In this document: in pieces, positions 1 to 28,177 of the stretch | How positions within the stretch are numbered: position 1 is the first letter of the stretch | Layout of the letters: each line of letters begins with the position of its first letter | From: a virus | Taxonomy: Duplodnaviria > Heunggongvirae > Uroviricota > Caudoviricetes | IMG/VR virus record: IMGVR_UViG_2563366895_000004 | Length of the DNA stretch: 28,177 nucleotides | Direction: 5' to 3' (one strand) | The notes under the pieces: model-generated | Seen by the model: only the letters and a program-made list of their open reading frames with translations | What the model was told of the DNA's origin: nothing | Databases searched by the model: none | Translations under genes and position numbers: made by a program

Positions 1-9019: not shown

Positions 9020-9226
9020 CTTCATTTTCACTTTTTTAAATCCAACGACAGACGGCTGGCATTTAAGTATTGTGAAATATTATCAAATGTAATCATCATT
9101 GATTTACAAAAGATACATTTTGCCCCGAAAGGATTCATGTCAGAAACATCAAAAGATGATGTTCTATACTGGGAACCATGACAACACGGGCATCTAAAGT
9201 GAATATGGTTTGTAATATTGTCTACC

Positions 9227-9439
9227 TCAAAGCGCCACTACATGAACAGCGGCAGGACCTTTAGGTCCGTTCTCAATACCAAATTCAACTTCCTGATTCT
9301 CAGTTAATGTTTTGAAATCGTTGCTCTGAATTGCTGAGAAATGGACAAACACATCTTTGCTGCCATCTTTCGGCGTGATGAAACCAAAACCTTTTTCAGG
9401 GTTAAACCATTTCACTAAACCAGTCATTTTGTTAGACAT
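9227..9439 (-). CDS. cspI: Cold shock protein, CspA family
   Basis: 70 aa, '[38 protein letters not shown]...' with RNP1/RNP2-type motifs. Long AT-rich upstream region (9440..9800) typical of csp 5'UTRs. Symbol by Qin context. Confidence 0.8.
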
Positions 9440-9802
9440 AATTATTACCTTTTGAAGAAATTAGCCCTTGGGCAGAATGGTCCGAAAAAAAATATCAGAG
9501 AGAAAAACCAACAAGGAAATCTCAAGAGGTACAAATAATAAAATTATAACAATGACTGCTTCAGATAAATTTGTAACAAACCAGAACACCATTAACGCAT
9601 GATTAACCACCCATAGCAAGGATTACTTTTGTAAAGAAAAACACAGCAATGAAAGAATAGCTTTATTTATTAATAATAACGTGTCATTCTGATTAAGACC
9701 TTTTATCTTACCCTTAAGATTTCAGGAATTTTGGCTCATGGAAGAGTCCTTTTTATTTAAATTTTACATTCCGCGATGTAAATGTTCCGATTTAATATTA
9801 CC

Positions 9803-10826
<1,024 letters not shown>

Positions 10827-10830
<4 letters not shown>

Positions 10831-11138
10831 AGATATTTATGATGAGGACGCTCGTGCTTATTGGCAGGATTTTCAATCTTAAAGGAGTACTGATGCTGCA
10901 GATAAGACTCAACTTTTTCTGACAATTTTTCTGCTACTTCCAGGAAGACTTGCCGGACGCTCATTCTGGCTGCTGCCTCATAAAACTCCAGCGCAGCTCC
11001 TTCAACACGGTCCATGGCGACATCCAGGCCAAAAATTTCACCGTCAAAGCGTTCTTTGTCCTGTAAGGCTACAGTTACCGTAACTTTATTCTCAAAATTA
11101 CGGACTCCTTTCACAACCAGTTCATAGTCTTGAGTCAT
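10827..11138 (-). CDS. ydfR: Qin-type YdfR protein of unknown function, located between holin and endolysin
   Basis: 103-aa ORF overlapping the endolysin start by 4 nt. Length and position match recalled K-12 ydfR. Confidence 0.6.
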
Positions 11139-11142
11139 TGGA

Positions 11143-11358
11143 TTACTCTCCTCTCGCAGTCTTACGCCTGTCTTCTTTAATCTTGAAATAAAGATTTGTC
11201 AGATACGTCAGCATGCCAAATACCAGACTACCCAATACACCTATTGCCGCCCACTGTGAGGGCGTGACTTTATCGAGCAACTGTAAAAACCAGTAGCCAG
11301 CACTGCCTGCAGAGGTGCTGTAGGCGATGCCCGTTGTTAACTTATCCATGGATTTCAT
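11143..11358 (-). CDS. essQ: Class II holin (S21-like pinholin) with dual-start motif
   Basis: 71 aa '[26 protein letters not shown]...[30 protein letters not shown]'; two TM segments; Met1/Met4 dual start. Near-identical in pattern to recalled phage 21 S. Confidence 0.85.
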
Positions 11359-11548
11359 AGCCTCACCTCCGCAGATAACGGATGGTGTACACGGTTTGGT
11401 TCGAAGAAGGAAAGAAGTTACATTAGCGTAAGGCCCGAACATCTATTCAAAAAGAAAAACGCCAGCAATTATTCTGGCGTAGCTAAAAATATCGTATAAT
11501 CTTACACTTCAAAAAATAACTTTATAAAATGCCATCACATCATATCTT

Positions 11549-12271
11549 CTAAGAAAATCTTGATAAATATTGGTGCGGAGGCACACCAAAATATCCTCTA
11601 AAAACACTTACAAAATATGATGCATTGTCATACCCGCATATTCCCGCCACCTTGCCGACAGTATGGTTACTGTAGATCAATAATCTTTGCGCCATCATCA
11701 TTCGTTCTTCAAGAATTAATTTACTAAACGATAATCCTTCGTCTTTTAATTTTCTTTTTAACAAACTCTCGCTCATATATAATCTTGAAGATATATCACA
11801 AAGTCTCCATGACGCTGAGATATCCGAGTGAATAATAGCCTTAACTTTACAACCTAAGCTATTAAGACTTCCGAACAAAAAACTTTGCACTATTTTCTCT
11901 GAAGATAAGACAGCAAGACATGCAAGTGATATTTGATTTCTAACTACATCCACGGTTTTGCTATCACAATTCAAGCATGCAACCAAGTTCTTTAACAATG
12001 AAAAATCTTCACATTCTACTATCAAGTATGACGTATAAAACCTTCTTACAGAAAAAGGTGAGAGTGTGTAGTTTTTAAAGAAATCATTAACTGTTTTCTC
12101 CTCAACATCTACGATCATTAGATGATCTGTATTTGACGAAAAAAGATCTTTTAAATTGTATTCAATGAGGACAGCATTTCCTTTTTTAAACAAAATATCT
12201 TCTTTACCAATTCGGACACCAAACGAGTTCAACACCAAAATGATAGAACATATGTATGACATATTATCCAC
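11549..12271 (-). CDS. AraC/XylS-family transcriptional regulator (AppY/GadX/Rns-like), AT-rich moron
   Basis: 240 aa; C-terminal double HTH 'SESLLKRKLKDEGLSFSKLILEERMMMAQRLL...GYDNASYFVSVFRGYFGVPPHQY'. Low-GC codon usage; about 400-bp AT-rich upstream region. Confidence 0.75.
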   Translation of the reverse strand: MDNMSYICSIILVLNSFGVRIGKEDILFKKGNAVLIEYNLKDLFSSNTDHLMIVDVEEKTVNDFFKNYTLSPFSVRRFYTSYLIVECEDFSLLKNLVACLNCDSKTVDVVRNQISLACLAVLSSEKIVQSFLFGSLNSLGCKVKAIIHSDISASWRLCDISSRLYMSESLLKRKLKDEGLSFSKLILEERMMMAQRLLIYSNHTVGKVAGICGYDNASYFVSVFRGYFGVPPHQYLSRFS

Positions 12272-12668
12272 CTGATATCATTGGGGTTACACCAGGTAAG
12301 TATAGGTGGAAAATCAATATTCGCCAGTTCAACAATAAGGAAAATCTCATTGCATCACAACTATAAAACCATGTGTTTAACTCACAAAAAACAAATCATT
12401 AAACTAATCTGTTATATTATAATAGCTGCGTGCAATAATAATATTATATGCTCTTTATATTCACTTGAAATATCTTCATATAAAAACAGATTGAATAAAA
12501 TCTTTTGGGGCTGGTATGTTTACCAACATTAAATTGCATCTCAATGTTTTCTTTAGCGTGAACAGGATTTTTATAAAAACTGACACTATGAGCATCATAG
12601 CGTAGTTTTTACGATTGTAAATATCCTGCATACAGGAACTCATCACTTTCAGATGATATCGCATACAG

Positions 12669-13628
12669 TTAATTCACCATCAGTCTTAGAGCCAGTTCTT
12701 CCGGATAGGGATCGAAGTAATTCTGTGTAAGCAAGTAATCATTAGGATACTCACCCAGATAATGCTTCAGCAGAGTCAACGGCGCAAGAAGAGGCAATGT
12801 GCCAAAGCGATAGTTAAGTATAACCTCGCTCAACTCTTTACGCTGGCGTGTACTTAAGTAATTACTAAAATACCCCTGTATATGCATCAGCACATTCGTG
12901 TGATTTTTACGTGATGCTGGTTTTCTGAGAATCGCCATCAGATTATCACGATACACCTCAAAGTATGATTCAAGGTCCGCCCACTCGTGTATTGCAGCCA
13001 CAAATGGTCCCATATCTTTATAGCCTGCCTGGCTATGCGCCAACAACTGAAGCTTATAACGACTATGAAAAGCTAATAACTCTCTTCTTGATAATTTCTC
13101 CTTGTAAAGGTGATTGAGCTCATGCAAAGCAAAAACTCTTTCAATAAAATTCTCACGAAGCACTGGATCATGTAATCGCCCATCCTCTTCAACCGGTAGC
13201 CAGGAAAACTTTTCCATCAAAGTGCTCGTAAATAGTCCCACTCCATCTTTACGACCTCGATTACCATTTTCATCATAGACACGCACGCGCTCCATGCCAC
13301 AGCTGGGAGATTTAGCACAAACCACAAACCCCGATACATCCTTTAATTTGTCCATATAAGAACGACTAAACTCTGTCATTCTCTCTGTCACATCCTCATT
13401 CTGGTCATGGCTGAAACACATCCGTATATTTCCTTGCTTCGAGCGCACAAGTCGTAGAGCAGGACGCGGAACTGGCAGCCCTATAGCCATTTCCGGACAT
13501 ACTGGTCTGAATGTTACCCATTCCACTAATTTGTCCATTAAAAAGTCATCTCTTTTGTGACCACCATCAAAACGAACAGCAGAACCGCCCAAACAACCGC
13601 TGATCCCAATCACAGGTTTTTTTATCAT
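12669..13628 (-). CDS. DUF523 (TudS-like) / DUF1722 (YbgA-like) fusion protein
   Basis: 319 aa; N-terminal 'GISGCLGGSAVRFDGGHK' and further Cys residues typical of the DUF523 Fe-S family; C-terminal half resembles YbgA. Family assignment from memory. Confidence 0.55.
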   Translation of the reverse strand: MIKKPVIGISGCLGGSAVRFDGGHKRDDFLMDKLVEWVTFRPVCPEMAIGLPVPRPALRLVRSKQGNIRMCFSHDQNEDVTERMTEFSRSYMDKLKDVSGFVVCAKSPSCGMERVRVYDENGNRGRKDGVGLFTSTLMEKFSWLPVEEDGRLHDPVLRENFIERVFALHELNHLYKEKLSRRELLAFHSRYKLQLLAHSQAGYKDMGPFVAAIHEWADLESYFEVYRDNLMAILRKPASRKNHTNVLMHIQGYFSNYLSTRQRKELSEVILNYRFGTLPLLAPLTLLKHYLGEYPNDYLLTQNYFDPYPEELALRLMVN

Positions 13629-13820
13629 TTCCTCCCCCTTGACTAATTCATTAACACATAAACTTTGTAGTGCACGGACTAAATTGCCTTTCTGGCTTCA
13701 TCACTGACAATTTTTCTGTTATTGACTATTCCTAATATAGTAGGAAAGTTCTTTAAGTGATCGGTCGTACTCATCTATCTTTCATACTTACTCTCAACTA
13801 TCAAAAGTACAGGATTTATT

Positions 13821-14345
13821 ATGAAGTTATGGCCTGTGTTGACTGGCATTGCACTCTCTTTCACTCTTATAGCATGTAAGGCCCCGACACAACCTAAAGG
13901 TGTGCAGCCGATTACAAATTTTGACGCCAACCGCTACCTCGGAAAATGGTATGAAATAGCTCGCCTCGAGAACTGGTTCGAACGTGGTCTGGAACAGGTC
14001 AGCGCTACTTATGAAAAACGGAACGACGGAGGGATTCGCGTACTTAACCGTGGATACGATCCAACGAAAAACAAATGGAGCGAGAGCGAAGGTAAAGCAT
14101 ACTTTACTGGAGATACTAAAACTGCAGCGTTGAAAGTTTCGTTTTTTGGCCCCTTCTATGGTGGCTATAATGTAATCAAACTGGATGATGAGTATAAGTA
14201 TGCTCTTGTCAGTGGTCCGAACAGAGAATACCTATGGATTCTGGCAAGGACCCAAACTATTCCAGATAATGTAAAAGCAGACTATGTGCGTACCGCTCAA
14301 AAGTTGGGATTCAATGTCAATGAACTATTATGGGTTAAACAATAA
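13821..14345 (+). CDS. Bacterial lipocalin (Blc-like) outer-membrane lipoprotein
   Basis: 174 aa; signal peptide with lipobox 'LIAC'; lipocalin motif 'NFDANRYLGKWYEIARLENWFERG'; 'ALKVSFFGPFYGGYNVI' closely resembles recalled E. coli Blc. RBS 'aggat' upstream. Confidence 0.85.
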   Translation: MKLWPVLTGIALSFTLIACKAPTQPKGVQPITNFDANRYLGKWYEIARLENWFERGLEQVSATYEKRNDGGIRVLNRGYDPTKNKWSESEGKAYFTGDTKTAALKVSFFGPFYGGYNVIKLDDEYKYALVSGPNREYLWILARTQTIPDNVKADYVRTAQKLGFNVNELLWVKQ

Positions 14346-14373
14346 AATCCCCACCCGAAATGATACTTATTAG

Positions 14374-14400
14374 AAAAAAACCAGCCTTTGGGGAGGCTGG
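14374..14400 (-). terminator. Candidate tR'-like intrinsic terminator of the short late leader transcript
   Basis: Stem 'ccagcct'/'aggctgg' (14381..14400) followed on the minus strand by a U-run. Lies about 50 nt downstream of the candidate promoter. Confidence 0.5.
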
Positions 14401-14452
14401 CTAAATCAGGAAATAAGCTGTTATATGATAATAACTACGTTGCGATTCCAAC

Positions 14453-14488
14453 ATTTAAAATGTTAGACTAATGAAAATCAGACAGCAA
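14453..14488 (-). promoter_or_regulatory. Candidate late promoter pR' (with qut region)
   Basis: Minus-strand 'TTGCTG'-17 bp-'TAACAT' immediately after the Q stop codon; expected position of pR' in lambdoid phages. Confidence 0.4.
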
Positions 14489-14500
14489 CTTTTCCTTTAA

Positions 14501-14878
14501 TTATTTCGAACAATCAGCATCCATCTCCAATCGGAGATCCAACACCATCAGCATGCCCTCCACTACGCCCTCAGCTTTCTGGAGCATCCTGCCAACCCAA
14601 CAATCAGATCGCCCATGCTTACGTGCAAGCGCCATAAAAGTCATGCCGCCGACATAATAGTCCACCAATAAATCATGTAAATCGCTGTTGTTTTTTTTCA
14701 GGCGAGCCATACATTCACAAATGATCATCGCGTCATCGTCACAGCATTGCGGACGAGATCTTACTTTTGAAGGAATTAATCCCTTAAAACCGGCGGCAAT
14801 GGACGACCAGGTCACATCTTCATGATTATTAGCCGCCCATGCCCCCCAACGCTCAAGAACCATCTGAATATCACGCAT
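14501..14878 (-). CDS. Late antitermination protein Q (short QuuD/phage-82-type)
   Basis: '[35 protein letters not shown]...[20 protein letters not shown]...' closely matches recalled QuuD of DLP12. ORF track start 14893; the internal Met at 14878 is the likely start. Confidence 0.8.
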
Positions 14879-14895
14879 CAACTTACTCCACAAAA

Positions 14896-15945
14896 TTAGG
14901 CCAGCACACCAATTGCCAGCGCGCGATCGATAAATCGAAAAATCAGCTCCAGTTGGGAGCCATACTTCTCTTCAAATGCCACGGTATCCGTATGCAACTC
15001 GTCGTGATGCTTTCTGCACAAAGGCAAAACAAAGAGATCATGTGCTTTGGTTCCCATTCCGCCCTGCCCGTGACCAATCAGATGATGCGGATCGTCGGCT
15101 GGCATACCGCAGCAAGCACACGGCTGTGTCTTAACCCAGCGTGTGTATTTCTCCTTAACCCACCGGTGACGTTTAGGCAGCTTCATGAAAGATTCCGGAG
15201 ACTCTGGATCAACGGTGATGCTTACCACCGTCTTTTCCTGTGATGGGTTTTGTTGCTGGTGGGCGTGAGGCAACGGTGCAAGATTTTTTGTGCGCTGTTT
15301 CAATATGCTGGTGGCGGTCTGCTCTCCCGGTACGATGTCGCTTTCGCGGTACACCGAGCAGATTTTTTCCGCTGGTAATCCCAGCGAGCGACGTAATACC
15401 GCTTCCGGTAGCGCGTCCGCCAGCTGATTGCGGACCGCCCACCAGGATAATTCAGCCAGAGATAATTCACGCTCCTGCGTACCGCTTATTGCGTGACCGA
15501 TGACGTCAATCATCCATGCTGACAGGTTTTGATGAGCAAGTTGCTCGAGTGATTCGGATGTCTGGTCACGCAGCTGGTTGTCGCAGTGCCAGCACAACAC
15601 CATTGCGCCGGTACCATATCGGTGAATAACGGTTTCGCTGTGATGATAATCGCCGTGTGGCCACTGGCAGGATTTAATATGGCGCAACAGCCAGTCAGAC
15701 AATGCACCAGCACCACCAGCAGCACGAATTACCCGTGCGTTACTGAAAAACGGCAGCAATGTTTTGTCTTCCACCAGCGGCTGGCGAACGGCAGGAACGA
15801 CCCCGGACGGCAGATTACGCATGCTTTTCGGTTCCGGCTCCACCAGTACCCGGGTATTGTGGAATACCGGCATGGATTCACGGCCCGGCTTAACGACCAC
15901 CAGCCCAAGTTCCGGTACCAGAACAGGTCGAAGTAATACCCGCAC
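14896..15945 (-). CDS. ydfU: YdfU-like phage protein with C-terminal Cys/His (HNH-like) motif; GTG start
   Basis: 349-aa ORF; C-terminal '[21 protein letters not shown]...CRKHHDELH'. Length matches recalled K-12 YdfU. Confidence 0.6.
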
Positions 15946-15946
15946 G

Positions 15947-16225
15947 TTACCTCCAGATGCGTTGCTGGAATGTACGGGACGGACGCGGTGGGCGTTCGGA
16001 GTAAGGCAATCTGACTGAGATTATCCAGTGACGGTAGTCGAGACTAAGGGCTTTCTTAACCTCGTATCCGCGCCTGCGGTAACACTGAATTATCCATTCA
16101 GCCTGCTCTTCAGTGCATGGAGGGTGTTGGAACCATTCAGACTTGAATGCGTGAGAATACCGCTCGTGCGTGCAGACAAGAACGGGCGAATTATCAGAAT
16201 TGTAATATTTTACGTTGCGTGCCAT
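15947..16225 (-). CDS. Hypothetical protein, stop one nucleotide before the ydfU GTG start (coupled)
   Basis: 92-aa ORF; 'taa-c-gtg' junction with ydfU. Confidence 0.4.
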   Translation of the reverse strand: MARNVKYYNSDNSPVLVCTHERYSHAFKSEWFQHPPCTEEQAEWIIQCYRRRGYEVKKALSLDYRHWIISVRLPYSERPPRPSRTFQQRIWR

Positions 16226-16291
16226 CGGTTTTCTCCGGTGGCACGGTGTTACTCAGCGGGAGTTCAGCCCCGCGCAAGATTGTAGATGAGT

Positions 16292-16543
16292 TTATTCTTC
16301 TGCAAAAGCTGAAAAGCCTGCTTTTATTCCGATCTCTTTCAGTGCCTGTAATGAAGTGACAAACTCACCTTCGCGCAAGATAAATCCGTCTGTCACTCGA
16401 CCATCCACAAAATTAATTAACGCAGCCCCATTCTTTCGCAAACACATAATGCGGTAATGACTAACAAGATTTCCATTTTCAACGCACACAGCATAGAGGC
16501 CATCTTCACAAAAAATTTTACGCAGTTCTTCGATGTTCATCAT
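16292..16543 (-). CDS. rem: Rem protein (Qin prophage)
   Basis: 83 aa 'MMNIEELRKIFCEDGLYAVCVENG...'; position next to hokD as in K-12 (memory). Confidence 0.65.
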   Translation of the reverse strand: MMNIEELRKIFCEDGLYAVCVENGNLVSHYRIMCLRKNGAALINFVDGRVTDGFILREGEFVTSLQALKEIGIKAGFSAFAEE

Positions 16544-16660
16544 CAGAATCCTTCCGGATAATTAGCTCTCCCCTTTAAGGGACCATCCCTCTTATCCCTG
16601 CGCGCTACTTAAGTATTTTTGATTCTATTCCGGCACCGTCCAGAACTTCAAACGCGTTGA

Positions 16661-16689
16661 AAATAAAAACAAAAACCCGCCGAAGCGGG
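16661..16689 (-). terminator. Rho-independent terminator downstream of hokD
   Basis: Minus-strand hairpin 'cccgc ttcg gcggg' followed by 'tttttgttttt'. Confidence 0.6.
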
Positions 16690-16759
16690 TTAAGTGCGGG
16701 TGCGTTGAGGATGCCTGCCACATCAGAGGTGGCGAGGGATTTCTCCCTCGCCGGGTCTC

Positions 16760-16915
16760 TTACTCCTCAGGTTCGTAAGCTGTGAAGACAGCGACCTCCG
16801 TCTGGCCGGTTCGGATTCGTACCTCGCAGAGGTCTTTCCTCGTTACCAGTGCCGTCACTATGACGGTTAAACAGATGACGATCAGGGCGATTAACATCGC
16901 CTTTTGCTGCTTCAT
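16760..16915 (-). CDS. hokD: Hok-family type I toxin (HokD/RelF)
   Basis: 51 aa 'MKQQKAMLIALIVICLTVIVTALVTRKDLCEVRIRTGQTEVAVFTAYEPEE' matches recalled RelF/HokD. The ORF track extends it to 16972 (in-frame leader). Confidence 0.85.
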   Translation of the reverse strand: MKQQKAMLIALIVICLTVIVTALVTRKDLCEVRIRTGQTEVAVFTAYEPEE

Positions 16916-17565
16916 AGCCTGCTTCTCCTTGCCTTCCGGCACGTAAGAGGCTAACCTACATGTGTCTAGCATGAAATTGGCCTCAGATTAATGTTAAGCG
17001 TCTTGCAGGACGCGTAATGTTAACTGGGGCTTTTCTCTATCTGCCTTTGGTGTTCATGCCCGAGGCAGATAGCCTCAAGCACCCGCAGCCATTCTACTTA
17101 ACTACCTTTACCTCGCCAATATGAAATCAGTCAGAAAGGCGATCCATAAGAACAATAGCAAGACAATAAATCGCCATTACAGCCGTAATAGCCAGCGCAC
17201 ATTTGAGAACCAGCACCACAACCTCCTGTATTGGACGTACACCAGTCCTGATAAATATGAGGCTGTCTCGTCCGTGATTCAATACAACTATTGGGTATGG
17301 TTTCTCTGATTTTTCTGTGGAAATGGAGCTCAACCACTAGTCACCACCAGCACTTCTTTTAATACGCAAAGTCCGACGCAAGCCAACAGGTTCAATTTCA
17401 TATATATGAATTTTAAGCAGTATTCACCTACACGATTATTAGCAATTTCCTGAATATATGATGGAGTGTCTTGACGATTTTAGACCAGAAACGCCCTCCA
17501 CGTATTTCTGAGCGTACGCAACATATGTTATGGCAAATGCGAGCATATGGTAGAGTCAAATAAGT

Positions 17566-17596
17566 AAGAGCCACCCGCAGGTGGCTCTTACTTTTA
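17566..17596. terminator. Hairpin (possible bidirectional terminator) overlapping the stop codon of the 591-aa gene
   Basis: Perfect 9-bp stem 'aagagccac'/'gtggctctt' with loop 'ccgcag'; T/A-rich flanks on both sides. Confidence 0.5.
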
Positions 17597-19369
17597 CTCT
17601 TGCAATTCGATGATCTGCTCTTTACCTAGTAGATGATTAATAATATTTAATACTTTTTCTCTGTTCTGGAAGAATCTTGCTATATAACTATTGGGGAAGA
17701 CTTCCTGTATGTGATTATAAGTATCAGAAGCCAGCTCTATACATTCCTCCAGTGAAACGTTTCGGCTATAAGAGAAGATGTGATTCTCCACAGAGGAAAC
17801 TTCTATTTTATTCATGAGTATGGATATTAAAACATAATTTCCATGAATCATTATTTGATGAATCTGCTTCTGATTTTCCATATCTACTGATAGTAGTTTA
17901 ACTATACTTTCTTGCAATATATCATTTGCTAATCTATAAGCATTTACTTTATTTATTATATCTAAACCGGTAGGACCATTTTCAGCTGGGAATACTTTTT
18001 CATAAAGACCTCCCCAGCTTTCAAAAAAACGTCCTCTATTTAGTTTTAAGGAAGATATCAATGTTTCATCTTTAGAGGCACACACTAATGCGTTTAAAGC
18101 ATCATCAATATCAATGGTATTACCACCTGTCTGGCTGGAGTCTTCTTGCCTGAGTAGTTTGTAGCTATATCCGCCAATAAAGTTTATTTCTCTTTGTATT
18201 CTTTGTTGCTCGGGCCTCTGTGATGAGAAATCTCTTCCAGTAACCCTGTTTTGTGTATTGTTGAATTTAGTGACAGAGGTTAAAAAATCTTCTTTTGCTG
18301 CACTGATAAATCTAATGCTCACCTTGATTAGATCTTTTTTTTCTTCGGGTAAAGAGTTGAACACTTCACCAATAGTGCTTACAGTTTGAGCTCCATTTAT
18401 TATACTCAGACTTTTAAAACTAAATAGCCCGTACTTCCTGCTTGTACTTAAGTTGATCATGCTTTCTTCTACATCACTATATACAGCAGTTATCCCATTG
18501 TTATAGTACCAAAAATTCTCCGGCTTTTCACTTAATGTTTTCTTTATCCCAGAGTTTATGGATGAATTACCGAGGACACTTCTTATATTTTTCTCGAACA
18601 GAGAGTACTTGTACTTTTCCCACCAGTCGTATAGGATCCTTGCGGATATTGTTCCGTATATTGCTTTATAAGGTTCTGCTATCTCTCCATAACTTTCAAG
18701 GTGAACATTGCTAACATTTATAGATTTTGATCGATCATTAGAAAGACCATCCATTATCACTTGTATACCTGCCGGCTCGAATAGCACTGAATACTCATCT
18801 CTATTCTCTATATCTTTAAATAATAGAGACCGATTCTGAACCTTTTCCCAAAACTCTATGTCTGATTTTACTTCTTCGCTTGGCTCATGAACCCCTGTAT
18901 ATATAAATACACATATACATTTATATGTAAATCCTGAGATTGCTTCAATTATGGAGTCTTTGTTTCTTAAAAACCTTTCGTTAAATGTTGTAAAGTCGCT
19001 GGCTATTACTTTTGCGCATGCGTCTTTGAATCTTCCGAATTCTCTTGTGGTTATAGAACCGTCGCCATTTTTAATATATTTTGACTGAACTATTACTATC
19101 TTTCTCGAATTTTTATTAACATAAACTGCATCTATCCCGCCATCATCTTTTCCATCGCAGACAGCATTAGCAGCTAACTCAGGGTCTGGTTCATCACCAT
19201 ACAAGCTGATTGCATGCGCAGCTACACAGCGTGTAATTAGAGTTTCTTTCCTATGCTCTCCTACGGAATTAATATCTTTCATATCAATAAAAGTTCCGTA
19301 TATAGACTCTAATTGATTAGTTATGCGTACTAAACCTGCTGTTTGCGTGGCTTTGTCGTACTGGGACAT
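17594..19369 (-). CDS. Putative abortive-infection / phage-defence protein (AIPR-like; N-terminal PD-(D/E)xK-like motif)
   Basis: 591-aa AT-rich ORF with own promoter and terminator. 'DGGIDAVYVNKNSRKIVIVQSKY' fits a D...(E/Q)xK nuclease motif; 'NNGIT' and 'INGAQT' motifs. Family assignment is from memory and needs an HMM search. Confidence 0.5.
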   Translation of the reverse strand: MSQYDKATQTAGLVRITNQLESIYGTFIDMKDINSVGEHRKETLITRCVAAHAISLYGDEPDPELAANAVCDGKDDGGIDAVYVNKNSRKIVIVQSKYIKNGDGSITTREFGRFKDACAKVIASDFTTFNERFLRNKDSIIEAISGFTYKCICVFIYTGVHEPSEEVKSDIEFWEKVQNRSLLFKDIENRDEYSVLFEPAGIQVIMDGLSNDRSKSINVSNVHLESYGEIAEPYKAIYGTISARILYDWWEKYKYSLFEKNIRSVLGNSSINSGIKKTLSEKPENFWYYNNGITAVYSDVEESMINLSTSRKYGLFSFKSLSIINGAQTVSTIGEVFNSLPEEKKDLIKVSIRFISAAKEDFLTSVTKFNNTQNRVTGRDFSSQRPEQQRIQREINFIGGYSYKLLRQEDSSQTGGNTIDIDDALNALVCASKDETLISSLKLNRGRFFESWGGLYEKVFPAENGPTGLDIINKVNAYRLANDILQESIVKLLSVDMENQKQIHQIMIHGNYVLISILMNKIEVSSVENHIFSYSRNVSLEECIELASDTYNHIQEVFPNSYIARFFQNREKVLNIINHLLGKEQIIELQE

Positions 19370-19407
19370 CCTTTGCGCTCCTGAACATGTAACAAAATAT
19401 GATTCGC

Positions 19408-19437
19408 ATTATAAGATTTTTTTAATGTTTAGCCGAA
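19408..19437 (-). promoter_or_regulatory. Sigma70-type promoter of the 591-aa gene
   Basis: Minus-strand 'TTCGGC'-18 bp-'TATAAT', then 'AGGAG' 8 nt before the ATG. Confidence 0.45.
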
Positions 19438-19660
19438 GAGTTTTTTGCATGAGTTATGACATAAGTTTAGTTCGTAGTTCTGCGATATAGTTTTCTCCTG
19501 AAAACAAAAAACATCTGGGGCATGAGGTGAGCTCCGAAAGTTGGACATCTCAACGATTATGTCAAGAGCGTCTACTGGGACGTGGTCTGTGTAAACGGTC
19601 ACTCCTAGTACAAAGCAGACAACAATGCCAGTTTTAATCTAATCCTATACAACAGAAATG

Positions 19661-20116
19661 TCATTTCACATTTGAACTAATGCACTTTAATATCGTTACT
19701 TCAAAATGCTGAACATTTCCCTGATAAAACGCCAGTATGCGTTGCATCACTTCGCTCTTCCGGCACTCGCGACAGATTATGTTTAGACGACTGTCGTAGC
19801 GACGTATTTCTCCGTCAGGTAATGACCAGATAAGGTCCGGATCAACCACAGCAGGTTTCTTCACCTTTGCCCTCGAGAGTTTTTTGCGGGCGTTTTGCCA
19901 GTCCTTACGCGCCTGTTCAGACGGGAATAACCCGTAGCCGGAGTTGTATACATCGCCACTGGCTACCAGCTCTCTGGCAAGAACGCTCATCAGATATCTA
20001 GTCGCACCTGTTTTAGCTTCCAGTTGCCGTAACGTCTCACGACCGCTCTGGCGCACGAGTTCCACCACCTGCCCTTTAATTTTTTCCCGCTCTTCTTGTG
20101 TAAAAACTTTTGCCAC
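19661..20116 (-). CDS. Hypothetical protein in the replication module (position of helicase-loader/P)
   Basis: 151-aa ORF directly downstream of the O-like gene; no Walker motif; no family recognised. Confidence 0.5.
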   Translation of the reverse strand: MAKVFTQEEREKIKGQVVELVRQSGRETLRQLEAKTGATRYLMSVLARELVASGDVYNSGYGLFPSEQARKDWQNARKKLSRAKVKKPAVVDPDLIWSLPDGEIRRYDSRLNIICRECRKSEVMQRILAFYQGNVQHFEVTILKCISSNVK

Positions 20117-20156
20117 AAGTCCCCCTTAAAATTACCTCATGACCTGAAATCAACAC

Positions 20157-21176
20157 TTATCCTCTGAAACCAGGCGGAATTTCTGTATCCGGTTCAGAAA
20201 TATGATTAACACAACGCTGTACAGGTGAACGTCCCAGGCGGATGACCAGTTCGTCCCATTTTTCGCGGAGCTTTGACGGGCTCATGATGTTTTTTACCCA
20301 GAATGGATCTCGCTGAACCCGACCAAACATTTCGCAAATTTGTCTGTGGCTTCTGCCATCCAGCATCCGCATTGTGCGCACGTCATTGGCCCAGGCAGTC
20401 CAGTTAGGCTCTTTTGGTCGCATGATCTCGCCATCATCACTGGCTGCCTGTTCGTAGAGACCCACGATCCGCCCCCAGATCCACTGCGCACACGCCAAAT
20501 CCTCCCTGCTACCCCACTGGCGTTTTTTCGCACTAAACACAACCGCGTCGGAGTTCCGGTTTAAAAAATCCTGTTCAGTCGTCTGCGGGTTCGGTTGCGA
20601 AGCTTCCGGACGAAAAGTGTTTTTATTCTCTGTAGTAATCTCTGTTGTATTCTCTGTAAGATCATCAGGCCATTTTGACCCGATGACATTGGATCGTTTT
20701 GAACCAATGGAGCGTTTCATTTTGACCTCTTCCATCGTGTCATTTTGACCTGATGGAGCGGCGCATTTTGAACCGATGGATTCGTTCAATTTGCCACCAT
20801 CTAAAAGCTCGCTCCCATAGTTGATCGTGTAGAAATTGGTCATATCGCGCTTTGATTTATTGAGCTTTTCACAACGCAAAAGCCCCAGCGTTTTCAGACT
20901 TGCAAACGCGCGCTTTAACGTTGACTCTGACCAGAATGGGAACTGTTCCAGCCATTGTTCCGTTGTGTTATAAATCCAGCGAACACCATCACATTCCATG
21001 CCGGAGTTGGTATCTCTCAACCAGTAGTGCAGTTGTTGCAAAACAATGGCTTCGTTTAAGCCAATTTTCATTGCCAGCTGCGTGTTTATAACCAGTGGGC
21101 GTTCAGCAAAAAGAAGGCTCATAATTCCATCCAGCTTTTTGTTGGTATTGCTGTCGATACGCAAGTTTGAAAGCAA
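20157..21176 (-). CDS. Phage replication initiator (O-like / replisome organiser); start may be the internal Met at 21122
   Basis: Position after the cII-like gene; internal origin iterons within the coding sequence encode the repeated peptide 'SIGSK / VIGSK'; N-terminal HTH-like region. Confidence 0.65.
   Translation of the reverse strand: MLSNLRIDSNTNKKLDGIMSLLFAERPLVINTQLAMKIGLNEAIVLQQLHYWLRDTNSGMECDGVRWIYNTTEQWLEQFPFWSESTLKRAFASLKTLGLLRCEKLNKSKRDMTNFYTINYGSELLDGGKLNESIGSKCAAPSGQNDTMEEVKMKRSIGSKRSNVIGSKWPDDLTENTTEITTENKNTFRPEASQPNPQTTEQDFLNRNSDAVVFSAKKRQWGSREDLACAQWIWGRIVGLYEQAASDDGEIMRPKEPNWTAWANDVRTMRMLDGRSHRQICEMFGRVQRDPFWVKNIMSPSKLREKWDELVIRLGRSPVQRCVNHISEPDTEIPPGFRG
20670..20800. repeat. 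Origin-like iterons (5-6 direct repeats, about 22-23 bp period) inside the O-like gene
   Basis: Repeated 'cattttga(a/c)c(c/t)gatgg' units at about 20671, 20694, 20718, 20741 and 20764, followed by 'tctctgt' repeats at 20620..20665. Confidence 0.6.
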
Positions 21177-21624
21177 TTGCTTTTTCTATAAGTTCGTCAG
21201 TTTCACGATCCACTACGGCAGGATCAGCAAAAAGCAGTCCGGACTCCACCACATCGCCATATTCTTTGTTTAACCCGGCGATCATGCACGTGATGCTTTT
21301 TCCGTCAGTAATTTCACGATACAACCTGAAATCATTAATCCGGATAGCCTCCATAATTGCAGGCACTAGCGCCGTGAACTTTTCACGCTTATCCCTGGTG
21401 TCGATAGCCTTCCAGCGTTCAAATATCTTCACTCGATTAACGCCAAGCGCTCGCTGATCAATCGCGCCACCTTCATATGTGACACGCTGAACATCGATGT
21501 TCGGGCGCTCTTTCAAAGCCCAGAATGCTTCAGTGATTAATATCGTCGCCTGCTCCTGTGTCATTCCTGGTCGACATATCCAGGCATCCAGAGCCTCACG
21601 AGCCTGTTCAGGAGTGATTTTCAT
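21103..21624 (-). CDS. YdaT-like protein (cII position)
   Basis: 173 aa; 'FERWKAIDTRDKREKFTALVPAIMEAI' resembles recalled Rac YdaT; immediately downstream of dicC. Confidence 0.5.
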   Translation of the reverse strand: MKITPEQAREALDAWICRPGMTQEQATILITEAFWALKERPNIDVQRVTYEGGAIDQRALGVNRVKIFERWKAIDTRDKREKFTALVPAIMEAIRINDFRLYREITDGKSITCMIAGLNKEYGDVVESGLLFADPAVVDRETDELIEKAIAFKLAYRQQYQQKAGWNYEPSFC

Positions 21625-21838
21625 TGTTCAACCGCCCCGCCCGCTTCGTCTTACGATATTCATCATAAACTTTGGGATCATACTGAAGCTCCCCGCCAGA
21701 TGCCTCCTGTAGACGCATCGCGCGACCTTCGGGAACTAAATCCCCTTTCCAGCTATAAAGCGAAGCCAAACGAATACCTGCTGCTTGTGCAAGTTTTGTT
21801 TTTGAACCGAAATACAAAAGAGCGTCAGTTTTAAGCAT
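21608..21838 (-). CDS. dicC: DicC (Cro-like regulator)
   Basis: 76 aa, divergent from dicA; sequence 'MLKTDALLYFGSKTKLAQAAGIRLASLYSWKGD...' matches recalled DicC. Confidence 0.85.
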   Translation of the reverse strand: MLKTDALLYFGSKTKLAQAAGIRLASLYSWKGDLVPEGRAMRLQEASGGELQYDPKVYDEYRKTKRAGRLNNENHS

Positions 21839-21853
21839 TTAAAACACCTTTAT

Positions 21854-21919
21854 TGTTAGCCATAACTAACAAGATAGATGTTAACAAAAACATAGTCAAT
21901 ACGATTTAGCATTAGCTAA
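21854..21919. promoter_or_regulatory. dicA/dicC divergent promoter-operator region
   Basis: Palindromes 'tgttagccataactaaca' (21854..21871) and 'ttagcattagctaa' (21906..21919) between the divergent genes. Confidence 0.55.
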
Positions 21920-21921
21920 CT

Positions 21922-22329
21922 ATGGAAACAAAAAATTTAACTATCGGCGAACGCATCAGGTATCGTCGGAAAAACCTCAAACACACCCAAAGGTCTCTTG
22001 CTAAAGCCCTGAAAATCTCCCATGTGTCTGTATCACAATGGGAACGGGGTGATAGTGAACCTACAGGGAAGAACCTTTTTGCCCTCAGCAAAGTATTGCA
22101 ATGCTCACCAACATGGATTCTATTTGGCGATGAAGACAAGCAACCAACACCACCTGTTGAGAAGCCAGTTGCCTTATCCCCCAAAGAACTAGAGCTCCTT
22201 GAGCTGTTTAATGCACTGCCAGAATCAGAACAGGATACCCAGCTCGCCGAAATGCGAGCTCGAGTAAAAAACTTCAATAAACTCTTTGAAGAATTACTAA
22301 AAGCCCGTCAGCGGACAAATAAAAGATAA
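21922..22329 (+). CDS. dicA: DicA HTH repressor (CI-like)
   Basis: 135 aa 'METKNLTIGERIRYRRKNLKHTQRSLAKALKISHVSVSQWERGDSEP...' with XRE-type HTH; matches recalled DicA. Confidence 0.9.
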   Translation: METKNLTIGERIRYRRKNLKHTQRSLAKALKISHVSVSQWERGDSEPTGKNLFALSKVLQCSPTWILFGDEDKQPTPPVEKPVALSPKELELLELFNALPESEQDTQLAEMRARVKNFNKLFEELLKARQRTNKR

Positions 22330-22495
22330 CATCATCAATGAGTTATCTTTTACCACATCAATTATGTTAGCTATAGCATACAAAATCACTTGACCGATAT
22401 GTTAGTCATGGCTAATCTTGTTTGCATCAACACACCGCACGGTGTTCTCAGCAAACAGTTCCGCTACCCCAGCGTTAAGGGGAAATGAGGTCAGC

Positions 22496-22651
22496 ATGGA
22501 TACTATCGATCTTGGCAACAACGAATCTCTGGTGTACGGCGTGTTTCCAAACCAGGACGGCATGTTCACCGCAATGACGTATACCAAAAGCAAAACGTTT
22601 AAAACCGAAAATGGTGCCCGTCGCTGGCTGGAAAGAAACTCAGGTGAGTGA
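22496..22651 (+). CDS. ydfA: YdfA small protein
   Basis: 51 aa from 'MDTIDLGNNESLVYGVFPNQDG...' with 'gagg' RBS; internal start of the 77-aa ORF. Confidence 0.65.
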   Translation: MDTIDLGNNESLVYGVFPNQDGMFTAMTYTKSKTFKTENGARRWLERNSGE

Positions 22652-22652
22652 T

Positions 22653-22781
22653 ATGAATTTCGACACAATCATGGAAAAGGCTTACGAAGAATACTTCGAA
22701 GGCCTTGCCGAAGGCGAAGAAGCTCTCAGCTTCAGTGAGTTTAAACAGGCGCTTTCCAGTTCGGCAAAATCTAACGGCTGA
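22653..22781 (+). CDS. ydfB: YdfB small protein
   Basis: 42-aa ORF 'MNFDTIMEKAYEEYFEGLAEGEEALSFSEFKQALSSSAKSNG' starting 1 nt after the ydfA stop; not in the ORF track (below its length cutoff). Confidence 0.6.
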   Translation: MNFDTIMEKAYEEYFEGLAEGEEALSFSEFKQALSSSAKSNG

Positions 22782-22810
22782 TAAGCGAAACAGCACCGCG
22801 AGGAATCAGT

Positions 22811-23029
22811 ATGCAGAAACGAGAACCCGTCATCATCGCGCCAGACTATACCGATGATGAACTTTATGAGTGGATGCGCCAGAAAATTAATGCAGCGCAG
22901 GATCTGAAATGGGCTAATGAAGCCAGGGCTAAGCAGGCTGAAAATCTGTCCGCTCTGGAGCAGGATATCACCAATCTGGAAAAAGCAGCGGCATTAAGCA
23001 TTGCCAGAATGATTACATACCCGCGTTAG
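22811..23029 (+). CDS. ydfC: YdfC protein
   Basis: 72-aa ORF 'MQKREPVIIAPDYTDDELYEWMRQKINAAQDLKWANEARAKQ...'; position as in Qin. Confidence 0.7.
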   Translation: MQKREPVIIAPDYTDDELYEWMRQKINAAQDLKWANEARAKQAENLSALEQDITNLEKAAALSIARMITYPR

Positions 23030-23369
23030 TAGCTAATCAACAAAGCTAAGGTTAGTAATTAAGGAGTTCTCCACGGGTGAGGTGGAGTGCGTGCGCCGGA
23101 CACGGGTGCGCATCCGGAACTGACAGTTTACTGAAAGGATATTTCCCTGAAAAGTCAGACCATAACGCGAAAGCGCACGGCGAGGTAGCTGGTTCATAGA
23201 TAGCCTGTCGTTAAATTTTCGTCGACCGTGCGCTTCCGGTTGTGGCAACCCGCGAAATGGCGCGGCGGTAAGTATGGCGGGGTTATTCCTTCCCCGTTGA
23301 GGACACCGGGTTGTCAGGTTGACCATACGCTTAAGTGACAACCCCGCTGCAACGCCCTCTGTTATCAAT

Positions 23370-23427
23370 TTTCTGGTGACGTTTGGCGGTATCAGTTTTA
23401 CTCCGTGACTGCTCTGCCGCCGTTTTT
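23370..23427 (+). ncRNA. dicF: DicF small regulatory RNA (ftsZ-targeting) with intrinsic terminator
   Basis: 'tttctggtgacgtttggcggtatcagttttactccgtgactgctctgccgcc' followed by 'gttttt' matches recalled DicF (about 53 nt). Ends are approximate. Confidence 0.8.
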
Positions 23428-23596
23428 AAAGTGAATTTTGTGATGCGGTGAATGCGGCTAAGCGCACGCGGAACAGTTAAAACCAAAAACAGTGTTATGG
23501 GTGGATTCTCTGTATCCGGCGTTAATTGTTAACTGGTTAACGTCACCTGGAGGCACCAGGCACTGCATCACAAAATTCATTGTTGAGGACGCGATA

Positions 23597-23785
23597 ATGA
23601 AAACGTTATTACCAAACGTTAATACGTCTGAAGGTTGTTTTGAAATTGGTGTCACTATCAGTAACCCTGTATTTACTGAAGATGCCATTAACAAGAGAAA
23701 ACAAGAACGGGAGCTATTAAATAAAATATGCATTGTTTCAATGCTGGCTCGTTTACGTCTGATGCCAAAAGGATGTGCACAATGA
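23597..23785 (+). CDS. dicB: DicB cell-division inhibitor
   Basis: 62 aa 'MKTLLPNVNTSEGCFEIGVTISNPVFTEDAINKRKQERELLNKICIVSMLARLRLMPKGCAQ'. Confidence 0.9.
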   Translation: MKTLLPNVNTSEGCFEIGVTISNPVFTEDAINKRKQERELLNKICIVSMLARLRLMPKGCAQ

Positions 23786-23973
23786 ATTCAGCATTTGCGC
23801 TTGTTCTGACAGTTTTTCTTGTTTCCGGAGAGCCAGTTGATATTGCAGTCAGTGTTCACAGGACAATGCAGGAGTGTATGACTGCAGCAACCGAACAGAA
23901 AATTCCCGGTAACTGTTACCCGGTCGATAAAGTTATTCACCAGGATAATATCGAAATCCCGGCAGGTCTTTAA
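23782..23973 (+). CDS. ydfD: YdfD (Qin lysis-type protein)
   Basis: 63 aa 'MNSAFALVLTVFLVSGEPVD...' with N-terminal TM segment; ATGA overlap with the dicB stop. Confidence 0.8.
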   Translation: MNSAFALVLTVFLVSGEPVDIAVSVHRTMQECMTAATEQKIPGNCYPVDKVIHQDNIEIPAGL

Positions 23974-24066
23974 AACAGTTCCGTAATAAATATCCGGTTT
24001 CATTCTTATATGCCAGCAATGGCAGGGATTTGTTCATCCTTAAATCTGTCATGAGGTTAAAACAAA

Positions 24067-26538
24067 ATGAGTAAAGTCTTTATTTGCGCCGCTATTCCTG
24101 ACGAACTGGCAACAAGGGAAGAAGGCGCTGTGGCTGTAGCCACAGTCATTGAAGCTGGCGACGAACGCCGTGCTCGAGCAAAATTTCACTGGCAGTTCCT
24201 AGAACATTATCCGGCTGCTCAGGACTGCGCTTATAAATTTATTGTCTGCGAGGATAAACCTGGCATACCCCGCCCTGCCCTCGATTCATGGGATGCTGAA
24301 TATATGCAGGAAAACCGCTGGGATGAGGAGTCTGCTTCTTTTGTCCCGGTTGAGACTGAATCCGATCCGATGAACGTCACTTTTGACAAGCTGGCCCCTG
24401 AAGTACAGAACGCTGTCATGGTTAAGTTCGACACATGTGAAAACATCACCGTTGATATGGTTATTAGCGCACAGGAATTGTTGCAGGAAGACATGGCAAC
24501 ATTCGACGGACATATCGTTGAAGCGTTGATGAAAATGCCAGAAGTTAACGCCATGTATCCGGAGCTTAAGTTGCACGCCATTGGGTGGGTTAAGCATAAA
24601 TGTATTCCTGGTGCTAAATGGCCCGAAATTCAGGCAGAGATGCGCATCTGGAAAAAACGTCGCGAAGGTGAACGCAAGGAAACCGGAAAATACACGTCTG
24701 TTGTTGATCTCGCCCGCGCCAGAGCCAATCAACAGTACACTGAAAATTCAACAGGAAAAATCAGCCCGGTCATTGCTGCCATTCATCGCGAATACAAGCA
24801 GACATGGAAAACACTGGATGACGAACTGGCCTACGCTCTCTGGCCTGGTGATGTGGATGCCGGAAACATTGACGGCAGCATCCATCGCTGGGCAAAAAAA
24901 GAAGTTATCGACAACGACCGCGAAGACTGGAAGCGTATCTCGGCATCAATGCGCAAACAGCCTGATGCCCTTCGCTACGACCGCCAGACTATTTTTGGCC
25001 TTGTCCGTGAGCGTCCGATCGACATTCACAAAGATCCCATAGCACTGAACAAATATATCTGCGAATACCTGACGGCAAAGGGCGTGTTTGAGAATGAAGA
25101 AACAGACCTGGGCACTGTTGATGTTCTCCAGTCATCAGAAACACAAACTGATGCAGTGGAAACTGAGGTATCTGATATCCCAAAAAATGAAACCGCGCCG
25201 GAAGCTGAACCATCTGTAGAGCGTGAGGGGCCGTTCTATTTCCTCTTCGCAGATAAGGACGGAGAAAAATACGGTCGCGCAAACAAACTTTCTGGTCTGG
25301 ATAAGGCACTGGCTGCTGGCGCCACTGAAATCACAAAAGAAGAATATTTTGCCCGAAAAAATGGCTCATACACGGGCTTACCGCAAAATGTAGATACCGC
25401 TGAAGATTCAGAACAACCAGAGCCGATAAAAGTTACCGCTGACGAAGTAAACAAAATTATGCAGGCAGCCAATATCAGCCAGCCTGACGCCGATAAGTTG
25501 CTTGCTGCATCACGTGGTGAATTTGTTGAAGGGATTAGTGACCCGAATGATCCGAAATGGGTTAAGGGGATCCAGACCCGCGATTCTGTGAACCAGAACC
25601 AGCATGAATCGGAACGGAACTACCAAAAAGCGGAACAAAACAGCACAAATGCGTTACAAAACGAGCCAGAAACGAAACAGCCTGAACCAGTGGCGCAACA
25701 GGAAGTGGAAAAAGTCTGCACCGCCTGCGGTCAGACCGGCGGCGGCAACTGCCCTGATTGTGGCGCGGTGATGGGCGACGCAACATACCAAGAAACATTC
25801 GATGAAGAGTATCAGGTTGAAGTTCAGGAAGATGATCCGGAGGAAATGGAAGGCGCTGAACATCCACACAAGGAGAACACTGGCGGCAATCAGCATCACA
25901 ATAGCGATAATGAAACTGGCGAGACGGCAGATCACTCAATTAAGGTGAACGGTCATCACGAAATCACATCCACCAGCAGGACGTGTGACCATCTAATGAT
26001 CGACCTTGAAACCATGGGAAAAAATCCTGATGCCCCGATCATCTCAATAGGTGCAATATTTTTCGATCCGCAAACCGGAGATATGGGACCGGAATTTAGT
26101 AAGACTATCGATCTGGAAACTGCTGGCGGAGTCATTGATCGGGACACCATTAAATGGTGGCTTAAGCAATCACGCGAAGCGCAATCTGCCATTATGACCG
26201 ATGAAATCCCGTTAGATGATGCACTGTTACAATTACGGGAATTTATCGACGAAAACTCCGGTGAATTTTTTGTTCAGGTTTGGGGAAATGGAGCCAACTT
26301 CGACAACACGATTTTGCGCCGTTCATACGAACGGCAGGGGATCCCCTGCCCGTGGCGTTACTACAACGATCGCGATGTACGCACAATCGTTGAGCTGGGG
26401 AAAGCCATAGACTTCGATGCCAGAACGGCTATTCCATTCGAAGGTGAGCGCCATAATGCACTTGATGACGCCCGTTACCAGGCAAAATACGTTTCAGTTA
26501 TCTGGCAAAAACTGATCCCGAGTCAGGCTGATTCTTAA
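24067..26538 (+). CDS. ydfE: Exonuclease-VIII-like protein with C-terminal DEDDh 3'-5' exonuclease domain (apparently intact ydfE)
   Basis: 823 aa; C-terminal motifs 'LMIDLETMG', '[12 protein letters not shown]', '[13 protein letters not shown]' (Exo I/II/III); central C-x2-C...C-x2-C '[16 protein letters not shown]'. Position between dicB/ydfD and xis/int. Confidence 0.75.
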
Positions 26539-26610
26539 TGTTCAACTGTCGCCGGTTGTGACTGGTATTCTGCAACCGGCGCTCGTCTGATGTAAGAGAT
26601 AAAGAAATCG

Positions 26611-26862
26611 ATGAGCGAAGTAATCATGATTGTCTCTCCCGGCAAATGGGTATCCGAAGAGCAGTTAATTGCGCTGAAAGGAATAAAAAAAGGTACGTTA
26701 AAAAAGGCCCGGGAAAAATCGTTTATGGAAGGAAGGGAATATAAGCATGTCGCTCATGACGGTATGCCATGGGATAACAGTCCATGCTTTTACAACCTGG
26801 AAGAAATTGATCGCTGGATTGAGCGCCAGGCATCAGCAAGACCAAGACGTCATCTTACTTGA
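26611..26862 (+). CDS. Excisionase-like protein
   Basis: 83-aa ORF immediately upstream of the integrase, 'MIVSPGKWVSEEQLIALKGIKKGTLKKAREKSFMEGREYKHVA...'; resembles putative excisionases of enterobacterial prophages (memory). Confidence 0.6.
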   Translation: MSEVIMIVSPGKWVSEEQLIALKGIKKGTLKKAREKSFMEGREYKHVAHDGMPWDNSPCFYNLEEIDRWIERQASARPRRHLT

Positions 26863-26881
26863 CTAAAAGCCACACTAACTA

Positions 26882-28177
26882 ATGAGAGAAGTTGAAATGA
26901 AATATCCGACAGGCGTGGAAAACCATGGAGGGAAATTACGTATCTGGTTTGTTTATAAAGGCGTAAGAGTCAGGGAAAACCTGGGGGTTCCTGACACAGC
27001 AAAAAACAGGCGCGTTGCAGGTGAGCTACGCGCCTCTGTTTGTTACGCAATAAAAACTGGTGTTTTCGACTATGCAAAACAGTTTCCCTCCTCACGCAAT
27101 CTGGAAAAATTTGGTGAGACTCGACAAGATTTAACCATAAAAGAACTGGCTGAAAAATTTCTGGCACTGAAAGAAACTGAAGTCGCAAAAACATCACTCA
27201 ACACATACCGTGCCGTCATCAAAAATATCCTGAGCATAATCGGTGAAAAAAATCTTGCCTCATCGATTAATAAAGAAAAATTACTGGAGGTTCGTAAAGA
27301 GCTACTGACTGGATACCAGATCCCCAAAAGTAACTATATTGTTACACAACCAGGGAGATCGGCTGTAACTGTAAATAATTACATGACAAATCTTAACGCC
27401 GTGTTCCAGTTTGGTGTTGATAACGGTTACCTGGCAGATAACCCGTTTAAGGGGATCTCGCCATTAAAGGAATCAAGAACCATTCCGGATCCTCTTTCGC
27501 GGGAGGAATTCATCCGTCTTATCGATGCGTGCAGAAATCAGCAAGCCAAAAATTTATGGTGTGTTTCTGTTTATACTGGCGTTCGCCCTGGTGAGCTGTG
27601 TGCACTTGGATGGGAGGACATAGATCTGAAAAATGGAACAATGATGATCAGGAGAAATTTAGCAAAAGACCGTTTCACGGTACCAAAAACACAGGCGGGA
27701 ACCAATCGGGTCATTCATCTTATTAAGCCAGCAATCGACGCTCTCCGGAGTCAGATGACATTAACGAGACTGAGCAAAGAGCATATCATTGATGTTCACC
27801 TCAGAGAGTATGGCAGAACAGAAAAACATAAATGCACCTTTGTTTTTCAACCTGAAGTGTCAGCGAGAGTAAAAAATTATGGTGACCATTTTACCGTTGA
27901 CTCAATAAGGCAGATGTGGGACGCAGCGATAAAACGTGCCGGACTCCGCCATCGAAAATCATATCAGTCGAGACATACTTATGCCTGCTGGTCGCTGACA
28001 GCTGGTGCTAATCCGGCATTTATAGCAAACCAGATGGGCCATGCAGACGCGCAAATGGTATTTCAGGTATACGGAAAATGGATGTCTGAAAACAATAATG
28101 CACAGGTAGCTTTGTTAAATACACAGTTAAGCGAGTTTGCCCCAACCATGCCCCATAACGAAGCAATGAAAAATTAA
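26882..28177 (+). CDS. intQ: Tyrosine integrase, full length (start may be 26897 'MKYPTG')
   Basis: 431-aa ORF ending at the last base of the window; box I 'TGVRPGELCAL', 'HRKSYQSRHTYA' (HxxR), and C-terminal 'GHADAQMVFQVYGKW' with catalytic Tyr. Confidence 0.85.
   Translation: MREVEMKYPTGVENHGGKLRIWFVYKGVRVRENLGVPDTAKNRRVAGELRASVCYAIKTGVFDYAKQFPSSRNLEKFGETRQDLTIKELAEKFLALKETEVAKTSLNTYRAVIKNILSIIGEKNLASSINKEKLLEVRKELLTGYQIPKSNYIVTQPGRSAVTVNNYMTNLNAVFQFGVDNGYLADNPFKGISPLKESRTIPDPLSREEFIRLIDACRNQQAKNLWCVSVYTGVRPGELCALGWEDIDLKNGTMMIRRNLAKDRFTVPKTQAGTNRVIHLIKPAIDALRSQMTLTRLSKEHIIDVHLREYGRTEKHKCTFVFQPEVSARVKNYGDHFTVDSIRQMWDAAIKRAGLRHRKSYQSRHTYACWSLTAGANPAFIANQMGHADAQMVFQVYGKWMSENNNAQVALLNTQLSEFAPTMPHNEAMKN

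Follow-up and report, generated by a model that had tools for sequence, protein, structure and literature searches.

RudS_vir of phage 1H12 has been assayed and removes 4-thiouridine (s4U) from tRNA (Jamontas et al. 2024, PMC11417400). Its tRNA desulfidation is below that of other RudS proteins despite good expression; RudS_KT was also assayed, and RudS overexpression shortens the growth delay caused by UVA (PMC11417400). The same paper ties the merR-rudS locus of Enterobacter cloacae to UVA adaptation and describes RudS as absent from E. coli (PMC11417400). The lipocalin gene blc had earlier been included among the common morons of lambda phages from the gut (Mathieu et al. 2020, PMC6969025). 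PsrA, PsrB, and PatE, AraC-like regulators of EHEC O157:H7 prophages, activate gadE/hdeA acid resistance and repress LEE, and Psr-type AraC regulators downstream of the late antiterminator Q have already been described in EHEC. The viral DNA analyzed here, a stretch of 28,177 nucleotides (hereafter the window), carries relatives of all three genes between Q and the lysis cassette. The initial annotation regarded this combination as not a described functional unit. We found no paper describing the trio as such in the literature, but RudS_vir, the blc moron, and the Psr-type regulator after Q are each described. We consider that the trio probably represents two stacked cargo (moron) modules in the Q-S slot, blc-rudS and the AraC-family gene, which were assembled independently.

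On the late (minus) strand, the gene order is Q, a spacer with a terminator, blc (antisense), the DUF523+DUF1722 gene (rudS), the AraC-family gene, a terminator, and the P21-type holin gene, with a Q-to-holin distance of 3.14 kb. The features are as follows.
11143-11358, minus strand: P21-type class II holin (essQ), first gene of the lysis cassette (PF04971; RefSeq call of the identical locus).
11459-11480, minus strand: intrinsic terminator downstream of the AraC gene, ahead of the holin gene (-11.3 kcal/mol, z=-3.1; terminator scan).
11549-12262, minus strand: AT-rich AraC-family regulator, Psr/YdeO-like paralogue (Pfam HTH_18/HTH_AraC; GC 33%).
12393-12431, minus strand: 39-nt repeat upstream of the AraC gene, a copy of the 14440-14403 segment just 5' of the tR' hairpin.
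12575-12612, minus strand: candidate rudS terminator, hairpin and U-run just 3' of the rudS stop codon (-17.5 kcal/mol, z=-7.2; terminator scan).
12669-13628, minus strand: rudS, TudS (DUF523) [4Fe-4S] desulfidase fused to DUF1722, predicted tRNA 4-thiouridine desulfidase (Pfam).
13629-13820, no strand assigned: divergent blc/rudS intergenic region (192 bp, 34% GC), presumed to hold the promoters of both genes.
13821-14345, plus strand: blc-type outer-membrane lipocalin lipoprotein (Lipocalin_2), antisense to late transcription.
14346-14500, minus strand: Q-blc spacer, candidate pR'/tR' region with promoter-like hexamers and an intrinsic terminator.
14501-14878, minus strand: late antiterminator Q (PF06530 type, Pfam E=8e-51; RefSeq call in the identical locus L001).

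The ORFs, strands, and positions of the three cargo genes are as first annotated, with rudS and the AraC gene co-directional with Q and the lysis genes and blc opposite, and Pfam and NCBIfam uphold the gene identities (Blc-like lipocalin, DUF523/DUF1722 protein, AraC-family regulator). Since an identical 3.85-kb stretch with matching RefSeq gene calls is found in many E. coli chromosomes, this pattern is not due to chance. The longest ORF of Q has a TTG start at 14893 (14501-14893) and the RefSeq start is at 14878; Q is distantly related to Q21 (PDB 6P18/6JNX, E=5e-9). The holin gene is followed by DUF1327, endolysin (Phage_lysozyme), and Rz genes, and the N-terminus of the endolysin resembles the SAR type as judged by eye. 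The prophage of the window is defective, its head and tail genes being gone. No tRNA gene was detected anywhere in the window, no Rfam family matched within 11100-14900, and the Rfam matches elsewhere in the window were sok, the cspA leader, and DicF. Neither T3SS effector nor pch loci were seen in the window, and its Q-holin cargo includes no toxin or known virulence factor. A defense-system reading was discarded, as PADLOC gave no match for any of the three proteins.

Comparison of the Q-S interval with related phages bears out the position of a cargo slot. Homology to the porin phage 4A7 breaks at 11378 and 14519 and resumes on the holin side at 11378. The same slot is occupied by a porin gene in 4A7 and many other phages, by cspB/cspF in K-12 Qin, which has the same ydfU...essQ backbone, and by psrA with the ileZ-argN-argO tRNAs in Sakai Sp4, and Stx-converting phages match the flanks of the window cargo. 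The GC content of the cargo is 31-44%, as against 46-47% for Q and the holin gene. Exchange-point flanks, distinct base composition, and separate terminators after rudS and the AraC gene are as expected of moron DNA. The description of the three genes as non-phage-like, on the other hand, does not hold, because all three match PHROG phage families (E 1e-96 to 1e-224) and the cluster is carried by the isolated, plaque-forming phages 1H12, Lambda_2E9, and IdasGreatGrand.

The middle cargo gene is identified from its sequence as RudS, a tRNA 4-thiouridine desulfidase. The protein contains PF04463 (2-thiouracil desulfurase, formerly DUF523; residues 7-149, E=6e-40) and PF08349 (DUF1722; residues 192-309, E=9e-40), and shares 92% of its residues with RudS_vir (H3V29_gp66 of phage 1H12). 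Cys12, Cys44, and Cys110 are the [4Fe-4S] ligands listed for RudS_vir. Glu46 (Cys+2), Arg55 (Cys+11), and Ser107/Ser109 (Cys-3/-1) have the same spacing as Glu51, Arg60, and Ser111/113 of RudS_KT, and the catalytic residues also align with the TudS structure 6Z92. The gene has a strong Shine-Dalgarno sequence as well as its own terminator.

The lipocalin matches PF08212 (146 bits) and the Blc subfamily model NF007786 of NCBIfam (308.6 bits, cut-off 267), and its sequence contains the lipobox L-I-A-C19 with Lys at position +2. Its identity to the solved Blc of E. coli is 62%, as compared with 76-79% to the rudS-linked Blc proteins of Enterobacter and Leclercia. The phage Blc is thus placed in a rudS-linked paralogue group and appears not to be a close orthologue of the structure-solved E. 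coli Blc. A literature search on a link between Blc and a light regulon gave nothing usable.

The pairing of blc with rudS is older than the trio. In each of 78 viral loci, the two genes are divergent neighbors less than 300 bp apart; the gap is 193 bp in every locus listed, and Q lies upstream in 77 of the 78. Of 62 chromosomal loci with rudS from other Enterobacterales, 43 have within 7 kb a gene for a Blc that shares 68-79% identity with the phage protein, always in divergent orientation. It directly adjoins rudS in C. sedlakii and Citrobacter sp. JGM124, and the Enterobacter layout is blc, an MlrA-like MerR gene, a HiuH-like gene, and rudS. We infer from this distribution that transfer took place from chromosome to phage: the blc-rudS module would derive from an enterobacterial chromosome, copied in one piece, with loss of the MerR/MlrA-like and hiuH-like genes that the chromosomal pair usually flanks. 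The best chromosomal relatives are 75-76% (RudS) and 79% (Blc) identical; since identities range overall from 66 to 79% and synonymous sites are saturated, no donor species was identified. Two matches in a 'Nanosynbacter' MAG (L056 and L061) were set aside as short phage-like contigs that are probably contamination. The blc-rudS intergenic DNA has no alignable similarity to its chromosomal counterparts and contains no 9-of-12 sigma-70 match. A shared operator was considered and rejected, as conservation with C. sedlakii and Citrobacter JGM124 is limited to the start codons and no palindrome is present.

The third gene has relatives of a different kind. Its likelier start is the ATG at 12262 (237 aa), which is preceded by an AGGTGG Shine-Dalgarno sequence; the longest ORF starts with GTG at 12271 (240 aa). 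The protein has a C-terminal double HTH (HTH_18, residues 161-237). It matches the YdeO model over its full length (residues 4-234) with 113.7 bits, under the cut-off of 348, and the GadX model with 89 bits, under the cut-off of 500. It is 47% identical to PsrA (ECs_1087) over 158 aa (residues 82-238) and 38-39% identical to the Psr-like proteins P0015-P0017 over 98% of its length. These comparisons place it as a distant PsrA paralogue, separate from the YdeO and GadX equivalogs. The gene is found in E. coli only, in three allele groups at 99%, 85%, and 76%, and its AT-rich composition is consistent with horizontal acquisition of this second module. Since identity to the Psr proteins is 38-47% and the YdeO cut-off is missed, any assignment of its regulon is a guess.

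Whether these genes form a single unit can be judged from their linkage and their histories. Of 75 viral loci with blc-rudS, 73 also have the AraC gene, and the whole cluster is found in 952 E. coli genomes. One of the two exceptions, L069, was considered as an older two-gene state but has IS1 in place of the AraC gene, and this was recognized as a secondary loss. The very tight linkage in phages makes some functional coupling possible. In its fullest form, such coupling would mean that the three genes are one co-adapted unit, in which the AraC protein regulates the divergent blc/rudS promoter in replacement of the MerR-type regulator. The loss from the phage copy of the MerR-like regulator that lies next to rudS in Enterobacter would agree with this, as would the inclusion of ToxT and Rns among the closest solved relatives of the AraC protein. 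ToxT and Rns are AraC proteins that sense fatty acids; Blc binds lipids. However, none of the 62 chromosomal rudS loci has the AraC gene, and blc-rudS is therefore an older chromosomal synteny block without it. The divergence histories also differ. Nucleotide identities of rudS and the AraC gene are 0.98 versus 0.90 with IdasGreatGrand and 0.92 versus 0.82 with 2E9, and dS is 0.05-0.30 versus 0.33-0.58 for the AraC gene, which is two to six times more diverged synonymously. The alignment between the window and 2E9 breaks at 12357-12438, between rudS and the AraC gene, and points to recombination there. Moreover, a strong terminator parts these two genes, each of which has one of its own, and relatives of the AraC gene lie downstream of Q without blc-rudS or outside the Q-S interval altogether (mEp332, PhiR70_1, and ev099). 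The characterized relatives control the host gad and hde genes. In addition, about 200 more genomes contain rudS/blc than contain a megablast-detectable AraC gene, a gap that may be due in part to the 76% allele. A single three-gene unit, as the initial annotation implied, is therefore quite improbable, and we favor two independently assembled modules. As to the possibility raised there that the genes were acquired independently and are unlinked in other genomes, the three are linked in phages, but outside phages linkage is limited to two of them.

The sequences around the cargo suggest how it could be transcribed. In the Q-blc spacer, the terminator scan gives a candidate tR' with a stem at 14402-14379 followed by seven U to 14372 (-14.9 kcal/mol, z=-4.2). 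The spacer is near-invariant across the three blc-carrying phage alleles and does not align with the spacers of the porin phage 4A7 or Sakai Sp4. Three pR' candidates fit poorly, namely TGGAGA/AATAAT (14529-14500), TTGCTG/TAACAT (14488-14460), and TTGGAA/TATCAT with a 15-bp spacer. On the 3' side of blc, only the tR' hairpin was found, with no U-run on the blc strand. The 39-nt repeat is identical to the pR'-side segment at 31 of 39 positions, with an alignment score of 41 against 20.7 +/- 2.9 for shuffled sequences, none of 500 shuffles reaching 41, and an 18-mer of the repeat is confined to these two sites. At the site of TATCAT in the pR'-side copy it has a perfect TATAAT, and it is present in the window and IdasGreatGrand alleles and absent from the 2E9 allele. 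A 10-of-12 sigma-70 match also lies upstream of the AraC gene (12621-12594). As a weaker addition to the 'eraser' reading considered below, the repeat, as a pR'-derived copy that lacks the terminator, might act as a constitutive promoter coupling the AraC regulator to the module.

The cluster is widespread. Among 5426 complete E. coli genomes, rudS is present in 1136 (~21%) and blc in 1135, and the cluster as such in ~18-21%. One could suppose that it is a neutral hitch-hiker, kept only by its position between two essential phage functions, since the slot accepts many unrelated inserts and IS elements have inserted in the cluster in several genomes. Yet dN/dS is 0.12-0.28 for all three genes (0.12-0.28 for blc among phage alleles and 0.20-0.22 for the AraC gene) in alleles with dS up to 0.58, about a thousand genomes have intact ORFs, and the catalytic residues of RudS are conserved, which makes neutral carriage highly improbable. 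These ratios indicate that all three genes are under purifying selection in phages.

On the two-module reading, transcription from pR' in the Q-blc spacer would halt at the tR' hairpin in the lysogen, as judged from the sequence. There, blc would be expressed from its own promoter, and so probably would rudS and the AraC gene, these two ending at their own terminators. RudS would strip the sulfur of 4-thiouridine in tRNA, an activity shown for the 92%-identical orthologue, and may thereby lower the s4U content of host tRNA. Lower s4U may in turn make the translation arrest and stringent response under near-UV milder, a function absent from genomes of the E. coli K-12 type. Blc may contribute to the maintenance of envelope lipids or to stress tolerance of the envelope in the lysogen. 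The analogy with PsrA, PsrB, and PatE suggests that the AraC regulator, once expressed, may activate acid-stress genes of the host, for example gadE and hdeA. Upon induction, Q-modified RNA polymerase would have to cross three terminators before reaching the holin gene, transcribing blc in antisense and the other two cargo genes in sense on the way.

This last step leaves room for a lytic role, in which rudS is an auxiliary gene expressed by Q read-through that strips s4U after UV induction and keeps late translation going, with blc and the AraC gene as passengers. Its orientation along the late operon just downstream of pR'/tR' fits such a role, viable phages carry it, and the reduction of the UVA growth delay by RudS overexpression gives a possible benefit. 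Phages also acquired rudS a second, independent time, in a Citrobacter murliniae prophage; there, however, the gene lies upstream of Q and outside the late operon. In the window, rudS is still intact and identical in a defective prophage without head and tail genes, and its own strong Shine-Dalgarno sequence and terminator are as in a lysogenic-conversion moron. Expression of the late operon would come after most of the need has passed, and the tRNA activity of RudS_vir is modest. We therefore regard a lytic role as unlikely and retain the two-module reading.

A broader 'eraser' reading starts from the premise that sunlight has two effects, prophage induction by way of DNA damage and cross-linking of s4U8 in tRNA. 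RudS placed behind pR'/tR' would then strip s4U, so that phage translation or lysogen survival escapes the near-UV arrest and the ppGpp burst. We regard this as a tentative and rather doubtful idea. If true, a prophage would set about one in five E. coli strains apart from K-12 in near-UV physiology. E. coli lacks RudS according to the 2024 description, yet the prophage copies noted above occur together with a Blc paralogue, and they may confer a strain-dependent difference in tRNA thiolation and near-UV response. The locus also indicates what can occupy the Q-S slot, namely entire synteny blocks from chromosomes and Psr-like regulators, a class that recurs there.

The cluster is not a new kind of system, as the parts of both modules are already known. 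The closest relative of the locus, that of RudS_vir in 1H12, has the same two-domain architecture and the same neighbor order (Q, blc, rudS, AraC gene, holin); the RudS_vir allele is 26 substitutions apart, and the backbone of the window is ydfU-type whereas that of 1H12 has a rusA-ylcG nin region. In the merR-hiuH-rudS/blc locus of Enterobacter cloacae, blc is likewise divergent from the rudS unit and the proteins are 70-79% identical, but both the MerR/MlrA-like regulator and the HiuH-like gene are missing from the phage copy. Lambda-type phages of the gut collection carry the same blc (PMC6969025). The solved E. coli Blc (PDB 1QWD, 2ACO, and 3MBT) shares the Lipocalin_2 fold and lipobox with the phage Blc and differs in the low identity given above. 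The AraC regulator resembles PsrA, PsrB, and PatE in being AT-rich and about 237 aa long with a C-terminal double HTH, and its gene, like psrA of the EHEC prophage Sp4 and its relative P0017, is downstream of Q and co-directional with it. The AraC protein stands apart from PsrA, PsrB, PatE, YdeO, GadX, and AppY in its limited identity to the Psr proteins and its scores under the YdeO and GadX equivalog cut-offs. As for the slot, stxAB in Stx phages, the porin gene in DLP12-like phages, and cspB/cspF in Qin are different genes in the same place between Q/pR'/tR' and the holin. The Sakai Sp4 slot has tRNAs, whereas the window cargo has none and presents three terminators to cross, and the nmpC/ompD-type porin cargo of 4A7 is antisense to late transcription, as is blc in the window.

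The window comprises a lambdoid prophage integrated at the E. coli Qin site, with an MFS transporter gene to the left and the integrase to the right; rspB, rspA and ynfA are the flanking genes of an almost identical copy in another strain. Between the antiterminator Q and the holin lie blc, rudS (the DUF523 and DUF1722 gene) and an AraC-family gene, and ORF, domain and annotation checks bore out the coordinates, identities and strands that the initial annotation had assigned to these three cargo genes. Along the minus strand, which carries the late genes, the features of the region are as follows.

14896-15945, minus strand: ydfU (DUF968)
14501-14878, minus strand: Q antiterminator (PF06530; start at 14878 per RefSeq)
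14346-14500, minus strand: Q-blc spacer, 155 bp
14402-14379, minus strand: candidate tR' hairpin, -14.9 kcal/mol, then seven U
13821-14345, plus strand: blc
13629-13820, unstranded: blc-rudS intergenic region, 192 bp
12669-13628, minus strand: rudS
12612-12575, minus strand: hairpin and U-run directly 3' of rudS, -17.5 kcal/mol, z = -7.2
12263-12668, minus strand: AT-rich spacer upstream of the AraC gene, about 400 bp
11549-12262, minus strand: AraC-family gene
11480-11459, minus strand: hairpin and U-run between the AraC gene and the holin, -11.3 kcal/mol
11143-11358, minus strand: essQ, P21-type holin
3' of the holin, minus strand: ydfR, endolysin (Phage_lysozyme), Rz and cspI

In a 1193-aa ORF (3197-6778, minus strand), the N-terminal ~110 residues of the large terminase (GpA_ATPase positions 2-71 of 247) run in frame into an Ala/Ser-rich tail fibre that ends in an S74 intramolecular chaperone. 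The intervening head and tail genes have therefore been deleted, and the prophage copy in the window is defective. The PBS4 strain carries a complete morphogenesis block at the same insertion site, and the cargo sequence of the defective prophage is identical to that of the complete version.

Elsewhere in the window, a gene at 17594-19369 (minus strand) encodes a 591-aa AIPR (abortive-infection phage resistance) protein. It lies in an insert of low GC (34-37%) with the hok/sok region on one side and a DUF977 gene on the other, and an otherwise near-identical E. coli locus (L001) lacks a counterpart of the segment 17344-19656. Rfam matches above the gathering score mark a cspA thermoregulator leader ahead of cspI (9200-9585, minus strand), a sok antitoxin RNA beside hokD (16910-17084, minus strand) and the DicF sRNA in the immunity-proximal region (23371-23422, plus strand). 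About 1.9 kb at 31-35% GC (1285-3196), which separates the MFS transporter gene from the tail-fibre fusion, holds no ORF of at least 90 aa, and identical copies in other strains are annotated merely as "hypothetical protein" or "tail fiber assembly protein".

The cargo had been placed at the stx-equivalent position, and this is correct: the cluster replaces other cargo found in 4A7, a porin-carrying phage, and in K-12 Qin. Homology with 4A7 ends at 11378, 20 nt upstream of the holin start, and resumes at 14519, within the last Q codons; thus the 3' end of Q, the pR'/tR' spacer and the cargo were exchanged as a whole block. K-12 Qin shares the ydfU...essQ-ydfR-rrrQ-rzpQ-cspI backbone with the window but has another Q, with cspF, ynfS, cspB and ynfU as cargo. 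The Q-holin slot is a well-known exchange point, and its use here is nothing unusual.

The cluster is highly stable within phages. Of 5426 complete E. coli genomes, 952 contain the 3.85-kb holin-to-Q stretch at coverage of at least 80%, as do 12 isolated phages with differing backbones. Counted singly in the same genomes, rudS occurs in 1136, blc in 1135 and the AraC gene in 922, the last figure taking in only megablast-detectable copies; roughly one in five complete E. coli genomes carries a prophage-borne RudS. We also surveyed 80 IMG/VR loci, restricting each count to loci with sufficient flanking DNA. There, blc adjoins rudS divergently in 78/78 loci, Q lies upstream in 77/78, and the AraC gene and holin are found in 73/75 and 74/75, respectively; one of the two viral loci lacking the AraC gene (L069, 8063-8832) has IS1 in its place. 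All three cargo genes are under purifying selection (dN/dS 0.12-0.28).

Several individual loci are rearranged. IS1, IS2 and IS3 have repeatedly inserted in the cluster (E. coli genomes H1, H9, H10, H22 and H27-H30), blc is annotated in two pieces in H22, and extra DNA displaces or splits the AraC match in the viral loci L073, L074 and L080. Pieces of the cluster, of E. coli phage type at 92-98% identity, were also found on two contigs (L056, 3.2 kb; L061, 2.1 kb) of the Saccharibacteria MAG JARKOR01, labelled Candidatus Nanosynbacter, one bearing Q, blc and the rudS start, the other a portion of rudS together with the AraC gene and holin. Both contigs are short, and their presence in this MAG is almost certainly binning contamination.

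The plus-strand gene encodes a Blc-type lipocalin lipoprotein, scoring 308.6 bits against the NCBIfam Blc subfamily cut-off of 267 and carrying a lipobox with Cys19; its identity to the E. coli Blc of solved structure is only 62%. Among 19 gut lambda phages, Mathieu et al. recorded blc as a moron in over half (PMC6969025), and the lambda-type gut phages matching the cluster stretch come from that collection.

The middle gene product is RudS. It is 92% identical (293/319) to H3V29_gp66 of Escherichia phage 1H12, which was cloned and assayed as RudS_vir by Jamontas et al. (PMC11417400). Overexpressed in E. coli, RudS_vir lowered tRNA 4-thiouridine, but less than other RudS proteins, and gave the shortest lag on 4-thiouracil (PMC11417400). 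The window RudS retains the Fe-S ligands Cys12, Cys44 and Cys110, and its Glu46, Arg55 and Ser107/109 are spaced like the catalytic Glu51, Arg60 and Ser111/113 of the characterised RudS_KT, whose overexpression reduced the growth delay that UVA induces in E. coli, from about 105 to about 60 minutes (PMC11417400).

We examined 62 chromosomal rudS loci from other Enterobacterales, including Enterobacter, Leclercia, Citrobacter, Lelliottia, Klebsiella, Pectobacterium and Dickeya. In 43 of them, a gene within 7 kb of rudS, without exception divergent from it, encodes a Blc with 68-79% identity to that of the phage. In Citrobacter sedlakii and Citrobacter sp. JGM124, blc lies directly beside rudS, matching the phage layout; Enterobacter has a MerR/MlrA-like regulator gene and an HiuH-like gene between the two, the arrangement that the RudS paper pointed to in its discussion of E. 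cloacae UVA adaptation (PMC11417400). The blc-rudS synteny is probably older than the phage capture.

Other Citrobacter rudS genes have different surroundings. A homologue 72% identical (L022, 7001-7960; C. murliniae CP163158.1) lies in a different lambdoid prophage, where it has DUF977/PerC-like genes on one side and a ydfU-like gene on the other, with the expected Q position downstream; blc is absent from this prophage locus, which looks like an independent phage acquisition of rudS. C. braakii ATCC 51113 has two rudS copies on separate contigs (L004, L005), each 75% identical to the phage protein, and blc was not found within 7 kb of either.

The three-gene island of the initial annotation implied one unit, which does not hold because the AraC gene occurs in none of the 62 chromosomal rudS loci and is more diverged between phage alleles. 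Nucleotide identity with the cluster-carrying phage IdasGreatGrand is 0.98 for rudS and blc versus 0.90 for the AraC gene; with phage Lambda_2E9 it is 0.92-0.95 versus 0.82, and this alignment is interrupted between rudS and the AraC gene. This divergence indicates that the AraC gene has a history different from that of blc-rudS, and a separate origin. Its product was found in E. coli only, in three allele groups (about 99%, 85% and 76% identity). The YdeO model aligns with the whole protein, with a score far under the cut-off; PsrA (ECs_1087; O157 Sakai prophage Sp4) is 47% identical over 158 residues. The psrA gene likewise lies 3' of Q in Sp4, directly ahead of the ileZ-argN-argO tRNAs, and P0017, a PsrA relative at 78% identity, lies immediately 3' of another Q type; other coliphages have more distant AraC relatives (46% identity) at other positions. 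PsrA, PsrB and PatE switch on acid-resistance genes such as gadE and hdeA and, by an indirect route, repress type III secretion. The best reading is that the cluster comprises two modules, a chromosomal blc-rudS synteny block that would have been captured by a phage without its MerR regulator, and a Psr-like AraC regulator of a kind found repeatedly 3' of Q.

On the late strand are three terminator-like hairpins with a U-run after each, and the first (14402-14379), 99 nt 3' of the Q stop, is the obvious tR' candidate. The Q-blc spacer, which hardly varies across the alleles that carry blc and bears no relation to the spacers of 4A7 and Sp4, is a candidate pR'/tR' region. The Q-holin region contains no tRNA genes and no Rfam matches. 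A 39-nt direct repeat (14440-14403 and 12431-12393, minus strand; 31/39 positions identical) has one copy abutting the 5' side of the tR' hairpin and the other upstream of the AraC gene. Its alignment score of 41 was reached by none of 500 shuffles (20.7 ± 2.9). The AraC-side copy has a perfect TATAAT as a -10-like hexamer, followed directly by a T-run without a hairpin. Found in two of three allele groups and missing from the 2E9-type allele, the repeat may be a scar left when two Q-proximal cargo modules recombined, or a promoter derived from pR'.

Gene content, order, terminators and conservation are established here, as is the biochemical activity of a 92%-identical RudS elsewhere. We propose that pR' transcripts in the lysogen would end at the tR' hairpin. 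The antisense blc would need a promoter of its own within the 192-bp blc-rudS intergenic region, and rudS and the AraC gene would each have a terminator and probably a promoter of their own. Upon induction, Q-modified polymerase would pass all three terminators, transcribing blc in antisense and rudS and the AraC gene in sense. RudS is predicted to lower tRNA s4U and weaken near-UV growth arrest, Blc to serve some envelope or lipid function, and the AraC protein to activate acid-stress genes in a Psr-like manner.

The useful new points are the blc-rudS synteny, which probably preceded capture, the occurrence of prophage-borne RudS in roughly one in five complete E. coli genomes, and the apparently separate origin of the AraC gene. 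The best-characterised gene of the cluster, rudS, has already been studied from the sister phage 1H12 (PMC11417400), and the cluster combines known cargo types in a new way without amounting to a new system.

Follow-up and report, generated by a model that had tools for sequence, protein, structure and literature searches.

A PatE/Psr-related AraC/XylS-type regulator gene as cargo of a defective Qin-type prophage in Escherichia coli

The AraC/XylS-family regulator gene analysed here is carried by a lambdoid prophage as cargo (a 'moron') and belongs to a portable cassette. Judged from sequence alignments, its product is a separate lineage within the prophage-encoded PatE/Psr clade and not an orthologue of PatE. 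We regard it as rather probable that this moron encodes an activator of host promoters, most likely those of gadE and hdeAB, a proposal that combines sequence relationship with the analogy to the characterised members of the clade. The window, i.e. the whole stretch of 28,177 nucleotides from the caudoviricete record IMGVR_UViG_2563366895_000004, is E. coli DNA, and the 1.4 kb around the regulator gene are 100% identical in many complete genomes.

The window corresponds to a lambdoid E. coli prophage of the Qin type that is defective. The sequence-only reading had likewise described the regulator as prophage-borne. One open reading frame (3197..6778) joins the N-terminus of the terminase to the C-terminus of a tail fibre, indicating that the morphogenesis block has been deleted. 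The left end of the prophage is flanked by ydfJ. On the minus strand the order around the regulator is ydfU (DUF968), Q, a terminator, blc (on the opposite strand), the ybgA-like gene, an AT-rich spacer, the araC-like gene, another terminator and the lysis cassette (Table 1). Thus, the regulator gene is the last of three cargo genes (blc, ybgA-like and araC-like) between Q and the holin gene. The first of them, the blc homologue, reached 308.6 bits with the NCBIfam Blc model and passed the cutoff of 267.

Table 1. Features of the regulator locus and its surroundings (positions refer to the window).
Feature	Position	Strand	Remarks
Lysis cassette essQ-ydfR-rrrQ-rzpQ	9803..11358		Pfam P21 holin S, DUF1327, Phage_lysozyme, DUF2514
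Holin gene essQ, first lysis gene	11143..11358	-	Pfam P21 holin S 9.8e-34; RefSeq coordinates
Predicted intrinsic terminator, 3' of regulator, 5' of holin gene	11459..11480	-	ACGCCAG-loop-CTGGCGT, then TTTTTCTTTT
AraC/XylS-family regulator CDS	11549..12262	-	ATG start, 237 aa; alternative GTG at 12271 gives 240 aa
AT-rich region between ybgA-like gene and regulator, judged non-coding	12263..12668	-	406 bp, GC 31.0%
Shine-Dalgarno sequence AGGTGG	12268..12273	-	5 nt upstream of the ATG at 12262
Candidate proximal core promoter	12299..12327	-	-35 CTGGCG (12327..12322), 17-nt spacer, -10 TATACT (12304..12299)
Distal conserved element	12583..12621	-	just 3' of the ybgA stop; promoter-like TTTACA-16-TATGAT (12621..12594)
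Cassette gene 2, YbgA-like (2-thiouracil desulfurase/TudS + DUF1722)	12669..13628	-	319 aa; PF04463 5.8e-40, PF08349 9.4e-40
Cassette gene 1, outer-membrane lipocalin Blc homologue	13821..14345	+	Pfam Lipocalin_2 7.5e-43
Predicted tR'-like intrinsic terminator	14379..14402	-	~100 nt 3' of Q; 9-bp stem + T7
Late-gene antiterminator Q	14501..14893	-	Pfam Phage_antitermQ 8e-51; RefSeq start gives 378 nt

At the position between Q and the holin gene, the Qin prophage of K-12 carries cspB/cspF and DLP12 carries nmpC. The blc/ybgA-like/araC-like trio was found in this slot in four settings, namely in the strains S1bESBLb and WP7, whose loci are DLP12-type prophages with rusA-ylcG-Q and essD, and in the phages 1H12 and IdasGreatGrand; the regulator alleles of these settings share 76-85% protein identity. 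The ybgA-like gene accompanies the regulator in all cassette loci, and in the strains a15 and REL606 it is split by IS3 with the regulator gene remaining intact in both. Altogether, the locus displays variable cargo in the Q-holin slot, a terminator of its own, a promoter-like element that occurs clade-wide (the promoter itself is predicted) and a clear GC contrast, i.e. the features of a phage moron. The slot, the own terminator, the deviant GC content and the expected read-through by Q-modified polymerase on induction are shared with other morons of the Q-to-S slot, for example stx in Stx phages as well as cspB/cspF and nmpC. However, the present cassette differs from them in carrying a transcription factor together with two accessory genes instead of a toxin, a porin or a cold-shock protein.

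Near-identical or allelic DNA occurs in 976 of the 5426 complete E. coli genomes, 866 of them with a query coverage of at least 80%, and a search in sensitive mode with the gene alone as query returned full-length copies in 996 complete E. coli genomes (~18%). The carriers originate from varied sources such as pig, chicken and wastewater, and include the laboratory strain E. coli B REL606, in which the gene (ECB_RS08050, 99.6% nucleotide identity) is located in the Qin prophage between ydfJ and rspB. Homologues are also encoded by isolated phages, with 85.6% identity in IdasGreatGrand, 76% in 1H12 / Lambda_ev and 46% in ev099. A species scan of representative genomes yielded one copy with 84% identity, located on a contig of 3.2 kb binned into a 'Nanosynbacter' MAG, in addition to two unrelated HTH hits; this copy most likely represents mis-binned DNA of an Escherichia phage.

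Regarding the gene itself, the ORF list and the profile search agree on an intact AraC/XylS-family gene at 11549..12262 (minus strand). The sequence-only reading had proposed a protein of 240 aa; the ORF was confirmed, and its length had to be corrected. The frame that reaches the GTG spans 11549..12271, but this GTG falls within the Shine-Dalgarno sequence (12273..12268), the ATG follows 5 nt beyond it, and RefSeq also uses the ATG at 12262 (WP_001616186.1, 714 nt), hence the product has most likely 237 and not 240 aa. At the ribosome-binding region, the cassette alleles retain CAGGTGGAT, and the PatE-type relatives read GGTGGAT or GGGGGAT. The protein matches the Pfam models HTH_18 (residues 161-237, 2.9e-16, 60 bits, cutoff 33.6) and HTH_AraC (5.7e-11, 42.7 bits, cutoff 26.6). 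A regulatory domain of beta/alpha type (~130 aa) at the N-terminus is followed by the dual HTH region (residues ~136-232); the C-terminal domain of ~100 aa with two helix-turn-helix motifs that characterises the AraC/XylS family is evident from both the Pfam matches and the superposition of the structural model. The HTH matches and the homology over the full length bear out the earlier assignment as AppY/GadX-like and place the protein among the regulators of the AppY/GadW/GadX/YdeO type. The additional designation as Rns-like holds for the general fold and the DNA-binding domain, but not beyond those.

The AlphaFold model (mean pLDDT 78) shows a beta/alpha fold at the N-terminus and seven helices in the C-terminal domain, with values >90 in much of the C-terminal domain and of 52-68 for residues 61-130. 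In Foldseek searches the DNA-binding domain superposes on that of GadX (3mkl) with TM scores of 0.86-0.89 and an rmsd of 1.3-1.6 A, and the whole chain retrieves CsvR, Rns and ToxT (E 4e-11 to 1e-7), with a different domain orientation. The segment SESLLKRKLK, which we take to be recognition helix 1 from a hand alignment to MarA (PDB 1BL0), is identical in the regulator and PatE. The second recognition helix reads A-S-Y-F-V-S in the regulator versus V-S-Y-F-T-Y in PatE, and it also differs from that of GadX. Given one identical and one different helix, the target sites may overlap those of PatE without being identical, and because of the deviating second helix the DNA sites, hence the regulon, may differ from those of PatE.

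Several observations indicate that the gene is maintained by selection. Pairwise comparisons of alleles whose proteins are 58-85% identical gave dN/dS ratios of 0.17-0.27 at dS values of 0.3-1.6, which corresponds to purifying selection, and the alleles examined contain no frameshifts or interruptions. Among the invariant alignment columns are the hydrophobic cores of the two HTH motifs as well as the lysine residue K169. This residue aligns with K170 of AppY, and the exchange K170E has been reported in the AppY paper to abolish DNA binding. The earlier proposal would have failed with a protein incapable of DNA binding or with pseudogenes as closest homologues; the intact binding core, the invariant K169 and the low dN/dS values point in the opposite direction. 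Collectively, these sequence data and the structural model argue that the regulator gene is functional.

The closest characterised regulator, for which a homology search had been suggested, is PatE of O157:H7 with 47% identity over the full length according to blastp and an alignment of 14 sequences. It is followed by PsrA (ECs1087, 37%), a PsrA/PsrB-like copy in a Stx2k phage (36%; 89% identical to PsrA), GadW (33%; blastp 2e-45), AppY (30%; 4e-41), YdeO (28-29%; 1e-32) and GadX (26% overall, 41% in the DNA-binding domain). The alignments with GadW, AppY and YdeO span residues 1-232 or more, and an N-terminal M-x-x-x-C-S-V-I motif is common to all, i.e. the homology to this subfamily (~240-275 aa) extends over the full length including the N-terminal domain. 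In a neighbour-joining tree calculated without bootstrap, the window protein and its alleles are sister to the PatE group, Psr forms the next branch, and GadW, AppY, YdeO and GadX stand outside. Hence, the protein is phage-encoded and groups with PatE/Psr rather than with the chromosomal paralogues. With the NCBIfam equivalog models it stayed below the cutoffs for YdeO (NF007407, the best hit, 113.7 vs 348 bits) and GadX (NF007432, 89.1 vs 500 bits), so that it is not an orthologue of either; to all named regulators it is related at the level of a paralogue. Two more distant clade members, P0013 (58%) and P0015 (49%), are encoded directly between a Q of a different Pfam family and the holin, without blc or ybgA. 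No paper mentioning the regulator or the cassette was found in the library searched. Six additional Psr homologues have been mentioned for Tree et al. (2011), one of which could be an allele of the present regulator.

The functions reported for these relatives are in line with the earlier expectation of a prophage-encoded regulator of host acid and stress or virulence regulons, as they concern the GAD acid-resistance and type III secretion regulons. According to reviews, PatE turns on gadB, gadC, gadE and hdeAB and reduces the expression of LEE genes. For PsrB, binding to the promoters of hdeA and gadE and an increase in acid survival have been described, and type III secretion is repressed by both PsrA and PsrB via GadE and YhiF. 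The activation of gadE/hdeAB combined with acid resistance (with binding to hdeA -132..-45 and to the gadE promoter) is known for PatE and PsrB only. AppY has been shown in the AppY paper to bind and directly activate gadE P3, gadY and slp, and to raise acid survival.

Despite the common subfamily, the genes differ in their surroundings. PatE (Z0321, O-island 8 / prophage CP-933H of O157:H7 EDL933) resembles the present regulator in clade, size and two-domain layout, in the invariant TATACT element and the GGTGGAT-type ribosome-binding region upstream, and in being prophage-borne and AT-rich (35% GC). However, patE adjoins an integrase gene and IS remnants in a P4/P2-like island instead of occupying the Q-holin slot, it is not accompanied by blc or ybgA, and with 47% identity only and a different second recognition helix its function is transferred to the regulator as a prediction. 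PsrA and PsrB (ECs1087 / Z1789 and Z2104; lambdoid Sp4 / OI-50 and OI-57 of O157:H7) are likewise AraC-like prophage proteins acting on gadE/yhiF and hdeA, and psrA in Sp4 lies in the corresponding slot, with Q before it and the lysis genes after it. They are more distant than PatE, the loci associated with them are tRNA genes, T3SS effector loci and pch regulators instead of blc/ybgA, and their T3SS phenotype depends on LEE-positive hosts. AppY of the K-12 prophage DLP12 shares the prophage origin, the AraC subfamily, the full-length similarity and the DNA-binding lysine, but its gene lies at the far end of DLP12 beside ompT and not in the Q-holin slot, and the protein falls outside the PatE/Psr clade. 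Finally, GadW, GadX and YdeO belong to the same subfamily, and the GadX DNA-binding domain superposes on the model at 1.3 A; in contrast to the regulator, they are encoded by chromosomal core or island genes and not by phage cargo, and the regulator stays below the equivalog cutoffs of YdeO and GadX.

The low GC content of the gene and the long AT-rich DNA upstream of it, both pointed out before, were confirmed. The coding sequence has 33.2% GC (GC3 30.7%), and the stretch 11549-12668 has 32.4% compared with 43.8% for the window, which places it among the lowest 1.8% of all 1120-bp windows; the flanking phage genes have 43-54% GC. Accordingly, the AT content is far above average over promoter and gene, as is typical of xenogeneic genes. 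Further AT-rich islands exist in the window at ~1600-3000, ~8200-9800 and ~17600-19400. When up to 2 mismatches are allowed, 12263..12668 contains no copy of the high-affinity H-NS motif TCGATAAATT from the literature; a single match was found at 11560..11569, and the window shows no enrichment of the motif (46 matches vs 43.3 expected). Considering the AT content, silencing of the regulator by H-NS, as proposed in the sequence-only reading, is plausible. For its relative psrA, a 2026 paper reported that expression drops in the absence of HnrS, an sRNA that represses hha and antagonises Hha/H-NS; the tie to xenogeneic silencing is only indirect.

The AT-rich leader was also inspected for small proteins. 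Candidate ORFs of 62 aa (12476..12664), of 28 aa (ending at the Shine-Dalgarno sequence) and of 83 aa (plus strand) were rejected, since their frame, length and start vary among the alleles and they are not conserved as reading frames. The conserved stretch is kept at the nucleotide level without synonymous drift, pointing to a DNA or RNA signal rather than a coding one; judging from these alleles, the region upstream of the regulator is non-coding. Its middle part is variable with a 55-nt indel between alleles, and in strain 19M19 an IS1A element is inserted at the ybgA-proximal edge of the spacer. An Rfam search of 9000..16000 gave no family in 11549-12668, and only the cspA-type leader of cspI reached the threshold.

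Two conserved elements in the leader might serve as promoters. The sequence TATACTT, ~40 nt before the start codon, is invariant in all 8 aligned family members including patE, and 17-18 nt before it the -35 variants TTGGCA (PatE-type genes), ATGGCA (phage 1H12) and CTGGCG (window) are found. The window variant matches the consensus in 3 of 6 positions, which explains why the consensus promoter scan missed it and makes the promoter call tentative; nevertheless, the element is probably the core promoter, with a predicted 5' UTR of ~30 nt. The distal element matches the consensus at 10 of 12 positions, and all cassette alleles carry its 17-mer TTTACAATCGTAAAAAC without any change. It overlaps a hairpin with T-run (12603..12583), which reaches -14.8 kcal/mol (z -5.7) in the window and is weak in other alleles (-8.8 and -4.5 kcal/mol). 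Because the hairpin decays and the hexamers stay exact, the sequence rather than the fold appears to be conserved; the element could be a distal promoter, the terminator of ybgA, or both.

Intrinsic terminators are predicted on both sides. The one downstream of the regulator has a folding energy of -11.3 kcal/mol (z -3.4), and 0 of 200 shuffled sequences were as stable. The other one (-14.9 kcal/mol, z -3.4) follows Q, and by analogy to lambda we infer that it corresponds to tR', which would stop the transcripts from the late promoter unless Q acts. At the P0015 locus (L014), a comparable terminator after Q is succeeded by a TTGGCA/TATACT element, an order that fits the moron logic, in which the lysogen transcribes the cargo from the cargo's own promoter and Q-modified polymerase additionally reads it on induction. 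An RNA switch at the ribosome-binding site was considered and rejected. The sequence CCACCT (12309..12304) can pair with the Shine-Dalgarno sequence, and the cassette alleles preserve both partners, but the folding is no better than that of shuffled sequences (z -0.66 and -1.43), and as the stem never varies it offers no covariation. Moreover, CCACCT is absent from the PatE-type relatives, and it would be missing from the TATACT transcript, because it lies in the spacer of that promoter. A variant in which CCACCT would gate translation solely on the long distal or Q-dependent transcripts has a low probability.

From these elements a putative mode of action can be assembled. In the lysogen, the late operon would halt at tR', and the regulator would be made from its own promoter, either via the TATACT -10 element or via the distal TTTACA/TATGAT element. 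This expression would probably be low, since a leader with 31% GC is typical of the DNA coated by H-NS, and the terminator downstream of the gene would keep the own-promoter transcription out of the holin gene. The regulator would then bind AT-rich sites at host sigma-70 promoters and activate them; by analogy to PatE, PsrB and AppY, the acid fitness island genes gadE and hdeAB would be the most likely targets, and acid resistance would increase. In hosts with the LEE, an indirect repression of type III secretion through GadE might be added, however, this branch would be irrelevant to most host strains, because most are without LEE. Upon prophage induction, Q-modified RNA polymerase would read the whole cassette, so that production of the regulator would surge along with that of the late genes.

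The choice of gadE and hdeAB as targets has to be weighed against other assignments. It might be that the regulator activates host genes other than the GAD regulon, for example AppY-like hydrogenase and cytochrome operons, fimbriae, biofilm or envelope genes, which we consider possible though unlikely. The identity of only 47% to PatE and the different second recognition helix would be compatible with such a shift, AppY has additional direct targets (hya, app, nhaR, adiC), and the carriers come from many sources. However, the characterised proteins GadX, GadW, YdeO, AppY, PatE and PsrA/B all converge on gadE and the acid fitness island, and recognition helix 1 is identical to that of PatE. The conserved association of the three cargo genes invites another view, in which the regulator would act locally on the divergent blc and on the ybgA-like gene, possibly in response to a lipid or thiolated-base signal, and not on host genes. 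AraC-family regulators often control adjacent genes, the trio travels together in at least 4 phage backbones, and the fold class includes the fatty-acid-binding Rns and ToxT, with Blc being a lipid-binding lipocalin. This view is improbable, given that P0013, P0015, PatE, PsrA and ev099 occur without blc or ybgA, that the regulator stays intact where IS3 destroys ybgA (a15, REL606), and that its N-terminal domain is shorter than those of Rns and ToxT and poorly modelled at residues 61-130. A further idea, in which the trio is one functional module and not a set of separate cargo genes, and the N-terminal domain (of the Rns/ToxT fold class with its fatty-acid-binding members) senses a lipid or envelope ligand handled by Blc and couples it to host stress regulons, is very improbable; if true, lysogens would gain a phage-supplied sensor-regulator circuit.

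It could also be argued that the gene is a xenogeneically silenced passenger that has no current role and hitch-hikes in a decaying prophage. The defective state of the prophage with its terminase/tail-fibre fusion, the weak -35 sequence and the AT-rich context are consistent with this notion, but dN/dS ratios of ~0.2 over dS values of 0.3-1.6 and alleles free of frameshifts are hardly expected for a passenger. Furthermore, the gene is present in the isolated phages 1H12 and IdasGreatGrand, is full-length in ~18% of the complete genomes and remains intact beside IS-disrupted neighbours, making a silent passenger very improbable. An activator of the PatE/Psr clade directed at host promoters, most likely of gadE and hdeAB, is therefore the reading that we prefer.

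AppY, PatE and PsrA/B are textbook examples of phage links into the acid-resistance and virulence circuitry of the host, to which the present regulator would be added as a third lineage, without opening a new kind of biology. If it drives gadE and hdeA, the regulator would add to the strain-to-strain differences in acid tolerance among commensal, livestock and laboratory E. coli.

The regulator, an AraC/XylS-family protein related to PatE and PsrA, is accompanied in every cassette allele, that is in the copies of the trio found in other prophages and phages, by a YbgA-like protein and the lipocalin Blc (12669..14345 in the window). The YbgA-like protein is a fusion of TudS (2-thiouracil desulfurase) and DUF1722; a thiouracil desulfidase-like enzyme is carried here by a lambdoid phage. 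Insertion sequences are drawn to the AT-rich spacer between the regulator and ybgA as well as to ybgA itself. The latter was struck independently by IS3 in the E. coli strains a15 and REL606, and in strain 19M19 an IS1A copy was found at the end of the spacer nearest to ybgA (12263..12668 in the window; locus L021 1560..2340).

Within the spacer, the hexamer CCACCT, placed immediately 5' of the conserved TATACT (12299..12309), is perfectly complementary to the AGGTGG of the Shine-Dalgarno sequence (12268..12273). Both elements are invariant among the cassette alleles, while the intervening 25-30 nt are variable. The fold formed by this pairing was no more stable than those of shuffled sequences, and CCACCT and AGGTGG showed no covariation. 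The pairing would be relevant solely to transcripts starting farther upstream.

Features in other parts of the prophage are collected in the table. The Qin-type prophage is defective because its whole head and tail gene block has been lost through an internal deletion. A fusion reading frame begins as a terminase large subunit (GpA_ATPase, residues 40-110) and ends as a tail fibre that includes a chaperone domain of the Peptidase_S74 type (residues 1050-1101). The AIPR gene is set in an island of 31-39% GC, with the replication/immunity region on one side and hokD/rem on the other. Since a15 and REL606 have other genes at this position, it looks like a swappable slot for defence cargo.

Prophage features and the matches assigning them
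Feature	Position	Strand	Remarks
ydfJ	1..1284		flanks the prophage at its left end
Terminase/tail-fibre fusion ORF, 1193 aa	3197..6778	-	domain matches at both ends
cspA-type thermoregulator leader, full length, upstream of prophage cold-shock gene cspI	9200..9585	-	Rfam RF01766, 112.8 bits (cutoff 78 bits)
AIPR-domain protein gene, 591 aa	17594..19369	-	AIPR (abortive-infection phage resistance) domain, 4.5e-33

Copies of the regulator and its relatives were also found elsewhere. A 3.2-kb contig binned in a 'Candidatus Nanosynbacter' MAG (JARKOR010000151.1) bears a copy with 84% identity and the same upstream 17-mer as in the window; the contig almost certainly derives from an Escherichia phage and was placed in the wrong bin. 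In the Stx2k-converting phage phiSTEC1575-Stx2k (L012, 4001..6324), a homologue sharing 89% identity with PsrA is located directly upstream of tRNA genes and the stx2 A/B genes, with a gene for the anti-adaptor IraM downstream. Therefore, AraC-like regulators and Shiga toxin share a common cargo slot in the late operon.

Follow-up and report, generated by a model that had tools for sequence, protein, structure and literature searches.

The gene described here, carried on the minus strand of a 28,177-nucleotide stretch of caudoviricete DNA (IMG/VR record IMGVR_UViG_2563366895_000004; the window), probably encodes RudS, an 'eraser' of tRNA 4-thiouridine (s4U8) that is carried as a prophage moron. 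As cargo, prophage rudS is of a kind already known: the enzyme class, its chemistry and a phage example with the same cassette have all been published. The literature is to be corrected on one point, as E. coli, said to be without RudS by Jamontas et al. (2024, Nucleic Acids Res 52:10543; PMC11417400) and by a 2026 review, holds an intact-looking, selectively maintained rudS of lambdoid-prophage type in 21% of its complete genomes (1136 of 5426). Many natural isolates may thus depart from K-12 in their growth delay under near-UV, their s4U content, and their behaviour in labelling or cross-linking that uses s4U, as a consequence of the cargo of their prophages.

The gene is an intact open reading frame with an ATG start, located exactly where the earlier note had placed it, and it corresponds to the RefSeq CDS WP_000592549.1 ('YbgA family protein') in a record with 100% identical gene DNA. 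The gene and its parts are:

12669..13628, minus strand: rudS coding sequence, a TudS-DUF1722 fusion of 319 aa (open reading frame and Pfam PF04463/PF08349).
13182..13610, minus strand: TudS-type catalytic domain, residues 7-149 (Pfam, PDB sequence match 6z92, AF2 fold, alignment).
12702..13055, minus strand: DUF1722 (YbgA-like) all-helical domain, residues 192-309 (Pfam, NCBIfam NF007549, AF2 helices).
13631..13640, minus strand: Shine-Dalgarno sequence AAGGGGGAGG, ending 2 nt before the rudS ATG (read from the sequence).

The two domains that the earlier note had proposed, a TudS-type Fe-S desulfidase and a YbgA/DUF1722 domain, were both recovered by profile searches at full length and far above the curated Pfam cut-offs. 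PF04463 ('2-thiour_desulf', formerly DUF523) covered residues 7-149 with profile positions 1-141 of 141 (137 bits, E 5.8e-40; cut-off 34.7 bits), and PF08349 (DUF1722) covered residues 192-309 with profile positions 1-117 of 117 (136 bits, E 9.4e-40; cut-off 22.5 bits). An N-terminal PF04463 domain joined to a C-terminal PF08349 domain in a single 319-aa polypeptide is the architecture of RudS, and PHROG 3275 covers the product end to end (319/319). The C-terminal half matched the model of E. coli YbgA (NF007549; 4.7e-56, profile positions 10-164 of 169), but the whole protein reached only 189 bits against this model, under its equivalog cut-off of 237, and the RefSeq label therefore understates the product. 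The strong Shine-Dalgarno sequence was mostly kept in four alleles. Nothing beyond the open frame speaks for the reading frames of 40-54 aa that overlap rudS on both strands, or for one of 62 aa between rudS and araC.

The residues required for catalysis are in place. The 'GCLGG...DGGHK' motif lies at residues 11-25, and C12, C44, and C110, the predicted [4Fe-4S] ligands, align with Cys10, Cys43, and Cys104 of TudS in a PDB sequence search and share their numbering with RudS_vir and RudS_ST (PMC11417400 Table 1). Alignment of the window protein with 46 relatives (47 sequences, 34-56% identity) showed these cysteines, on which the earlier proposal depended, to be invariant, together with R19, P45, E46, R55, S107, P108, and S109; the predicted catalytic set E46, R55, S107, and S109 is thus complete. 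Mutation of E51, S111, S113, R60, or any of the three Cys abolished activity of RudS_KT (PMC11417400), and E46, S107, S109, and R55 would be the respective counterparts of the first four, a correspondence read off the motifs CPE, PRP, and SPSCG and an unchanging offset in numbering. An AF2 model of RudS, with a moderate pLDDT of 70 (below 50 in loop 13-32) and used for fold assignment only, matched five PDB entries at E<=1e-3, each of which is a TudS structure (E 3.5e-5 to 3.8e-4, probability 1.00, target-normalised TM 0.66-0.72).

The DUF1722 half is helical throughout in the AF2 model and had no match among solved structures in PDB sequence and fold searches; by homology, it is predicted to be a tRNA-binding module, the role assigned to this domain in RudS (PMC11417400). 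Within its 'PASRKNHTNV' motif, S239-R240 are invariant across 25 enterobacterial and phage sequences, and among the diverse relatives in the 47-sequence alignment the majority consensus is A-T-R, neither column being invariant or nearly so. Matched by numbering offset and motif rather than by alignment to RudS_KT, these residues are the likely counterparts of RudS_KT S243 and R244, which have been implicated in anticodon-arm binding and of which mutants were weakened in tRNA desulfidation (PMC11417400).

The closest experimental reference is the orthologous RudS_vir (Escherichia phage 1H12 gp66, YP_009909557.1), also of 319 aa and identical to the window protein at 293 of 319 positions (92%, gapless), with none of the 26 substitutions at cluster or catalytic residues. 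RudS has been characterised as a [4Fe-4S] TudS domain combined with a tRNA-binding DUF1722 domain that converts s4U to U, on the basis of experiments on RudS_vir and five other RudS proteins that addressed both s4U desulfidation of tRNA and the [4Fe-4S] cluster; synthesised RudS_vir expressed in E. coli led to less s4U in tRNA (PMC11417400). The earlier note had left the substrate broad (thionucleobase, thionucleotide, or tRNA), and these experiments favour tRNA. For the window protein itself, we infer the enzyme activity, the timing of expression, and the physiological benefit. The three cysteines would hold a [4Fe-4S] cluster of which the free iron takes the thione sulfur of s4U, and E46, oriented by R55, S107, and S109, would activate water for the conversion of s4U to U and sulfide. 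Docking of the anticodon arm by DUF1722 would favour whole tRNA over free thionucleotides. In carrier cells, tRNA s4U would be lowered, so that near-UV light would form fewer s4U8-C13 cross-links, uncharged tRNA and ppGpp would be reduced, and the growth delay under UVA would be shorter; about one in five E. coli strains would gain a desulfidase activity that K-12 is without. This light-stress rationale is borrowed, because MerR/LitR regulators, photolyase, and light-responsive partners are missing beside the window rudS. Moreover, a gut commensal has little UVA exposure, which counts against a UVA benefit.

It is unlikely that the protein is mainly a TudS-like small-molecule desulfidase, detoxifying or salvaging 4-thio-UMP, 4-thiouridine, and 4-thiouracil that would come from tRNA breakdown, for example through phage-induced host RNA turnover, and not editing intact tRNA. 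The N-terminal TudS fold is genuine and contains every catalytic residue, and stand-alone TudS accepts free thionucleotides and bases, prefers 4-thio-UMP more than 2000-fold over 4-thiouracil, and is inactive on tRNA (PMC10611767). In addition, RudS_vir desulfidated tRNA less than other RudS proteins although it was well expressed, and its lag on 4-thiouracil was the shortest among the six RudS proteins tested (PMC11417400); RudS_vir may therefore lean toward small thionucleotides as substrates. Nevertheless, tRNA s4U was lowered in vivo by RudS_vir, no RudS equalled TudS in supporting growth on 4-thiouracil, and with RudS_vir cells grew on 4-thiouracil only after a delay and failed to grow on 2-thiouracil (PMC11417400). 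A stand-alone TudS consists of one domain of about 150 aa and rescues a uracil auxotroph on both 2- and 4-thiouracil, which does not describe the two-domain, 319-aa window protein or the growth behaviour of RudS_vir. Selection also argues for a function of the intact fusion on tRNA, as DUF1722 is more tightly constrained than the TudS domain (omega 0.10 vs 0.21) and the likely counterparts of the anticodon-arm residues are invariant among the 25 enterobacterial and phage sequences.

The genomic setting of rudS is that of a cargo gene between the late regulator and the lysis genes of a lambdoid prophage:

14501..14893, minus strand: antiterminator Q, PF06530 type (Pfam 8e-51, PHROG 79; RefSeq start 14878).
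14500..14529, minus strand: weak, putative PR'-like late promoter TGGAGA-18-AATAAT, overlapping the Q stop codon.
14379..14402, minus strand: tR'-like hairpin and T-run terminator, about 100-125 nt past Q (terminator scan).
13821..14345, plus strand: blc-like outer-membrane lipocalin lipoprotein, antisense to the Q-to-lysis direction (Pfam Lipocalin_2 7.5e-43).
12583..12603, minus strand: hairpin and T-run, the likely terminator of the rudS unit, 66-86 nt past the rudS stop (terminator scan).
11549..12271, minus strand: AraC-family regulator, YdeO/GadX-like, GC 0.33 (Pfam HTH_18 and HTH_AraC, PHROG 1450).
11459..11480, minus strand: terminator hairpin between the AraC-like gene and holin (terminator scan; dG -11.3 kcal/mol, z -3.2).
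9803..11442, minus strand: lysis cassette of holin essQ, ydfR, lysozyme rrrQ, and Rz-like rzpQ (PHROG holin; RefSeq of the identical region).

The module order is thus Q, tR'-like terminator, blc (antisense), rudS, and AraC-like regulator, followed by holin and lysozyme, with the lysis cassette as the downstream border of the moron slot. The suggestion that rudS is phage cargo held up, since the gene lies between Q and holin, has a GC content of 0.43 (0.33 for the araC-like gene) compared to 0.50-0.54 in neighbouring phage genes (lysozyme, ydfU), and is bracketed by hairpin terminators. In K-12-like Qin prophages the same slot holds cspB/ynfU instead. Judged by its Q/tR'-to-holin slot, its atypical GC, and a terminator of its own, rudS is a lambdoid moron, a class of cargo gene that is dispensable for the phage cycle. 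The stx genes of Stx phages occupy the same Q-to-holin slot, and tRNA genes are common downstream of Q in these phages; tRNA genes are absent from the whole window, and Rfam at gathering thresholds returned nothing in the cassette. The lipocalin exceeded the cut-off of the Blc NCBIfam model (308.6 bits vs 267), and blc is a common lambda moron (PMC6969025). The top NCBIfam match of the AraC-like regulator, the downstream cassette member, was YdeO, far under cut-off. Two open reading frames of an APEC prophage, orf6 and orf10 (PMC7724020), were rejected as cassette members, as the orf10 deletion primer did not match anywhere in the window, even when 3 mismatches were allowed.

Both terminators that bracket rudS are structurally pronounced, the tR'-like hairpin having a dG of -14.9 kcal/mol (z -4.2, with 0 of 200 shuffles folding equally well) and being invariant in four alleles, and the rudS-proximal hairpin a dG of -14.1 kcal/mol (z -4.5). 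The PR'-like candidate has 9 of 12 consensus matches, and its -10 element is AATAAT or GATAAT across the four alleles. A sigma-70 promoter scan of the region found promoter-like matches at chance frequency, no commoner than in shuffles, and none of them in the 192-bp blc-rudS spacer; expression of rudS in the lysogen is for these reasons only putative. A promoter picked by eye (TTGCTG-17-TAACAT at 14488-14460) was discarded, as its -10 hexamer is not kept in 1H12. Given the Q-to-holin slot and the conserved Q/tR'/blc/rudS/araC module, two transcription routes are possible: Q-antiterminated late read-through, or a separate unit with its own promoter and the rudS-proximal terminator.

The module is widespread and conserved. 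Among 80 IMG/VR prophage loci, 68 were arranged as Q+ Blc- RudS+ AraC+ holin+ lysozyme+, and the others mostly are without at least one flanking gene and are often shorter, four having holin and lysozyme and no AraC; the AraC-like gene is found in 72 of the 80. The module is also encountered in the viable phages 1H12 and IdasGreatGrand, in several prophage backbones, and at different integration sites. At least 80% of rudS is present in 1064 of the 1136 carrier genomes, and IS-disrupted or truncated copies occur in some (H75, H93, H94, H95). The gene is under purifying selection, with a dN/dS of 0.11-0.14 (about 0.13) between the two main rudS alleles at a dS of about 0.30. The window prophage is defective and Qin-like: TerL is fused in frame with the tail fibre, and the head genes and all other tail genes have been lost. 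The role of rudS in lytic growth of this prophage is therefore moot, and the earlier suggestion that the enzyme acts during phage growth is inapplicable to the window copy. The companion suggestion of a late operon is compatible with the gene order from which it was drawn, but is weakened by the terminator directly downstream of rudS.

It appears quite unlikely that the phage is the main beneficiary, with rudS as an auxiliary gene of late expression that changes the tRNA pool of the host during lytic growth; it could keep translation going after UV or sunlight induction, damp ppGpp, destabilise particular host tRNAs, or blunt a tRNA-directed defence. As rudS runs in the direction of Q and the lysis genes and comes after the tR'-like terminator, Q-modified RNA polymerase should read into it, and the module is kept in plaque-forming lambdoid phages. 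Moreover, loss of s4U reduces the levels of tRNA-Tyr and tRNA-Ser (PMC11417400; PMC13602947). However, a late gene would act once the inducing UV has already cross-linked tRNA, no literature was found that ties s4U to known defence systems, and a PADLOC search at E<=1e-3 returned no family for RudS, Blc, or the AraC-like protein. In addition, rudS has its own terminator and is intact and DNA-identical in a prophage that is unable to make virions, which points to a host benefit. A terminator of its own is typical of morons that are expressed from the prophage state. That prophage RudS serves as a phage auxiliary gene through Q read-through after sunlight or UV, sparing late translation or evading a putative tRNA-sensing defence, is improbable; with s4U stripped, late translation of the phage would escape stalling at near-UV cross-links as well as ppGpp signalling, and prophage content would set strain-to-strain tRNA s4U levels and UVA physiology in E. 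coli. As 1H12 and IdasGreatGrand are viable carriers, whether an eraser benefits the lysogen or the phage is a tractable question. Finally, although the surrounding prophage is defective and broken rudS copies exist, it is highly improbable that rudS is an inert passenger, hitch-hiking or decaying in a cryptic prophage and currently functionless, given its intact reading frame in 1064 of the 1136 carriers, its low dN/dS, its fully preserved catalytic residues, and its strong Shine-Dalgarno sequence.

The preferred reading, a tRNA s4U eraser carried as a moron, can be placed among known systems as follows. TudS (PDB 6Z92, 6Z93, 6Z96, 6ZW9) shares the fold, the three cluster Cys, and the Glu/Ser/Ser/Arg set with the N-terminal 150 residues of RudS, but is a single-domain protein of about 150-166 aa with about 26% identity to the window RudS, which adds the 170-aa DUF1722 domain. 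Conversely, E. coli K-12 YbgA (b0707), the model of which fits the C-terminal half of RudS, is a stand-alone DUF1722 protein without the catalytic domain, and its over-expression left tRNA s4U unchanged (PMC11417400). The chromosomal RudS proteins (RudS_ST, Salmonella STM1389/ORF319; RudS_KT, P. putida PP_0741) have the same TudS-DUF1722 architecture as the window protein, and those of enterobacteria are also 319 aa long and 69-76% identical to it, with invariant catalytic residues. Their surroundings are different, as chromosomal copies neighbour MerR/LitR regulators, photolyase, and carotenoid or light-responsive operons (PMC11417400), which the window copy is without; the latter has blc and an AraC-type regulator as its neighbours in a prophage late region. 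For example, Citrobacter rudS is the last gene of an operon encoding SDR, amine-oxidase, DUF1365, CFA-synthase, DUF2878, and DUF3833 proteins, none of which accompanies the window copy. In Citrobacter, the 175-aa protein encoded upstream of the DUF3833 and rudS genes has a sub-threshold chalcone-isomerase-like match only, and its comparison with phage Blc (best E 1.8) led to rejection of the idea that the blc-rudS pair is a relic of a chromosomal photo-oxidative-stress operon. The nearest known system is phage 1H12, a viable phage, in contrast to the defective Qin-like prophage of the window; its AraC-like regulator beside rudS is only 75.7% identical to that of the window, and it shares the window cassette and its position, that is, Q, blc (antisense), rudS, AraC-like gene, and holin.

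The rudS gene (window 12669-13628, minus strand) is an uninterrupted open reading frame of 319 codons with an ATG start, and 2 nt separate the ATG from the strong Shine-Dalgarno sequence that precedes it, AAGGGGGAGG. The earlier note had read this stretch as a DUF523/DUF1722 fusion with a Cys-rich N-terminal domain, and its proposal of two domains was borne out by Pfam-A, in which both were matched end to end, each far above its cut-off:

RudS residues 7-149: PF04463, '2-thiour_desulf' (formerly DUF523), profile positions 1-141 of 141, E 5.8e-40, 137 bits (cut-off 34.7)
RudS residues 192-309: PF08349, DUF1722, profile positions 1-117 of 117, E 9.4e-40, 136 bits (cut-off 22.5)

The C-terminal half also matched the NCBIfam model of E. 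coli YbgA; the score did not reach the equivalog cut-off, which is to be expected of a fusion. All 319 of 319 residues were covered by phrog_3275, a full-length PHROGs family of unknown function. Fusion of a TudS domain to DUF1722 is the architecture that defines RudS, the bacterial tRNA 4-thiouridine (s4U) desulfidase (Jamontas et al., Nucleic Acids Res 2024, PMC11417400). The viral representative in Table 1 of that study, RudS_vir, is gp66 of Escherichia phage 1H12 (NC_049947), with Cys12, Cys44, and Cys110 as cluster cysteines. The window protein is identical to gp66 at 293 of 319 positions (92%) with zero gaps, and none of the 26 substitutions affects a cluster or catalytic residue. A phage-encoded case from the same cassette has thus been published, as have the family and the chemistry of the enzyme.

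A phmmer search of PDB sequences with RudS retrieved only TudS (6Z92 and related entries), and C12, C44, and C110 of the query, as well as the CPE and SPSCG motifs, aligned to TudS, the cysteines to its C10, C43, and C104. In a 1.84-billion-protein library, 1170 clusters matched RudS at E<=1e-30; when 46 representatives of clusters (34-56% identity) were aligned with the window protein, the sole invariant columns were C12, G15, V18, R19, C44, P45, E46, G50, P54, R55, S107, P108, S109, C110, G131, and P145. The three cluster cysteines are thus conserved in all 47 sequences, and the invariant set also takes in Glu, Arg, Ser, and Ser residues that, by motif and offset, may be equated with those whose mutation abolished the activity of RudS_KT, the Pseudomonas putida enzyme PP_0741 (PMC11417400). 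An AlphaFold2 model built from 24 sequences (moderate confidence, pLDDT 70, pTM 0.60) has an alpha/beta N-terminal and an all-helical C-terminal domain. Foldseek matched it to five PDB entries at E<=1e-3, all TudS (probability 1.00, target-normalised TM 0.66-0.72), with zero PDB matches for the DUF1722 half.

Judged by homology, the mechanism is most likely the published one: C12, C44, and C110 would hold a [4Fe-4S] cluster, the free iron of which would bind the sulfur of the thione; water would be activated by E46, itself kept in position by R55, S107, and S109; and DUF1722 would contribute binding of the anticodon arm, with conversion of tRNA s4U8 to U as the outcome. Expression of all six RudS orthologues tested, including RudS_vir, lowered s4U in E. 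coli tRNA. RudS_vir had less tRNA activity than expected from its expression level; with it, the lag on 4-thiouracil was the shortest, and cells did not grow on 2-thiouracil (PMC11417400). A reading of RudS as a TudS-like salvage enzyme is not favoured. Carriers would be expected to contain less tRNA s4U, and should therefore show less s4U8-C13 photocross-linking and a shorter UVA growth delay, as seen with RudS_KT expressed in E. coli (PMC11417400).

A Qin-like lambdoid prophage makes up the window; its insertion lies between a truncated ydfJ and the rspB side of the chromosome. The local order on the minus strand is:

ydfU (DUF968), before Q
14893-14501, minus strand: antiterminator Q (PF06530, E 8e-51)
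14402-14379, minus strand: hairpin with T-run in the place of lambda tR' (dG -14.9 kcal/mol, z -4.2)
13821-14345, plus strand, opposite to rudS: blc-like lipocalin lipoprotein
12669-13628, minus strand: rudS
12603-12583, minus strand: hairpin after rudS (dG -14.1 kcal/mol, z -4.5)
12271-11549, minus strand: AraC-family regulator
11480-11459, minus strand: hairpin after the AraC-like gene (dG -11.3 kcal/mol, z -3.2)
holin, ydfR, lysozyme, and Rz, last in order

Lambdoid phages classically carry their morons in this slot, which in K-12-like Qin prophages is occupied by ynfU and cspB. Composition agrees with a foreign origin of the cassette: rudS has a GC of 0.43, blc of 0.44, and the AraC-like gene of 0.33, versus 0.50 for lysozyme and 0.54 for ydfU. 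The closest models to the AraC-family regulator are YdeO, HilD, and GadX, all far below cut-offs; it is 75.7% identical between window and 1H12, versus 92% for the adjacent RudS, a difference that points to faster evolution of the regulator or to recombination with a break near 12551. Elsewhere in the window, Rfam gathering thresholds yielded typical Qin cargo, namely the sok antitoxin RNA that partners hokD (16910-17084, minus strand), the DicF sRNA (23371-23422, plus strand), and a cspA-type thermoregulator 5' UTR (9200-9585, minus strand) upstream of the cspI position annotated in related prophages. The early region also encodes a 591-aa AIPR-family protein (PF10592; 17594-19369, minus strand) that matched the PADLOC AbiU and MzaE models and is likely an abortive-infection or defence gene; strain PBS4 has a different, hypothetical 1023-bp gene there. 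An 823-aa 'exonuclease' (24067-26538, plus strand) combines a C-terminal Rv2179c-like 3'-5' exoribonuclease domain (PF16473) with approximately 640 N-terminal residues lacking any Pfam match, and is a pseudogene with an internal stop in strain LR-48.

Orientation and position would place rudS in the late operon. A moron unit may be transcribed in the prophage state and may also be reached by read-through of Q-modified polymerase; the terminators after rudS and after the AraC-like gene fit this moron pattern. A promoter-like site (TGGAGA-18-AATAAT, 14529-14500, minus strand) overlaps the stop codon of Q; in four alleles the -10 hexamer of this site is AATAAT or GATAAT. Promoter-like matches in the region were not in excess (14, versus 11.4 +/- 3.1 expected from shuffles), and the same scan found none in the 192-bp blc-rudS spacer. 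Two spacers, including this one, differ by only ~8-9% between window and 1H12. The flanking genes diverge more than this at synonymous sites, a weak hint that the spacers are under regulatory constraint.

A 1193-aa open reading frame (3197-6778, minus strand) is an in-frame terminase/tail-fibre chimera with the junction ...VVQM|EEVARN...: its residues 1-103 reproduce without change the start of a related prophage's large terminase, and its residues 101-1193 share 98% identity with side-tail-fibre residues 108-1200. The fusion thus joins terminase residues 1-103 to tail-fibre residues of approximately 111-1200. Of the 247-position GpA ATPase profile, Pfam detected only positions 2-71, along with a C-terminal S74 peptidase domain. 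Portal, capsid, and all tail genes other than the side tail fibre are absent, removed by the deletion that made the chimera; the prophage is therefore defective, and burst-size experiments are impossible with this element. It nevertheless retains a rudS sequence identical to copies in intact prophages, which argues for a benefit to the host. Reading rudS as an anti-defence factor, or as a late auxiliary gene that serves the phage, is not favoured; the anti-defence role raised in the earlier note found no support, as RudS, Blc, and the AraC-like protein matched no PADLOC family at E<=1e-3.

The arrangement Q+ Blc- RudS+ AraC+ holin+ lysozyme+ was complete in 68 of 80 prophage loci from IMG/VR with a RudS of at least 97% identity; most of the remaining loci, often shorter, lacked at least one flanking gene, and four had holin and lysozyme without the AraC-like gene. 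The module occurs at differing chromosomal positions, on backbones with differing nin and lysis genes, and in lambdoid phages that form plaques (1H12 and its relatives, IdasGreatGrand); the isolators of the 1H12-type phages listed blc among the morons, present in over half of the lambda-like phages that they obtained (Mathieu et al., PMC6969025). In complete E. coli genomes, rudS was found in 1136 of 5426 (at least 80% of the gene in 1064), carried on lambdoid prophages at several integration sites, with up to three copies per genome. The two main rudS alleles have a dN/dS of 0.11-0.14 at dS ~0.30 (Nei-Gojobori), and by half 0.10 for DUF1722 and 0.21 for TudS. The low dN/dS and wide spread of the module indicate that rudS is maintained by selection and not in drift, and an inert passenger is not favoured. 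The statement that E. coli lacks RudS (PMC11417400; 2026 review, PMC13602947) is true of K-12 and false for about one fifth of sequenced strains, in which the copies are prophage-borne. E. coli Nico21(DE3) (NZ_CP053600.1, 1589699-1589845) carries a 147-bp fragment, annotated '2-thiouracil desulfurase family protein' and 100% identical to the rudS 5' end, evidently a remnant of the cassette.

Three Salmonella enterica contigs (L009-L011) encode a RudS that shares 73% identity with that of the window (5001-5960; 3704-4663 in L010), at a locus distinct from SPI-2 ORF319. The surroundings look like a prophage remnant, with a DUF1367 gene in all three and an integrase fragment in L011, and rudS directly adjoins a PF01171-family gene taken to be ttcA (tRNA 2-thiocytidine synthetase). 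Contigs L006-L008 (1-5960) encode a RudS named by NCBI as Citrobacter braakii YbgA family protein, with chromosomal rudS last in an operon of SDR, amine oxidase, DUF1365, cyclopropane-fatty-acid-synthase-like, DUF2878, 175-aa unknown, and DUF3833 genes; the 175-aa protein was ruled out as a relative of phage Blc, to which it is unrelated. This Citrobacter operon context is not present around the window rudS. The MerR/LitR and photolyase partners of chromosomal RudS (PMC11417400) are also missing there; unlike chromosomal RudS, the window rudS has Blc and an AraC-type regulator as its neighbours.

Follow-up and report, generated by a model that had tools for sequence, protein, structure and literature searches.

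The window, a stretch of 28,177 nt with an overall GC of 0.438, is a defective Qin-like E. coli prophage in which a deletion junction near position 6470 joins the N-terminus of a terminase to a tail-fibre gene. The locus raises the question of whether the 591-aa protein encoded at the end of the replication module is an anti-phage protein and, if so, whether it represents a new kind of defence system. The most probable answer, at about 70%, is that the gene is a stand-alone, single-polypeptide anti-phage gene of the AbiU family, carried by the prophage as a moron, whose product combines a nuclease head, a ParB-like core and a helical tail and would cut DNA once an infection is sensed.

Family assignment and domain architecture

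The coding sequence and the parts of its product are as follows.

17594..19369, minus strand: AbiU/AIPR-family CDS with ATG start, 591 aa (RefSeq WP_000084874.1)
18770..19192, minus strand: N-terminal PD-(D/E)xK (FokI/MspJI/Mrr-like) domain, residues ~60-200
19079..19156, minus strand: putative catalytic signature D72-x3-D76-x3-D80-x14-Q95-S-K97, from the family alignment
18125..18724, minus strand: AIPR core of ParB/Srx/DUF262-like fold, residues ~216-415, with motifs KNIR, NNGIT, NGAQT and NxQN...RDF
17597..18124, minus strand: helical C-terminal domain, residues 416-591

A profile search bore out the original prediction of an AIPR/Abi-type protein through matches to Pfam, PADLOC AbiU and PHROG 1841. 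Pfam AIPR (PF10592) was matched at residues 258-413 well above its gathering threshold of 25 (115.7 bits, E=4.5e-33), although only over model positions 1-158 of 308, and was also matched by 30 of 30 aligned relatives. The match to PADLOC AbiU (PDLC02357) at residues 66-393 was likewise partial (E=6.9e-24; profile positions 44-366 of 537), and that to PHROG 1841 'Abi' was full-length (E=7e-103). The C-terminal third lies outside the matched parts of the Pfam AIPR model and the PADLOC AbiU profile, and the 100% identical record WP_000084874.1 is labelled 'AIPR family protein'. The 591-aa protein is a divergent member of AbiU (AbiU1/AIPR), and so enlarges a family already recognised instead of founding a new system. 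The suggestion that this single-gene type of defence might be uncharacterised overstates the novelty, since AbiU/AIPR has long been known, is included in standard defence finders, is annotated in RefSeq and has a Vibrio member shown to defend.

The AIPR prototype, lactococcal AbiU (AbiUi/AbiU1), was represented in the comparison by a 589-aa AbiU-like protein of L. cremoris plasmid pC42, which has the same length and the same domain order. The pC42 protein matches the PADLOC AbiU profile over positions 1-532 of 537 (E=1.2e-177), and its D76/D80/QSK, NNGIT and NGxQT motifs align with those of the 591-aa protein; the shared architecture of ~590 aa places an N-terminal restriction-endonuclease-like domain ahead of the AIPR core. 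The two differ in that overall identity is 18%, pairwise BLASTP is significant for residues 257-360 only, within the AIPR core, an insert of ~23 residues separates D80 from QSK in the pC42 protein, and profile alignment of the C-terminal third fails. Lactococcal AbiU is also plasmid-borne, whereas the present gene lies in a Gram-negative prophage and is not followed by an abiU2-like gene. A resistance phenotype is known for lactococcal and Vibrio AbiU only. In the lactococcal case plaquing drops 10- to 100-fold and phage transcription is delayed, and AbiUi alone is enough for resistance (PMC13064643, per Dai et al. 2001). The Vibrio AbiU, defined by DefenseFinder, has been verified as a defence, and the phage protein Surt counteracts it (bioRxiv 10.1101/2024.06.14.598830). 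AbiU was described in 2001 (Dai et al.), and a 2026 FEMS review gives it no mechanism (PMC13064643).

The AIPR core is common to MzaE of the MZA system and the phosphorothioation regulator DndB (PMC3506569), and operons of the RM, Dnd and MZA types frequently include AIPR proteins (PMC2292703, PMC3506569). The locus described here possesses no mza or dnd partners: the gene is flanked by DUF977 and hokD, with no mzaA-D genes, and neither this locus nor the surroundings of the related genes contain dnd genes such as those of a dndBCDE operon. Membership of MzaE was rejected because the score of 57.6 bits is far below the threshold of 1050 set by NCBIfam NF041935.

The N-terminal domain possesses the restriction-endonuclease core fold. 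D80 opens strand 81-85, and Q95 and K97 close strand 90-97, which gives the D...(D/E/Q)xK arrangement on the beta-hairpin. D72, D76, D80, Q95 and K97 are each invariant in 138 of 138 representatives, which share at most 50% pairwise identity. The PD-(D/E)xK-like D...IVIVQSK motif read from the sequence at the outset is thus present, as D80 and IVIVQSK (91-97), and its D and QxK residues are invariant throughout the set. Foldseek against the PDB gave nothing significant. Mrr_cat_2 recurred in permissive Pfam scans of single domains and the 30 aligned relatives at a sub-threshold E=0.11, and sequence and profile searches of the PDB with the protein, the full-length family and the N-domain returned only melanocortin-receptor and EF-hand-like noise. 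The 591-aa protein gave no sequence-profile match to the FokI cleavage domain or the MspJI/AspBHI nuclease domains, from whose parent enzymes it differs in lacking a Type IIS recognition domain or an SRA-like reader domain. Judged by sequence profiles alone, the domain is unplaced among nucleases.

In the AIPR core, KNIR occupies residues 260-263, NNGIT 290-294, NGAQT 325-329 (INGAQT 324-329) and NxQN...RDF 371-381; the NNGIT and INGAQT motifs that had first drawn attention to the protein are invariant or nearly so across the family. The best structural match of the core is BrxU, and SspE was also recovered, with low fold scores. GmrSD, BrxU and SspE, in which a DUF262 ParB-like NTPase is joined to a DUF1524 HNH domain, likewise unite a ParB/Srx fold and a nuclease in one polypeptide, but in the 591-aa protein the nuclease precedes the ParB-like part, opposite to their arrangement, and is PD-(D/E)xK and not HNH. 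The I-x-G-x-Q of the AIPR core is placed by secondary structure at a strand-to-helix junction, a context that presumably resembles that of DGQQR in GmrSD/BrxU/SspE. The DUF262 with DGQQR plus DUF1524 that characterizes those proteins is absent, as NGAQT has no arginine, and searches of the separate domains and the 30 aligned relatives gave no match to Pfam DUF262, DUF1524, DndB or ParBc.

The helical C-terminal domain may serve in sensing or oligomerisation. A HEPN domain was reportedly proposed for some AIPR proteins by Makarova et al. in 2012; it was rejected for the 591-aa protein, since the alignment shows no Rx4-6H motif and neither the profile nor the fold searches matched a HEPN family.

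The cargo cassette and its expression signals

The features of the cassette outside the coding sequence are as follows.

17388..19656, no strand: cassette, a variable cargo segment with the DUF977 gene on one side and hok/sok on the other, from prophage comparison
17389..17561, no strand: non-coding tail travelling with the cassette, conserved in an E. hormaechei plasmid, with indels that break its small ORFs
17562..17593, minus strand: hairpin with a perfect 14-bp stem and a 4-nt loop, directly 3' of the TAA stop, a scanner match
19378..19382, minus strand: Shine-Dalgarno AGGAG, spaced 8 nt from the start codon at 19369
19408..19437, minus strand: putative sigma-70 promoter, with -35 TTCGGC (19437..19432), an 18-nt A/T-rich spacer and -10 TATAAT (19413..19408)

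Homology to prophages with other cargo stops at 17387 (L003) or 17269 (L004) and restarts at 19657 or 19656, and the comparative limits of the cassette differ from the bounds first proposed (17338..19660) by 50 bp or less and by 4 bp. The flank 17338-17387 alone was matched in 266 other genomes. The cassette was found in 38 of 5426 genomes, one natural carrier being ETEC strain E24377A, which makes the gene accessory and not a conserved core gene, and its ORF is intact with at least 99.8% identity in all 38 carriers. In one genome an IS3 element lies inside or adjoining the cassette. Strain INSC1002 was rejected as an example of an empty site, as it has lost 17240-19819, which leaves DUF977 truncated, and does not represent the ancestral unoccupied state.

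The slot between DUF977 and hokD lies where the replication module ends, ahead of hok/sok and Q, and keeps its flanks while its accessory content is interchanged. Its occupants elsewhere are PDC-S39/DUF4209, SIR2, DUF5677, QueH, an alpha/beta hydrolase, the DUF7167 set, a methyltransferase and relBE-ydfV-flxA. QueH, DUF5677 and the DUF7167 set are metabolic or without a PADLOC match, so not all of the cargo is recognisably defensive. These differing contents between conserved flanks substantiate the variable cargo hotspot that had been proposed, and the hokD-relE-relB-ydfV-flxA found in the same slot of the K-12 derivative J53 agrees with the relBE/ydfV/flxA content attributed to K-12 Qin. The AbiU/AIPR gene is an accessory moron in this variable slot. 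The defence hotspots of P2 and P4, among temperate phages and satellites, likewise consist of a fixed backbone slot with swappable cassettes that have their own promoters (Rousset et al. 2022), and the cargo of the P4 hotspot includes AIPR-domain genes (PMC9122126), but the present slot belongs to a Qin-like lambdoid phage and lies at another position.

The cassette also occurs outside this prophage lineage. Homology to an E. hormaechei plasmid is confined to 17389..19590, at 90% identity, and the promoter, gene and hairpin constitute a horizontally acquired module of ~2.2 kb that moves as a unit. In the phage collection, megablast detected nothing near-identical at the DNA level, and distant protein matches in phages were Aggregatibacter phage S1249 (31% identity, full-length) and Klebsiella prophages (26%). 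Relatives in Cronobacter, Pectobacterium and Serratia lie in unrelated contexts, and 116 plasmid records contain relatives. A 59%-identical relative on 5.6-kb MOBP plasmids lies immediately downstream of the rep gene, which it overlaps; these plasmids have no other accessory gene that can be recognised except one for a RelE/ParE toxin. No conserved neighbour or partner gene was present in six independent genomic contexts, and the gene probably works stand-alone, with no need of a conserved partner. The family comprises 4876 clusters at 50% identity (E<=1e-3), and a colinear architecture of 550-590 aa is kept among the best representatives listed of 395 clusters at E<=1e-30.

The CDS has a GC of 0.352 and a GC3 of 0.302, compared with 0.482 and 0.493 for DUF977 and 0.475 and 0.509 for the O-like gene, and is therefore AT-rich in codon usage relative to its neighbours, as had been noted. 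The elements of the sigma70-like promoter and RBS attributed to the gene are present, and the -10, 5' UTR and RBS are kept upstream of orthologues, with an identical TATAAT in E. hormaechei, TATGAT in Cronobacter and an invariant CAGGAG across three orthologous upstream regions. The -35, however, is poor; TTCGGC matches TTGACA at two of six positions, which is why a consensus promoter scanner did not call the site. At the other end of the gene the hairpin is indeed perfect, with a free energy of -31.1 kcal/mol (z = -6.6 against shuffles), but it starts on the base following the TAA and does not strictly cover the stop as described, though the outer MFE helix reaches it. A compensatory A-T to G-C change preserves the stem in the E. 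hormaechei copy. The T-run after the stem is poor (ATTTGAC), which makes termination uncertain, and the hairpin is likely to be a terminator or a 3' mRNA-stabilising element. Expression of the gene from the lysogen is plausible.

Three small ORFs of 57 aa (19429..19602), 48 aa (17428..17574) and 35 aa (17439..17546) were rejected as partner genes. They are not kept as proteins in the E. hormaechei copy, where indels occur and amino acid identity falls to ~30% at ~85% nucleotide identity, and the 57-aa ORF also lacks an RBS at a workable distance. Rfam identified no RNA family within the cassette, and its sole match was sok, which adjoins it.

Proposed mechanism and competing explanations

As a stand-alone AbiU-family defence gene, the cassette would supply the lysogen with a low level of protein from its own promoter, and this protein would be kept inactive. 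On infection, the AIPR core, the C-terminal domain or both would read a cue, which may be a phage protein or some specific state of the phage DNA, and the cue would lead to DNA binding and self-association. Self-association would pair two nuclease domains, as FokI-type domains need, and the DNA would be cut. Cutting would block or delay phage gene expression and replication, and the target may be phage DNA alone, which would amount to direct immunity, or host DNA too, which would amount to abortive infection. The activation steps, namely sensing, dimerisation and choice of target, are entirely inferred.

A more specific proposal is tentative: the enterobacterial clade, and by extension the AbiU/AIPR family, might be a domain-permuted analogue of GmrSD-type systems, in which a nucleotide-gated ParB/DUF262-like clamp or sensor licenses dimerisation of a FokI-like D...QxK nuclease that cuts state-specific phage DNA, with the C-terminal helices setting trigger specificity. 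Of similarly limited probability is a Type IV-like activity, in which restriction would depend on DNA modification or structure and confer direct immunity, the core would sense DNA under nucleotide control, in the manner of GmrSD/BrxU/SspE, and the FokI/MspJI-like domain would cut foreign (e.g. modified) DNA only. Pfam DUF262 and DUF1524 are missing, the fold scores of the core are low and the arginine of DGQQR is absent, all of which argue against this activity, as do the failure to find a modification-reader domain (SRA or similar) and the historical classification of AbiU/AIPR as abortive infection. The Type IV-like proposal concerns the mode of action and leaves the family assignment intact.

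It is unlikely that the gene mainly serves the selfish interests of the mobile element, which would exclude or destroy rival plasmids or prophages or stabilise its carrier, any anti-phage effect being incidental. The overlap of the 59% relative with rep on small mobilizable plasmids that also bear a RelE toxin, the number of plasmid records with relatives, and the ParB fold, which proteins of plasmid partition and silencing typically have (KorB, pNOB8 ParB), are consistent with such a role, but the nuclease signature is invariant, anti-phage phenotypes have been measured in the family (PMC13064643; bioRxiv 10.1101/2024.06.14.598830), other defence candidates occupy the same prophage slot, and the cassette contains neither parS-like repeats nor a ParA partner gene. 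Equally improbable is a silent passenger, in which the gene would be intact but unexpressed and functionally irrelevant in a decaying cryptic prophage. A GC of 35% is typical of H-NS targets, and in E. coli H-NS might silence a gene of this composition; the deletion junction of the defective prophage, the weak -35 and the IS3 in or beside one copy of the cassette point the same way. Set against this are the intact and nearly identical ORF of all carriers and the retention of the -10, RBS and hairpin across genera, including the compensatory change in the hairpin, a conservation that argues for selection on the expression signals. Least probable by far is an orphan subunit of a multi-gene AIPR system (MZA, Dnd or RM-linked) that is inactive without its partners. 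AIPR proteins are often found in such operons (PMC2292703, PMC3506569) and the protein has a weak MzaE match (E about 1e-15), but its score falls far below the MzaE cut-off, partners are absent from all six contexts, the 550-590-aa architecture persists among the best representatives listed, and AbiUi alone suffices (PMC13064643, per Dai et al. 2001).

Significance for the AbiU/AIPR family

The preferred reading, a stand-alone AbiU-family gene in a prophage cargo slot, confirms and refines the existing annotation and leaves current understanding unchanged. It gives the widespread AbiU/AIPR family, which defence-annotation tools routinely report, a member that is tractable in E. coli, and supplies targets for point mutants in the D...QxK signature and in NNGIT and NGxQT of the ParB-like core. 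It also documents the DUF977-hokD slot, which can be mined for more candidates and several of whose occupants have no known function. If the reading as a GmrSD analogue were true, AbiU would gain a mechanism, and the family would be a second case in which bacterial immunity has independently coupled a ParB-fold switch to a nuclease.

Prophage backbone and cargo slot

The window is a Qin-like prophage running from ydfJ to the integrase, and it covers the whole prophage, given that its left end is a host gene and its right end is the integrase.

Features of the prophage backbone
1..1284, minus: ydfJ, host MFS transporter gene, left window end
3197..6778, minus: 1193-aa chimeric ORF, terminase gpA ATPase N-terminus (aa 40-110) and tail-fibre/Peptidase_S74 C-terminus
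11549..12271: AraC-type HTH regulator, second cargo block, local GC 0.29-0.34
12669..13628: 2-thiouracil desulfurase and DUF1722 protein, second cargo block
13821..14345, plus: lipocalin, second cargo block
16670..16751, minus: isrK-like (Hfq-binding sRNA), full-length but sub-threshold Rfam match (25.7 bits vs gathering score 50, E=0.01)
16910..17084: sok antitoxin RNA, clear Rfam match (117 bits)
26882..28177: integrase, right window end

The prophage is defective. Near position 6470 the N-terminus of the large terminase is fused in frame to a tail-fibre gene; 1-6471, on the tail-fibre side, matches other genomes and the terminase side, from 6470 on, matches strain STLEFF_47, whose portal, capsid and tail genes are absent from the window. 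An internal deletion therefore took these genes and left the in-frame chimera. The remaining order is cro, ydaT, an O-like gene, DUF977, the AIPR cassette, hok/sok, rem, ydfU and Q, all on the minus strand, so that read-through in the lytic phase is a further possible source of cassette transcripts. Probable moron cargo also forms a second block (11549..14345), flanked by the lysis genes and the Q antiterminator, and the isrK-like match sits just downstream of hokD.

The cassette is present in 38 of 5426 complete E. coli genomes, E24377A included, always at an identity of at least 99.8%, and 37 of the 38 share the same flanks. An IS3-family transposase lies within or beside the cassette in E. 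coli SW070912 (NZ_CM129860.1), where the match falls into two pieces spread over 3.66 kb. In 266 further E. coli genomes, the match within the originally predicted interval (17338-19660) is limited to the 50-bp flank 17338-17387. Comparison with other prophages agrees with the original prediction of a variable cargo hotspot, as the other occupants of the slot differ, and the relBE/ydfV/flxA content named for K-12 is indeed found there.

Alternative cargo in the DUF977-hokD slot
DUF4209 carrier (locus L003), 2391-4178, plus: 595-aa DUF4209 protein, opposite strand, PADLOC candidate PDC-S39 (E=3.7e-102)
SIR2 carrier (locus L004), 3190-4149, minus: 319-aa SIR2 protein, weak defence-SIR2 matches, adjoins IS481 transposase
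K-12: relE-relB-ydfV-flxA
Other prophages: DUF5677 protein; QueH; alpha/beta hydrolase; small-gene set including DUF7167; methyltransferase

The DUF5677 and DUF7167 cargo matched no PADLOC profile. The locus of strain INSC1002 (NZ_CP045977.1) was considered as an empty slot and rejected; it carries a deletion equivalent to window 17240-19819 that also took the 3' part of DUF977, leaving 360 nt vs 456 nt. No truly unoccupied slot was seen among the compared prophages.

A self-contained and mobile module

Features of the AIPR cassette
17594..19369, minus: AIPR gene CDS, 591-aa ORF
19437..19432, minus: putative promoter, -35 TTCGGC; 18-nt A/T-rich spacer; -10 TATAAT at 19413..19408, read from sequence
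19382..19378, minus: RBS AGGAG, 8 nt upstream of ATG, read from sequence
17593..17562, minus: hairpin, perfect 14-bp stem with 4-nt loop, found by scanner and folding

The ORF call returned the 591-aa frame as predicted, and its AT-richness relative to its neighbours is likewise confirmed: GC per 500 nt falls to 0.34-0.37 at the gene vs 0.46-0.51 in the flanks, and its GC and GC3 are 0.352 and 0.302, whereas those of the adjoining DUF977 gene are 0.482 and 0.493. The predicted promoter and RBS elements are present; however, only 2 of the 6 bases of the -35 fit the consensus, and a consensus promoter scanner run over the sequence did not report the site. The hairpin (-31.1 kcal/mol; z = -6.6 vs shuffles) has the perfect stem described but does not strictly lie over the stop codon, its first base being the one directly after the TAA, and the weak T run 3' of the stem sets it apart from a textbook intrinsic terminator.

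The limits of the cassette were set by comparing the window with prophages of the same backbone that bear other cargo. Homology on the left reaches 17387 in the DUF4209 carrier and 17269 in the SIR2 carrier, and on the right it returns at 19656/19657 in both, a few bases beyond the DUF977 stop codon. An Enterobacter hormaechei plasmid encodes a 96%-identical protein in an entirely different gene neighbourhood, and its DNA homology (90% identity) is confined to exactly 17389..19590, thus taking in ~220 bp upstream and ~205 bp downstream of the gene. This copy keeps the -35, spacer, -10, 5' UTR and RBS, and the more distant Cronobacter orthologue keeps the -10 (as TATGAT), the UTR and CAGGAG. 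On the plasmid the loop of the hairpin differs, and the stem is kept by a compensatory change (CCACC/GGTGG to CCGCC/GGCGG), which points to selection on the structure. Comparison of the two copies revealed no conserved small ORFs in the cassette, and an Rfam search of it matched no family. Since upstream signals, gene and hairpin are all conserved on the plasmid, the cassette is, as predicted, a self-contained module of putative promoter, gene and hairpin.

No recurrent neighbour gene was found beside relatives across Cronobacter, Pectobacterium, Serratia and small-plasmid contexts. The Cronobacter relative adjoins an integrase fragment, that of Pectobacterium adjoins ccdA and HTH genes, and that of Serratia is in a prophage next to umuDC. 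A 59%-identical gene overlaps the end of rep on the C. freundii plasmid pRHBSTW-00658_4 (5631 bp; 1191-2951). On such 5.6-kb MOBP plasmids, present in Citrobacter, Klebsiella, Salmonella and Enterobacter, it is accompanied only by rep, mob and a RelE/ParE toxin gene, the latter being the sole other annotated accessory gene.

Family, domains and proposed mechanism

Profile searches place the protein in the AIPR/Abi type, as proposed: Pfam AIPR (PF10592) matches residues 258-413 (E=4.5e-33), the PADLOC AbiU profile residues 66-393 (E=6.9e-24), and PHROG 1841 ('Abi alpha-like abortive infection') the full length (E=7e-103). Membership of the MzaE family was rejected, the NCBIfam MzaE score being far under the cut-off. 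The suggestion that this might be an uncharacterised type of system does not hold, as AbiU is long known, a defence-finder profile exists and the identical protein WP_000084874.1 is already named 'AIPR family protein' in RefSeq. The family is large: at E<=1e-3 it comprises 4876 clusters of 50% identity, and 395 clusters still match at E<=1e-30; most of the best 150 representatives are colinear, at 550-590 aa. The PADLOC AbiU profile matches a 589-aa protein of L. cremoris plasmid pC42 end to end (E=1.2e-177). The E. coli protein shares only 18% identity with it, and BLASTP is significant for residues 257-360 only; nevertheless, D76, D80, Q95-S96-K97, N261/R263, NNGIT and NGxQT (E. coli numbering) align. 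By these aligned motifs, the E. coli protein is classed as a divergent AbiU member and no close homologue of the lactococcal protein. The lactococcal gene is followed by a 341-aa gene (4215-5240, plus, of the pC42 locus), presumably abiU2/AbiUii; its product matched no PADLOC profile, and the E. coli cassette lacks an equivalent gene.

In an alignment of 138 representatives (pairwise identity <=50%), the N-terminal residues D72, D76, D80, Q95 and K97 are invariant, bearing out the predicted nuclease motif, as are N261, N290, N291, G292, N325, G326, Q328, N371, Q373, F381, Y403 and Y456. D80 lies at the start of strand 81-85 and Q95 and K97 at the end of strand 90-97, an arrangement that is the canonical PD-(D/E)xK hairpin; Q at the second position is also used by the modification-dependent enzymes MspJI and AspBHI. 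Sequence-profile searches alone reached no nuclease or ParB family, and no convincing match was found for the C-terminal helical domain (416-591). The loop directly after the QxK motif (residues 99-111, IKNGDGSITTREF; 19037..19075, minus) resembles an EF-hand calcium-binding loop and gave repeated sub-threshold EF-hand matches in Pfam and a PDB profile search, a likeness that is probably coincidental because the first ligand position is non-acidic.

New in this analysis are a description of the enterobacterial clade at the level of domains, a map of its invariant residues, the precise limits of the mobile unit and a definition of the DUF977-hokD cargo slot. These comparisons show an accessory, mobile, stand-alone gene whose product joins a putative nuclease domain, its catalytic signature strictly selected, with an equally constrained ParB-fold domain. 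For the family, AbiUi is reported to suffice by itself for a 10- to 100-fold drop in plaquing and a delay in phage transcription (PMC13064643, citing Dai et al. 2001), and Vibrio AbiU, as defined by DefenseFinder, gives protection that the phage protein Surt counters (bioRxiv 10.1101/2024.06.14.598830). In the lysogen, the E. coli protein would be made from its own promoter and kept latent until an infection cue on DNA is sensed by the AIPR core, the C-terminal domain or both; self-association would then pair two FokI-like domains and lead to DNA cleavage, with direct restriction or abortive infection as the possible outcome. The closest functional analogy is with GmrSD, BrxU and SspE, where a ParB-like domain controls a nuclease; however, the E. 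coli protein has the reversed domain order and a nuclease of a different fold, and so does not belong to that family. A tentative proposal, with a probability of roughly one in four, is that AbiU may be an analogue of Type IV enzymes with permuted domains, its nuclease being gated by the ParB-like part.

Follow-up and report, generated by a model that had tools for sequence, protein, structure and literature searches.

Replication origins that lie inside the gene of their own initiator are already well known as a kind, and the probable origin described here is an unannotated example. In bacteriophage lambda, four 18-bp iterons at spacings of 20, 24 and 23 bp occupy nt 349-433 of the O gene and, together with a 38-bp AT-rich stretch, make up an origin that extends over nt 349-475, in the linker between the N-terminal origin-binding domain and the C-terminal recruiting domain of the protein. 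Other lambdoid phages have analogous origins. Bacillus phage SPP1 (G38P/oriL) likewise has its origin within its initiator gene, and Gram-positive plasmids of the RepA_N type place their iterons within rep itself and encode initiators with a host-specific C-terminal domain.

We analysed a 28,177-nucleotide stretch of Caudoviricetes DNA (IMG/VR record IMGVR_UViG_2563366895_000004, hereafter the window), which is a defective Qin-type E. coli prophage. A preliminary description of this DNA had placed replication origin iterons at 20600-20800, within an O-like gene, and had likened the arrangement to that of lambda. Based on comparative sequence analysis, we conclude that 20616-20799 is very probably the cognate replication origin of a lambdoid phage, situated inside its own initiator gene and laid out in the manner of ori-lambda.

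An iteron array and an AT-rich segment lie within an O-like gene

Tandem Repeats Finder and an independent repeat search both placed an array at 20600-20800, as the preliminary description had it. The former reported one array of period 23 (20697-20780) and another of period 12 (20627-20658), and the latter found copies spaced by 23 or 24 bp together with three 12-mers, TATTCTCTGTAR, at 20624-20659. With up to three mismatches allowed, the 16-mer originally proposed as the direct repeat has five matches in the 28-kb window versus 1.16 expected, and four of the five fall in 20671-20779. The best 9-mer is present in five copies in a 270-nt zone, a number reached by none of 500 codon shuffles and none of 500 mononucleotide shuffles. 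The copies of the 16-mer are therefore real, but a 19-bp imperfect palindrome with TCAAAATGA at its centre gives a better description of the functional unit. In the same way, the "five to six direct repeats" with a period of 22-23 bp do form a tandem array, refined here to five good units and one degenerate unit at a spacing of 23-24 bp, and the three "tctctgt" repeats are present but belong to 12-bp units that read ACAGAGAWTACW on the coding strand. The resulting features are as follows.

20665-20799, minus strand: iteron array, six 19-bp imperfectly palindromic units at a spacing of 23-24 bp (repeat searches, family conservation and arm covariation)
20665-20683, 20689-20707, 20712-20730, 20735-20753 and 20758-20776, minus strand: the five good iteron units
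20781-20799, minus strand: the sixth iteron unit, degenerate and weak
20616-20662, minus strand: AT-rich segment, presumed DNA unwinding element, with the three 12-bp units at 20624-20659

All iterons and 12-mers lie within the minus-strand O-like gene at 20157-21122, the iterons at nt 324-458 and the 12-mers at nt 464-499 of its 966 nt. The parallel with lambda holds in that the repeats fall in the linker that joins the two domains, as ori-lambda does, and at an equivalent place along the gene, with nt 344-499 of O here corresponding to nt 349-475 in lambda. A reading of the units as direct repeats of the asymmetric plasmid type was rejected once the consensus units of the family gave a 19-bp palindrome, and the idea that their TTGACC cores serve as -35 boxes for antisense promoters was dropped because a sigma-70 scan found no promoter-like site in the iterons. 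A search for DnaA boxes returned a single consensus match, at 20097-20105, for the entire window, which is fewer than expected by chance, and the locus is therefore not a DnaA-box origin. Rfam gave no match overlapping 20600-20800.

The surrounding gene encodes a two-domain initiator

The earlier assignment of the gene as an O-like initiator is well founded: phrog_391 ("replication initiation O-like") recognizes the protein at 3.5e-91, its C-terminal domain is homologous to that of lambda O, and its N-terminal domain is a predicted winged helix. A function is thereby proposed for a gene that is mostly annotated as "hypothetical protein" in RefSeq. A mechanical ORF call reaches upstream to a TTG at 21176; the coordinates used here agree with the RefSeq CDS in strain 573 and with the "Primosomal protein I" of phage mEp460.

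20157-21122, minus strand: O-type replication initiator, 321 aa from the ATG at 21122 (ORF list; phrog_391)
20799-21092, minus strand: N-terminal winged-helix domain (aa 11-108), presumed origin-binding (AlphaFold2 pLDDT 70-87)
20235-20585, minus strand: C-terminal domain (aa 180-296), homolog of the lambda O C-domain (BLASTP, phrog_277 and phrog_2357; helical model, pLDDT 63-82)
20160-20222, minus strand: C-terminal tail VQRCVNHISEPDTEIPPGFRG, with 16 of 21 residues identical to the E. coli DnaT C-terminus

The AlphaFold2 model of the protein consists of a winged helix at residues 11-108, a disordered stretch at 109-175 and a helical domain at 180-296. The C-terminal domain aligns with lambda O at 34% identity over 153 aa (BLASTP, E 2e-26), shares phrog_277 and phrog_2357 with it, and contains the one PHROG "replisome organizer" match, phrog_4880. 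The N-terminal domain differs: that of lambda O belongs to the Pfam family Phage_rep_O (PF04492, 5.7e-36), whereas the present one is not a member and is linked to its lambda counterpart weakly, through phrog_678. For the whole protein, Pfam returned no family at E<=0.01, with sub-threshold winged-helix matches only at E<=10; NCBIfam gave nothing beyond a 20-residue DnaT match, and PDB sequence searches with the protein and with an N-domain profile gave nothing beyond the DnaT-like tail. Phage_rep_org_N, the Pfam domain of the SPP1 G38P type, also gave no match.

In its predicted structure, the N-terminal domain has a helix-helix-hairpin-helix-helix-wing topology. Its best PDB fold matches are the N-domains of RepA_N plasmid initiators (4pql, 4pt7 and 5kbj, including pSK41 and pTZ2162 RepA), although these are weak (E about 0.01-0.07, best 0.013; TM 0.5 on the target) and hard to tell apart from matches to generic MarR/CodY winged helices. 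RepA_N systems further differ in that they are plasmids rather than phages, and the present protein has no sequence-level Pfam match to them. Homologs of the N-domain with 46-75% identity occur in Klebsiella, Hafnia, Providencia and Pantoea and in phages of Staphylococcus and Bacillus, and the family comprises 10,302 cluster representatives at E<=1e-3 with no Pfam model.

The iteron units are conserved as DNA

Repeats within a coding sequence might reflect nothing more than a peptide repeat (SIGSK, TENTTE) in a flexible linker, with no function at the DNA level. The preliminary description had pointed to SIGSK as a repeated peptide, and xIGSK is indeed encoded by three of the units; the 12-mers encode T-E-x-T in a constant frame in every locus examined, and the linker over the origin is predicted to be disordered (AlphaFold2 pLDDT about 25). 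However, the other three units read as different peptides. Because the period is 23 bp, which is no multiple of three, the same DNA unit falls in all three reading frames, giving xIGSK in three units, PSGQN and EEVKM in two and GGKLN in the degenerate sixth. Moreover, the ori stretch is 82-85% identical in nucleotide sequence to homologs from Citrobacter, Raoultella and Enterobacter even though it encodes a predicted disordered linker, whereas the part encoding the folded N-domain is 69-73% identical to the same homologs and its third codon positions 42-52%. Synonymous sites of the 12-mers are also frozen across phyla, with Glu encoded by GAG in 91% of cases versus 47% elsewhere and Thr by ACA or ACT in 97% versus 41% elsewhere, and the covarying palindrome arms described below would be meaningless at the protein level. 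We consider a peptide-only explanation very improbable, and this pattern of conservation indicates that the units are selected as DNA and not as peptide.

Across 71 homologous loci, 179 of 216 spacings between units are 22-24 bp or multiples thereof, and the consensus unit, derived from 67 loci in many phyla, is a 19-bp palindrome, TCGGGTCA-AAA-TGACCCGA. The units in the window are imperfect versions of it, with 12-17 of 19 positions matching and 3-6 of 8 arm pairs complementary. Among per-locus consensus units, the two arms change together between lineages: the pair at columns 6 and 14 is T:A in 30 cases, G:C in 15, A:T in 6 and C:G in 2, and 80.1% of cells are complementary versus 67.6% in shuffles, a level reached by 0 of 500 shuffles, with slid controls at 19-40%; because the sequences are related, these counts overstate the number of independent events. 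The iterons of lambda are dyad-symmetric with a central A-tract as well, with 3-7 of 8 arm pairs by the same count, and the lambda unit ATCCCTCAAAACGAGGGAT and the unit of the present family, TCGGGTCAAAATGACCCGA, have the centre TCAAAAYGA in common. An iteron code of the form GGNCA-AAW-TGNCC with covarying arms makes the family a ready model for work on the co-evolution of initiator and origin specificity.

Palindromic units could in principle act as single-stranded DNA hairpins, forming a primosome assembly site for host PriA, PriB and DnaT instead of duplex sites for O. Beyond the dyad symmetry itself, such a reading would draw on the folding of the single strands, which is modestly better than that of shuffles (z -2.0 and -3.0), and on the DnaT-like tail of O, a hint that O is connected with the restart primosome. 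Yet the arms are 5-8 bp long around an AAA centre and imperfect in the window, and the predicted folds pair different units with one another rather than forming a hairpin per unit. Arrays accompanied by the same N-domain occur in Staphylococcus and Bacillus phages, whereas the DnaT-like tail was seen in Enterobacterales loci only, and Firmicutes, to our knowledge, have neither DnaT nor PriB. Lineage-specific change of both arms also better fits a dimer that reads sequence than a helicase that reads structure. We judge the hairpin explanation to be extremely improbable and favor the view that O binds the units as duplex DNA.

The array follows the N-terminal domain

In 80 homologous genes, the density of GGTCAAAATG is 8.3 per kb within nt 300-520 and 0.028 per kb elsewhere. 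This iteron core follows the N-domain across a range of C-terminal domains, namely the lambda-O-like domain here, Phg_2220_C in Klebsiella, Providencia and Bacillus, and DnaB_2 in Staphylococcus. The "DnaD domain protein" genes of Staphylococcus phages, for example, encode an N-domain 46% identical to the present one and contain the same GGTCAAAATGACC units at a spacing of 22-23 bp; the Gram-positive members carry a C-domain of the DnaD/DnaB_2 or Phg_2220_C type, and the gene behind theirs codes for a helicase or loader. Phage SfII provides the reverse case, with the same C-domain, a different N-domain, and unrelated 15-bp repeats at the same place. The distribution across these loci indicates that the array goes together with the winged-helix N-domain and not with the C-terminal domain.

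Conserved 12-mers and a DnaT-like tail in a module without a loader gene

The AT-rich segment at 20616-20662 has 30% G+C compared to 48% for the gene, is 64% purine on the coding strand, and is unpaired in the predicted single-stranded folds of both strands. With respect to the transcription of O, its 12-mers are located downstream of the iterons. In lambda, too, the iterons are flanked on the promoter-distal side by a stretch that is AT-rich and skewed towards purines; lambda differs in having four units where there are six here, and in that the AT-rich part of the present locus consists of sequence-conserved 12-mers. The ACAGAGAWTACW 12-mers are common to thousands of phages, from those of Enterobacterales to those of Bacillus, Staphylococcus, Campylobacterales and Thiothrix, and are found behind several different winged-helix initiator domains. 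That their sequence is conserved beyond AT content suggests a sequence-specific single-strand contact, as for plasmid Rep proteins on 13-mers, and the sequence-specific binding of Rep to DNA unwinding element repeats offers a precedent (PMC4081077). The 12-mers could represent the strand that is read by the initiator, the helicase or the primase after melting.

The C-terminal tail of O matches DnaT in PDB sequence searches (2ru8, 6aep and 9zbt_D) and at positions 160-179 of the NCBIfam DnaT model. This tail also terminates other PHROG initiator families and is present in about 20 of 80 genome loci, all from Enterobacterales. Directly downstream of O, where lambda has P and then ren, we found no P-, DnaC- or DnaB-type loader gene, and the neighboring gene is without a Walker A motif; the same is true of mEp460 and PhiR42_1, in which the neighbor "LygF" is the same DUF977/Ren-like gene. 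The downstream genes that had been suggested for cloning along with O in a replication assay thus include no P-like helicase loader.

19661-20116, minus strand: DUF977/Ren-like gene directly downstream of O, not a helicase loader (Pfam DUF977, 1.7e-29; phrog_142, Ren-like)

The neighborhood resembles that of oriJ in the Rac prophage of E. coli K-12, which has the cro-like YdaS, the cII-like YdaT, an initiator and DUF977. Rac differs in its initiator, YdaU, and in having a DnaC-like protein, YdaV.

This class of loader-less phages may tap the PriA/PriB/DnaT-DnaC restart pathway in place of a P-like loader. As a tentative joint proposal, which we regard as possible though rather doubtful, the ACAGAGAWTACW array would be a sequence-specific origin element beyond its AT-richness, and loader-less lambdoid initiators would recruit the host helicase by mimicking the DnaT C-terminus. 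Our literature searches found no paper on DnaT-like tails in phage initiators and no described function for the DnaT tail, and a 2026 preprimosome structure paper is silent on contacts of the last ~20 DnaT residues. If the proposal were true, loader-less phages would in addition suggest what this tail does; in any case, the 12-mers and the DnaT-like tail are testable leads on how the host helicase might be loaded without a phage loader.

Proposed mechanism and state of the prophage

The genes upstream of O follow the cI-cro-cII-O operon layout of lambda, with dicC and the cII-like gene immediately preceding O and sharing its operon.

21871-21899, minus strand: pR-like sigma-70 promoter match upstream of dicC (promoter scan, TTGACT-17-TATCTT)
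21608-21838, minus strand: Cro-like dicC (Pfam P22_Cro; RefSeq annotation)
21103-21624, minus strand: cII-like YdaT-family gene (Pfam YdaT_toxin; PHROG cII-like)

Judging by gene order, transcription from the pR-like match would cross dicC, the cII-like gene and O, and hence the origin. We propose that loss of the DicA repressor would allow this promoter to transcribe O and to cross the origin, and that winged-helix dimers of the N-domain would then bind the six dyad-symmetric 19-bp iterons. The iteron DNA may be wrapped or bent into a complex resembling the O-some, as proposed because the units are about two helical turns apart and each has a central A-tract. The resulting stress would melt the adjacent AT-rich segment with its three ACAGAGAWTACW 12-mers, and the lambda-O-like C-domain, with its DnaT-like tail, would bring in the host helicase machinery directly, as proposed because the module has no P/DnaC/DnaB-type gene.

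The prophage is defective, as previously noted: its head and tail morphogenesis genes have been lost, and a tail-fibre C-terminus is joined to a terminase stub. Both O and the origin are intact, and the prophage therefore probably can fire in situ after derepression. The origin is, from its sequence, probably still competent, such that a derepressed prophage would probably fire and yet make no particles. Rac oriJ, an active origin in a defective prophage, provides a precedent (PMC3945230). A competent origin in a supposedly dead prophage can drive local over-replication after derepression, can interfere with related phages and can be picked up by recombination.

The sites may also be genuine O-binding sites that persist as a relic, or mainly as a decoy that titrates O made by superinfecting phages of the same replication type and so excludes them. 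In favor of this view are the loss of morphogenesis genes, the retention of the O/ori region in many E. coli genomes and the abortive-infection gene beside the module, and cloned ori-lambda iterons inhibit lambda-type phages (PMC3349717; PMC4488673). Against it, the full-length O shares about 97-98% identity with its counterpart in deposited phage genomes, the AT-rich 12-mers are intact though needless for titration, and a single chromosomal copy would be a weak decoy; a relic or decoy role would, moreover, be compatible with origin function. We consider it unlikely that the sites are mainly a relic or decoy, and prefer to view them as part of a competent origin.

The same O and ori are found in the full-length phage genomes of mEp460, HannyBb and PhiR42_1 (48.7 kb), with 98-99% DNA identity over ori, and are the only replication module present in those parts of the PhiR42_1 and mEp460 early regions that were examined. 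Our literature search found no paper on the mEp460/Qin-type origin. At coverage of at least 80% of a 2.3-kb query, the Qin-type O/ori region was detected in 1381 of 5426 complete E. coli genomes (about a quarter). In the window, an AIPR abortive-infection gene (Pfam) adjoins the O/ori module.

A probable lambda-style origin inside an O-type initiator gene

Our analyses support the presence of a lambda-style origin, consisting of iterons and an unwinding element, within the O-like gene. The preliminary description had proposed five to six direct repeats with a period of about 22-23 bp followed by three 'tctctgt' repeats, and both arrays were recovered: Tandem Repeats Finder returned two arrays, one of period 23 at 20697-20780 and one of period 12 at 20627-20658, and a second repeat search found copies 23/24 bp apart together with three 12-mers (TATTCTCTGTAR) at 20624-20659. 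The 16-mer put forward as the repeat unit (≤3 mismatches) has five matches in 28 kb versus 1.16 expected, four of the five lying within 110 bp, and the best 9-mer occurs five times in the 270-nt zone, a count that neither codon shuffling of the gene nor nucleotide shuffling reached in 500 trials each. The array comprises six coding-strand units of 19 bp, spaced by 23, 23, 23, 23 and 24 bp.

Iteron units on the coding strand and their matches to the family consensus
20781-20799, 12/19 (degenerate)
20758-20776, 15/19
20735-20753, 17/19
20712-20730, 13/19
20689-20707, 14/19
20665-20683, 17/19

Region scans for DnaA-box clusters, promoters and Rfam families found none in the repeat region. Three GATC (Dam) sites lie in or beside the origin (20660, 20692 and 20823) versus approximately 0.7 expected across 20660-20826, an excess that may be due to chance; the iteron arms of Brevibacillus are themselves GATC (TGATCAAATTGATCA).

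Lambda has four 18-bp iterons spaced by 20/24/23 bp and a 38-bp AT-rich part, with its ori at nt 349-475 of O, whereas the window has six 19-bp iterons spaced by 23-24 bp at nt 324-458 and, as its AT-rich part, the 12-mers at nt 464-499 (30% G+C versus 48% for the O gene, with 64% purine on the coding strand). By the same count, 3-7 of 8 arm pairs form in lambda units and 3-6 of 8 in those of the window. The family consensus TCGGGTCAAAATGACCCGA (window 20665-20799) and the lambda iteron ATCCCTCAAAACGAGGGAT (lambda locus L010, 1135-1221) are equal in length and dyad layout and have the centre TCAAAAYGA in common, but differ in their outer arm bases. The C-domains of the two O proteins are 34% identical (E 2e-26), and together with iteron layout, AT-rich part and position this supports the earlier proposal of a lambda-like origin inside an O-type gene. 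By contrast, lambda O matches Pfam Phage_rep_O at 5.7e-36 and phrog_678 at 1.7e-35, while window O has no match to the former and matches the latter at 2.5e-6, and the two N-domains are not demonstrably one family. The shared iteron layout and centre nevertheless hint at a distant relationship between the origin-binding domains. Among PDB folds, the model is closest to RepA_N plasmid initiator domains that bind iterons (4pql, 4pt7 and 5kbj), at E values of only 0.013-0.07 and with generic MarR/CodY winged helices ranking close behind.

The iterons are conserved as DNA

The repeats had also been described as encoding the peptide SIGSK. This stands for three units, in which the core GGTCAAAATG reads as xIGSK, but the same core reads as PSGQN in one unit and as EEVKM in another. 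Because the period is 23 bp, the core is read in all three frames, and SIGSK is therefore a by-product rather than the feature under selection. AlphaFold2 predicts a winged helix for O residues 11-108 (pLDDT 70-87), disorder for residues 109-175, exactly the repeat-encoded part (pLDDT about 25), and a helical domain for residues 180-296. O nt 319-500 are 82-85% identical to Citrobacter, Raoultella and Enterobacter homologs, versus 69-73% for the part coding for the folded domain (42-52% at third codon positions); stronger conservation over a linker than over a folded domain is opposite to what selection on the protein would produce. A purely peptide repeat lacking a DNA role is excluded because the units lie in different frames, are palindromic and belong to a stretch conserved at the nucleotide level.

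A covarying iteron code accompanies a large N-domain family

The initiator of this origin falls into a large family of unannotated initiators. The domain considered here is the following.

20799-21092, minus strand, N-terminal domain of O

No Pfam model exists for this domain, and its family comprises 10,302 cluster representatives at E≤1e-3 and 4,527 at ≤1e-10; the 4276 proteins closely related to it are for the most part named 'hypothetical protein'. Several proteins of 400-880 aa contain two matched N-domain stretches each. We assembled 80 loci, one per species, encoding N-domains 47-100% identical to that of the window and including Enterobacterales, Pseudomonas, Acinetobacter, Desulfuromonas, Campylobacterales, Thiothrix, Bacillus, Neobacillus, Brevibacillus and Staphylococcus. 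Allowing ≤1 mismatch, the density of GGTCAAAATG is 8.3 per kb within nt 300-520 of the 80 genes versus 0.028 per kb elsewhere in the loci (both strands). A de novo repeat search found 3-6 units in this zone in 71 loci, with 179 of 216 spacings equal to 22-24 bp or multiples thereof. The unit core varies with lineage, the per-locus consensus being a palindrome, GGNCA-AAW-TGNCC, whose arms change together.

Iteron arms by lineage
GGTCA..TGACC, E. coli, Klebsiella, Xenorhabdus, Proteus, Staphylococcus
GGGCA..TGCCC, Pseudomonas, Yersinia
GGACA..TGTCC, Mixta, Hafnia
GTGCA..TGCAC, Campylobacterales
GATCA..TGATC, Brevibacillus
GTTCA..TGAAC, Bacillus

Among 56 distinct consensus units, columns 6 and 14 pair as T:A in 30, G:C in 15, A:T in 6 and C:G in 2. 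Complementary arm cells amount to 80.1% versus 67.6% in shuffles (0/500 as high) and 19-40% in slid controls, the units coming from related sequences whose arm changes are not independent events. A perfect 19-bp palindrome, TCGGGTCAAAATGACCCGA, forms the consensus unit of E. ruysiae and E. albertii. Even so, half-sites that change together are to be expected if the DNA is bound by a dimer with two-fold symmetry.

The same N-domain with GGTCAAAATG units is joined to a lambda-O-like C-domain in the window, to Phg_2220_C in Klebsiella and Providencia phages and to DnaB_2 in Staphylococcus phages. The C-domain of Shigella phage SfII, conversely, is of the window type (44% identity, starting at residue 85), and SfII DNA right after the 12-mers is 88-89% identical to the window. 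The SfII N-domain is an unrelated HTH_36, and a different array of five TCAAAATCTGACCCG copies with a 15-bp period occupies the corresponding position. In these combinations the array follows the N-domain and not the C-domain, a modular arrangement that is classical for lambdoid O genes.

The 12-mers are conserved beyond AT-richness

Conservation of the 12-mer array ACAGAGAWTACW (peptide TENTTEITTE, window 20624-20659) extends from E. coli to Bacillus, Brevibacillus, Thiothrix and Campylobacterales, with an unchanging reading frame and frozen synonymous sites. Of the unbiased 80-locus set, 58 loci have a Thr/Glu-rich segment; in these, Glu is encoded by GAG in 91% of cases within the segment versus 47% elsewhere in the same genes, and Thr by ACA/ACT in 97% versus 41%. 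At least 120 viral contigs contain the triple 12-mer pattern, with a window-type N-domain in frame upstream in 93, a cut-off or frameshifted one in about 7 and other N-terminal sequences, winged-helix-like by eye, in about 20. The 12-mers are conserved as sequence, beyond AT-richness. We favor a reading in which they would be bound on one strand, by analogy with the DUE 13-mers of plasmids, one strand of which is bound sequence-specifically by Rep proteins (PMC4081077). A role of the iteron array as a relic, or as a decoy titrating the O of incoming phages, is compatible with our data and could operate alongside origin function, but would leave the intact 12-mers unexplained. Single-strand folding (z -2 and -3) lends slight weight to a hairpin assembly site, though the folds contain no hairpin per unit.

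A DnaT-like tail on O

O ends in 21 residues (VQRCVNHISEPDTEIPPGFRG; 20160-20222, minus strand) of which 16 are identical to the E. coli DnaT C-terminus, and the same tail ends three other PHROG initiator families. The P-x-G-F-R-G ending is also found in SfII O and, within the 80-locus set, in about 20 Enterobacterales initiators with differing C-domains. At most of these roughly 20 loci the next ORF is ~130-165 aa, lacks a Walker-A motif and resembles the window's DUF977 gene by eye, whereas several loci without the tail have a Walker-A protein next instead. No Walker-A gene for a loader or helicase neighbours the initiators that end in this tail. We found no description in the literature of a contact partner for the DnaT C-terminal tail. 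The 12-mer conservation and this tail go beyond the lambda model. The origin itself is nothing unusual among lambdoid phages; what merits following up is the iteron code with its covarying arms, the sequence conservation of the 12-mers and the tail.

An intact replication module in a defective prophage

The window represents an E. coli lambdoid prophage of the Qin type (DicA/DicC/DicB/DicF), integrated beside rspB/ynfA, and 6470-28177 is colinear at 99.2% with the corresponding Qin stretch of E. coli strain 573.

1-1284, host MFS transporter gene
3197-6778, minus strand, terminase/tail-fibre fusion ORF, 1193 aa
17594-19369, minus strand, AIPR-family (abortive infection) gene, 591 aa, between the DUF977 gene and hokD/sok
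21899-21871, minus strand, pR-like promoter, start of the early right operon
21838-21608, minus strand, dicC, cro-like, early right operon
21624-21103, minus strand, cII-like YdaT-family gene, early right operon
21122-20157, minus strand, O-like gene, 321 aa, early right operon, repeats mid-gene
20116-19661, minus strand, DUF977/Ren-like gene, early right operon, after O

The prophage is defective, as had been surmised: the fusion ORF runs in frame from the first ~110 residues of terminase large subunit gpA (GpA_ATPase) to a C-terminus that is tail-fibre-like and contains a Peptidase_S74 chaperone domain, with nothing between them, and is the scar of a deletion that took out all head and tail genes. 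O is full length, and the O gene and ori recur in the full-length phage genomes PhiR42_1 (48.7 kb), HannyBb and mEp460, with 98-99% identity over the 300-bp ori region. PhiR42_1 and mEp460 have the module order cI(DicA)-cro(DicC)-cII-O-DUF977, and no P, DnaC or DnaB-type gene was found near it. Rac oriJ provides a precedent for an active origin in a defective prophage (PMC3945230). What we observe is the anatomy; in the mechanism that we consider most likely, derepression of the pR-like promoter would lead to O expression and transcription across the origin, winged-helix dimers on the six phased, A-tract-centred palindromes would deform the DNA, the neighbouring 12-mer segment would melt and the C-terminal part of O would recruit the host helicase.

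The AIPR slot holds a different 449-aa ORF in mEp460 and a methyltransferase, an IS element and relBE in PhiR42_1; given this variable content, the slot 3' of the replication module looks like a variable cargo/defence site. Three Rfam matches above gathering score are all expected as Qin prophage cargo.

23371-23422, plus strand, DicF sRNA
16910-17084, minus strand, sok antitoxin RNA, beside hokD
9200-9585, minus strand, cspA-type thermoregulator 5' leader (cspI)
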